Made by a program: the position numbers and the translations under genes
Notes under the pieces: model-generated
What the model saw: the letters and a program-made list of their open reading frames with translations, nothing else
Databases searched by the model: none
Told to the model about the DNA's origin: nothing
NCBI GenBank assembly: GCA_951406725.2
Contig: OX597815.1
Coordinates: 145,514,001 to 145,578,000, forward strand
Origin: Octopus vulgaris
Taxonomy: Eukaryota
Length of the DNA stretch: 64,000 nucleotides
Reading direction: 5' to 3'
Part shown: piece by piece, positions 1 through 64,000 of the stretch
Numbering within the stretch: the first letter of the stretch is position 1
Layout of the letters: each line of letters starts with the position of its first letter

Positions 1-155
1 TAGTCCATTTACAAATGAGGCGCTGAGCCTCTTACACATTATAACATTGAGGCTTTTCAACCTCTTGTCAATTTTCCACCTCATCATCGCTTGTGTCTGT
101 GTACTCCACCATAGCCCATGCTTCCTTTAAAATCAAGGCGGGCTCCGAGTTGGCA

Positions 156-1280
156 TCACCCGGCCACGAGCGATATTCCTCTTTTAGTCCCTCCAGCTTT
201 AGAAACGCGCAACGTTATGACCCCCACAGCTATCTGCGGAAGCCATTCGGGGTCCTGTGTGAAGGCCAAAGGTATTCCCTCGTAGTGTTCTTTCACTATC
301 TTTTCCACTTCTCCGCCTCTATTAAAGAAGACTATCAGTTCATCGTCATCCGAGTCCGAGGAGATCAATTTTAACGTTAGCGGCACAATTTCCGCCAATG
401 GTGTCTCTCCCCCTCCGGTGGCACACCCGATGAGGCTCCGTGACACTCCGGCGTCATGTCTCCGATTGCCGGTAATGCACCGTTTTTCCTCCTCTTCCCC
501 TTTTTTTCTTCTCGACTGGGGGAGGGTGCGCCTCCCCTCCCTCATCCCCAGGATCCTTCGGTGAGCACCCATCATTGCTCTCCTTTTTCCTTTTGCGACT
601 CTTCTTTGAGGAGTCCTCCGTCTCCTCGGCCGCATTCATTCCCTTCTCTACCGCTCCAGGATTTTGCTTTGCCCTTGAGAACAGTTCTTTTTTATATGGC
701 CAAGCTTCAAGTACCGATGACACTTGGGGGGTGGGGGTAGGGGCTCCCTCAAGAATCACCGGATACCTAGACCCGGCCATTCTCAAAAAGTCTGGAAGTA
801 CCAGACTTTCGGCTGACTGTGTCCATAGGGTTAAAACAGCTTTTGGCCCCTCCCAGTCAGCCGCAGGCAGAATATTTACGTTGAGGAGCTTGGTGTTACT
901 GCCACCCAGACCCCGGCGGATAGTATCTTCAATCTACTCGGGCTCAACTCCGGGTGGCAAGCTGCAAACCAAGCCCTCGTCAAACTCTTCCCACAATAAG
1001 TGGAAAGAAACAAAATTTCATTGCCCTCCAGGGGCTGGCTCACAAATTCACGGGCCACTTCTGGAGAGTCAAACAGCAACCACACGGTTGACTATTTGAC
1101 CTCCGAGTGATAAACTTAATCGCTGGCTTAAATTCTGCCAGCTCTCGTTCGATTATATCCTTTCTGAAAACGGCAATGGCATCGAGGGTCCTAGAGTAGG
1201 TCCTCAAAACCACTGTCTTTAACCACGTTCTTTTAACCACTTTTTGGGTGGTGTAATTTCAAACTCCACCAACATTTCAT
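156..1280 (-). pseudogene. Decayed LINE ORF1/gag-like protein (RRM-like region + degenerate zinc knuckle), unit 1
   Basis: Frameshifted pieces in ORFs 1040-1240, 876-1085, 454-786 and 156-635; the minus strand near 680-725 reads KCHRYLKLGHIKKNC (degenerate CX2CX4HX4C); clearly paralogous to 2200-3250 (shared MAGSRYPV..EG and GC.P.DP motifs). Confidence 0.7.
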
Positions 1281-2199
1281 TGTTATTTGCCAAGTTTTTT
1301 TAAAAAAAGAGTCCCAAAATACAGTTGTTATAATATAAAATAATTAAGGAAAAAGAAAGAAGAGGAAAAATGTCCAAACAAAAAGGAAGGAGAGAAAAAA
1401 ATAAACAGTTCAATAAAGAGATTTTAAAAAAATCAAAGATAGATGAAGAGAGAGCAACAGTTCAAAACACAGCAAAAGCCACTCGGTACTTCAGGCCAAA
1501 ATTTTAATACAATTGTAAAACATTTAAAAAATCATTCCAATTCTCTTCTAGGTACTTCTTGACAGGAAAAATATTGTTGAAATACTATTTTCAAACAAAA
1601 TTTTTCAGCAGCATACGCCCACCAAACCAATAATTTTCACAATTAAGTGAAAAAAAAATTTCATTCAGCCTCAGGCAGACTAGTGTCTAGTGAGGACTTC
1701 TTGTTTGTAAATATAATTGCGACATACAACAGGCCCTCACTAGAACTAAAAAAAGTCTTACCTTACAGCTGAGTTTGAAAACTCTTCAATTTAAGACGGC
1801 TTCAAAAGCACGTCTTACCGCTTCGGTGTCAAACACAACTTTGTCTCGCTCATGCGCAGTAAGGAAGCTACTTTATTTCATTTCATTTGCCATAGAGGCA
1901 GTACAAAGATGGGTAGCTTTGCGGGCTGGACATAGACATTAATGAGGCGGATGATTATGATCCAAAAATGATAAAGATGGGAGAAGGCAGAAAGCGCCCG
2001 CCGACCCTCTGCTTCTCTAAAACATTGTTCTTTAAAAATTCATTTGGACTAAAAAATACATAGTTATAAATTACAATTTATACACAAACTGGAGGCGAGA
2101 AACCTCTACAATTCTTCCCCGATTAAATTTCTTGCAACTTGCAGGCATTGCTGCCACCGAAATCTGGGTCTCAAAAAAAAAAAAAAAAAAAAGGATTCT

Positions 2200-3250
2200 T
2201 TAATTCTTGTCTTTACACGAGTCAATTATCTGATCACAGTACTTTCTTTCCAGCACCAGAGCAGCCACCTGCGAAGACAACTCGGGACTGTCAATACAAT
2301 TCAGTTCCCTCAGGACCCGACTATCCATATTATTCTCCACGAAACTGTCAATAGCCCCTCCCCTGAGATAGCAAAACATACATTCTTCACCACCTTCACT
2401 GGAAGGAGCCTCAACTCCCTCGCTCGGTGGGACACATCCCACTGACAAGGTCATCTTCTCCCCCCGAAGGGGTTTCGGGACATGCCGTCGCCGGCAATGC
2501 TCCGGTTTTCTTTTTTCTCTTCTTTTTTTCCTTTTACGACGGGAGGGTGGAGTTCCTCCGACATCTCCGGAGGACCTTCCATCACACCCGCCGTCTCAGG
2601 ATCCATCGGTGTGCAACCATTGTTGTCCCCCTTCTTTCTTTTCTGCCCCTTTATTTTCGAGGAGGTTACCTCCTCCTCAACTTTTTCCTCCACTGCGGGA
2701 GCAGGGAACACCTCTTCAATTAACTGTTCCAGCACCTTTGCCTGATCCCGGCGACAGTTCTTCTTTATGTGGCCCGATTCGAGGCACAGGTGACACTTGG
2801 GGGGGGGGTGTCCCTCAACCATCACCGGGTACCTGGAACCGGCCATTGTCAAAAAATCTGGTAAAACCAGATCATCGGCTGATTGGGTCCATAGGGTCAA
2901 AATTGCTTTTGACCCGACCTAATCAACCGCAGGCAGCATTTTTACATTTAAGAGCCTGGCAGGGCCGCCACCCAGGCCCCGACAGATAGTGTCTTCTATC
3001 TATTCGGCCTCTATACCGGGTGGCAGCCCGCACACCCAGGCTCTTGTCAACCCTCTACCACCATAAGTAGGGAGAAACAAAATTTTCTCCCCCACCAAAG
3101 GCGTGTTCGCAAAATCTCGAGCTTCCGTAGGGGTGTTAAAAAGTACACACACAGTTCCTTACTTCGCAACTGCGAATAAACTTAACAAATGGTATTCCGT
3201 TCAACTCCGGCTGTACTCCTATCCTTTATGGTAAAAATCCACTTGAAAGG
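2200..3250 (-). pseudogene. Decayed LINE ORF1/gag-like protein with intact zinc knuckle, unit 2
   Basis: ORF 2451-2900 contains KCHLCLESGHIKKNC (CX2CX4HX4C) followed by a Lys/Glu-rich tail; upstream sequence is homologous to unit 1. Confidence 0.75.
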
Positions 3251-4599
3251 GCACAAACACAGTCATAGAAAATTCCAAAAAATTATCGAACGGAGACGCC
3301 TCCCGAAATTACACACAATTCTCACTAAAATGTGAGTCTTTTAGTACGATCACTGGCAAACAAATGTCTGGAACACAGTGGAGACCCTTGTTCGAAAAAA
3401 TAACAACCGTACGGACAACGGACCTCACTATACCCCCACCACCGAAATAGATACCTTACCTGTGGTCGTGCTTCAAATGTTCAAATTTTCACGTACGACG
3501 TGACTTCCACCGCGACGAAAGACAACGCGACAACTAGGTAGCAGTAAGCAAGCTTCTTACCACACAGCCACTCCTGCACCTGTATATAATTTTTTCTGAT
3601 CATATCCGACGCAAATACTTCTCCGCTCACAGTAAGCAGCTTTACCTCTTCCGGTTATCATCCTATTCATTTCCATCTCCTCTTCTCAAAACACTCTACG
3701 AAATGCTTTTTCAATCCTTTAACTCCAGAAACTGCCAATCCATTTTCTGTAGTTTTTCTTTTTTCACAGCTCACATTCCAATAATTAACTCAGCAATCAT
3801 GAGCCGATGGGCGTTTGTCAAAAGAGAAAAAGACAGACATACAGACAGACATAGATACAAACTGCAGACAGACAGACAGACAGACAGATAGTGAAAGATA
3901 GCTAGATAGTGATGGGGAAAGGAATTGGTTCCAATTCTTTACTGGGTTCATTGTTTAAAATTCCATTTTGACCTTAACCAAAAGTCCGAGAAGCGATTTA
4001 TTGTCTGGAATTTCAAAAGTGTAGTCATAGTCGGAACGCTTTGATCAGGGTTTTGCTTGATCAGAGCTGACCTAAAGTCAGACAACTAGAGAACGCCTCT
4101 GTCGTTTTGAGATGCTAGAAGTAACAGATAGATTACGCTTAAATCATACTGTGTCAGATACAAAAGAAGATATCCAAATAGCTCTTCTGCATTACCTGAT
4201 TCAACATTAGACATTTGATTATTTAAAAACTTAAAAGTACTGGTCATGGATGGATAGTCTTTGATCAAAGCTCACTTTAGTCAGAGCTTTCCGCAACATT
4301 AATAACTTGCAGGAATTTTCATGAAACATTTACTATAATAACCTCATACAGTCTCAATTAACCAATCAGGGAGTAACGCTGAAGCAGTTAGAGGTGAAAG
4401 TATAGCCGTAAGGTTATAAAATTTGTTTAGCCCCATGTACTTCCGAGTTCGAGTCCAGCATGTGGTACCTTAGGGCAGTGTTTTCTACTGTACCCAGGAG
4501 TGACTATCGTTTTTGGTAGAATACGCTAGATTTTATCCTCAATTTATCTTTCCTCTTTCTCTCTCTACACATACGTATATACGGTTGCAATGCCCTTCC

Positions 4600-5130
4600 A
4601 TTTCTGTCTTGATTGCGTCATTTTTTTCCATCTTGATCCAAATTCCTTAAATAAATCGTTTCCCCATCGTCGAGGAGGCCTTCCTAGTGGCCTTTTGAGG
4701 TCTCTTCGATGTCACTCGGCAAACGCACGGGTTCACCTATTGTCTGTGAACTTTGCGACATGTTCGGCCTGGTGGAACTTGTATTGTCAGTATTTTGCAA
4801 CCAAGTTGTTCATTCTGCTACGTTCTGGAATCACATTATTTAGGATATGGTCTACCAAGGATTTTCCGCTTCTCTGGATGAATTTATGCAAACTTTCCCA
4901 GCAAAGGTTCAAACGACCATTAGCTCAATACATCAGCAGCCACTGTTGTTTTCTTCGCGGCGGTCAATTTTTTGACCGTTAGGTTTTTATGTGAGTAGTC
5001 TCGTGTTAACTTTGCTGATGTATGCGTGTTGAATTTGGCATTGTATTAAAGTATAAGGATGGCTACCATAATTTATCTATCATTTTTGAGCAAGATATTA
5101 AGAAGCATTTAAGCATTTTCCTGTAGTATT
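4600..5130 (-). mobile_element. RTE-clade LINE 3' remnant (C-terminal part of ORF)
   Basis: Minus strand translates to AEHVAKFTDNR*TRAFAE*HRRDLKRPLGRPPRRWGND, resembling the RTE C-terminal GHVAR..D.R....KRP.GRP..RW motif; contains stops. Confidence 0.6.
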
Positions 5131-5171
5131 TTTGTGCCTAATTTTGTTTTGTGGTGTGTGGTGTTTTGTCG

Positions 5172-5172
<1 letters not shown>

Positions 5173-5256
<84 letters not shown>
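5173..5256 (+). repeat. (TGTC)n-(TATC)n microsatellite
   Basis: Directly visible; abuts the 5' junction of the LINE copy. Confidence 0.95.
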
Positions 5257-6486
5257 GAGACTGCGGCATCTCTGGCTCTATGTAGACGACGGTGAACAGG
5301 TGTGGTCGCCGTTTGTGAGGCACGCTTTCCCGCAGCTCGTCTCCATGACCGAACTGCAGTCGTGGATCAAAAAGAGGCCGAGGAAGGGCGAATGGCACCG
5401 CGAGTGTCGCGTTGCTCTCAAGCAACTCTGCCGTCCTGGGTCGACCTTAAGTGACTTCAACACAACCAAAGCATTCTATAGGGGTTTAGTGGAGGGGAGG
5501 TACGACGACGAGCTCGGGGCGAACCTGGACGTCGACGAGGAGTACCTGACCCGCCTGTTCAGGACGACTTTCGGGCCAGGGCCCATGGACAACTTCCAGA
5601 GATCCCTGGCCTGGCAGTGCTACCGAGAAGCGCTACCCGTTCGGGATAAGCTCTACAGACACGGCTCGAGAAACACGGGGCCGACCTGCCCGAGATGCGG
5701 TCAGAGCGACGAAACCGTTCTGCACGCACTCGTTCAGTGTCCAACAATTTCCGACCTGTGGGCTTATGTCGAACAACTGCTGTCACGTGTGGGACGAGTC
5801 GGTTTATCAGCTGAGTCTATCGTCAATATTGTCACGCCTCCTTCCTTCAAACGGGAAGGAAGAGCTATTTCATCATCCTTGTGGCTATGGCGAAAGAACG
5901 TATCTGGTGGACGCGTCTGAAAGGATTGGAGACAAACACTTTCCTCTCTGGTCAATCTCTCATCAACTTCTTCAAGTACCACTTGAAAAGGAAAGTGAGA
6001 GTAGAGAGGCAAGTTTTGTCTAGCGAATGTTTTAAAAAAAGATGGGTGAATGTAGCAAGAATGGCACGTATGAATGACGAAGCCACCTTGAGCATAGTCC
6101 TATGAACCCAGAAATCGAAAACAGAGAGTTGCTTATTTGCAAAAAAAAAAAAAAGAAATATAAAATGTGACATCATTGACCGAGGTTACCGTGGTCTTTT
6201 CCGTAGGCTTTTCTTTGCACGGGTAAACCTCACCTGTCCTCCCCTTTACACTTCATATTGACATTTCTGTGATAACGATCCCTATTGATCAATTTTTTCC
6301 TCCCCCCTTTTTTTTAAACCCCCCTTTTTTTTGTCCTCTTTCTCTCCTTTTACGATCCCTTTTGATCGAAACTCCCCCTTCCTTTTTTTTTTTTTTTTTT
6401 TTTTTCTTTCTTAAACCTTCAAAAGAAAAGCTCTACCTTGTAATTTGTTCTATCTGTGTGCAGCCCTGTGTGGCTAATAAAGAAAC
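5257..6486 (+). mobile_element. 5'-truncated Tx1/L1-clade LINE copy A (ORF2 C-terminal zinc finger + 3' UTR)
   Basis: LAWQCYREALPVRDKL...TCPRCGQSDETVLHALVQCPTISDLW matches the zf-RVT CCHC region of L1/Tx1 ORF2; stop near 6105; pyrimidine-rich 3' UTR, AATAAA at about 6476, then (TATC)n. Confidence 0.85.
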
Positions 6487-6487
6487 A

Positions 6488-6571
<84 letters not shown>

Positions 6572-6597
6572 CATATCTATCTCTCTCTGTGTCTATC

Positions 6598-6950
6598 TTT
6601 GCAAAAAAAAAAAAAAGAAATATAAAATGTGACATCATTGACCGAGGTTACCGTGGTCTTTTCCGTAGGCTTTTCTTTGCACGGGTAAACCTCACCTGTC
6701 CTCCCCTTTACACTTCATATTGACATTTCTGTGATAACGATCCCTATTGATCAATTTTTTTTCCTCCCCCCTTTTTTTTTAAACCCCCTTTTTTTTTGTC
6801 CTCTTTCTCTCCTTTTACGATCCATTTTGATCGAAACTCCCCTTCCTTTTTTTTTTTTTTTTTTTTTTTTTTCTTAAACCTTCAAAAGAAAAGCTCTACC
6901 TTGTAATTTGTTCTATCTGTGTGCAGCCCTGTGTGGCTAATAAAGAAACA

Positions 6951-6982
<32 letters not shown>
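6598..6982 (+). mobile_element. Near-identical duplicate of the Tx1-like LINE 3' UTR with (TATC)n tail
   Basis: 6598-6950 repeats about 6137-6487 almost exactly, differing mainly in homopolymer lengths. Confidence 0.9.
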
Positions 6983-6984
<2 letters not shown>

Positions 6985-7553
6985 GTAAATGCATAGTAAG
7001 CCTATGACAGAGTGTCACACTAGTATGTCTCGTGTAACAACTAAAGTCCTGAAGTTTGAAACTTTCAGTTTAACCATTGAATTGATAGTTTAACGTATGG
7101 CTACAGAAACAGAAAACCTAAGAGTAAAAAAATAAAATGACCACAACAAACAGATTATCTCGTGGCTTCTGACGTATAGAGTTAACGGTCAAACACTTTT
7201 TGGCGGTAGAACCTACATGTATTCAAATAGTATGCAAGAAACAATACAGAGACCAGGTGTGTTGAATTCTAGAGAATGTGATTATGAAGATTTGGTAACA
7301 CTGTTTATGGATTTAGAGACTCTGTTGTTTCGAACCAATTGTAAAGAGTTAAGGTGACAATATGGAAAAATCTAAAATAAAAACATTTAACTTGAACATA
7401 ATTAGGTATTGAATGAAACGTATTAAAGAAAGACTGTTTCTTATATTTACGTGTACATACACATACACAAACACAAACACACATGTATATATACATACAT
7501 ACATATACACACACGCACACACACATGTATATATACATACACACACATACACG

Positions 7554-7602
<49 letters not shown>

Positions 7603-7695
7603 GCTGATATCTCTCCCTCTCTATATGTATATATTTTTATATACATAAATATATGAGTGTATATGTATGTATATATACCTACATCTACATCTACC

Positions 7696-8920
7696 TGAGA
7701 AGCAAGCCCATGCCGTCCATCAGCGTCTCCAAGGTGGGACGCTGGACCGACGGACCGGTTAAATTGCTCGGAGTCTGGTTCGGTCTGGACCTCCAAATGG
7801 AGAAGAACTGGGGCGAAATAATGACTAGGGTGGCCACTCTCACCCAGTAAAGGGACGGAGAGGAAGCTATCCCTAAAAGGTCGGGCGCAGGTGGCGAATG
7901 CTTACATCGCATCCGTCATCGATTACCGTCTGACCGTCGTGCCTTGTCCCGACCCTACCATCACCAAACTGGAACGCATACCCTTCCGCTTCTTGTGGAA
8001 AGGAAGCGTTCCGATGGTTAGGCGATCCAGTTGCTGTCAGCACCCGCTAAATGGAGAGATAGGAAGCTGTGGTTGATGATGTGTAGGCACACGCTGAGAC
8101 TGCGACATCTCCGTCGCTTCACAGACGACGGTGAACATGTGTGGTCGAGTTTGTGCGACGCGCTTCCCCTCAGCGCGTCTCCTTGGCCGAACTGCAGTCG
8201 TGGTTCAAACAGAAACCGAGGCTAGGCGAATGCCGTCCGGGACTAAACTTGTGCGACTTCATTACAACAAAGGCGTTCTATAGAGGACTAGCGGGGGTGG
8301 GCGGAGGTGTGGCGACGTTCTCGGGCAGAATCTGGGCGTCAACGAGAAACACCTGACCCGCCTGTTCAGGACAATTTTCGGGCCGAGACCTATGGACAAT
8401 CAGTAAAGATCCCTGGCCTGGCAGTGCTATCGAGAAGATTTACGTGTTCGGAATAAGCTCTACAGGCACGGTTTGAGACACAACGGACCGACTTGCCCGC
8501 GATGCGGTCAGAGCGATGAAACCATTCTGCACGCACTCGTGCAGTGTGCAATCATTTCGGACCTGTGGGTTTATGCCGAACGGCTGCTGTCGCTTGTGGG
8601 ACGAGTCCGCCTGTCGGCCGAGTCTGTCGTGTAAGTTGCTCCGCCACCTTTCCTCAACCGAGAAGGCAAGGCAGTCTTCATTGTATTGGTGGCCATGGTG
8701 AAAGAATGTATGTGGTGGACTCGAGCGAAAAGTTTAGAGACAAACACTTACCGCTCTGGCCAATCGCTCGTCAACTTTTTCAAGTACCACTTGAAAAGGA
8801 AGGTGAGAATGGAGAGGCAGGTTTTGTCTCGTGAATGTTTCAAAAAAAGGTAGATGAATGTATCAAAGATGGTGCGTGCGAGTGACGCAACCACCTTGAG
8901 CAGGATCCTGTAAATTGAAA

Positions 8921-8966
<46 letters not shown>

Positions 8967-9240
8967 CATTTTGCTCTCATGTGTTTATTCTTCCCTGAGG
9001 TTACCGTGGTCTTTTCCGCCGGCATTTCTTTCCACGGATAAACCTAATCTCTTATATTTTACATTTTTAAAATTCCGCTGTGAAACACGATCCCATTTGA
9101 TGGTATTTTTCCCGATCCCTTTTGATCGAAATTTTACTGCTTTTCTCTTTTTTATCCCTCCTTTTTCATTTTCGAACAGAAAACCTCTACATTTGTTTTT
9201 GTCCCCTCTGTGTTCAGCTCAGTGTGGCCAATAAAGAAAG
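7696..9240 (+). mobile_element. 5'-truncated Tx1/L1-clade LINE copy B (post-RT region to 3' UTR)
   Basis: PVKLLGVWFG..L..EKNW, ANAYIASVIDYRLTV..FRFLWKG and TCPRCGQSDETILHALVQC motifs; homologous to copy A; ends AATAAAGAAA + (TATC)n; multiple stops and frameshifts. Confidence 0.85.
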
Positions 9241-9382
<142 letters not shown>

Positions 9383-9648
9383 AAAAAAAGATGGGTGAAT
9401 GTACTTAAGGATGGCACGTATGAATGACGAAGCCACCTTGAGCATAACTCCTACAGACCCGGAAATTTAAAACAGAGGGTTACCTACTTGCAAACAAATG
9501 TGGTAACATGTAACAATATTGATCGAGGTTACCGTGGTCTTTTTCGTAGGCTTTTCTTCACGGATAAACCTTATCTGCTTCCCCCTTACATCTTACATCA
9601 TGACACTGTGATACACGATCCCTGTTGATCGTTTTTTTCCCTCTTTTG
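9383..9648 (+). mobile_element. Short 3' fragment of the same Tx1-like LINE (copy C)
   Basis: AAAAAAGATGGGTGAATGTA...GAGGTTACCGTGGTCTTTT matches copy A from about 6035 to 6300. Confidence 0.8.
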
Positions 9649-9873
9649 TCACCACGAAGCCAAGGCGCAAGTCAAGCGTGACGCCGAAATAAAAGAGCAA
9701 GATTCCCTGCCACTAAACGTTGGACCTGACAGTTTGAACGACACTAACACCACCACCACCACCACCACCACCATCAGCATCAACAACAGCAACAACAACA
9801 AAACCAAGGTCACAGCGCCAATTACCGTAACCACCACCAATGATTCCACCATCAACACCAACACACCACCACC

Positions 9874-11660
9874 ATGGCAGCTTGTGCTACTACAACTGCT
9901 TCCTCTGCTAACGATACCACTACCAACAACAACACTAAAACCAAGGTCGCAAGGCCAAAGTACCCACCACTGCAACCAATGAATCCACCATCAACACCGA
10001 CACCATCGTTGACAAACGCTTACGACGTTGATTTCCCTACACTGCCTTCACAACAATTTCATGAAGGAGGGGAAATGGAGAAAAGCAACACAGGCGCAAG
10101 TGTGAGCATGGACGCTACCACCGCCGCTACACAAAAACTGGTAAACAACCCGACTTCACAGTTATCTTCTCCTACTACGAACGACTCTGCCACAAACATC
10201 ACCACCAACACCACCACCACCATGACCACCACCACCACCTCCACAAAAAACACCACGAATTTCGAGGAAGCAATACGACCGAAAAGAAGAATCTTAAAAT
10301 TTACTCATCAACAAATACAAGACACAAAGTCCTTGCTCACCAAAGAAGGCGACACAATACATTTAAATATTCCACGGAACATTTTAGAAGAGAGAAACAC
10401 AAAAGAAGACCATCATCTACAAAATACTCAACACCAAAACAAAGAGACCAGAAAGCCCAGCTACAGAAAAGATTGAGAAGTGTCTCGCTTCTGTGTGAAG
10501 TTCCGAAATTATGTGGAATTGGGGTGTAAATTTGCTACCGTGCAAGTTCGCTTCCATACGGAAGAACTAGCAAAGAAGTTTTCCACTCTTACTCTGCGCA
10601 CAGACCAAGTAACAATGGTACCTAGCTATCTTGGGCGCAGAGTAACGAAAATAACAATAAACAATGTGCCTCCAGAAGTGGATACCCAGTGGCTGGTATC
10701 AGCCATCTGCTTCGATATAGAAGAAGAAGATATTTTAAAAGTCGCGTCGACATTCCAGAGGAAAGCTGGACTGATAAAAAGCTTGAAATATTGCTTCAAA
10801 TCTCCAAGAAGCAATAAACAATTTACCAACCAGTGTTCAACTGGCAAAAGACCAAAAATTGTATGTAGTGGTGAAGGGCAGGAGGCCAAGTTGCTATTTA
10901 TTTGTGCAACAGTGAGGCACACCTCAGATATGATTGCCCAACTGCTGCCAGAAATAGGCAACAGCAACCACTCCCAAAACCTGGAAGAAAACCCCTGCTA
11001 CCTACACCACCTTCAACACAAAAGACAGGAAAAACAACAGGATGATGCAAAAACTGTTTCCCCCTCACCAACCACATCACCAAGAAGAGAATCAACTCCA
11101 TCACAATTACCTACAACATCGCAACTAACTAGAGAAACAACACTACCACCATCAAAAGTCAGACCAACACCAACACCAGCACCAAGAACAACAACCAAGA
11201 AAACAAATAACAATGACGAAAAGACAAATTCTGCCCCTAATACCCCAACAACACAAACACCACACAAAACAACAACATCTTCTACAAACACACATATAGA
11301 TGCAAACGCTTTGCCTTTACCCCCTTCTGATTTGTCAGACTTTTCGTTTAACGACGAAAGTTCGACAGAATGGCAAATATAGTCACCGGGGTAAAAGAAA
11401 AAGATAAAAAAAACAAACAAACAAGAAAATGCAACTAAAATAGGTAGATATCTGTACCCTGAAAGCTCCTTACACAACCAAACCAGCACCAACACCACAA
11501 AAAACACACACAATGTTATCAGCGATAGTCACCAAAGACTCAAAACTAATGGAGTACATCATAGCCCACACAAACATCTGTGAAGATGACTTCAAAACTA
11601 ACAACCATCCACGCACTACACCCAAACACATCAAGATACTACACGATCATCACACAAACA
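9874..11660 (+). pseudogene. Decayed LINE ORF1/gag-like protein (Thr-rich N-terminus, RRM-like region, frameshifted zinc knuckle)
   Basis: VQVRFHTEELAKKFST...VPSYLGRRVTKITINNVPPEVD aligns by eye with unit 1 LLFDSPEVAREFVSQ...STYCGKSLTRAW; near 10890-10940 GRRPSCYL/CNSEAHLRYDCP is a CX2CX4HX4C knuckle broken by a small TATT duplication. Confidence 0.65.
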
Positions 11661-11769
11661 ACACCACACACATACGATATCTATTTATATATACGTGCAT
11701 ACTATATATATATACATACATACATACATATATATATATATATGTATGTATGTATATATATATATATAG

Positions 11770-11800
<31 letters not shown>

Positions 11801-11827
11801 CGTATGTGTATACATATGCATATAGTG

Positions 11828-11859
<32 letters not shown>

Positions 11860-11973
11860 GTACTATATATATGTATATAAATATATATATATGTTTATAT
11901 TTATACAATATATATATATATATCTACATATATATATAAATATATATATATACATATACACATACATATATAC

Positions 11974-12020
<47 letters not shown>

Positions 12021-12405
12021 TGAGATGTTTGATTTAGGTTTTATTCTTTTGCATATACAAACATACATGCACTCATTCATATACACAGATGTATGAATGT
12101 GGAAGCATATGAATACAAGTATGTGCATGTATATATCTACATGCATACCTATGTCCATATACATACGTATAAACACACACACACGCACATATATATATTT
12201 ATATATTTATGGATATGTGTATGTATCTATGTGTAACGTGTGAGCATGATGTGTGTCAACATTTATATTTTATATTTTCGACTGCATAAAACAGAAAATT
12301 GTGAGAGAAGTATATAGATCCCTTCTGGCATATTGATAATCATAGTTTTCATTTTAGTATCAGCTATAAGTAGTTTGATATAGCTACATTTGCTTCACAT
12401 GTGCC

Positions 12406-12484
<79 letters not shown>

Positions 12485-12535
12485 ATCTATCCATCTATCT
12501 GTGTGTATATGTAAATAAATATACATATTATATAC

Positions 12536-12678
<143 letters not shown>

Positions 12679-13236
12679 CATATATGGGAACAGGACGTCA
12701 CCAGCTGTGTGAACAACATGAAGTACGAAAACAAACGAGTTAAATACGCAAACAAGGGCAGAAAAATGGAAAACAGGGAAAGTAACACAAAGAACGTCCC
12801 TTCATCAGTTGTCGGCTGTCTGTCTACTCCTCATTCCGAACATTCAACGACAATATGAGTCTTCGAAAACAGTTGCTCCCATAAATTCCAAAAGAAAATT
12901 TTGGATTTATGGAGGGTCAAAATTGGGAACAAAATTGCACAGTGGAAATATACCGGGAATCCGAACGAAAACAAACATGGAGGGCCATTAGACCAGATCT
13001 CAGAGAGATATAATCAGTGGTGGAACGAGTCTTTGCGGTGGTGTGATTCCCTTTATAGGACTGTCACGTTAAGTTGACAGTATACAACTGCTCTGTCGAC
13101 CCACCACTGCTTATATCTCTCTGAGATATTTAGAAATTTAATATTTCTATTTTTGGTGATCAGTGGATTTACTTCACTGAAATTATATATGTTTACAAAG
13201 TCTAGACAGGTATCTTCTGCTAGTAGGCCATGCTAC

Positions 13237-13279
13237 TCCAGACTGATGACGAGCAAAGACTCAGAAACATATTTCTGGA
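13237..13279 (+). ncRNA. Minimal type I hammerhead ribozyme-like motif
   Basis: TCCAGA-CTGATGA-cGAG caaaga CTCa-GAAA-catatt-TCTGGA: stem I TCCAGA/TCTGGA, conserved core, short stem II; stem III degenerate. Confidence 0.6.
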
Positions 13280-13465
13280 TGCAGGATTAGCTGGATGGGA
13301 GTGCTTGTCTCCCCTTTGTAGACATAAGGACACAGGAAATGTGCCAAGGCCGACAGGAAGCGTTGATGCTTCTTAGGGCTAAATATATATACTGTCACGT
13401 TAAGTTAACAGTATACAACTGCTCTATCGTTCCACCACTGATTATATCTCTCTGAGATATTCAGA

Positions 13466-13522
<57 letters not shown>

Positions 13523-13584
13523 TTTGTATATATATATATACTTCGTTTTTTTTTGTATTTTTATATATATGTATGGGGCAGATG

Positions 13585-15198
13585 GGCCTCCTGAGCCATG
13601 GCGAGGGCAACGCGTCTAGGAAAAGGAAAGGTACAATATAAGCCAGGTTTGTGGTTGCTGACGGTCCCCTTACTTGATGTGCACTATCAACATGTACTTA
13701 CTGATAGGGCAGTCCGGGCTCTGTAGCTTTTGAGCAACTGGACTAGGAGAAGGCCCTCTGATTTCAAATCTGCGATCGATTCATCATCTGACACGTGGCA
13801 CAGAGTGCACCTGTACAGGTAAATACGTTTTTGATGGAGAGAGTGTGTATTGTGCTGTAAAGTAATAACCACTATAAACAAACCATGCGCAGGTAGATAA
13901 GTAAATACCGCCATCATGTTTTGATGGTGAGAGTGTACACGCCCCACGGAGAAAAAAGAAGAAAAATAAAGAAAAGGAAAATCCTGTGAAGGGGAAAGTA
14001 TAGCAAATGTAGCAGGTGAAGGATGTCACAGGAAGTTCTTAGCTTCAGCTTTGCACATCTGCAGGTAATTGTGTAATTCGTGCTCTCCTTACACAACAAA
14101 GCAGCCCCGTTTAGGATATCACTACTTTCCTCCTATGGAAGAGGGGTCAAGAAAATTCGTTCCAAAAATTGCTTACTTGCATTGCTTCTCGTCATTAGGT
14201 GCAAATAACTGGGCAGCGAAATCTGCACAAGAAAATTAAGGAAATTGAAGACAGAAAGCCATCTTAGAATGCAAGAACTCTTCAGGACAAGTAAGAAAAA
14301 TATAGAACGTAGGACCGCTTTGGTTGCTCGTGTTTTGAAGGAAAAATACATCGGAATAGCAGCTCTTTCAGAAACCAGATTAGCAGACTGTGGTCAGCTA
14401 CAGGAGGTTAATAGTGGATACACATTTTTCTGGATGGGTAAGCCTCGGAAAGTAGAGAAAGAGGCAGGTATTAGGTTTGCTATTCGGAATGACCTGGTGA
14501 AACAACTTGAATCTATGCCTGTTGGAATTAATGAAGGTCTCACTTATTTGCGCACGTGCATTGGCAAAACTAAATATGCAACTATTTTCAACTGCTATTT
14601 TCAGGCGTAGAAGTGGCTATGTGGTAAGTAGCTTGCTTAACAACCACATGGTTCCAGGTTCAGTCCCATTGTGTGGCACCTTGGGCAAGTGTCTTCTACT
14701 ATAGCCTCGGGCCAGACCAAAGCCTTGCGAGTGGATTTGGTAGACGGAAACTGAAAGAAGCCCGTCGTATATATGTATATATATATGCGTGTGTGTGTTT
14801 GTGTATCTGTGTTTGTCCCCCCCCCAACATCGCTTGACAACCGTAACTTAGCGGTTCGGCAAAAGAGTCCGATAGAATAAGTACTAGGTTTACAAAGAAT
14901 AAGTTCTGGACTCGATTTGCTCGAATAAAGGTGGTGCTCCAGCATGACCGCAGTCAAATGACTGAAACAAGTAAAAGAGTAAAAGAGTGCTATGTTCCAA
15001 CCATGAACTCAAATGAAGTAGTTAGAGAGCAGTTCTGCACTGGGCTACATAGCCAGTTGAGAGGTGTCTCCATCCATGATAATCAAAGTGATTTCAATCC
15101 ATGTATAGGCTGTGATAAATCCATATGGGGTGACGTAATAAGGAAGCATGGGGTTGGAAAAAGCAAACTCAAACGGCCATCTGCTGCTATCATTTTGC
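13585..15198 (+). mobile_element. RTE-clade LINE 5' part (5' UTR + APE endonuclease), interrupted by a SINE
   Basis: ERRTALVAR..IGIAALSETRL..G.L.E...GYTFFW.G, continuing after the SINE as CYVPTM...DFN..IG...HG.GK.NSNG.LLL.FC: RTE-type AP endonuclease. Confidence 0.8.
14603..14987 (+). mobile_element. tRNA-derived CORE-type SINE (resembles octopus OR1/OR2-like families)
   Basis: A-box-like GTGGCTATGTGGTAAG, B-box-like GGTTCAGTCCC, CORE-like CCTTGGGCAAGTG, internal (TA)(TG) tract, GTAAAAGA tail; flanked by TGCTAT direct repeats. Confidence 0.85.
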
Positions 15199-15623
15199 AT
15201 ACATGCATTTTTATGTAAGCGTGTATACACATTTATGTATAAATATGCGCGCATCTATGTACATACAAGTATGTTTGTATATATGTACGTGTGCACATGT
15301 GTTTATATGTGTATATGCATATATGATGATATCTAGGTGTACTCACATGTATATATTTGGTTGTGTGTCGGCCATGTAACGACATACGTACTTTTTTCGG
15401 ACTATCCGCTCCTTCCTTCTTTTCCTCTTCTCTGTGCCTTTTTCTCTTTCCGATGAAGAGCTCTGCTCGAAACATCACTCCGATTTTTCCATGTAAAACT
15501 TTAACTGAGCGTCATTCCAATATATTCTCTCTCTACGTCCTATTGATTTATGCTTTTTATCTACTTTTTATTTTTGATTTGCCTATATATGTGTGAGTGT
15601 GGGGTAGTGTATATATATATAAT

Positions 15624-15695
<72 letters not shown>

Positions 15696-16244
15696 AAGGT
15701 GTAGGAAGAAAGTTAGCTTCAAGCAGTCCGTATTGAATATAAAATAAACAACGTTCAGGGAAATAGTGGTTTACTGATACAGAAAATTATTTTTCTTCTT
15801 TTAATACTTCTTTCCCTCTACATTTATATTCTGCTTTCTACACCTTCTGATTGAATCTTCCATGCGTTAAAATGTACCTCCTTGCAACAATGTAAACTTT
15901 CATTTAATCAAGATGTCTTTGGCCTGAAGTAGCCTACGGTATATACCTCGTCAAGATATTTGCCACTTCCGAAGTTCTGCTCGTTATGAAACATATATAG
16001 CCTGGATCATATCTACTCCATTCCGCAACTCTTGTATATATATATATATATCACCATAATAGATCGTAAGCCACTACACACATTTTTTCTCTCCTTGTTT
16101 CTCTCCTTGTGTTTTGTGTCACTTTCTGTAGAAGAGCGTAGGCTCGAAACTTAAAAGACTTTTTCTATTCCTGAGCGTTATACTAATACATCTGTTTGTT
16201 TTGTACACCACCTGTCTTCGTCTTTTGTTTTTTTCGTAAATTCT

Positions 16245-16312
<68 letters not shown>

Positions 16313-16571
16313 TACAGTTGAAAAGGTCTCAATGGCCAAAAACGGGACTGAAACGTTTTTTATAAAATTATTTTAGCATTTCCTACCTTGACTTTTTTCC
16401 ATATATATATATATATATATATATATACCGTATTTTATATAAGGAACCCTATTTTTGGTAAAAAAAATTAGGCTAAAGAATATGGGAATTCCTTATACAT
16501 TGATAGTATTATAATCTCTTACAAAACCTTTTAATTTTAAGCCCTCAAATTAGAGGGTTCCATATAAACAT

Positions 16572-16848
16572 TGAAATACAAGTAAAAGAATGAATGAATA
16601 AAGAGCAGAATTAGGGTTTAAGATTTACACCAGCTGTTTCGGTATAATTTTATTCATGTATTCATAGATTACAGAAGCAATGTCAGAAATCAGGATCTTG
16701 AATTATCCAGTAAAATCTTTTTTGCTAGTTTATTTTGTCTCTCTGCCTTCTCTCATGGCTGCGATATGAACATTTAAGGTGGTTTTAAGGTCAGGGTTTT
16801 GACTGCTATTTCAGTATGGTGGTATCTTCAGATACCCTATATATATAG

Positions 16849-16926
<78 letters not shown>

Positions 16927-17201
16927 CTATATATTAGGGTATCTGAGAGATACCACCATACTGAAATAGCAGTCAAAACCCTGACCTTAAAACCACCTTA
17001 AATGTTCATATCGCGCCATGAGAGAAGGCAGAGAGACAAAATAAACTAGCAAAAAAGATTTTACTGGATAATTCAAGATCCTGGATTTCTGACATTGCTT
17101 CTGTAATCTATGAATACATGAATACAATTATACCGAAACAGCTGGTGTAAATCTTAAACCCTAATTCTGCTCTTTATTCATTCATTCTTCTACTTGTTTC
17201 A
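16572..17201. repeat. About 630 bp near-perfect palindrome (two ~280 bp inverted arms around (TA)n)
   Basis: 16572-16855 is the reverse complement of about 16920-17201 with only a few substitutions/indels. Confidence 0.95.
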
Positions 17202-17206
17202 GTCAT

Positions 17207-17680
17207 TTGACTGCGGCCTTTCGAAAAATTGCCGAAAATCTTCAAATTCCTCTTGCCACTGTTAATAGAATTATAGTGAAATATGAAAGCCAAGGAAATG
17301 TATCAACAGATTCTCGTCCGGGTCCACCTGGGCCCTCGGATAGGAAGCTTCGCTGTTTGAAAAGAAATGTGGAAAACGAACACCGTTCGAAGGCTTCTGA
17401 CATTGCTAAACAGCTAGACGTTAGTCCAAGAACGTGTGTTACATATCTGCATAAGCTTGGGTATTATGGATGAGCAGCGAGAAGAAAACCTCTCCTTCTA
17501 CCAATTAATATCATGAAAAGAAAGAAATGGGCTAAGGAGGTGTCAGAAATCCAGTTCATTTTGGGATAGTGTCATTTTCTCAGATGAATCCAGATTTGCC
17601 TTATTTTTAGACAGTAGACGTGTTTGTGTCTGGAGGCAATTTGATTTGAAATAACTCCAACCAATTCTGAAACATAGTGG
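17207..17680 (+). mobile_element. Tc1-family transposase remnant
   Basis: RKIAENLQIPLATVNRIIVKY...IAKQLDVSPRT..YLHKLGY..ARRKPLL (paired HTH region), then frameshifted FWDSVIFSDESRF (first D of DDE). Confidence 0.85.
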
Positions 17681-17721
17681 TTTCTGAAACACTACTACTA
17701 CTACTACTACTACTACTACAC

Positions 17722-18411
17722 TCCCCTTCCCCCTCTTCCTCCTCTTCATCTTCCTCCTCTTCATCTTCCTCCTCTTCATCTTCCTCCTCTTCATCTTCCT
17801 CCTCCCCTTCTTCCTTCTCCCCCTCTTCCCCTCTTCATCTTCCTCCTCCCCCTATTCCTCCTCTTCATCTTCCTCCCCCTTCCTTCACCTTCATCTTCCT
17901 CCTTCCCCTCTTCCCCTTCCTCCTCTCCTCCCCCTCTTTCTCCTCTTCATCTTCCTCCTCCCCCTCTTCATCTTCCTCCTCCCCCTCTTCACCTTCCCCC
18001 TCCCCCTCTTCTCCTTCCTCCTCCCCCTCTTCCCCTTCCTCCTCCCCTTCCTCCTCTTCCTCTTCCTCCTTCCTCCTCCCCTTCCTCCCATTCCTCCTCT
18101 CCTCCTCCCCCTCTTCCTCCTCTTTCCCTTCCTCCTCCCCCTCTTCCTCCTCTTTCCTTCCTTCCTCTCCCCCTCTTCCTCCTCTTCCCCTTCCTCCTCC
18201 CCCTCTACCTCCTCTTCATCTTCCTCCTCCACCTCCTCCCCATCTTCCCCTTCCTCCTCTCCTCCTCCCCCTCTTCCTCTCTTCCCCTTCTTCCTCTCCT
18301 CCTCCTCCTTCTCCTCCTATTCATCTTCCTCCCATCCCCCTTCCTTCACCTCCTTATCCTCCTCCTCCTCCTCCTCCTCCTCCCCTTCCCCCTTCCTCCT
18401 CTTCCTCCCCT
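17722..18411 (+). repeat. Polypyrimidine (CCT/CTT/CCCCT) low-complexity tract
   Basis: About 690 bp almost exclusively C/T on the + strand. Confidence 0.95.
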
Positions 18412-18434
18412 GGAACTTCACTGTTCTGTTTAAA

Positions 18435-18926
18435 CTGATGGATGTGAATAGGGCAGACATTATATTGAAGGACATCAGGCAAAAATCATACCTCCTCATC
18501 GACATGACTGTCCCAATCAATTTTATTGTATCTGTCAAGGCCTACCAAAAACTGAGCAAGTATAAAGATCTTGAAATAGAAATTGGCAAAATGTGGAACC
18601 TCATGACTAAAACAATACCTGTTGTCATAGGTACCCGAGCAAAAGGATAACAAAAGGAGCTGATTACTACCTACCTCAGATACCAGGAAATCTAAAAGTG
18701 GCAAAAATTAATAAAATAGTGCTCATGGGAATTGCACATATCCTACGTAAATACTGTCTATGTAATCTTAAATTCTGAAACAAACTCATAATTTTCTGTT
18801 TTCTGAAACATTCTCTAGAACAATGCTTTGTGCAAAACAAAATATATGGCACCCAAGGCATAACACCAAACTGAACTTCTAACTTGTCTTTTGAGATGTC
18901 TGGGTGAGACATGGGGCAAAAGTCAA

Positions 18927-18930
<4 letters not shown>
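18435..18930 (+). mobile_element. R4/Dong-clade LINE 3' fragment (restriction-like endonuclease) with (TAA)n tail, family A
   Basis: NRADIILKD...LLIDMTVP...KAYQKLSKYKDLEIEI..MW...IPVVIG (PD-(D/E)xK RLE motif); 3' UTR runs into (TAA)n. Confidence 0.85.
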
Positions 18931-18988
<58 letters not shown>

Positions 18989-18996
18989 TGATGATG

Positions 18997-19060
<64 letters not shown>

Positions 19061-19101
19061 CAGCAACAACAACAACAACAACAATAATATTAATAATAAT
19101 G

Positions 19102-19160
<59 letters not shown>

Positions 19161-19161
<1 letters not shown>

Positions 19162-19731
19162 CCCTGATGCAGTACCATGCCCTGATGCAGTACCAGGCAG
19201 TGGCTCTCATGGTTTCTGATCGTAACTGATTGGAAGTGTTATCGTGTACGTTGTTTTGTCTTGGTATAAAAGATGGGTTACAGCAAATATTCTGTTCTAT
19301 ACCACAGATTTGCTTGTCAGTTGTTTGACCTTAATCAGTTGAGCATGTCCCTTAGTGGCTGATGATATGTGCATTTCTGATCACGAGCAGAAGTAGTGGG
19401 GGAACATCAGAGCCATGTGTCGTGAGGGATTCTTTGGAGTTTGAATAAATCCCCTTTGGAAACATGGGTGTTTCGTTCAACATCCTTGAACCACCCTTAT
19501 TCAGGGACCTTTTGAGCGGGATCGGTTACTCGACCAGAAAAATTCTAATTGGGCCCCACCTGCAAGGTCATGTGCTGTTTATCTTGATATGAGATGACCG
19601 TGTCGCGCACATATGGTTGTGATGTATGTGCCTAGTGTACCCTTGTCAGACGGGTGGTCATGATGGGAATACTGGGCTTCGTATATTTTACCCCAGTGTC
19701 ACTTTGATGGCATGCACTGCTCTCTCACTCA
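19161..19731 (+). mobile_element. About 570 bp non-coding interspersed repeat embedded in (TAA)n, copy 1
   Basis: Homologous copies at 31821-32360 (-), 41467-41983, 59437-59930 and 59937-60424; shared end CTCTCACTC followed by (AAT)n. Confidence 0.85.
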
Positions 19732-19775
19732 ATAATAATAATAATGATGATAATAATAATAATAATAATATTAAT

Positions 19776-19858
<83 letters not shown>

Positions 19859-21056
19859 TAATGATAAAAATAATAATGATAATAATAATTGTTTCAGATT
19901 TTGGCCGAAATTCAGTTGAAAGGAGGGTATTAGTCTTTACCATCGACATCTGTACTTGATTGGTACTTTCTTTCAACTTCTTCGGTACTTTCTTTCATCT
20001 TCATCGACTTCGGAAAGCAACTGTGACCTCTTTTGGACGTTAAGTATCAAGATAAATTTCATTATTCCAACTCTTTAACAACTCCACAAGCTCGCCATTT
20101 TTGCGCGCATGTGTGTGTGTGAAAATATCTTTCTCTGTCTCTCATTCTCTTTGTCTCTCACTCTCTTTGTCTGACTGTCTCTCTCTCTCTGTTTGTCTCT
20201 CTCTTCTCCCCCTTTCTCTCTGCCTTTTACAGTCAATTAAGGATTTTCACGAAAATCTTACTTAAATCACAAGTTTTTAAAGATCATTAAAATTTGTGCT
20301 GCTTCTTTTAACGAATCAAAAATATTTGACCAAAGGAATGACAGATAATTTTATGTTGATCGAAACACTTGTATTATTCCACGGGGCTGCAATTAAATCG
20401 AAGACAATAGAACCTCCACCATCACCACCACCACCACCACCACCACCACCACCACCACCAGCACCACCACCAACAACAACAATAACAACAGAACAACAGC
20501 AATAAATACAATTACAAAAGACAATGAAAACAAAACCAAAATAAGTCTACAACCTCAATTGCATTAAACATTCTTAAACGTAATGGTTATTTTCTCTCTC
20601 TTTTCTCTCAGTTATAAAAATGAACTCAAACGTGATTCTTTTAGAAAACACCAATTTTATGAACATGAAAGAAATGTTTTTTTTTTGCCGTATGTTCAAA
20701 ATGAAATTGCATTATAATTTTATTCAAATTTTTCTTTTGTTTTTGTTTTGTGTCCATTTTTTTCTCCCCACCCATTTATTTTCTTGTTTTCAAAATTGTA
20801 TTTTATGTAGTTTGTGTTTATCTTTTTGACTTTTGTTGTTTTTTCATCCATATTTCATTGTCATTTATAATTCTCGCTCATAATTATCTCCCTTGTCTTT
20901 ATTATTATTGTTATTATTTATCATTATGTTTTTCTGCTTTCTGTTTTATATTTCGAAGCCGAACTTCTTTCGAATTATTAAAAAAAAAAAAACAACAGAA
21001 AAGAAAGGAACAGAAATAATATCCAGAAAAAAAAATAAAGAAGAACAATGACGTAA

Positions 21057-21119
<63 letters not shown>

Positions 21120-21511
21120 GGGTCGTCATTCCATCTAAACGTATTAAAAGAATGTTTTCTTTTTTTTTCCTCCAGTCCAGAATCAGTTGTATTATATTTT
21201 TTTAAGAGTCTTCCAATCATTTCATAGCAAGAATGTTCTCTCTCTTTACCACGATTAAAAAAAAAAGACAATAAAATCCGTGAACAAAGGAGCAAAACGT
21301 TTCCTTTTTTTTCTTTTCCGAAGCAGTTAGAAGTCCATACGTTTCATATCTCTTTAAGAACACAAGTGAATCATTGCCTCAATATTACAGTAACTGCAGA
21401 ATGTGAAGGGAACATTGATGTCAACAAATTTCCTCTTCAAATATATACACAGTACAAGTTTTGCTACAATCTTTACACATTTTTTTTTTAGAAATATCTA
21501 CCAGCTTAATA

Positions 21512-21848
21512 CTGTTCTATATTTAAGAGATCAGGAATTATGTACATTAAATACATTATTTACGTTTGACAGATATTTGTCCTCATCTTGTTTGTTCTTA
21601 ACTCAACGTTTCGGCTTATATACCCGCCAGCCTTTATCAAGTGTCTAGAGGGAAATTTCGAACATGGGTTCTCATTCCTAAGGTATTTTTCGATGTTGTT
21701 GTTGTTGTTGTTGTTCTTGTTGTTGTTCTTCTTCTTGTTCTTCTTGTTCTTCTTGTTCTTCTTGTTCTTCTTGTTCTTCTTCTTGTTCTTCTTGTTCTTC
21801 TTGTTCTTGTTCTTGTTCTTCTTGTTCTTGTTCTTCTTCTTCTTCTTC

Positions 21849-21898
<50 letters not shown>

Positions 21899-22310
21899 CT
21901 TCTTCTTCTTCTTCTTCTTCTCCTCCTCCTCCTCCTTCTCCTCCTCCTCCTCCTCCTCCTCCTCTTTCTTCATTATTTTTTCTTCTTTCTTAAAATTTTC
22001 TTCCATTTCTTGCTGAGTGTTTTCCGTACACCTGGGGCAGAGAAGCTCATTGTATGCATTCCCAGATTACACACGCAAATTCACAGGTAAAATATGTATT
22101 TTAAAAAATTAATAAAGAAATAAATTCATGAATGGATGTTGTTTTCACAGCGATAATGCTCTTCTCACATTATCATTCTTCTTCATCTTCTTATTCAGGT
22201 CACTACCTAGAATCGAACTCGGAATCTTGGGGTCAGTAGCCCGCGCTATTAACCACTACTGTATTTGCCCGTGGATGAGGACAAATATCCATCAAATGTA
22301 AATAATGTAT
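21512..22310 (-). mobile_element. Composite element: tRNA-like head + microsatellite + hammerhead-bearing tail
   Basis: Minus strand 22195-22272 reads GTAGTGGTTAATAGCGCGGGCTACTGACCCCAAGATTCCGAGTTCGATTC (A/B-box-like); 21512-21695 is the same HHR arm as at 26821-27013. Confidence 0.65.
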
Positions 22311-22653
22311 CTCCCATCTTTCTTACAAAAATTCGTCAGAACAGAAGGAATTAATCAAAGTATTGCTACTAAAATGTTGGAATAAATAACAGATATTTGT
22401 AACACAAACATAAAATATTAATATTTAAAGAGGGAATCGTGCAGTTGATTAATTTGGTTATATTATTAGACATTGCAGTTAAAGTATTTTATGAATACCA
22501 GAAGGATGGAATGTAAAGTCAACCTCGGCAATATTCAAATGATTCTGCTTATGCAACATAACAACAACAGCAGCAATAATAATTAGAAAGTTACTATTTT
22601 TAAATCTCACAACGAGAGACATTCAGCAACAGTACATTGTAGTGAAGATCATT

Positions 22654-22842
22654 GGCAGTACTGGTTTAGGACGAATGTTGCTGTGATTTAGCCCCAGGAG
22701 ACATCGTCTCCAGCAGGCTATACGACACGATCTGTGTCCTTGTATTTTCGAACAAAGGACACAGATCGTGTCGTATAGCCAGCTGGAGACGATATTTCTT
22801 GGGGTTAAATTGCAGCAACATTCGTCCTAAACCTGGATTGCC
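22654..22842. repeat. About 190 bp fold-back hairpin (MITE-like)
   Basis: GGTTTAGGACGAATGTTGCTG...TGTGTCCTT / AAGGACACA...CAGCAACATTCGTCCTAAACC inverted arms of about 88 bp with a ~13 nt loop. Confidence 0.9.
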
Positions 22843-22889
22843 ATGTTATGTTGGCAAACAATCTTTACATCAATAATATAATTGTTTCA

Positions 22890-23513
22890 AATCTGGACCC
22901 AAGGCCTGCAATTGTTGAGGCAAGGGATTAACTGATTACATTGACACAAGTACTTGATTTGTACTTAAATTTTTGGATCCCGGATGAACGAAGGGCAAAT
23001 GTGATCTTGCTGGCATTTGAACTCAGAGTGTAAAAATTCAGAAGAAATACCACCAAGCCTTTTGTCCGATGCGCTAACGATTCTGGTAGTTATCCTGTTG
23101 TAACAACAAGAAGAATATCAATAATGATTTCAAATTTTTGATGCAAGGACTGCAGTTTGGAAGCAGGGAGTAAGTCAATCTCTGTGTTCAAGTGGCACTA
23201 ATTTTATCGAACCCGAAAGGATGAAAGAAAAAGTGTACCTCGGCTGAATTTGAACTCAGAACGTAAAGACGGATGAAATACCTATTTCTATTTTTTTACT
23301 ACTCACAAGGGGCTAAACACAGAGGGGACAAACAAGGACAGACAGACGGATTAAGTCGATTATATCGACCCCAGTGCGTAACTAGTACTTATTTAATCGT
23401 CCCCGAAAGGATGAAAGGCAAAGTCGACCTCGGAGGAATTTGAACTCAGAACGTAACAGCAGACGAAATACCGCTAAGCATTTTACCCGGCATGCCAACG
23501 ATTCTACCAGCTC
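22890..23513 (-). mobile_element. Cluster of tRNA-derived SINEs with a Deu/Nin-like central domain
   Basis: Reverse complement of GAGTTCAAATTCC..GAGGTCGACTTTGCCTTTCATCCTTTCGGGG..GAT; best copy 23281-23513. Confidence 0.8.
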
Positions 23514-23732
23514 GTGGAAGTAGCGAATGCATACATAGCCTCAGAGGTGTACTGCTGCCCGACCATCGTACCTTGTTCTAAGAAACTTCGGACCAGATTG
23601 GAGCACTTACTTTTCCATTTCTTAAAGGAGGATAAAGTTCCGCTGATCAAGAAATCCATCTACTGTCAACACCCACTGCGTGGTGGTCTCAAGATGCCGT
23701 CCCTGATGAAGCATCGGTACACAGTGAGGCTG
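23514..23732 (+). mobile_element. Internal Tx1/L1-clade ORF2 fragment
   Basis: VANAYIASEVYCCPTIVPC...FHFL...CQHPLRGGL is homologous to 7891-8076. Confidence 0.75.
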
Positions 23733-23734
23733 AA

Positions 23735-24215
23735 TTTGGCAAATGTGGAACCTGAAGACTAGAATCATGCCTGTTGTCATAGGTGCTCTAGGAATGATAG
23801 CTAAAGGGGCTGATTACTATCTTTCTCAGATACCAGGAAATCCAAAAATGGCAGAAATTAAAAAAAAACATTGATCATGGGAACTGCTCATATCATACGA
23901 AAAATATTGTCGATGTAATCTCAAAAACATTATAATCTGTAAACATTGTCAAAAGTACTTTTAAATGTACATAATAGCAAATACCTTTTACTGTCATCTT
24001 AAGATCACACTATCATCTTATCACCAAATTACTTTTAAAAAGAACTTCTAATTTTCTTATCTTTTGACAGACACTCTCGAGAATAATAATACTGTCAAAA
24101 ACCACAGATATGGTACGCTAGTCATAATACTGACTTGGACTTCTAATTTGCTGTGTCCTGAGGTCTCTGGTTGAGACTTGGATTCAATTTGTACAGATAC
24201 AAAGCAAGAGCCAAA
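23735..24215 (+). mobile_element. R4/Dong-like LINE 3' end (family A) with (TAA)n tail
   Basis: MWNLKTRIMPVVIGALGMIAKGADYYLSQIPGNPKMAEI; the 3' UTR matches that of 18435-18930. Confidence 0.8.
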
Positions 24216-24514
24216 TAATAATAATAATAATAATAATAATGATAATAATAATAATAATAATAATAAGATATCGAAATATCATTCACTAGATAACAATGGC
24301 ACGCTTCTTTTAATTTTGACACTATATTTTCAGGAGGAGTTACCTCAATCCTTTCTATATTAACCAAAATGAAATAGATTGATAAATTTATTTTTTGAAC
24401 CAGTTGAAGACACACAAGATGTCAAAATATCGTTCACTAGATAACAATGGCACTCTTCTTTTAATAATAATAATAATAATAATAATAATGATAATAATAA
24501 TAATAATAATAATG

Positions 24515-24925
<411 letters not shown>

Positions 24926-25002
24926 ATTATCATTATTTGTTTTTGTTTTTGTTTGTTTTTCCAGTTTCGGCTCTTGAGCTGTGGCCATGCTGGGGCACCG
25001 CC

Positions 25003-25171
25003 ATTGTGGTGAAAGAGTACAGCAGGGATCACCACCCCCTGCCGGAGCCTCGTAGAGCTTTTTTAGGTGTTTTCGCTCAATAAACACACACAACGCCCGG
25101 TCTGAGAATCGAAACCGCGATCCTGCGACCGCGAGTCCGCTGCCCTAACCACTAGGCCATTGCGCCTCCAC
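25003..25171 (-). mobile_element. tRNA-derived SINE 5' part (third family)
   Basis: Minus strand GGAGGCGCAATGGCCTAGTGGTTAGGGCAGCGGACTCGCG...GGTTTCGATTC; a longer copy lies at 33761-34145. Confidence 0.75.
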
Positions 25172-25401
25172 TTTCTTCTTTTACTAAAGCCATCTGAATA
25201 TGGCTAGGGACAGGGCAGGGTGGTGGGGGTGTTACTGTTGCATTTAGCCCCAGGCGAACATCGACGTCACCAGAAAGGCTCGACACCGTCACGGTGCCCT
25301 TAACCTGCAAAGGGAGGTAATTCCCCGATGAAGCGGAAACCACACACGGACCATGGTTTCAAGGTGTATTGCCTATCATCGGCGTGTGGTAGGCCTCCGC
25401 T

Positions 25402-25462
<61 letters not shown>

Positions 25463-25464
<2 letters not shown>

Positions 25465-26122
25465 TATGTTTGACTTTTGCTTTATATTTGTACAAGTTGG
25501 CTCCAAGTCTCACCCAGAGACCTCAAGAGACAACAGGGTTGGAAGTTCATGTTGTTGTTATGCCTAGTGTGCCATATATTTGGGGGGTGGGGATGTTGTA
25601 CTAATGAATGTCTAAAAAGAAAAAAAAAAGGTTTTTTTTTTTTTTTTTTTTTTTTAAACCGAAAATTATGTTTGTTTTAAACCTTGAGATTACATAGAGA
25701 GTATTTTGCGTAGGATATGAGCAGTTCCCATGAGCACTATCTTTTGAACTTCTGCCATTTTTGGGTTTCCTGGTATCTGAGTTAGGTAGCTATCAGCCCC
25801 TTTTGCTATCATTCCCAGGGCACCTATGACAACAGGTATTGTTTTAGTCTTCAGCTTCCACATTTTGCTGATTTCTATTTCAAGATCTTTATATTTGCTC
25901 AGTTTTTGGTAGGTCTTGACAGATACGTTTATATCGATTGGGACAGTCATATCAATGAGGAGGCATGTTCTTTGTTTGAAGTTTTTCAATATGATGTCTG
26001 GCCTATTTGCATCTATCTTCCTGTCAGTTTGAATGGTGAAGTTCCAGAGGAGTGAGATGTGGTCATTTTCAAGCACTGGGGGTGGTTTGTGTTCCCACCA
26101 GTTTTTTTCATGGGGCAAATCC
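25463..26122 (-). mobile_element. R4/Dong-like LINE 3' fragment (family A), uninterrupted RLE reading frame
   Basis: LWNFTIQTDRKIDANRPDIILKN...LLIDMTVP...KLSKYKDL...GTAHILRKILSM; (TAA)n on both sides. Confidence 0.9.
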
Positions 26123-26129
26123 ATTATTA

Positions 26130-26167
<38 letters not shown>

Positions 26168-26179
26168 ACAACAACAGCA

Positions 26180-26442
26180 ACCAACCTCGAGAAATATGCC
26201 AGAGAAATTTGAATTGACATGAGAACAGAGCAAGCCCCCCCCCCCAAAAAAAAAAAAAACTGGTCTGCTAGGGCTAGCTAGGATTTTGAGACTGGTACTT
26301 GGGTGTTGAATGTCTTTAATTAACCAATTATTAAAGCTTATAATTTGCGGAAAGAGACCTTGTGAGACCTCTGACAACAGGCTGCCATCCGCTCTCACAG
26401 AATTAACCAGAGCAAACAAGACCGAGCGCTCTGAGAAGTAAA
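26180..26442 (+). mobile_element. R4/Dong-like LINE 3' end (family C)
   Basis: KTGLLG.ARILRLVLG end motif; 3' UTR ...CTCTGAGAAGTAAAA + (CAA)n, matching the minus-strand copy at 32502-32845. Confidence 0.65.
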
Positions 26443-26916
26443 ACAACAACAACAACAACAACAACAACAATAGAAACAACAACAACAACAACAACAACAA
26501 CAGCAACAACAACAACAGTAACAACAACGGCAGCAGGAACAAAAACAATAGAGACCGTAAGTACTAACATACTATTTCAATTTACATGCAAGACAATTCC
26601 GAAAATTCCAGTGCTTTACATAAACTGTAAACTATTTAAATGTCAACACACACACACACGATATACCCACGTAATTACACACATAAACGCACATATATAC
26701 AAAATAAAATACACGGGAATATGTTTCTAATGCACACCGAATCAACGGTCTCAACATCAAAGCTGATGCCCGACATTCAAGATATGTAAGCCAAGTTTTC
26801 ATTATGTCATATTCTATTGCAGTTCTATATTTAAGAGATAGGGAATTATTCACATCATTTACATTATTTACATCATTTACATTTGACGGATATTTTCCTC
26901 ATCTTGTCTGTTGTTA

Positions 26917-26960
26917 ACACAACGTTTCGACTGATATATCCTCCAGCCTTCTTCAGGTGT
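26917..26960 (-). ncRNA. Minimal type I hammerhead ribozyme motif
   Basis: Minus strand ACAC-CTGAAGA-aGGCTG gaggatatat CAGTC-GAAA-CG-TT-GTGT. Confidence 0.75.
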
Positions 26961-27054
26961 CTTGGGGGAAATTTCGAACCTGGGGTCTCATTCCTAAGGT
27001 ATTTTTCGATGTTACAACAAGAACAAGAACAAGAACAACTACAACAGCAGCAGC

Positions 27055-27126
<72 letters not shown>

Positions 27127-27181
27127 AATAACATAAAAAAATACCTTAATAATGAGAACCCAGGTTCAAAATTTCCCCAAG

Positions 27182-27225
27182 ATACCTGATGAAGGCTGGA
27201 GGGTATATCAGCCGAAACGTTGTGT
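27182..27225 (+). ncRNA. Minimal type I hammerhead ribozyme motif
   Basis: ATAC-CTGATGA-aGGCTG gagggtatat CAGCC-GAAA-CG-TT-GTGT; complete core, palindromic AACGTT in place of stem III. Confidence 0.8.
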
Positions 27226-27417
27226 TAACAACAAACAAAATAAGTCAAATATCCGTCAAATGTAAATAATGTAAATAATGGTCATATCCTATTATCTGCA
27301 AAAATGAAAGTGATAAATAAAGCCCTCGATGTACATAAAAATAGAATGGTCAGATTTGAATGCCTTTGATTATCGCCCTGCTTAATCCGGATTGACTTTG
27401 GGTTAAACAGCAACAGC

Positions 27418-27481
<64 letters not shown>

Positions 27482-27482
27482 C

Positions 27483-27527
<45 letters not shown>

Positions 27528-27547
27528 GCAACAACCACAACAACAGC

Positions 27548-27590
<43 letters not shown>

Positions 27591-27915
27591 CTAACCTTTT
27601 TATCGACTGGTGGATGCATTGTGTCTCTCCTCAAGACACAACTCCCACCAGTTGCGAAGTGTAGTAAAGACCATAGGGACAAGAAGCGGGTACAATGAAT
27701 AACTGATGAGTGTTTCGTTGGCTTGCAGAGGTTAAAATTACATTCGATGGTATGGTATGAGGTACAAGGCAAAAAAAAGAGAGTTCTGCCTCTTGTATAA
27801 TGTCATAGAAACAGAAAAAAAATTGTCGAACTTTTTGCGTCTATAAAAGAAGGTATGCTCAACCGTACCCGCAATTTTTACATATGCAGTCATATGCAGT
27901 CATATGCAGTCATAT

Positions 27916-27980
<65 letters not shown>

Positions 27981-28136
27981 TACATTGAAATATAGTGTTG
28001 CATCGTTCATGGTGTTACATCATTCGATCCATGGATTTTTAGTTCCCAGTAGAATTGGAACAATATTCTGGAGTTTTCTCAGTGCCTGACCAGAAGGCAT
28101 CAAGATGTAGCAATTATTAAATGTTTTCTCTCTAAG

Positions 28137-28300
28137 AGGCGTAGGAGTGGCTGTGCGGTAAGTAGCTTGCTTACGAACCACATGGTTTCGGGTTCAGTCC
28201 CACTGCGTGGCACCTTGAGCAAGTGTCTTCTGCTATAGCCTCGGGCCGATCAAAACCTTGTGAGTGGATTTAGTAGACGGAAACTGAAAGAAGGCCGTCG

Positions 28301-28374
<74 letters not shown>

Positions 28375-28594
28375 GCGTGTGTGTGTGTGTGTGTGTGTTT
28401 GTGTGTGTGTATATGTTTGTGTCTGTGTTTGTCCCCCCAACATCGCTTGACAACCGATGCTCGTGTGTTTACGTTCCCGTAACTTAGCGGTCGGGCAAAA
28501 GAGAACGATAGAATAAGAACTGGGTTCGATTTGCTCGACTAAAGGTGGTGCTCTAGCATAGTCACAGTCAAATGACTGAAACAAGTAAAAAGAG
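28137..28594 (+). mobile_element. tRNA-derived CORE-type SINE
   Basis: Full-length homologue of 14603-14987. Confidence 0.85.
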
Positions 28595-28877
28595 TAGGTC
28601 CTACCTCGTTCTTTTCAATATCGTCACTTTGTGTTAATAATACTTAAAAAAGGATGTCACGATATCTGGGACACTAAAAATCTGCAAGACCTTAAGATTT
28701 AAAAGATAATGAACAAAACAAAATGCTTTCCTTCACAACTTTGCTACCAGGAAGATGGCCGGTCAAAATTCACTCTAAATTAAAAAGAGAAAGAGAACAC
28801 TCACGCGCACACACACGTACATACATACATACATAAATATATATATACATATACATACATGCTTATATATATATATA

Positions 28878-29026
<149 letters not shown>

Positions 29027-29503
29027 GGTTATATTTACATGCCGAAATCTACCAGTAAATAATTGTATATTACTAATTGGAATTTTCACTCCCTTACGAC
29101 AACCCATAGTTTCCACCCCTAAGGAACTATCTTTGGTAAAATTTTGGGAGGGAAAATTTACGGATTCAATTGTCTATATAGGTTTAGCCTATGCTCGCTT
29201 TCTTCCACTATTTTGATGTCGCCTGATCAGAGGTGGAGGTACGTAGCATTTGATAAATCTATGGCAGGTTGCGCCGATGAAAGACATGAAATATATTTTC
29301 ATATTTCTAATCTAGAAACATGTTCGCAGATAACTGTTAGGCTTTGTTTTCGTTTTTTATTCCTTCTGTTTTGCATATGTGAATTGTAGGGATATGTCAC
29401 ATGTGGAGTCCCATATGTAGAAAATAGAAATAAACAGTCTCCGACTGCTACTTCTAATTTTTTCGGTATGCGGCTAAGCAACCTGTTGCCTGCCCCTTCT
29501 ATC

Positions 29504-29564
<61 letters not shown>

Positions 29565-30564
29565 GTGTATATATATATTATACACACGCATACACACAAA
29601 TGTGTTAGAGAAGCAGACCCATGGACATATAGGAACGCACTCACAAATACACGCGCAGACAAACGCAGACTCACAAATATACATCTATATTCACACATGC
29701 GGAAACAGCCCCTGGCATTCTTAGTCACCTGCGCAGTGTAGGTAATCTAATTTTGTTGGTGATACATAAACAGAAACGTGTATTAAATTTGATAATCAAA
29801 TTTTTATGTACACATATGATATTTATGTAGTATATATTGTTAACCTACTTGTAAAACCTACTTCGAAGAGACAAGTTAAATCCTTCATCGTTAAAATTTG
29901 TAGCGTCTAAGTTGGAGACACAAACCGAATTTTATTTCGACGAAATAAAAAAATACAAAGAAACTGGCAAGAAACAGCTTACGAAAAGAAAGAGTAGCCA
30001 TCTTTGTTATTGATTTAATGTAATCTCTTCATCACTGTGGTCAACAGATTTAATGGTCATTACTATCTTCGTCACTACAGCTGTCTCTAATGTTATTGGC
30101 ATCACCATTATTTAACTACCTCTTCCTTCTACCTCTTCACCTCTGCACATCCGCTCTCATCCCCGTCATCATAATTATAATGATAACCGTGATGGTGACG
30201 ATGACCATCATTCATTATTCATCGTTGTGTTCGTTTGTATGGCCTGCCTATCTTCGTCGTCATAACCATCTTCCTCTCCATCACCACCACCAGCACCGTT
30301 TGCACGTTTTATAACCATCGTCATTGTAATGATCACCGTCGTGGATTAACAGATACTTTACAACGCCGGAAAGCAACAATAAAAAGCTAATGAAGGACAG
30401 CTTATGATATACGTAGGTCAACTTTACCTTTTCATCTTTCCAGGTTAGGCAAATAAAAAACTATCAATAAATCTCTGGTTCGATACAATCGATAGATCAC
30501 TCTCGCCAACAAAACAATAATTCGAAAACACATACCTCTGACACAAATTGTCATTATTATTATC

Positions 30565-30606
<42 letters not shown>

Positions 30607-30647
30607 GTTGTTGTTGTTGTTGTTGTTGTTATTATTGTTGTTATTAA

Positions 30648-30737
<90 letters not shown>

Positions 30738-30741
<4 letters not shown>

Positions 30742-31360
30742 TAGTTTTATTTTTATAGCATGCTTTCACTTCACTACCGAGCGCAGCTCTGTGTGCCTTA
30801 GGTATGTGCTGTGATTTGTTGTGATGCTCTGATGGTTATTGTATGGAAAGTGTTCTGCGTAGGATGTGTGCAGTGCCTAGTAGTGCAATTTTCTGTATGT
30901 TATATGTGTTTGTACATTTTTGGGGTAGAGCACTACTGTGAAGTATGCGTGTAGGATAGAAATGTATTCCTCACGTGTCCATTTATGTCTTTTGGGTTTT
31001 ATCTGCGGGACATGAGGAATAACGTCCGGCCCATTATTTTGACGGTCGTCACTTTCGTAGGGTACCGGTCCGTTCATTTCTGTTGTCACATTGTTTTGCA
31101 CGTGTAGTTTTTCGTACATTTTCTGTTGTAAGTTTAAGGTACGTACCTCCCGATTGTTATTCTTGGGTTGAATAATATCGGTGGAATTTAATTTCTTCGT
31201 AGTTCCTTTGTATATGGTGTTTGGGGTCGGGGATGATCTGGTGTTGATTGATCGTAATGTTCCACGCATGTTTACATGTGTTGTGTTAGAGGTGGAGATG
31301 ATATCGAATCAAAATACATCATTTCGTTTCGAAAATAGTAATAAATTTTAATGAGCATTA
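30738..31360 (-). mobile_element. Internally deleted R4/Dong-like element (family B): N-terminal region joined to 3' end
   Basis: ORF 30877-31269 has KRHKWTREEYISILHAY (N-terminal motif of R4-type ORFs), joined near 30915 to ...IQKIALLGTAHILRRTLS and the family B 3' UTR + (TAA)n. Confidence 0.65.
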
Positions 31361-31389
31361 CTTACTCGGGTACAGTCCAATCCTTTGTT

Positions 31390-31568
31390 AGTAAATCTTT
31401 GGTTTCATACGATGTCCTTGTTTTCCTTTATATTCCTCTTGATGTCTTCTAATACTGTTCCCAAGGACCCAACAATAATTGGCACTATCTTCGCCTTCTT
31501 CATTTTCCATAGCCGGGCTATTTCGTACTTAAGAAGTTTGCATTTATCTATTTTCGCCTCCCTTCTTG
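31390..31568 (-). mobile_element. R4/Dong-like RLE fragment (family D-like)
   Basis: Minus strand KIDKCKLLKYEIARLWKMKKAKIVPIIVGSLGTV. Confidence 0.7.
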
Positions 31569-31570
31569 GC

Positions 31571-31646
<76 letters not shown>

Positions 31647-31656
31647 GTTATTATTA

Positions 31657-31732
<76 letters not shown>

Positions 31733-31739
31733 CGTTATT

Positions 31740-31820
<81 letters not shown>

Positions 31821-32360
31821 GAGTGAGAGAACAGTGCATGCCATCAAAGTGACACTGGGGTAAAATATACAAAGCCCAGTATACCCATCATGACTAACCG
31901 TCTGATAAGGGTACACTAGGTACATGCATCACAACCATATATGTGCGACATGGTGATCTCATATCAAGATAAACAGCACTTGACCTTGCAGGTGGGGCCC
32001 AGTTAGAATTTTCTTCTGGCTGAGTAGCCCATCCCGCTCAAAGGTCCCTGAATAAGGATTGTTTAAGGAAGTTGACCGAACCATCCATGTTTCCAAAGGC
32101 GAATTATCGAAACCTCCAAAAATTCCTTTCAACACACGGCTATGATGCTCCCCAACTACTTCTGTTCATGATCAGAAATGCACATACCATCAGCCCCTAA
32201 GAGTCATGGTCAACTGGTTACGGTTAAACAACTGACAAGCAAATCTGTGGTATTGAGCAGAATATTAGATGTAGCCCATCTTTTATGCCAAAACAAAGCA
32301 ATATACATGATAACACTTCCATTCAGTTAAGATCAGCAGCTATGAGATCCACTGCCTGGT
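31821..32360 (-). mobile_element. About 570 bp non-coding repeat, copy 2
   Basis: Reverse complement of 19161-19731, flanked by (TTA)n on both sides. Confidence 0.85.
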
Positions 32361-32361
32361 A

Positions 32362-32845
<484 letters not shown>

Positions 32846-33181
32846 CAGGATATGTAATAAAACTCAGGTTCAAAATAAGACAAAAAAAAAAAATGAAAAA
32901 TACGCGGAAATGCTGAAATATAAAATATCAGTTGGACTTTCTTGTATTCCTTCCGAGACTAAAAAGATATCAGTTTCTTTGTAACTGGTTAAAACAAAAA
33001 GAAAAAAAAATGATATAAATTTGATAGAACTCTCTTGTCCTTTTGTTCACCATTCCAGGACGCATCTCTTTACATTTACTATTAATTTTCCTTTGTTATC
33101 TCTTCGTTTAACAATCTCTGCCATGTCAACTATATACCTGCAGTAGGTCTTGTCATATAACGGTGACATTTCATAGTATAA

Positions 33182-33462
33182 TCTCTCTATATATAAACGG
33201 CAGTTTGTCTGTGCGTGTTTCTGTGTGTCTGTTTGCTTGTACCCTCACCCTGACCACGGCTTTCAACCGATTCTGATGAAACTTGACACACACATAGCCC
33301 AATGTCATAATTCAAAACTAACGCAGCCAAAATTTTGAAAAGTTTCCTCAGTTCTGAAAAAAATCGATAAATTCGACATGGGGTCGAGAATCAGAAACAC
33401 GAACCACAAACTGTCTAGGGGACGCAACTCCAAACCTGAGCAACGCCGGGCGATACTGCTAG
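33182..33462 (+). mobile_element. Non-autonomous Helitron
   Basis: Starts TCTCTCTATATATAAA after an A; ends with the imperfect hairpin CCTGAGCAACGCCGGG (33435-33450) and CTAG, followed by T; no TSD. Confidence 0.85.
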
Positions 33463-33760
33463 TGTGCCTATAAAAATGTATTAAATTAGACACAGTATTT
33501 AGAAACAAAGAGTTAAACAATCCTTTCTACTGGAGGAGGAGGAGGAGGAGGAGGAGTTAAGTCGAATACATCGACTCCGAAAGGATGAAAGACAAAGCCG
33601 ACTTCGGCGGAATTTGAAAATAGAGGCGTAAAGTCGGATAAAATGTTGCTAAGCATTTTGTCCGGTGTGCTAATTATACTGCTAGTTCACTGTCTTAGCA
33701 AAGATAAAAGTATAAAAGAAGGATTCATAAAAGAAGAGAATTCAGTGCTAATTGTTTGGT

Positions 33761-34145
33761 ATACGTGGCACTCCGTCGGTTGCGACGACGAGGGTTCCAG
33801 TTGATCCGATCAACGGAACAGCTTGCTCGTGAAATTAACGTGCAAGTGGTTGAATACCCCACAGACACGTGTACCCTTAACGTAGTTCTCAGGGAGATTC
33901 CGTATGACACAAAGTGTGACATGGTCGGCCCTTTGAAATACAGGTACAACAGAAACAGGAAGAAAGAGTGAGAGAAAGTTGTGGTGAAAGAATACAGCAG
34001 GGTTCGCCACCACCCCCTGCCGGAGTCTCGTGGAGATTTAGGTGTTATCGCTCAATAAACACTCAGAATACCCGGACTGGGAATCGAAACCGCGATCCTA
34101 CGACCGCTAGACCGCTGCCCTAACCGCTGGGCCATTGCACCTCCA
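33761..34145 (-). mobile_element. tRNA-derived SINE (third family), long copy
   Basis: tRNA-like head GGAGGTGCAATGGCCCAGCGGTTAGGGCAGCGG...GGTTTCGATTCCC on minus; flanked by ~40-50 bp direct repeats. Confidence 0.8.
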
Positions 34146-34229
34146 ATAGTAATAAAGTACAAAACGATTCATAAAAGAAGAGAATTCAGTATTAATTGTT
34201 TGGTGTTACAAGAACAAAAAGAAATTACG

Positions 34230-34445
34230 TCGTATGTGAGTCGTGCTATTGAGAATGATTTTTTAAAACTTCATAACTGTTGAGTTTACAGGGATTTTCC
34301 CAAAGAAACTCATTTACCCGCTTCTTTATGACTCCAAGTGTACCAGCTACAGCTGGGTTTATTTGAGTTTCTAATGGTCGTATTCTACTTATCTCAATTT
34401 CTGAGTCTTTGTACTTCGCAAATTTGTCATGCCGACTGACATGGT
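34230..34445 (-). mobile_element. Old R4/Dong-like RLE fragment
   Basis: DKFAKYKDSEIEISRI...INPAVAGTLGVIKK. Confidence 0.6.
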
Positions 34446-34469
34446 ACACTTGTACACTCTATATAAAAT

Positions 34470-34870
34470 ATTCTTTTCTACTCTAGGCACAAGGTCCGAA
34501 ATATTTGGGGAAGGGACTAGTCGATTAGATTAACCCCAGTACGCAACTAATACTTAATTTATCGACCCCGAAGGAATGAACGGCAAAGTCGACCTCCGCG
34601 GAATTTGAACCCAGAACGTAGCGGCAGATGAAATGCCTATTTCTTTACTACACACAAGGGGCTAAACACAAAGAGGACAAACAAGGACAGACAAACTGAT
34701 TAAGTCGATTATATAGACCCCAGTGCATAACTGGTACTTATTTAATCGACCCCGAAAGGATGAAAGGCAAAGTCGACCTCGGCGGAATTTGAACTCAGAG
34801 CGTAACGGCAGCCGAAATACGGCAACGCATTTCGCCCGGGGTGCTAACGTCTCTGCCAGCTCGCCGCCTT
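34470..34870 (-). mobile_element. Two tandem Deu/Nin-like tRNA SINEs
   Basis: Head GGCGGCGAGCTGGCAGAGACGTTAGCACCCCGGGCGAAATGC on minus; central domain as at 23281-23513. Confidence 0.85.
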
Positions 34871-35514
34871 TCTATATAAAATATTCAGCTGTATTTATTT
34901 ATACCTCTCTACGCTTTGTGTTCACATCCTTATGAGGCTGACTGTGACTCTTCATCATTCTGGGATTAATAAAATGGATTTCTTGTCCCATTCTGGACTA
35001 GATATATCCACTAAGCCCACTCGCACAAAAATGTGGTCATCTTCCTATTTTAGAAAGAAGATGAATTATTAAGGGAAGCGGTGTTATGACGGTAAAAGTA
35101 AGGAACTGCCGATGCTTCTGCTTTATCATCTCTCCACACATTACTGACCATCCATCTGTTGCCGATGTTGCATTCATTCTTTACCAGTGACCGATATTGT
35201 CCAACATCCCTGGGTTGATAATTATTAAAAATGTAAAAGTCAAATGTAACTTAACACAATTTTATATCTGTATCGATTAAGGGTGAGATAGAAAGCTGGA
35301 CAAGTTAATATACTGAATTTAAATTCTGCCCAAGACTTGAGTTATTCTACTAGCGTCCCACGGTCGACTATATACCTACCTGTTAAGTAATGAGCCTGTT
35401 CTCTCTCCATTAAGATCATGATCCTGAGTTCATATCATAGAAGAAAATGTATTTGGAATTACTCTAAATTTAGAAAAGAACAAAAAAAAAACAAAAAACA
35501 AACTGCAATATTAT

Positions 35515-35660
35515 AGGCGCAGGCGTGGCTGTGTGGTAAGAAGCTTGCTTCTCAATCGCATGGCTCCGGGTTCACACCCACGGCGTCGCACCTCGGGCAA
35601 ATGTCTTCTACTATAGCCCCGGGCTGACAAAAGTGGCCAGTGGGTTTGTTAGACGGAAAC
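35515..35660 (+). mobile_element. CORE-type SINE 5' half
   Basis: AGGCGCAGGCGTGGCTGTGTGGTAAGAAGCTTGCTT...GGGCAAATGTCTTCTACTATAGCCCCGGG. Confidence 0.8.
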
Positions 35661-36399
35661 TTCTCACACTTCCCCTGCTGCTGATGATGATGATGCTACC
35701 CCTCCTTCTCTTCCTCTGCCTCCTTACCTCCACCTCCTCCTCTTCGTCGTCGTCATCATCATCATCATCATCATCATCACCATCATCATCATCATGATCT
35801 TCATCGTCAACAACAATGTCAGCAACAACACCGCGATCATCACATACTCGGAACTTATTCACTTCAAATTTGCAAAAACAATATTCATGATGATTATTGA
35901 GTATTCTACACAATTGTTTAGGAGTGAGATTGTAGTTAATTTCATTAAATAAAGATCTTGGAGAACGGACGGGATTGTGACAGAAGGCCGTTGTTGCACT
36001 TCTCATTTCTCGAATTTCGATATGGACACATACATATTTAACGTCTCTATGTACTCAGCTGGTGAGTTTCCGAATGTTACTGCCATCATCGCTGATACCC
36101 TCTCCTGCCGCTGTTGCTACCATCGCCATCATTCATTACCGGTGGCCGTGAGAGCCTCACGCTCCTTGGATGGAACTAGCAAAAAATGTCAAAGAGTAAG
36201 TCCAGTCTTGCGTTATTTTATTTCGGCATCGTGTGAGGAGCGATGTAAACATATCTTGGTGAGCTGCAAAAAATGAGTAATTGATCTTATCGATTCTAAT
36301 TACAAATTATTGAAAAGGGTGACGTGAGTCTAATTTCCAGGAATACATAAAAACAGGATCTTGCCTATTCATTTATTCCAAAGCCACACTGTGTTGTTT

Positions 36400-37270
36400 G
36401 TTAAGTAATTAAGTATTTGACCCATAGTTTTATCAAATTTGGGAGACGATGTTAAAGAGCAGTACTGTAAGCTGCTGTACAGGTGATCCATCTTTTCTTG
36501 CCAACGGTGAGGTTGTATAAGCATGAAAGATGTTTGAGATTATTGTCGTATGAGTTTATTTACTTGGAAATGTTAGTAACGAAATGCTACTGCTAACCAA
36601 TGTTTGGGCATGAACAAAATTTAGGTCAGCAGAAATATGTCAGTGACATATTTCAACAGCTAAAAGACGAATATACTGCAGTTACCTTGGAGAAAATATC
36701 TCTGTAATGGTAAAAGGTGTGAATCTCAGACATCGATATTTCGAGTTTATTGACTCTTGTCAATGGGATTTACCTAAGAGAGGTAACTCTGAACAAACAT
36801 ATAAAGCAATAGCTTTATATAAAATTCAATCAACACGTCGACCTATTTGCACAGGTAGATCGCTTGCTCGAGGAAAATAAGGAAATATTTTGGTATACTG
36901 CCGCAATTGCTAAAATGTTTGAGCACACTCCGTAGTAAAGTTTAGTATGAAAAATAAATACTTTTGGTACATCAGCAATGTTTCGTAACAAAATTAACGA
37001 TGAAAATCACGTCAAATATTCAAATCAGTGTATCTGATTTAGTTGCAAGCGTAATAAAAGAATTTAAATACAATTTCACAGTGGCAGTTCATGTAGGGAA
37101 GCAACTGCCGTCGTAAGTATAATGATACTTGAAATAGCATCATCCCGTTGACATCTCTTTTCCTGTTTGCGGTGAAGTTATTAAACAGAGCAGACATTTG
37201 GTGTTGTTCTTGTATCTTATGACTCTATTTGAATTATTAATGCAATGACAACTAAAATCTACAGATATAC
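36400..37270 (+). pseudogene. Possible highly decayed hAT (Buster/GTF2IRD2-like) transposase
   Basis: Only scattered fragments (KLLY near 36470, YVSDIFQQL near 36635, AVKLL near 37170) in the expected order; no open frame. Confidence 0.3.
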
Positions 37271-37752
37271 CATAGAGTATTTTGTCCAATTTTCAAATAA
37301 TTCGGTTAGGATTTTAAACTTTGGCACAGAATCGCGTACATAACTAGAAGGAGTTTGGTTGACTAAATAAACCTACTCAACGTCAAATTTTATCCACCTC
37401 CTTCGAATAATTGGTAACTTTTTCGTTGGTGCCCCTTACGTTAAGATTCAATTTGCTAGAAATAACAGCTGAATTTTTGACTCGAGCCGCCTCCTCTTCA
37501 GGAAGAAAAGCGAAGACATTAGACAATGTAATTTTGGTGTCAGTGTCTGAAAGCGCATTGCACAGAGGAATGGTCATGACTGGGATGTCTTTGATCATAG
37601 GTCAGCTTGTTCAAAGCTGACTGGGAGCTAAAAACTAACAACATTAGTGCCAATAACAAAAATAACAATCCTAGAATTTCAAAGGACATGGTCAGGTTTT
37701 CATTCAGTAATACGTTGCAGCAGCAGCAGTAATAATAATAATAATGATGATG

Positions 37753-37810
<58 letters not shown>

Positions 37811-37819
37811 TGATAATAA

Positions 37820-38060
37820 TATCCCAGGAAAACCATGTCACAGGGAATTCCAAAAGTTTGTGCTGACAAGTACTGCCCACATCCTTAGAAAGACCTTATC
37901 AATTTAAATGTGTCCTGTATTACATGAAGATGTTTCGCTACTGTCTCATCCCCTCCCCAAGCTTTCAGGTCATACTGTAACATCTCTTACCTTTCATTCG
38001 CCCTAGGACGCTGGGTGCGTCTCGCTAAGTGACTGTAGCAAACATGCAGATTAAAAGTAG

Positions 38061-38062
<2 letters not shown>
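37820..38062 (+). mobile_element. R4/Dong-like LINE 3' end between (TAA)n tracts
   Basis: IPGKPCHREFQKFVLTSTAHILRKTLSI*, then a UTR into (TAA)n. Confidence 0.7.
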
Positions 38063-38116
<54 letters not shown>

Positions 38117-38129
38117 GATGATGATATAA

Positions 38130-38332
38130 TCCTTTCTACTAAAAGTACAAGGCCTGAAATTTGGAGGATAGCCGAACACATCGAGCTATCCTAGTACTTA
38201 TTTTATCGACTCTGAAAGGATGAAAGGCAAGGTCGACCGCGGCCGAATTTGCACTCTGAATATAAAGACGGACGAAATGCCGCTAAGCATTTTGTCCGTT
38301 GTGCTAACGATTCTACCAGTTCGCTGCCTTCA

Positions 38333-38388
<56 letters not shown>

Positions 38389-38656
38389 ATAATAATAATA
38401 ATAATAATAATAATAGTAATAATAATAATAATAATAATCTGCCCATATCCTACGTAAAATACTGTCTATGTAATCTCATTCTAAAACAAAATTATAAATT
38501 TCTTGTTACCTTAACAATATTATGTGCAAATCCAAATATAAGACACCCTAGGCATAACGCCAGCATGAACTTCTAACTTGTTGTCTCTTGAGGTCTCTGG
38601 GTGAGACTTGGAGTCAACTTGTACAAATACAAAGCAAAAGTCAAACATATAATAAC

Positions 38657-38701
<45 letters not shown>

Positions 38702-38948
38702 TACTATTATTATTATTATTATTATTATCATTACTTCTTAAGGCTGCGAGCTGGCAGAAACGCTAAAACACTGGGCGAAATGCTTAGCGGTATTTTATCT
38801 ATCTCTACGTTCTGAGTTCAAACCCCGCATGGTCGACTTTGCCTTTCATCCTTTCGGGGTCGATAAATTAAGTAACTGTTGCGTACTGGGGTCGATCTAA
38901 TCAACAGGCCCCTCCCCCAAAATTTCGGGCGTTGTACCAAGAGTAGAA

Positions 38949-38950
<2 letters not shown>
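38130..38950. mobile_element. Deu/Nin-like SINEs (38130-38330 minus, 38741-38950 plus) flanking a family A R4 3' end (38438-38650)
   Basis: Matches to copies elsewhere in the window. Confidence 0.75.
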
Positions 38951-39004
<54 letters not shown>

Positions 39005-39199
39005 TAATAATAATAATAATAATATGTCGGAGAAATTGGAATTGATATGTGGCCAGAGCAAGCTGAAAAAAAAACTGCTATATTGGGGGCAACTAGGATT
39101 TTGGGATTGAGCGTCTTCCACGATTAGTTAACATCCTAGTACAAAAGCTTATAATTTGCGAAAAGAGACTCCGAGTGAAGGTCTTTCGCACGGCAAGTG

Positions 39200-39553
39200 T
39201 TTCGCTGCGCAACAGAATAGGTCTGGTCGTTGCTCAAATACTGCAAGAAAGAGTAGGAGAAAATGGACTCCAAACGACAATAGAACCTTAATGGAATGCT
39301 ACCATAGAGGCCAGCCAACCAAAAGAGGATACAGAAGAAAATACATGAAATTTGGATAGAGAATGATCTTAACACAATACCGAAAATGCTACCCAAAAGA
39401 CTAAAAGAGACTAAAATTTAAAACTCGCATTGTTGACCAGCAGAAGAGTTCTACTATATATTCAGCAAGAATCACAAAAGAGACTCTTGAAATTTGAGGA
39501 GACTTGTTGTCATCAAACCTCATGATAACATCCCTGCTAAATGAATTAGCCTT

Positions 39554-39619
<66 letters not shown>

Positions 39620-40530
39620 CACTACTACTACTACCACTACTACTACTACTACTACTTGGGCTGTAAATGTGGTACGCTACTGCGCAGGAGTTGCGGAATG
39701 GACAAAGGAAGAACTTGTCAACATGGACGGAAAAACTAGGAAGATAAATGGCTATGGATGGATGCCTTCATGATAGAAGTAATGTAACAAGGCCTTATTT
39801 ATTTCGGAAGGAAGACGGAAAAGGATTGGTTGGAGTAGGGTGTTATGAAGGAGATCAAGTCCTTGTATGCGTAAGGGAGGAAGATTGATGAAATAATTTT
39901 ACAGATTGCACTGTGAGAGAAGGTGATCAGTGACCCTAGAGAGACCCACCGGCTATACAATATAAGGACTAAGAAAGAAATGATCATTGACCGGAAACAG
40001 AAAGTTTTACACAGAGAGTTTTGTCCGGCAAACATCGGATGAAGCTGATGAAAAATCCACAGTTAAGAAATGTTTATTTTTAAAAAAAGAAGACAGAAAA
40101 ATTGATTCTTGCTGCAAAAGAACAAGCTTTGCGAACCAACTCAATCAAGTTTACCATTGATAAGCCAGCAATATCACCTTTGTGAAGATTATGTGAAAAA
40201 TCATCTGAGACAGATATATAATTAGTGGAGGATGAAAACTGGCTGTAAAGGTATACAAAAAGCCATAGCAAAGTCGCTGTGCGAATGCATTGGGAGTTGT
40301 GTCATGAGCATCAACCTTTACCAAGAGCAGAGAATGACCAGGTAAAACTCACATGGAATATTTCAATCTACATAAATAAGAAGCTGCAAAATAACCGACC
40401 AGATATCGTTCTCTTACAGAAGGAGTCCAAAGAATGAACCTTCATCGATGTAGCTATAGCTGCAGATCAGAATATTGGAAAGACGCAGGTCGAAAAAGTC
40501 GGACGCATCCATAAAACCTGAGAAATGAAT
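39200..40530 (+). mobile_element. Decayed R4/Dong-like element (N-terminal motif, post-RT region, CCHC, RLE)
   Basis: RRKWTPNDNRTLMECY; WAVNVVRYCAGVAEWTKEEL; ETEKLILAAKEQALRTN; NNRPDIVL..FIDVA. Confidence 0.7.
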
Positions 40531-40892
40531 GTGATGCTTATTGCAGTCTCAGACAGAGAAATATTCTCGCATCAAAGGTTGCAAATACCAAACTTCATTG
40601 GAAGTACTGAGAAAAGTGTTGCGTCTGTAAGCTGCCGGATGGAGCCGAAACATAACGTAGATAAGTCATGTGCAAAATCAAAAAATACATGGCAACCTAG
40701 GCATAATACACACTTGAACTTCTAACTTGTTGCCTCTTGATGTCTCTGGGTGAGACTTGGAGTCAATTTGTGCAAATACAAAGCAAAAGTCAAACATAAT
40801 ACAACAACAACAACAACAATAATAATGTAGTCAATGAAGAGAGTAGACGTGATATCAGTAGTAATTGGTGCACTTGGTAGTATCAGCACGCA

Positions 40893-41230
40893 ACTACCAA
40901 CATGGCTGAATGCCCAGCTGATAACAAGGTATGCGATAAAGATAGAAAAGTCGAGAAATATGGCAGGTTAGCTTGGGAAGTTAAGCAGTTGTTGTCGATG
41001 AAAAAGGTAGCAGTAGTACCAATAATTGTCGGAGTCCTGAGAACAGTGAACAAAAATCTCGAAGTAAGTGGAACAAATAGGAGCTGCAATAAGCACTTGC
41101 AGAAAACAGAACTGCTTGGAACCGCTCGAATACTCCGGAAAGTGCTCGAAAAATAAGAGGTGTTACCTTAGTTCACTGGTAGTGAACAGCCGACACTGTA
41201 GTACATCTCCATATAAGCTGTGCAAAGGCA
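40893..41230 (+). mobile_element. R4/Dong-like LINE 3' end (family D)
   Basis: CPADNKVCDKDRKVEKYGRLAWEVKQL..VVPIIVG..LQKTELLGTARILRKVLE + (TAA)n. Confidence 0.8.
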
Positions 41231-41254
41231 ATAATAATAATGATAATAATAATG

Positions 41255-41324
<70 letters not shown>

Positions 41325-41466
41325 TGATGATAATCCTCTCCCCTAAAGGTACACGGCCTGAAATTTTTGGGGAGGGGACTAGTCGATTACATCGATCCCA
41401 GTGTTTCACTGCTACTTAAATTATCGACCCCGAAAGGATGAAAGGCAAAGTCGACCTCGATGGCAT

Positions 41467-41983
41467 TGGCTCTCATGGCTTCTCATCTAAACTGATTGGA
41501 AGTGTTAGCATGTACATGTTTTGTCTTGGTATAAAAGATGGGTTACAACAAATATTCTGCTCAATACCACGGATTTATTTGTCACTTGCTTGATCTTAAC
41601 CAGTTGAGCATGTCTCTTGGTGGCTGACAATATGTGCATCTCTGATCATGAGCAGAAGTAGTGGGGCAGCATCATTGCCAAGTGTTGAGAGGAATTCTTT
41701 GAGGGTTTGAATAATTCATCCTTGGAAATATGGGTGTTTCGTTTGTCCATCCTTAAATAACCGTTATTCAGAGACCTTTTGAGTAAGATGGGCTCCTCGA
41801 CCTGATGTAAAAATTCTAACTGGGCTCTACCTGCAAGGTAATGCACCCTTTACCTAAGATGAGATCACCATGTCGCTCACAGATGGTTGTGATGTGTGTG
41901 GCATACTCTTATTAGACGGGTAGTCATGATAAGTATATTTGTACCCCAGTGTTACTTTGATGGCATGCACTGCTCTCTCACTC
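41467..41983 (+). mobile_element. About 570 bp non-coding repeat, copy 3
   Basis: Homologous to 19161-19731, with small deletions. Confidence 0.85.
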
Positions 41984-42789
41984 AATGATAATAATGGTGA
42001 AATTACTCTGTGCGGGTTAGTTTTCAAAAACTTGTACTTTATGCTAGTTTCGTGAATTACAGGCAGTAAATAGGCGTTATAAACATACTCTAGGTAATAT
42101 TTTAAAGAATGAGAAAACAATAATATCCTGAAATCCACGCAGAGAGATCACGGATAATCGTTCAGGTAGTCGTATCGAGAACTATACAAAGAAATAAAAG
42201 AAAGTAGCTCACCAATTAGATGTTAATGTGTCTGTATTGTATTTGAATCTGTTAGAGAACTGGTGACATTATCCATATGTAAAGATCGTGAAAAAGAGAT
42301 AACCAGTAGGTACGATATATATATAAAAATGCAAAAAAAAAATCCTGATAGCAATAAGTAATAACTTACAGATAATTAAAGTAGAGAGCCTACGCATGTA
42401 CGAAACCCACAGAATATAGTAGTACAAGTATGGTTTGCACGCACATAATACGTAGAATACTTTTAATAGAACCCTAAGCACACACATACACATTAAAAGT
42501 ATACATATACACAAACACATTAAAAAAGAGAAAGAGAAAACGCACTCAACACCAGAGCTGAAGACATCCCCGAAAGAGGGGTGGCTGCCACGTTGAAAAC
42601 GGTAGACGAGTAGAGACCGAAACCGGACGTAGTTCCTCCTAATGACGTCTTTAGCCTCTGGATCCTATAAAGGAGCTGTTGAGGTAGCGAACCACGAAGA
42701 GTGTTTGGAATTACATATAATTCTCATAACATACATACGAAAATAAAAATAAAAACATGACTACCGAAAACTAAAATAACAACAACAAT

Positions 42790-43230
42790 AATCCTTTCCG
42801 CTATAGACACAAGGCCTGAATTTCTTTTGGGGGAGGGGGCCAGTCGATTAGATCGATCCCAGTACGTAACTGGTACTTAATTTATCGACCCTGAAACAAT
42901 AAAAGCAAAGTCGACCTCGGCGAAATTTGAACTCAGAACGTAGCAACAGACGAAATATCGCTAAGCATTTCGCCCGGCGTTCTAACGATTCTGCCATTCC
43001 CCTTCTTGTCAACGACATAAATAATGGCACCGAATATTAACCAATGCTAGGGAGAATGGGTTAGCTGAGTACATCGACCGCAGTACTTGATTTCTTGTTT
43101 TATTTTATCAATTCCCTTATCATGGAAGGTAAAGTTAACTTCGGCGGAATTTGAACTCAAAACGCAGGGAAGTAAGAAATGCCGTTAAACATTTCGTCCA
43201 ATGTGCTAACCATTCTGCCAGCTCACCGCA
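42790..43230 (-). mobile_element. Deu/Nin-like SINE copies
   Basis: AAAGTCGACCTCGGCGAAATTTGAACTCAGAACGTA motif, present twice. Confidence 0.75.
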
Positions 43231-43279
43231 GTAATAATAATGATAACAATAAAATGATGATGATGATGATGATGAGGAA

Positions 43280-43394
<115 letters not shown>

Positions 43395-43693
43395 GTGATT
43401 TATTTATTGGTCACAAGGGCAGCAGCAGATGAGGGACGTCACATGACGAATACACAAAAGAGTATTGTAAATAATTATTCATTTTATTTTTAAATCGCAT
43501 CAAACCACCTTTTCCTAAGTCAACAAACCATTTCCTAAGTCAACAAACCATTTCCAACTACGATATGAGTAAGTCCCTTCTCTCTTCCTCCTCCTCATCA
43601 CCAGCATCATCAACATCATCAAAATCCTCATCATTGTCACTTTCACAGTATTTTTGTTTGTTTTTATGTTTCATCGCATGGCAGTTGGTAACA

Positions 43694-43731
<38 letters not shown>

Positions 43732-44461
43732 ACACAAATTCTCTTTCTCTCTCAGCTTTTCTCTTTCAACCACAAATGCTCATACACACATGAACATTAT
43801 TTTATAAAAAAAGGTTTTCTTTTTATGAATTTTCTTCTCAGGAGGTTACAGGAGGAAAGACAGTGCCCACCGCCTTCTCGAAGGGACTCCAACACTGCTA
43901 AGTTATCGTCAGCCCAGAGAACTAGCTCAAATGACTGCAACAGTATATACTTCACAAAACGCACCTAAAGACGAGATTGTGGCGGTGTTAAACCGAGGTG
44001 GCTGACACGTTGAGTGTTCAGGTTTGTATATGGATAATAATCTTCTGCAATCACTTAAATATCTGCTTCCGTCTCGAAACTTTCCAATCAAAAAACATGA
44101 AAGAATGGAACAAAAGTTGATAAAAGAAAAATCAAAATGGTAAATACAAATATTTTAGCTTTGATAGCTTCACCATTATTTTTTTTTTATTAATTATCTT
44201 TTATTAAAGAAAATTCTTGTGAACTTATAATTTTTATATTTCAACAATTTTGGAAGATCCGAGTTATAGGGTCATGTTTAACAGAAAGAATGGGAAAAAA
44301 TGAATCAATATCTATTAAAAGAGGAAAAGAAGACTGATGGAAACCAATTAATAGAGACAGATATTATTGTTGCATTTTTTGATATTTTAAAAGATTGAGA
44401 TAACTTATTTTGTCTAGTACCAACCTTCAAAGCATTCATCGTCTCACACTAGCTGTTAATC

Positions 44462-44462
<1 letters not shown>

Positions 44463-44492
<30 letters not shown>

Positions 44493-44640
44493 TGTATGTA
44501 TGTATGTATGTATGTATGTATGTATGTATGTATGTATGTATGTATGTATGCATGTATGTATGTATGTATGTATGTATGTATGTATGTATGTATGTATGTA
44601 TGTATGTATGTATGTATGTATGTATGTATGTATGTATGTG
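44463..44640 (+). repeat. (TATG)n microsatellite
   Basis: Directly visible. Confidence 0.95.
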
Positions 44641-44923
44641 TGTGTGTGTATGTAAGTATGTACGTATGTATGTATACATGCATGTATGTATGTGTGTGAG
44701 TTTCTGCTAGCGCATGTGTATGCGTATATTCGTATGTATATGAATATACACATTTATATATGTATATATGCACGTGTATTTATATTATATATACGGTCAT
44801 ATGTATACATATATTTGGACATCTACATTGCTCTGTGTAAATGCATATATATATATATATATCATCACATATATACACACGAAGATGTATAGATACATAT
44901 GTAAATGACATACACACATACAA

Positions 44924-44964
<41 letters not shown>

Positions 44965-45091
44965 AACAAATGTATATATGTATGAATATATGTATCAAAT
45001 ATAAGCATGTACAGACAGCTATATTTTTGTACATATATATACATGTATATATATAAATGTATAAATGCATAAATATATATGCGTATATATA

Positions 45092-45151
<60 letters not shown>

Positions 45152-45333
45152 CACATACATACGATTGCATCCACATATGTACACACGCATGCATGTATTA
45201 AATTTTTGAATCAAAGATCAAGATAATCAGAAATCCAAAGTAGATTATATGTTACAGTGGTAAAGTTAGTTGTATGTTACAGATATCATGTTTTAGCAAA
45301 ATTTCCCTCGCTTAAATACACACGCACACATAC

Positions 45334-45409
<76 letters not shown>

Positions 45410-45415
45410 GAATTA

Positions 45416-45633
45416 CAGTTCTATATTTGAGAGATGACGAATTATGTACGTTATTTATATTATTTACATTTGACGAATATTTGTCTTCATCTTGTTTGTT
45501 GTTAACACAATGAAAACCGAGGCTCGAAATTCTCCCACCACACCCGAGGAAGGCTGGAGAGTCCATCAGACTGTGTTAACAACATACAAGGTGAGGACAA
45601 ATACCCGTCAAATGTAAATAATGTAAATAATGT
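45416..45633. mobile_element. Collapsed inverted pair of the HHR-arm family
   Basis: TTTACATTTGACG..TTGTTAACACA and TGTGTTAACAA..CGTCAAATGTAAATAATG inverted ends; the centre keeps a decayed CCGAGGAAGGCTGG..CAG core. Confidence 0.75.
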
Positions 45634-45790
45634 GTTAGAAAGGAGGAATGAACAAGTCAGAATTGTCCATTATTAGGTGACTACAACACTACCTTTTTAT
45701 GGTTGCAGCTCAAACCGGAGTTCTAGTGGTAAAACAAATACGCGCATTTTTGTACATACCTATTACGTTACGTCATTAGCCCCGGAATTA

Positions 45791-45863
<73 letters not shown>

Positions 45864-46260
45864 AAGGGCATTACTACACGTAATTAACTCACGCTATGAG
45901 GCAATCTTAAAGTTAACACTACCATAATAATTATACAGTGTACCGACAGCGAGGGAATGCAACCTGTAAACCAACCCTTAAAAATAGATTCAGCCGCTTA
46001 TAAGGTTTTCCCTTATAAGGTTTTCACGCTGACTGCTTGATAAATTCTTATAAAGGTTTTATCCTATGTTTAAGTTATATATATATATATATACATATAT
46101 ATGTATATATGCGTGTATGTGTGTGTGTATTCTGTCATACACATATACATAGATAAGCTTGTGTATCAGTGAAAGTGGAAGTCTTTGCTAAACTATAAAA
46201 AACTATAAAATACAATACATACATGTATGTATGCTTATGTACATAAATGCATACATACAT

Positions 46261-46306
<46 letters not shown>

Positions 46307-47106
46307 TATACATGAATGCATATCTACATATATATATATGTCTGTACAAATGTATACATTTGTACGTGTCTATATATACATATGTTTATGAGAGCGTGTG
46401 TTTGTTTGTATGTTTGTATATAGTAGCGAGTATTTACTGTCGGATCCATATGGTGAAAACTTTGATGTGGCTTGCCTTTCCTGGCACACCTGATTGTAGT
46501 ATATAAAATGCGGTAAACTTTGAACGGAATTGTATTTTCGCAAAATATCTCTCTTCCTCACAGCGATTCTTATAAAACCTATCACTTTTCTAAATGTAAT
46601 GTTTGAAAATCGAGAAATGAAGATGTCACGTAAACATTTTATTGAAAATAAAATTCTGGACAGAGTACCAAGGTTTAGAAATGGTTCGAGAAATTCCAGT
46701 ACTCATAAGGTACTTTATAAAATTTCACATTTTGCCACAAATCTTGGCAAATTCAAACAACTCACTTTCAACCTGCCGACACAGGAACAAATTCCTAATC
46801 AGGAAAACTGAGAAGGAAGATCCTTAATTATGCACATGATATGATGATTAACATTTAATGTTATGAGCCATGTGACCAACTAATAATGTCGGATATCGTT
46901 CTGAATTTCCAGCTGTCATGTTTTATTATATTCAATACCACTGAAAGGACTTAACAAAGTTTTTGCTAATGGGCTTGAACTCCTTCTTAGCACATGTGCC
47001 TACTTTCGTCCGTTTATAACTCTCGAAGCTCTTCTAGGGTGTATGTGGCAGTTATGATGATTTAAGAAATATATGTGCCTGTTTGTGTATGTATGTGTGT
47101 GTGTTG

Positions 47107-47145
<39 letters not shown>

Positions 47146-47311
47146 TTGTATGTACATGTGCGTGTGTATAAAAGGAAGTTGACAATAACTACAAGGTTTC
47201 GGCTGGTGGCCTTCGTTAAACTTTCGAAAGATAGCCTCATGAAAGGAGCTTAACTTACTGTCAAATATAATGCTCTAATTAAAGGTGTTGAGCAACTCTA
47301 ATAAAGTTAGA

Positions 47312-47423
<112 letters not shown>

Positions 47424-47477
47424 GATATATATATGTATATATATATGTATATATGTATATATGTATTTATATTATAT

Positions 47478-47534
<57 letters not shown>

Positions 47535-47858
47535 TTTAAATAATAACTTTAATTATATATTATTTTTATAATAATTATGCTGCATTTAAAGCAACTAAAC
47601 TTAATCAATTGACTGAAAAAAATATGGGCCGAACCACTGGGAATTGAAAACGACTTATATTCGTATATATCTATGTACCAATATACGTAAATCTGTTTGT
47701 ATACACACATATATACGAGTATATGTACGTATGTGTGTGTTTGTGTGTATATATATACATACATACATATGCATAAAACAAACATTAATGTATACATAAA
47801 TACACAGACACTCGTATATATATATCCATATATATGCGTGCATATTTATGATTCCATA

Positions 47859-47935
<77 letters not shown>

Positions 47936-48022
47936 GTATGCATTTGGTTACTTAAATCTGTGTGTATGGGCGAATACATCAGTATATATTTGTCATTTTA
48001 CTTGCGTTGCTGTCATTATTAA

Positions 48023-48062
<40 letters not shown>

Positions 48063-48616
48063 GTTGTTGTTGTTGTTGTTGTTGTTATTTTTGTTTTTGT
48101 TGTTGTTGATGATATTGTTGCTCTGCGCATATTCTCTCACCCACAATGTCTTTTAATTATCAGGAAAGAATGGTACTCTATTCCCTCCAAGCCTTTTCTA
48201 ATTGTAAATGAGGAAGAATCGGTTATGTTTTTTTACCGTTTTCGTCACTGTCAGAATATGAAAAGAATTGTGAGCGAAAGTGATTTGAGTCTCACTTGAT
48301 CTGTACACGAACAGCAAAAACACACACAACCATATTAATAAGAGTGACTTTATATAGGTCTTCGTATATGAATGTATATAATTTTTTATTGAATAATCCA
48401 TTTGATTGCACACATCTCCGCTTTTTCCTGTCTGTGTACATGTATTTGATTCGATGCTAGTTGATGTACGATCACTGTTAGAAGGCGGGAAAATCTGACA
48501 AAATTAACGATCACCAGAAATTGTCGTATCGCTTGTAGCACAAATCATGACCCTAAAGTTGAATTAGCAGTGAACATTGTATGGATGAGTGGATTTGATT
48601 TTGCACATAGTTCAAG

Positions 48617-48711
<95 letters not shown>

Positions 48712-49118
48712 CAAGTATGCATGTATGTAAGAAGACAACATGAAAATGAAGAGATATTTATGATCTTATATAGTATAGAATTCGCAGTATGGCGCCAGTT
48801 ATAAACTGACTGCACAATTTACGACATGAAATTGTCCTCAGCTTACTTCAGTAACAAGGACACACACACATACACACACACATGCACACACACACACAAA
48901 CACAGAAACGCATACACACACGCACGATTTAACCATTTCAAGATGCTTTGATGTGCGGAATCTTTTCATAATCACGGACAGTCAAGCATTCTACATGTTT
49001 ATTCGTCGTAGAAAAGTTCATGTTACCGTTCCAGTATCCAGAAGTTTTGTCAAGTTCGGAATCTCGGCGTAGATTAAGGATTTCAGCTTGTACTGATAAG
49101 ATTACTCTGCAGTTTTCA

Positions 49119-49162
<44 letters not shown>

Positions 49163-49524
49163 TTGTTTAAGTGAGTGTGTGCATTATACATATACACGGA
49201 CAAATATATATGATATGGATATATAATATATATAACCTGCATATAATATACAATATGCATAAAAACACAACATATATTGCACATATACAAATACAAATAA
49301 GTAAATATAAATATATATAAATGTATATATGTATATATATATATATAGAAATATGTGTGTATGCATATTCATATGTATATAAACATACATACACATACAT
49401 GCATATATATGTATATCACACACACACACACAAATATATATTCACATATATGTACATATATGTATATGCATATACATATATATATGTATATATATATACA
49501 TATATATGTATTTTCATATATATT

Positions 49525-49598
<74 letters not shown>

Positions 49599-50253
49599 TA
49601 CATATTGCATTGTTATACTTTCGCAATATAAAAGGTGCAGAATAGTTCGTTAAGGCTTCTAAGTATAATGTAATATAGTATGGCTTCTTTTACGGGATTG
49701 AACCATGGTTTGGCGTCCTCTTGTATTAATGCCCTTAAGCTGATTTGTTACATAGCTCCATGGCCATACATGTACGGAAAAGACCAATGAAATATGATGT
49801 TAATGTATTTTTTGAAATGAGAACCGGCTCAGCCTATGCCGAACCGAACTTTTTGTTTGCCTGAATCACAGTTTTCTCTAGCGTGTTGCAAGCTGTTCTT
49901 TTATATGTGTAATCATGACAATTCATTCTAAAGCTAGAATTATTGAAGAAGTTATAAAAAATGTATTAGTGGTCGATGGTAGTCTTGTAAATTATTCGGA
50001 TTTTCTTTGTCTAGTACTCTGAGATATGGTTTTCAATATTAGTGTAATAATGGAATAACATTTTCAGGAAACACCACCAAACCGTATTAAGACGAAAAAC
50101 TTTAAAATAATTACAGAATTACGAGCCCCTTATATTCAATGATACGATGAAATTTTCGTGTTGGGGAACCCTGAAGTTGCATTTTATTAATCCACTGCAT
50201 GCAAGAATACCTGTATTCTTGCATACATGCATACACACATGCATACATACATA

Positions 50254-50292
<39 letters not shown>

Positions 50293-50428
50293 CATTACAC
50301 ACATATACATATATACATATGTACATGCATATAAATATATATATATACATATATATACTTATACAAATGTACATGCATATATATGTACATATATACATAT
50401 ATATATTTACATACATATATATATATGC

Positions 50429-50460
<32 letters not shown>

Positions 50461-51921
50461 GCATATATATACATATATGCAAGCACATTTATATATATAT
50501 GTGTGTGTGTTTATGTAGTTATGTAACTCTAGTCGTATATATATGGCTTCAACTGTAGTCATATGTACATATGCTTAAGTGTATATATTCCTTAAGAGTA
50601 TATAATTATGTGTGTACTTGTATGAATTGTTTATATAATTCAGGTAGTTAATTATAAACCTCTTCACACTAATTTTACTCGATTTATGGTAATCCTTTAA
50701 TGCAGGGTTGGTATTATCACTTGGATTAGAATACAATATTTTATAGAAATGATAAACACGATGGCAACAAATAATGAAATTAGCAAGCATACATACTTAA
50801 CATAGAATATATATTGGAAAAAAAAAGAACAGAAATTTCACCTGGCCTAGAAATATTTAAATTGGGTATAAACGACATTTATATAGAGTATTTTTGACAC
50901 ACCAATCTTCCAAGCTATCATAATTGATAACTCGTTAGCTGTCGGCAATTTTGTATGCATTATCTCAATTTCTATTTTAGAGAGATTTTAAATCAATATA
51001 GAGGTATCTGATGACTAGTGAATGTAAACATTCAATGAACTGTGTTATAGTATTTTCTTAACAAAGTAATACTACTGACATACTCCGCCACCCACCTCAA
51101 CATGTCTTCTGCTGCAAAAGGCTTTCATCGTAGACATTGAAATCAAATTGTATGTAATCAGAAAGATTATCAAAATTTCGGCAGCATATAACAATTTAAT
51201 TTCATAGAATTATGTCTTCATAAATGGAATAAAAAGAGGGAAAAAAATGAAAAAGGAAAGAAAAACTTCGATAAATGGATCCTCCATTTTGTTATTTGTT
51301 TAGAAAACAGTCACCAGCTCCTCCTCCTGATGAAATAGTCGTTGCTATTTCTTATAGTTTTGGAACTTCAAAGTATGGTGTAACAATAAGAATGTGAAAG
51401 AAATAGGGAAGAAAAGATATTGTCTTCCTCGTTATTATTTTTCTTCTGTTATCATGAACTCTATTTTGTTGAATTTTTCGTCTTAAATGAGCTTTCAATT
51501 ATTTGCATTCAATTTTGGCTAGGTGGCTTATTCTGGAAAGAGGTCACCGTTTCGTTTAACGCTTTTGTTTATTCTGGGCTTCTTTGAATGAAAGACTGTA
51601 TTTAAGAATGGATGAAATATCGGCTCTTATCATTAGATTACTAATATCGTTAACATTATTTATATCTTTGGTCGATATGAATATTAAATAACATAACTGA
51701 TGATTTTAAATATTCAAATTATTCAGCTTATTTCGAGGTAGAAAGCTTTCTTTTCTTTCGCGTTTGGATATAAGTGAAAAGACCCAATGCAGATTAAAAT
51801 TTTCATATGAATATGAAGCTCTTTCATTGATGAATGGTAGTGCACGATACTGATTCTGCGATCTTTCTTTTCAATCACCCAGCTTTATTCGAATCTATAT
51901 AAATCCACACAAACACACACA

Positions 51922-51981
<60 letters not shown>

Positions 51982-53833
51982 AACACACACACACACACGC
52001 GCGCACACTCTCTCTCTATTTCTCACGTGCGCACGCACACTCAGACTTACTCCATACGCTCAAATATTCTCAGGTATATCTTCATAATAGTATATATTAA
52101 AAGAGAAAACTTCGAATGATTAGCTGGGTTTAAAAAATATGTAGGTTGTCCATATTTCTGATAAATTTAATGATCCAAGATTAAGTTCTTAGCATCGATT
52201 TGTTTGTAAAACTAAAAACTTACAGTAAAACTAAAAACAAATTGCAATAAACAACATGAGTTTTTCCCAACTTTTGAAATCATTAATAATGAAAATGATT
52301 TCAGATAATGAAGATTGTTAAACTGCACACATACTTTGGTGTTAGACAAAACTATTAATTTCGAAATTGTTCTAAATTATTATATATGATTATATATTTG
52401 TACGTGTTTCTTATAAATGGTGATAATATACTTTTTATTACTTTAAAAAAAGCTGACGATTTCATCTCAAATAACGCCAACGCTTTCCTTCAAGCTTCGA
52501 TTCCAACGCTATAAAATATTGCAGTGACTCTATGGTTAATTCTTTAAGATGACATTCGAGTATCGAAGAACGGAACTGTACTGAGTTGGTAGAAATATTA
52601 TGAGCCGCAAATTCGTAGCCTTACTAACCATAGCTAGCATGGTTAACATCGCTTTCGAATTCCCTATTCTATTAAATTAACAAAATATGAAATAAAAAAA
52701 TTATATGAAAAGAAATAAGTATTTTCTGTTTCTTAAATGTAATTAATTAATTAATCAATTAACAAATTAATTCCCGATTTAATTCTGAAAATCTATTCGT
52801 GGGTGATTTCCTTTTAATAAGAAATTGCTTCATTCAACCAGTCTTTCTGTCTGGCTCATTTTATGTATGTATGTATGCATGCATGTATGCATCTGTATGC
52901 ATGTTTTAATGTACGTTCGTATGCATGTATGTATGCATTCAGGAATCTATTTATGAAGGTATGCATGAAAGCGAGTATGTTTGTAAGTAATCATACATAT
53001 ACGTATGTATACATATATATGTGTATGCATGTATCTAAGCATGTGTGCATGCGTATATTCATGAAAGCTTGTATGTCTGAACGTAAGTACTTGTGTACGA
53101 ATACATGTATGTATGAATTTATGAATGCAGAAAATACGTCTGAACGTGTTTGTATGTGAGAGTACACATGTACATATTTTGAGTATATAAGCATATAGGT
53201 GTCTTAACATGTGCCTGCCAAATTACATTTTTCAGCTCAAGAAGTTATTATGGATAGATATGGATTAATAACGCAGTATATCATTGAAATCCTCCATGTT
53301 AGCAAAAAAATAATAAAAATAAAATCAATAAAATAAACAATCCAACAAATAATAAAAACCCAAAAAGATTAAAACAAAAACAACAAACAAACGAGAATAA
53401 ATTGATACGTTGATAGAATAAAGCTTGAGATAATATAATATGGAAATCAGATAATAATGTTTGGCGTATATATATATATATTATGTTATATATTATATAT
53501 ATTATAATGTCAACAACAATACATTCGAAAACTCAACCAATGTGAATATACATGCATACATACACATATGAACTTACATGCATACGTACATACATTAGTG
53601 GTGTTTATTTCCTTTAATGTACATATATGTATCATACATATATGTATTATACATATATGTAATATATATATATATATAACACACACATATGTATATATAT
53701 ATATATATTTATATACATATATATATATATATTATATATGTGTGTATATATATGCATATACATACACATATATATATATACTTATATAACTGTATATATT
53801 TTGATATTAATGTATATATACAAATACATATGC

Positions 53834-53866
<33 letters not shown>

Positions 53867-54082
53867 AATGTGTATATGTGTGTGTATGTAAAGCTTACAT
53901 ACGCAATTACATATAGATATCATAGATATACATTAGATGTGCATGCGTGAGAGTTTATAAACGATATAGGACATGATAAACCGTATAAGATTTGCATATG
54001 TATGTGTACGGCACTGTGGGCATAAATGATTATAACGTATGGTACTTTCTATAATTGCAAAACTTAAAACTGAAATATTGAA

Positions 54083-54113
54083 AAATAATAATAATAATAT
54101 TAACAACAATAAC

Positions 54114-54160
<47 letters not shown>

Positions 54161-54191
54161 AGATGATAATAATAATAATGATAATAATAAT

Positions 54192-54229
<38 letters not shown>

Positions 54230-54363
54230 CAATGATAATAATAATAAAGATAATGACAAAAATAATAATAATAATGATAATAATAATAATGATAATAATA
54301 ATAATAATAATGATAATAATAGTAATAATGACGATGATGATGATAATAATAATAATAATAATT

Positions 54364-54415
<52 letters not shown>

Positions 54416-54633
54416 TAATAATAATAATGATAATAATAATAATAATAATAATAATGATAATAATAATAATGATAATAATAATAATAATAATGACGATGAT
54501 AATAATAATAATGATAATGATAAAAATAATAATGATAATGATAAAAATAATAATAATGATAATAATAATAATAATAATAATGATAATAATAATAATTATA
54601 ATGGTAATAATGTAATAATAATAATAATAATGC

Positions 54634-54689
<56 letters not shown>

Positions 54690-54716
54690 TAATAATAATA
54701 ATGATAATTAATGATA
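54083..54716 (+). repeat. Long degenerate (TAA/TGA)n microsatellite
   Basis: Directly visible. Confidence 0.95.
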
Positions 54717-55083
54717 AGGAAAAAATAAATACTTGGCAACTTCACTCCAAAAGAAAAATAATAATGAACAAATAATATTCTTTGGAAACCAAAAACCAAA
54801 TGTAAAACGTCAAAATCAGCATAACAAGAAAAAGAAACAAACAAAAACAATCCAATGCTTATGTGTATATGTTCGAGTCCTATATACATTATTCATACAA
54901 CTGTTTGAAAGATATATTTTTTTCCATGGGACCTGAAATTATCAGTGGTATTTCATTTCGTCGTTCTTTTTAGAAACTATAGACTTTGAAAATTGTCTTT
55001 TTTTTTGTTTTATACCAATGTACATATATGCATATATGTATATGTATATAAAGATATATGTATATATATATATACACACACAT

Positions 55084-55126
<43 letters not shown>

Positions 55127-55655
55127 AGTGTATGTTTATATAAACATGTATACACACATATCTATATACTTAGTATATAAACACACACACATACATAAGT
55201 ATGTACAGAGATAAGCATATATATATATATATATATATATGTATACATATGTATATAGATATGCATACGTATGTATATAGATATGCATACGTATATAGAT
55301 ATATCAGTGCATATATGCATATCTATATGTATATATATTTGTTAATATATATGTATTTAGATATACATGTGTATATATAATACATGTATGTATATATATA
55401 TTTATATACATCAATGTATATGACTATATATATACACGTATCTATATGTATATTTATATACATCAATATATATATATATACATATATATATATAAATATC
55501 ATTATATATACATTATATACGTATGTCAATATATATGATATATATGTGTACATGTAATGCATATATGTATATATAAAAATATATATATGTTAATTATAAT
55601 ATTTGTGTATATATACATATACGTACATATGCATGTATGCATATATATATACATG

Positions 55656-55693
<38 letters not shown>

Positions 55694-55830
55694 TAGATAG
55701 ATATATATGTGTTTGTGTGTGGTGTGTGTGTAGGTACAAGAGGTGGTCAGACTCTGCATAAGAAGTAGACATGGTCATATATCTATCTATATATACATAG
55801 ATACGTGACTGTAGATTCATACGTAAATAC

Positions 55831-55952
<122 letters not shown>

Positions 55953-56688
55953 GTGTGTGTGTGTATGTATGTATACTTTTTAATAATACAGTTGCGTATT
56001 TTCTAGAAGATCAATTTCCGAATGTAGAAAATACTGTCATGAAGACATAGAAAAAAATACCCCAAAAAACAACAACAAAAAATGAAAACATTGAAGAAAA
56101 TCTTCGTGTAAAGTATTTCGCAGTTATGAGAAGTTTCTTTTCTGATATCGTTGTCTTTGTGGAAAAGATTAGACCGTAAAAATAAAATGAAATGAATATT
56201 TTTTCTATCTCCTTCTCCATCATCTTCATTATCTTCATATTCTTATGTTACCATGTCACATAGATAATTTGTATGATACATTCATCAAAGATTGATTGAC
56301 AGTATTTTTTTCTGTTTTTCTTTAATTTTGGCATTAACATGATATTCAGTCTTGTTAGTTTATATGTTATGTATTTCCCAGTCACATTTTCGCATCCATA
56401 TTAAAAATCTTTTACTCTGTCTTAGGTCAATCCTGTTTCCTATTATTTTTATTATTTTTTCCTCAAATAAAATTCCAGTACTCATTTTTATAAAATAACA
56501 AAGTGAATATCATTTTGCTTTTTTTTTCTCATTCCCGAAATAATTTTCGCTGCTATTCATTTGTTAATTTGAATTATATTCATATCTTTATCACTTTCGC
56601 CATTTTAATGTCCTGGGCATATTTCCTTATGTATTTATTATCGTTAAAAATGTTCCTTTTCTTTTTCCCCCTTAACGAAATCGTTATT

Positions 56689-57079
56689 TTAAAGGACACT
56701 TTCAATTTCTCGGTTGTCAACTTCAATGTAATAATTTCCATTATGATATCTTGTTTTACCCGCCTGAGGTTTTGGTTCTTCGTCTACAGACATGGCTGTC
56801 GTATAACTTGGCGAGCGCCTGAAAACCTGTTTGTTTAAATGGGGCGTGCCCGTTGATAGCTGTGTTGTGTTAGTTTGATCATCAGCAGGATCTGACAACA
56901 GCACCGGAACCGAAACTGGTTCCATTAGTTCACATTTATAGCCTTTCTTCATCGGAGAATCCTCATTATCGTTGTCTTCTTTGAATTTAATGGCTTTCTT
57001 CGTTTCGCGTGCACAGGGATTGTAGCAGTCTGATTGCAATTTCCAAACGGCACCAGGCTCCGGAGTAATTCCGCACGAT
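56689..57079 (-). CDS. Probable terminal coding exon of a host gene (about 129 aa tail ending in class I PDZ-binding motif IESVL)
   Basis: Non-repetitive ORF preceded on minus by a polypyrimidine tract and TTTTAG acceptor (AG at 57081-57080); stop at 56689-56691; AT-rich unique sequence downstream consistent with a 3' UTR. Confidence 0.65.
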
Positions 57080-58077
57080 CTAAAATAACAAGATATAAAA
57101 AAAATTACAGAAGGCCAAAAGCCATACAAGACAAAAAATCAATACACTGTCAAATGGTAAATTTTAATTAATATTGGATTTTTAACTCATTTCAAACGTT
57201 CTGCATTTTAGGAATAGGAGGAAGGAGGCTAATGTGACATTTTGTCTTTCCTAAAGTTATTAGCTCCAATGGAGACTACAAAAGTGAAGACTTATATTTT
57301 AAATAAAATTACACCACTGACAATGTGAAGTAATTACACGAAGCATTTTCAATAGAAGAAATGTCATAACATAAATGTAGCAATAATATATTTATGTTCT
57401 AAAGAATAGCGAAAACATTAACAAGAACAAAAACAATTGTTTCTTAATTAGACTTAGATTTAGAGTTAGATTCAAGTGCTTGTTATTTGTTAGATGTAGG
57501 AGCAGGTATGGCTGTGTGGTTAAGATGCACGCTTCGCAAGGAAGTGGTTTTGATTTTAGTCCAACCGCGCAGCATTTGAGTTGGTGTCTTCTACTACAGC
57601 CCCGGGCCGATCAATGCTTCGGGAGTGTGACTAATGGAACCTTGAGATTATTTTTACTTCTCAAGTGGCGCTAGTCTCAATTGCTTTCAGGTCAACTTTT
57701 TATGGACTACCTGAAATTCTTTAGGAACAATGAAAAGCAGCTTAGTTCACTGCTACCAATCAAGGCTTCGCTGCTCATCAGACCGAGCAGGGAAAACTGT
57801 CAAGGAATCGGCCGCTCTCTGACTGGTTTGTGATCGAGTCTAAGGCAGTGGAAATCTCCGGTGTTCTTAGTCCCCGAGCCATATTTCTGCCCTCTGCTGT
57901 TGGGATAGAGATGGCTGTCTGCTAGTGGCCATTCTCCAGAGTAGCGACTTTTCCATTTTGTCCGCTGTGGTCATAAGGCTGACTGACAAGTCCTTTTAGA
58001 TTATTGCTTTGTTTCTACACTATTTTCACTATTACCAACTCTACATAAATAGATTTTTATAATAGTATTTCAAATTA

Positions 58078-58330
58078 GACTCACTGATTCAAACAGTGCA
58101 TTGCTTTAGCGTAGACATTAGAATGCAGTCTGGACTGAAAAAGTGATGAGTGTTGATTCTAAAAAAGAGGTAAAGTCCAACACGAGGATAGGGTGAAGTT
58201 GCCTTCGAGGCAGGTAATGAAGAGACTAGAGAAAGAAGGATACATGTGTTTGGGCATATTAGAAAAACGTAAATGAAGAAAAATGACGGAAAGACAAATG
58301 AAGAAACTCTATGAAGATAACCTTATCAAG
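58078..58330 (+). mobile_element. R4/Dong-like reverse transcriptase fragment
   Basis: SLIQTVHCFSVDIRMQSGLKK..KRGKV..KLP..GYMCLGILE resembles the RT domain 6-7 region of R4-type LINEs. Confidence 0.7.
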
Positions 58331-58493
58331 TGAAGAAAATATTCTCTCAGGAGTATTACAGAAGGCTGAATTTGGTTTTGAAAACCAAAGTCAGACATAA
58401 CAGTCTTTTGAATACCCAAGGCAGACATAACTGCGCTCGGCATTGCAGTGAAAGCATGTGATAAAAATAAGACAACTGAATAATAATAAGAGA

Positions 58494-58893
58494 ATATGAA
58501 GCCGGACATAGTCTTAATTGAGAAAGAAAACAAACTATGCTGGATCATAGATATAGCATGCCCTACTGACAACAAGGTATGCGATAAGGAAGAAAGAAAA
58601 GTTGAGAGATATGATAGATTAGCTTGGGAAGTTAAGCAATTGTGGTCGATGAAAAAGGTAGCAGTAGTACTAATAATTGTCGGAGCCCTGGGCACAGTGA
58701 GCAAAAATTTCGAGAAGTACGTGGAACAAATTGGGGCAGTAATAAGGGTGGAGTACTTGCAGAAAACAGCACTGCTTGGAACTGCTCGAATAGTCCGAAG
58801 GGTACTCGAAAACTTAGAGGTGTTACCTTAGTTCACTGGTAGTGAACAGGTGACACTGTAGTACATCTCCAGCGTTAGTAGCTGTGCAAAGGC
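58494..58893 (+). mobile_element. R4/Dong-like LINE 3' end (family D) with intact RLE motif
   Basis: KPDIVLIEKENKLCWIIDIACP.D.KV..KE..KVERY..LQKTALLGTARIVRRVLE + (TAA)n. Confidence 0.88.
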
Positions 58894-58948
<55 letters not shown>

Positions 58949-59065
58949 GTAATAATAATAATAATAACCTGGAACCTACATACATTGGAAGCTATGCCAA
59001 CATTATGGACAGAGCTGCGCTCGGTAGTGAAGTGAAAGCACGCTATAAAAATAAAAATAAAACTA

Positions 59066-59097
<32 letters not shown>

Positions 59098-59149
59098 GAA
59101 GAAGAAGAATAAGAAGAATAAGAAAAATAAGAATAAGAATAAGAATAAG

Positions 59150-59415
59150 CAAAGTATCTAGCCATTGAATTACACAGAGACTCTGGAAAGTGCGGGTAAA
59201 ATATATACCAGTAGTTATAGGCGCATTGAGAACTATCCCTAAAGATTTAAACAGATGGATAAAGGAAATAAGCACAAAACCCAGTTTAGTATGGCTCCAG
59301 AAAACATTGTTATTAGGGACAGCTAAGATACTTAGGAGGGTTCTTGGCATCTAAATTTAAGTGCTGTAGCCCGATGTTTTCTTTTCTAACAGTATAATCT
59401 ATTGTGTATATGAAT
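59150..59415 (+). mobile_element. R4/Dong-like LINE 3' end (further family)
   Basis: QRLWKVRVKYIPVVIGALRTIP..LQKTLLLGTAKILRRVLGI*. Confidence 0.75.
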
Positions 59416-59436
59416 AATAATAATGATTATAATAGT

Positions 59437-60424
59437 GCCCTGATGCAGTACCAAGCAGTGGCTCTCATGGCTTCTGATCGTAACTGATTGGAAGTGTTAT
59501 CACGTACATTCTTTTGTCTTGGTATAAAAGAAAGCTACAGTAAATATTCGGCTCAATACCACAGATTTACTTGTCAGTTGTTTGATCTTAACCAGCTGAG
59601 CACTTCCCTTAGTGGCTGACGATATGCGCATCTCTACTCACGAGCAGAAGTAGCGGAGGAGCATCATAGCCATGTGTTGAGAGGAATTCTTTGGAGCTTG
59701 GAAAATTCATCTCTGGAAATAGGGACCTTTTGAGCGGGATAGTCTACTCAGCCTGAAAAAAATTCTGACTGGGCCCCACCTGCAAGGTCATGCACTTTTT
59801 ATCTTGATATGAAATCACCATGTCCTGCACTTATAGTTGTGATGTTTGTGCCTGGTGTACCCTTATCGAATGGGTAGTCATGATGGGCTTCGTATGTTTT
59901 ACCCTAGTGTCACCTTGATGGCATGCACGGCTAATAATCATGTACATTGTTTTGTCTTGGTATAAAAGATGGGCTACAGCAAATATTCTGCTCAATACCA
60001 CAGATTTGCTTGTCAGTTGTTTGACCTTAACCAGTTGAGCATGTCCCTTAGTGGCTGACGATATGTGCATCTCTGATCACGAGCAGAAGAAGTGGGGGAG
60101 CATCATAGCCATGTGTTGAGAAGGATTCTTTGGGGTTTGAATAATTCACCTCTGGAAACATGGGTGTTTCGTTCAACGTCCTTAAACAACCCTTATTCAG
60201 GGACCTTTTGAGCGGGATGGGTTACGCGATCTGAAGAAAATTCTAACTGGGCTCCACCTGCAAGGTCATGTGCTGTTTATCTTGATATGAGATCACCATG
60301 TCGCGCACATATGGTTGTGATGCATGTGCCTGGTGTACCCTTATCAGACGGGTAGTCATGATGGGTATACTGGGCTTCGTATATTTTACCCCTGTGTCTG
60401 ATGGCATGGACTGCTATCTCACTC
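59437..60424 (+). mobile_element. Two tandem copies (4 and 5) of the ~570 bp non-coding repeat
   Basis: 59437-59930 and 5'-truncated 59937-60424, ending in (AAT)n. Confidence 0.85.
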
Positions 60425-60480
<56 letters not shown>

Positions 60481-60482
60481 TG

Positions 60483-60516
<34 letters not shown>

Positions 60517-60599
60517 TTAAAATAATATTTGAAAAGGATTGACGTAATTCGTCACAAAGGTAAATAGACAATACGAAGAGGATGATGCGATTGCCATAG

Positions 60600-62720
60600 A
60601 TGTTTTATAGGTTGAACGATATTTCGACAGCTAGCTCTTGTCGAGTTCAAAATGAAAAGTGATATATAGAAATTCAAATGCAAAGTTTGAGCGAGCCAAC
60701 CAGCGTTCCCACATTGATGTAATGACATAATCAGAAAATGTAAACATTTTCAAATTTACAACTGGTAAAAAGGAAAAGAAAGAGATAAAAGAAAAGAACA
60801 GAAAAAAGCAGAATATTTAATCAAAGTTTTGTGTAAGTATGATGATATTCTGTCATTTTATTTATCCCTCTAGAGCGTGATGTTAACTCCCAAGTATATT
60901 TCTTCTCATGCATTTTGAGGACTGAGAACGTAGCAGATTGAGAATATTTTCTGAGAATAGGTACTTTCAAGTCTTTTTCAAAATTGCGGCCGTTTGAAAC
61001 GAAATGTTCGGCAAGTTCTGTCGAACTACTGTTATTTTGCCTGACGTTGAATCTGTGACCATTGAACCTTTTGTCTAATTGTTCAGTTGCACAACCAACA
61101 TAAACCAAGTTGTGTTTGGTGCATTCTGCTGCGTACTCCAAATGGAAATCTCTACACGTCCCACATTCCGTATAAGTCATAACATTTCTGTTATGATTCC
61201 TGACAAAATCAGCACAATGAACAGGGCTTACATCTCTTGCGACTGTTTTTCAAGGTATAGCGTGCAGAAACTCCAATGTTAGTTTTCTTGGAGTCAAAAG
61301 TTGGGGTTAATAGTTCTCTTATATTTTTATTTCGTCTAAAGGCTACAATAGGCGGCTGAGGGAATATATGCTTGAAGCGAGGATATTTTCCCGCAACTTG
61401 CTGCTAACTTTCATGCAACATCTTGTAAATGCCAGCGCAATTTCGGTGACAGTTAATCACCAAGGGAATTCTGTCACATAATTTACTTTGCTACAATTAT
61501 GTGTGAAAGTTTGACTTTCTTTGCTAATCTTAGCTATGTCATTTGCAATTTCCTTTAATCGTGATTCATCATAACCGCGTTTGACATAATGGTATACAAA
61601 AATATTTGCATGATTCTAGTAATCCCTTATGTCAGTACAAATCCGTTTTATCCTCAAAAATTAGGATTTCAGATTTGACCGAATTAAATGATGTGGATGA
61701 TCAGAGTGGCGGTGGAGGTAAATATAGGATGACGTGACTTGCAAAATAACTCTGTCACTAAAATGCCTCCAGAAAGCTTAACTTTTGTGTCCAAAAATTC
61801 AACGATAGTGTTTGAAAAACTAGACGCAACTTTTATGCTAGACTTAAAGCCATAGATTTTAGTGTAACGCTCACAGAAATGTAAGAAGTCAATTAAACTA
61901 TCCTGGATCTTTCCCATACAAAAAAGACTTCATCAATGAACTGTAACCAGAGTACTGGTTCATGACCATGTAAGGATTTGAATGTCTTCAGTGACTGTGT
62001 CTCGAATTTTGTCATCAAGACATTAGCAAAATTAATTGCCATGAGTGTAACCATGGCGCAACCCTTCATATGGTGGTAAAACTTTTGTCCAAATTTCATT
62101 GTGTTACTTTGTAACACAAACCTCAATAATCTACAGAGAAAATTTGATGGAATACTTTTGTTTGACCGCATTTCGAAGGCATCCATGCATGCTTCTACCC
62201 CTTCATCGTGGTCAATATTGGGATATAAGAAAGAAACATCCATGGTTACCAAAAACAGTTTTCAACATGGCTTCGGTGCTTAAAAAGTTGTTGATTTTAG
62301 ACACAAAATCAAAGGTATCCTGAATATAGGAACTTGATCTTTTTGCGACAGACCGTAGAAAGTTGTCTAGCCACTCCGAAATTTTGAATGTGCAACATTC
62401 ATATCCGCTGCAAATTGGGTGCATTGGAGGAAATCTTTCGAACGTTTTGTGTATTTTGGGGAGACCATAAGATATAGATGTTCTTTGTGACCGTAAAATT
62501 CTGGATTCGGTCTTATTAATGACATTATTTTACTTCATATCCAGAATTATTTTATCAAGTTCTTCTCTGTAATTGGGGTTTGGATCAACAGGTAATTCTT
62601 CATATGACGTTTTGTCGCTTAAAACTTCTTCACAAACCGAAATATACTCACATTTGTCCATAATCACAATGTCGCCTCCCTTATCTGCCATTTTAATAAC
62701 AATAGAATCATTATTAGCTA
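60600..62720 (-). mobile_element. Penelope-like retroelement remnant (RT + GIY-YIG endonuclease)
   Basis: IKMADKGGDIVIMD, YGLPKIHK, TMDVSFLYPNIDH, G.AM...A..FAN, LQFIDEVFFVW, VEFLD (PLE RT); NLVYVGCATEQLDKRFNGHR..LAEHF (GIY-YIG). Confidence 0.9.
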
Positions 62721-62741
62721 GACAATGGAGTGATAACGATG

Positions 62742-63025
62742 GAAACTTGATTTATGTTGGTTGTACAACAGAACAATTAAACATAAGATTCAATGGGCAA
62801 GAGATATGACGTCAGGCACAATAATAGTATTTCGACAGAACTTGCCGAACATTTTACATCAAACGGCTGCAATTTTGAAAAAGACTTGAAAGTGCATATT
62901 CTCAGAAAATATTCTCAATCTGCTACACATTCAGTACTCAAAATGCATGAGGAGAAATGCGTTTGTGAGTTATTGACATAACGTCCTGAATACATGAATA
63001 AAATGGTAGGAGAATTTCATCATAC
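62742..63025 (+). mobile_element. Inverted second copy of the Penelope GIY-YIG C-terminal region
   Basis: NLIYVGCTTEQLNIRFNG..STELAEHFTSNGCNFEKDLKVHILRKYSQSAT is homologous to 60821-61110 in the opposite orientation. Confidence 0.85.
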
Positions 63026-63097
63026 GGACCGCGAAAGTATGACCCATCGATCTTTTCCGAAACAACTTTCTTGTCTTTTTCTTTTTTCTTTATTTTC

Positions 63098-63144
<47 letters not shown>

Positions 63145-63368
63145 CTTTATACCAGCTGTAAACTTGAAAACTGAAGATTGATGATGTCATTCCATCAACC
63201 TGGGAACGCTGGTTGCCTCGTTCAGATTTTGTATTTGAATTTCTATAATTTCGTATTTCTGTGTACCACTTTTCCTTTTGAGCTTCACAAAGACAGGATA
63301 AACTATCGAAATATTGTTCAACCAATAAAACATCTATTATAATCGCATCGCGCCCGTCGTATTGCCTC

Positions 63369-63399
<31 letters not shown>

Positions 63400-63429
63400 G
63401 AAGAAGAAGAAGAAGAAGAAAGAGAATAA

Positions 63430-64000
63430 GAAATCAATAGCAAAGATAATGCGCTTGAACATTTGGCTGATAGGTGGGAACAAAAACATCTGCATGGCAA
63501 ATATGTGACCTGTAGCAAAGAAGCTGATGTAGGCCAGAAGCACACCCATCAGTGGCTACGGAGCTCAGGGCTAAAGGCAGAGAGTGAAGGCTTTATCTTG
63601 ACTGCCCAAGATCACAACTTATTGACCCGGAACTATCAAGCCAATGTGATGAAAAATAGTATAGATCCAAAGTGCCAATACTGCAACAAAGGGATAAAAA
63701 CAGTCGACCACCTAATCTCTTGATGTAAGGTTTTATCACCTGTAGAGTACAAATCAAGACACGAAAGAGTTGGCAAATATCTATATTGGATAATGTGTCG
63801 GCATTATAAAATCAAAACTGCTGACAAATGGTACAAACACCACTCTGAGGCTGTAACTGAGGGAGAAAATGTAACTATTCTTTGGGTCTTCCCAGTATGT
63901 ATAGATCGGACCATCAAGGCAAATAAACTAGATATTGTTGTGAAAGACAAAAGCAATAAAGTCTGTTTATTGATTGACATGAGCATACCCTGTGACTATA
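63430..64000 (+). mobile_element. R4/Dong-like LINE fragment (CCHC + RLE start), runs off the window
   Basis: LHGKY..QWLRSSGLKAESEGFILTAQD..DPKCQYC..TVDHLIS.C..RH..V..ANKLDIVV..LLIDMSIP. Confidence 0.88.

What the first reader, a model, noticed from the sequence alone, without database searches (positions are those of the whole stretch)
26821..27280. Divergent twin hammerhead ribozymes flanking a (CAA)n microsatellite
Seen: ~150 bp inverted arms, each with a complete core (CTGATGA or CTGAAGA, 5 bp stem II, GAAA, palindromic AACGTT, 4 bp stem I), pointing outward from a CAA tract. The same family recurs at 21512-22310 and 45416-45633, each time with inverted termini. Known: minimal type I HHRs with palindromic stem III occur in PLEs/retrozymes and cleave as dimers. 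Inference: an abundant non-autonomous ribozyme element that builds palindromes; transcription from either side would give one sense HHR plus its antisense arm, allowing a fold-back that could suppress cleavage or form dsRNA.
Basis: partly seen in the sequence, partly recalled or inferred. Interest (0 to 1): 0.75.

Follow-up and report, generated by a model that had tools for sequence, protein, structure and literature searches.

The report
Back-to-back Penelope retrotransposon ends
This is a cut-short, back-to-back insertion of the end repeat of a Penelope-type jumping gene, a known arrangement whose two ribozyme motifs are likely passengers; the family's one unusual feature is a tRNA-like segment at which most short copies begin, which may be its promoter.

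Summary
In detail: two divergent arms (89% alike over 152 nt), each with a minimal type I hammerhead motif, around a (CAA)n tract. It is not a free-standing ribozyme element. Each arm is the end repeat (pLTR) of a Penelope/Poseidon-type retrotransposon: RT + GIY-YIG-like ORF, then a tRNA-like segment, (AAT/AAC)n, ATG, hammerhead and tail. The locus is one insertion, with a 13-bp target-site duplication and the tail on one arm only. In G000, 55 of 62 close pairs are divergent, none convergent; 41 of 45 have one tail; 32 of 48 have a duplication. This architecture, opposite-strand hammerhead pairs included, is published. The motifs are copied uncut, decay like their flanks (P=0.13) and are predicted to be locked in read-through RNA; nothing supports a function for the fold-back. 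Unusual at family level: a tRNA-like segment with A and B boxes inside the pLTR, at whose start 49 of 79 arms begin, suggesting a Pol III promoter (untested; this locus has lost it). The scan noted the same family before on other DNA of this genome (e1-8669850, e1-8663237).

The parts
26806..26818 (+). Left copy of a 13-bp target-site duplication (1 mismatch)
   Evidence: 32 of 48 such pairs carry one, against 1.8 for mismatched flanks
26820..27013 (-). Left arm: inverted, 5'-truncated PLE end repeat with the full tail; stops exactly at the edge of the microsatellite
26820..26861 (-). About 35-40 nt 'tail', present on this arm only
   Evidence: one tail in 41 of 45 divergent pairs
26916..26961 (-). 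Left minimal hammerhead motif (N7 = A, one G-U in stem II); predicted cut after 26921
27014..27133 (+). (CAA)n tract, the element's own (AAT/AAC)n spacer read in the sense of the right arm
27130..27280 (+). Right arm: PLE end repeat without tail
27152..27238 (+). ATG and first 29 codons of the PLE ORF, running through the hammerhead; frameshifted afterwards in this copy
27181..27226 (+). Right minimal hammerhead motif (stem I 27181-85/27222-26, core 27186-92, stem II 27194-98/27209-13, GAAA 27214-17); predicted cut after 27221
27281..27293 (+). Right copy of the target-site duplication
21514..22309 (.). Second insertion of the family: tailed minus arm 21514-21697, expanded simple repeats, tRNA-like segment on the minus strand, 35-nt plus arm 22275-22309; weak 13-bp duplication with 2 mismatches
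22194..22270 (-). tRNA-like segment (A and B boxes) of the second insertion; the only copy of it in the window
45416..45633 (.). Third insertion: tailed minus arm 45416-45510 joined to an untailed plus arm 45509-45633; cores broken; 8-bp duplication

Best explanation
The locus is a single, 5'-truncated insertion of a Penelope/Poseidon-type retrotransposon, made of two copies of its end repeat joined head to head and flanked by a 13-bp target-site duplication, most likely produced by reverse transcription primed from both strands of a staggered cut. SHOWN: the unit is ORF (RT, C-terminal GIY-YIG-like domain), about 25 nt, a 73-nt tRNA-like segment, (AAT/AAC)n, ATG, hammerhead, and two preferred 3' ends about 130 and 163 nt after the ATG; pairs are divergent, carry the tail on one arm and a duplication around the whole; both arms extend 59 and about 100 nt beyond the predicted cut, so the template was uncut. 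INFERRED: the element's protein nicks both strands about 13 nt apart; each nick primes cDNA at one of the two internal start sites (hence one tail); both cDNAs run towards the RNA 5' end, stop at or before it, and are joined end to end; here both stopped before the tRNA-like segment. The hammerhead is under selection in source elements, where it overlaps the first codons of the ORF, and is a decaying passenger in copies like this one; in read-through RNA it is predicted to be locked by the opposite arm, a by-product of the insertion route. INFERRED, less firm (about 0.5): the tRNA-like segment marks the RNA start and works as a Pol III promoter, which would explain why short SINE-like copies far outnumber ORF-bearing ones.
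For: ORF linkage: 7 loci chosen without regard to the ORF carry ORF sequence directly upstream of the tRNA-like segment; 26 of 30 ORF-selected loci continue into it or the arm (L250 counted after correcting my reversed orientation; L231/L232 and L254/L255/L259 are near-duplicates); the arm continues into the ORF start in 12 of 30. Protein: RVT_1 E=1.5e-7 in 1 of 5 fragments scanned; 36% identity over 361 aa, pairwise E=8e-63, to an 836-aa Anolis carolinensis RT-endonuclease protein, P0042. Orientation 55 divergent, 7 tandem, 0 convergent of 62 pairs within 1 kb; one tail in 41 of 45, none in 4, both in 0. Duplication score >=8 in 32 of 48 against a mean of 1.8, maximum 4, for mismatched flanks. 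Arms of one locus share more non-majority letters than shuffled pairs (16 vs 6.1+-2.4, 51 pairs, P=0.0005; subfamily marker in both arms in 5 of 43 against 0.84 expected). The peptide over the hammerhead is kept in a distant full-length relative, P0005 (PD.G...PKR; 15 of 47 identical), and 15 of 80 metagenome relatives have a sense-strand hammerhead-like motif. Published match: inverted pLTR, one-sided tail, TSD, palindrome at the junction (PMC3846280, passages; PMC8557442, passages); both strands cut and extended, two internal start sites, unprocessed RNA as substrate (PMC11167929, parts 1-2 of 4).
Against: No intact full-length copy was seen; the unit was pieced together from overlapping natural copies. 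Four of 5 fragments had no Pfam hit, so the endonuclease rests on visible motifs and on relatives' annotations (PF01541 in 3 of 81 hits). The clade was not tested by a tree. The two arms of this very locus differ at two polymorphic sites (N7 and position 54), which fits two templates or recurrent change rather than one template; N7 is discordant in 5 of 40 pairs. 16 of 48 pairs show no clear duplication. Two-nick priming cannot be told from self-priming on an antisense template (the reading of PMC3846280) by these data. For the promoter step: see rivals and the section on the most novel reading.
Confidence: 0.88

Rival explanations
1. A separate tRNA-headed SINE, made by Pol III from ORF-less source copies and moved in trans by the PLE protein, accounts for most short copies, this locus included.
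For: 49 of 79 arms that hold the 3' half of the tRNA-like segment begin within -20..+6 of its start, and only 9 (7 loci) reach further than 30 nt upstream. In the 800-kb sample no copy with the segment extends into the ORF, and 1 ORF fragment stands against 11 arm loci. No T4 run in the 185-nt arm majority.
Against: Short (117) and ORF-linked (34) copies have the same majority letter at all 185 positions; the N7=A/130=G subfamily occurs in both. The PLE's own 5' repeat gives the same short product if the RNA starts at the segment, so no separate source is needed. This locus has no tRNA-like segment.
Confidence: 0.2
2. The pile-up of 5' ends is a reverse-transcription stop or fold-back at a short hairpin (5-bp stem, 2-nt loop) at the start of the tRNA-like segment; the segment is an inert captured fragment and the element uses an ordinary Pol II promoter.
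For: The hairpin is the centre of many palindromes and short fold-backs. Palindromes of 18 and 38 bp at pLTR 5' ends are described in rotifer PLEs without any tRNA (PMC3846280). Copies do not fold as a cloverleaf, ARAGORN calls none in 23 loci and Rfam none in 8. In RNA reads of organism B the depth step at the segment is only about twofold.
Against: The boundary coincides with the 5' end of a segment with A and B boxes at tRNA spacing that aligns to a tRNA-Arg(TCG) gene of G000 (49 of 73 letters, best of 30 genes; z 4.5-6.9 against shuffles in 5 copies, the best shuffle reaching or nearing the score in 2). Several copies start at -7..+2 next to unrelated flank with no fold-back.
Confidence: 0.35
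3. One reading: the palindrome is a regulatory device in which the antisense arm switches the ribozyme off or yields dsRNA.
For: The fold-back is predicted on both strands and removes stem II. Family sequence is present in RNA reads in both directions, including joints between opposite strands.
Against: The palindrome is the default insertion product of PLEs. Arms have drifted 4% and 7% from the majority, like other copies (median 7%). Core conservation equals the flanks, and only 22 of 83 scorable unselected copies keep an intact motif. No pile-up of read ends at the cut in 2 raw RNA runs (organism B may not be the window's species, and cDNA libraries show ends poorly). No transcript of this locus was shown.
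Confidence: 0.04
4. A non-LTR retrozyme: tandem hammerhead repeats that spread through circular RNA.
For: 7 of 62 close pairs are tandem, L005 with two full arms in a row; such a tandem could form the dimer within one RNA.
Against: 89% of pairs are inverted, no array of more than two units was seen, copy ends do not lie at the cut, and the hammerhead is the minimal PLE type.
Confidence: 0.03

Closest known systems
Endonuclease-bearing Penelope-like elements, Penelope/Poseidon type: Poseidon_Ac of the green anole (PMC11167929, parts 1-2 of 4 read)
   Same: RT + C-terminal GIY-YIG-like ORF; hammerhead overlapping the first codons; two 3' ends that define a tail, about 130 and 163 nt after the ATG; template copied uncut; no read ends at the cut.
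   Different: Here the ATG lies about 33 nt upstream of the core rather than at stem II, and the repeat contains a tRNA-like segment and an (AAT/AAC)n tract. That P0042 is Poseidon_Ac is my inference from its species and N-terminus.
Inverted-pLTR insertions of Adineta vaga Pen2a/Pen2/Pen3a (PMC3846280, passages read)
   Same: Head-to-head repeats, tail on one, 8-10 bp TSD around the whole, repeat includes the first codons, palindrome at the 5' junction.
   Different: Those repeats carry TATA/Inr-like motifs; 'tRNA' does not occur in that text. TSDs here are mostly 9-14 bp.
Minimal type I hammerheads of animal PLEs (PMC4209133, parts 1-2 of 4 read)
   Same: No helix III, palindromic 15.2-16.2, extra base between 9 and 10.1, G10.1-C11.1, 4-5 bp helix I; that paper already reports pairs 100-700 bp apart on opposite strands and low activity even as dimers.
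   Different: Helix II is 5 bp here against 7-8 bp in the schistosome families; activity of this motif untested.
Sm-alpha / Sj-alpha SINE-like repeats of schistosomes (PMC2770079, passages read)
   Same: tRNA-related sequence and a hammerhead in one short abundant repeat.
   Different: Those are described as SINE-like, with no ORF in the passages read; canonical hammerhead and tandem organisation are recalled, not checked. Here the same sequence is the end of a coding element.
TRIMp3: Cassandra, Helenus, Ajax (PMC10886601, passages read)
   Same: Small-RNA-derived Pol III promoter inside a terminal repeat.
   Different: Those are non-autonomous LTR elements; the paper argues that autonomous partners must use Pol II, and 'Penelope' does not occur in it.
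Non-LTR retrozymes (PMC7229834, passages; bioRxiv 10.64898/2026.07.22.740005, parts 1-2 of 5)
   Same: Type I hammerhead, PLE connection.
   Different: Defined by tandem repeats and circular RNA; here mostly inverted pairs with TSD and tail.

Membership tests
EN+ Penelope-like element | Single ORF with PLE-type reverse transcriptase | tested here: met
   RVT_1 hit; DKG, LRPIV, GLAMG, YVDD, YRKPT in order in a 737-aa open stretch of the column majority; 36% to P0042
EN+ Penelope-like element | C-terminal GIY-YIG endonuclease | tested here: inconclusive
   VYSIPC..LYKGET motif after the RT, aligned to the same region of P0042; no PF01541 hit in 2 fragments that hold it; GIY-YIG position reads LYKG
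EN+ Penelope-like element | pLTR: same sequence at the ORF's 3' side and running into its 5' start | tested here: met
   26 of 30 and 12 of 30
EN+ Penelope-like element | Hammerhead motif in the pLTR | tested here: met
EN+ Penelope-like element | Inverted 5'-truncated copy, optional 30-40 bp tail at one end, TSD | tested here: met
   55 of 62, 41 of 45, 32 of 48
Penelope/Poseidon clade | RT phylogeny | not tested
   Only pairwise: 36% to P0042 against 29% to the other, 781-aa PLE family of G000
Active hammerhead ribozyme | Conserved core and helices I and II | tested here: met
   Both arms; the target fold lies 2.6 and 0.9 kcal/mol above the monomer minimum, stem I probability 0.13
Active hammerhead ribozyme | Self-cleavage (dimer or protein-assisted) | not testable with these tools
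   No end pile-up in 2 raw RNA runs; predicted homodimer minimum is not the active fold
tRNA-derived SINE | tRNA-related head with A and B boxes | tested here: met
   Family level only; absent from this locus; not called by ARAGORN at default or by Rfam
tRNA-derived SINE | Independent non-autonomous lineage, distinct from the coding partner | tested here: not met
   Same majority sequence and shared subfamily markers in short and ORF-linked copies
tRNA-derived SINE | Transcription by RNA polymerase III | not testable with these tools
   Indirect only: 5' end pile-up, lack of T4 runs
Non-LTR retrozyme | Tandem units each with a hammerhead | tested here: not met
   7 of 62 pairs tandem, no longer arrays seen
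Non-LTR retrozyme | Circular RNA monomers | not testable with these tools
   No suitable library

The most novel reading that the evidence does not exclude
An autonomous Penelope-like element has captured a tRNA-Arg gene fragment as a Pol III promoter and is read through its whole 2.9-kb unit by Pol III, so that one RNA is both the message for the RT-endonuclease and, through its 5' repeat, the template for tens of thousands of SINE-like copies: a LINE and its SINE in one piece, with the hammerhead inside the first codons as a protein-assisted switch. Support: 5' ends pile up at the segment (49 of 79); the 2211-nt majority ORF has no T4 terminator run against 2.6+-1.4 expected (P=0.04) while a second PLE family of the genome has 6-9. 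Against: the T4 deficit is not significant under an order-2 Markov null (P=0.24), and an uncapped RNA would need another route to translation.
Probability: 0.25. Interest if true: 0.65.

Novelty: new variant of a known kind. Interest (0 to 1): 0.32.

Why it matters
The locus itself is ordinary: one of roughly 20,000-70,000 decaying copies (14 per Mb, scaled to 2.8 Gb) with an architecture described for PLEs since at least 2013. Two things have some value. The counts (one tail in 41 of 45 pairs, never two; shared subfamily markers between arms) are genome-side support for two-strand, two-start-site priming, the step of PLE insertion that is still open. And a tRNA-like segment inside a PLE end repeat did not turn up in five literature searches (listings; open-access library only, Repbase and Dfam not available); if it is a Pol III promoter it would show a direct route from a coding PLE to SINE-like progeny and would mean that part of what is annotated as SINE in such genomes is PLE ends.

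Tried and rejected
Rfam: no hit in the window; no hammerhead or tRNA model in 8 loci at E<=1. ARAGORN default: 0 genes in 23 loci; relaxed settings gave mostly noise, with the segment called in 1 of 7 loci. The young 781-aa PLE family found with PF01541 is not the source: no match to the arm in 30 loci of 3 kb or next to its ORF in 20 loci of 10 kb; the 4 loci with hits are separate insertions. Long spacers between segment and arm in L153, L164, L167, L168 are later insertions of other repeats. Microsatellite as target site: rejected, it lies inside the duplication and at a fixed place in the unit. No A/B-box segment within 300 nt upstream of the motif in the 15 of 80 metagenome relatives that show one (these are 27-51% identical and many are cut short). 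The look-up of sequencing runs: no RNA holder listed on record. Reads from X23, X24 (organism B) and contigs X1 show the family in both directions and no start or end pile-up; they pool thousands of copies and say nothing on this locus. A 3-nt deletion at the cut site in 13 of 162 copies does not segregate with one subfamily, so no ribozyme-dead lineage is claimed. The search of earlier findings by sequence gave nothing. Part 1 of 3 of a repeat-annotation paper on an octopus (PMC13282606), picked on a guess at the animal group, lists PLE and SINE totals but not this structure; its supplements, and those of the other papers, were not seen and may hold this family. Rows dropped before counts: L001 and L151; L001, L151, L231, L232, L255, L259, L261, L284, as duplicates.

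Full report
Observation. The two arms are real: 26820-27013 on the minus strand and 27130-27280 on the plus strand, 88.8% identical over 152 nt, around a (CAA)40 tract. Each holds CUGANGA, one extra A, a 5-bp stem II, GAAA, a palindromic ACGU with no loop, and a 5-bp stem I with wobbles. Rfam has no hit. The core pattern has 2193 exact matches in G000 against 0 for the control; 80 stretches of 10 kb at fixed coordinates hold 11 loci, about 14 per Mb.

What the arm belongs to. In the 30 best genomic matches and in 40 loci taken from the first 100 listed pattern matches, the arm is preceded by (AAT/AAC)n and a 73-nt segment with A- and B-box-like motifs. That segment aligns best to a tRNA-Arg(TCG) gene among 30 tRNA genes of G000 (49 of 73 letters; z 4.5-6.9 in 5 copies), but is not called by ARAGORN or Rfam. 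In 7 loci an ORF ends about 25 nt upstream of it. Searching with that ORF, 26 of 30 loci run on into the segment or the arm; searching with its 5' part, 12 of 30 loci have the arm directly upstream, in frame with the ORF start. The protein is a PLE-type RT with a C-terminal endonuclease-like domain, 36% identical over 361 aa to an Anolis protein, P0042, which I take to be Poseidon_Ac. The arm is therefore the pseudo-LTR of a coding PLE. The ATG is at 27152 in the right arm and the frame runs through the hammerhead; the free N7 position toggles Asp and Glu codons (T in 124, A in 27 of 162 copies). A distant full-length relative, P0005, keeps the same peptide over the core and changes the loop II part, which points to selection in source elements.

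How the palindrome arises. Of 62 neighbouring arm pairs within 1 kb, 55 are divergent, 7 tandem, none convergent; of 45 scorable divergent pairs 41 have the tail on one arm, 4 on neither, none on both. 32 of 48 one-tail pairs are flanked by a direct repeat scoring 8 or more, against 1.8 for mismatched flanks. This locus has a 13-bp duplication (26806-26818, 27281-27293) and the tail on the left, so it is one event. Arms of one locus share more rare letters than chance (16 vs 6.1, P=0.0005; marker 130 in both arms in 5 of 43 against 0.84), so they mostly come from one template or one source; this locus is among the exceptions at two sites. These loci were chosen by hammerhead or ORF similarity or at fixed coordinates, never by orientation; in the fixed-coordinate sample alone 5 of 11 loci are divergent pairs and one more is inverted against the segment. 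The in vitro work on Poseidon_Ac reports cutting and extension of both strands, two internal start sites that define the tail, and unprocessed RNA as the substrate (PMC11167929). Applying that here is inference: two nicks, two start sites, two cDNAs joined at their ends. Self-priming on an antisense template, proposed in PMC3846280, is not excluded.

The ribozymes. Both arms reach well past the predicted cut, so the template was uncut. Alone, the right motif forms stem II (0.94) but seldom stem I (0.13); in the whole locus the fold-back removes it on either strand. Among 95 copies not chosen by their core, core divergence is 3.4% and flank divergence 4.6% (P=0.13), and 22 of 83 scorable copies are intact. 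Two raw RNA runs of organism B show the family in both directions with no end pile-up; they cannot speak for this locus. Opposite-strand pairs of minimal hammerheads 100-700 bp apart, and their low activity, are in PMC4209133. The fold-back is best read as a by-product.

The unusual part. Of 79 arms that hold the 3' half of the tRNA-like segment, 49 begin within -20..+6 of its start, 21 further inside, and 9 more than 90 nt upstream. A Pol III start at the segment would explain this: reverse transcription from the 5' repeat would run off the RNA end and give a SINE-sized copy without any separate SINE source, in line with short and ORF-linked copies having one majority sequence. The ORF majority has no T4 run (expected 2.6, P=0.04; a second PLE family has 6-9), but this is not significant under a Markov null (P=0.24). 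A short hairpin at the same place is the centre of many palindromes and could cause the pile-up by itself, and in organism B reads the depth step there is only about twofold. None of 15 distant relatives with a visible motif has such a segment. Five searches of the paper library listed no PLE with a tRNA-derived repeat (listings, plus the passages named above); the nearest are Sm-alpha and the TRIMp3 LTR elements. The locus under study has lost this segment; the window's only copy is at 22194-22270.

Earlier notes. I reached the PLE reading before looking (notes; stated). The scan had filed the same family from other DNA of this genome with the same reading; these are unchecked notes and add no support, but they led me to PMC3846280.

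Verdict. Real, and a known kind of structure; the family is a variant through its tRNA-like segment, whose promoter role is untested. Interest 0.32.

Noticed in passing
window 21605-21640 (-): The hammerhead of the second insertion has both C3-to-U and G8-to-A, the paired U3-A8 core variant named in PMC4209133; it is 1 of 162 copies with both changes, so probably chance.
   Followed up: yes
L187, L192, L211-L216 (e.g. G000:C16:20838796): A second, much younger PLE family with intact 781-aa ORFs in many near-identical copies and a long 3' region of repeated CCAAT/ATTGG- and TGACGT-containing units; no hammerhead found by my pattern.
   Followed up: partly
L199, about 700 nt after the GIY-YIG match; similar text in L261: Another hammerhead-like motif with a U3-A8 core and a different stem II, seen by eye in printed sequence; a different family.
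   Followed up: no
L153, L164, L167, L168, L233, L242: Other retroelements (RT-coding fragments and a shorter repeat) sit inside this element's (AAT)n tract; the tract appears to be a preferred target of other elements.
   Followed up: partly
L151/L152 (G000:C1:8.95 and 9.05 Mb); L254/L255/L259; L262/L263: Near-identical copies with shared flanks, i.e. recent segmental duplications rather than separate insertions.
   Followed up: partly
L152, L173, L237: Long palindromes in which both arms include ORF sequence, up to about 1.9 kb between the repeats.
   Followed up: partly
window 60824-61249 (-): 142-aa open frame with a GIY-YIG-like stretch (LVYVG..T..RFNGH), probably a fragment of another PLE.
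   Followed up: no
window 159-2986 (-), 9844-11379 (+), 14209-14607 (+), 25693-26277 (-): Open frames that look like fragments of non-LTR retrotransposon ORF1, endonuclease and C-terminal regions (judged by eye).
   Followed up: no
window 26442-26528 and 27406-27590: Two more (AAC)n tracts flank the locus within 400 nt, on the same strand as the central tract, without arms of this family.
   Followed up: partly
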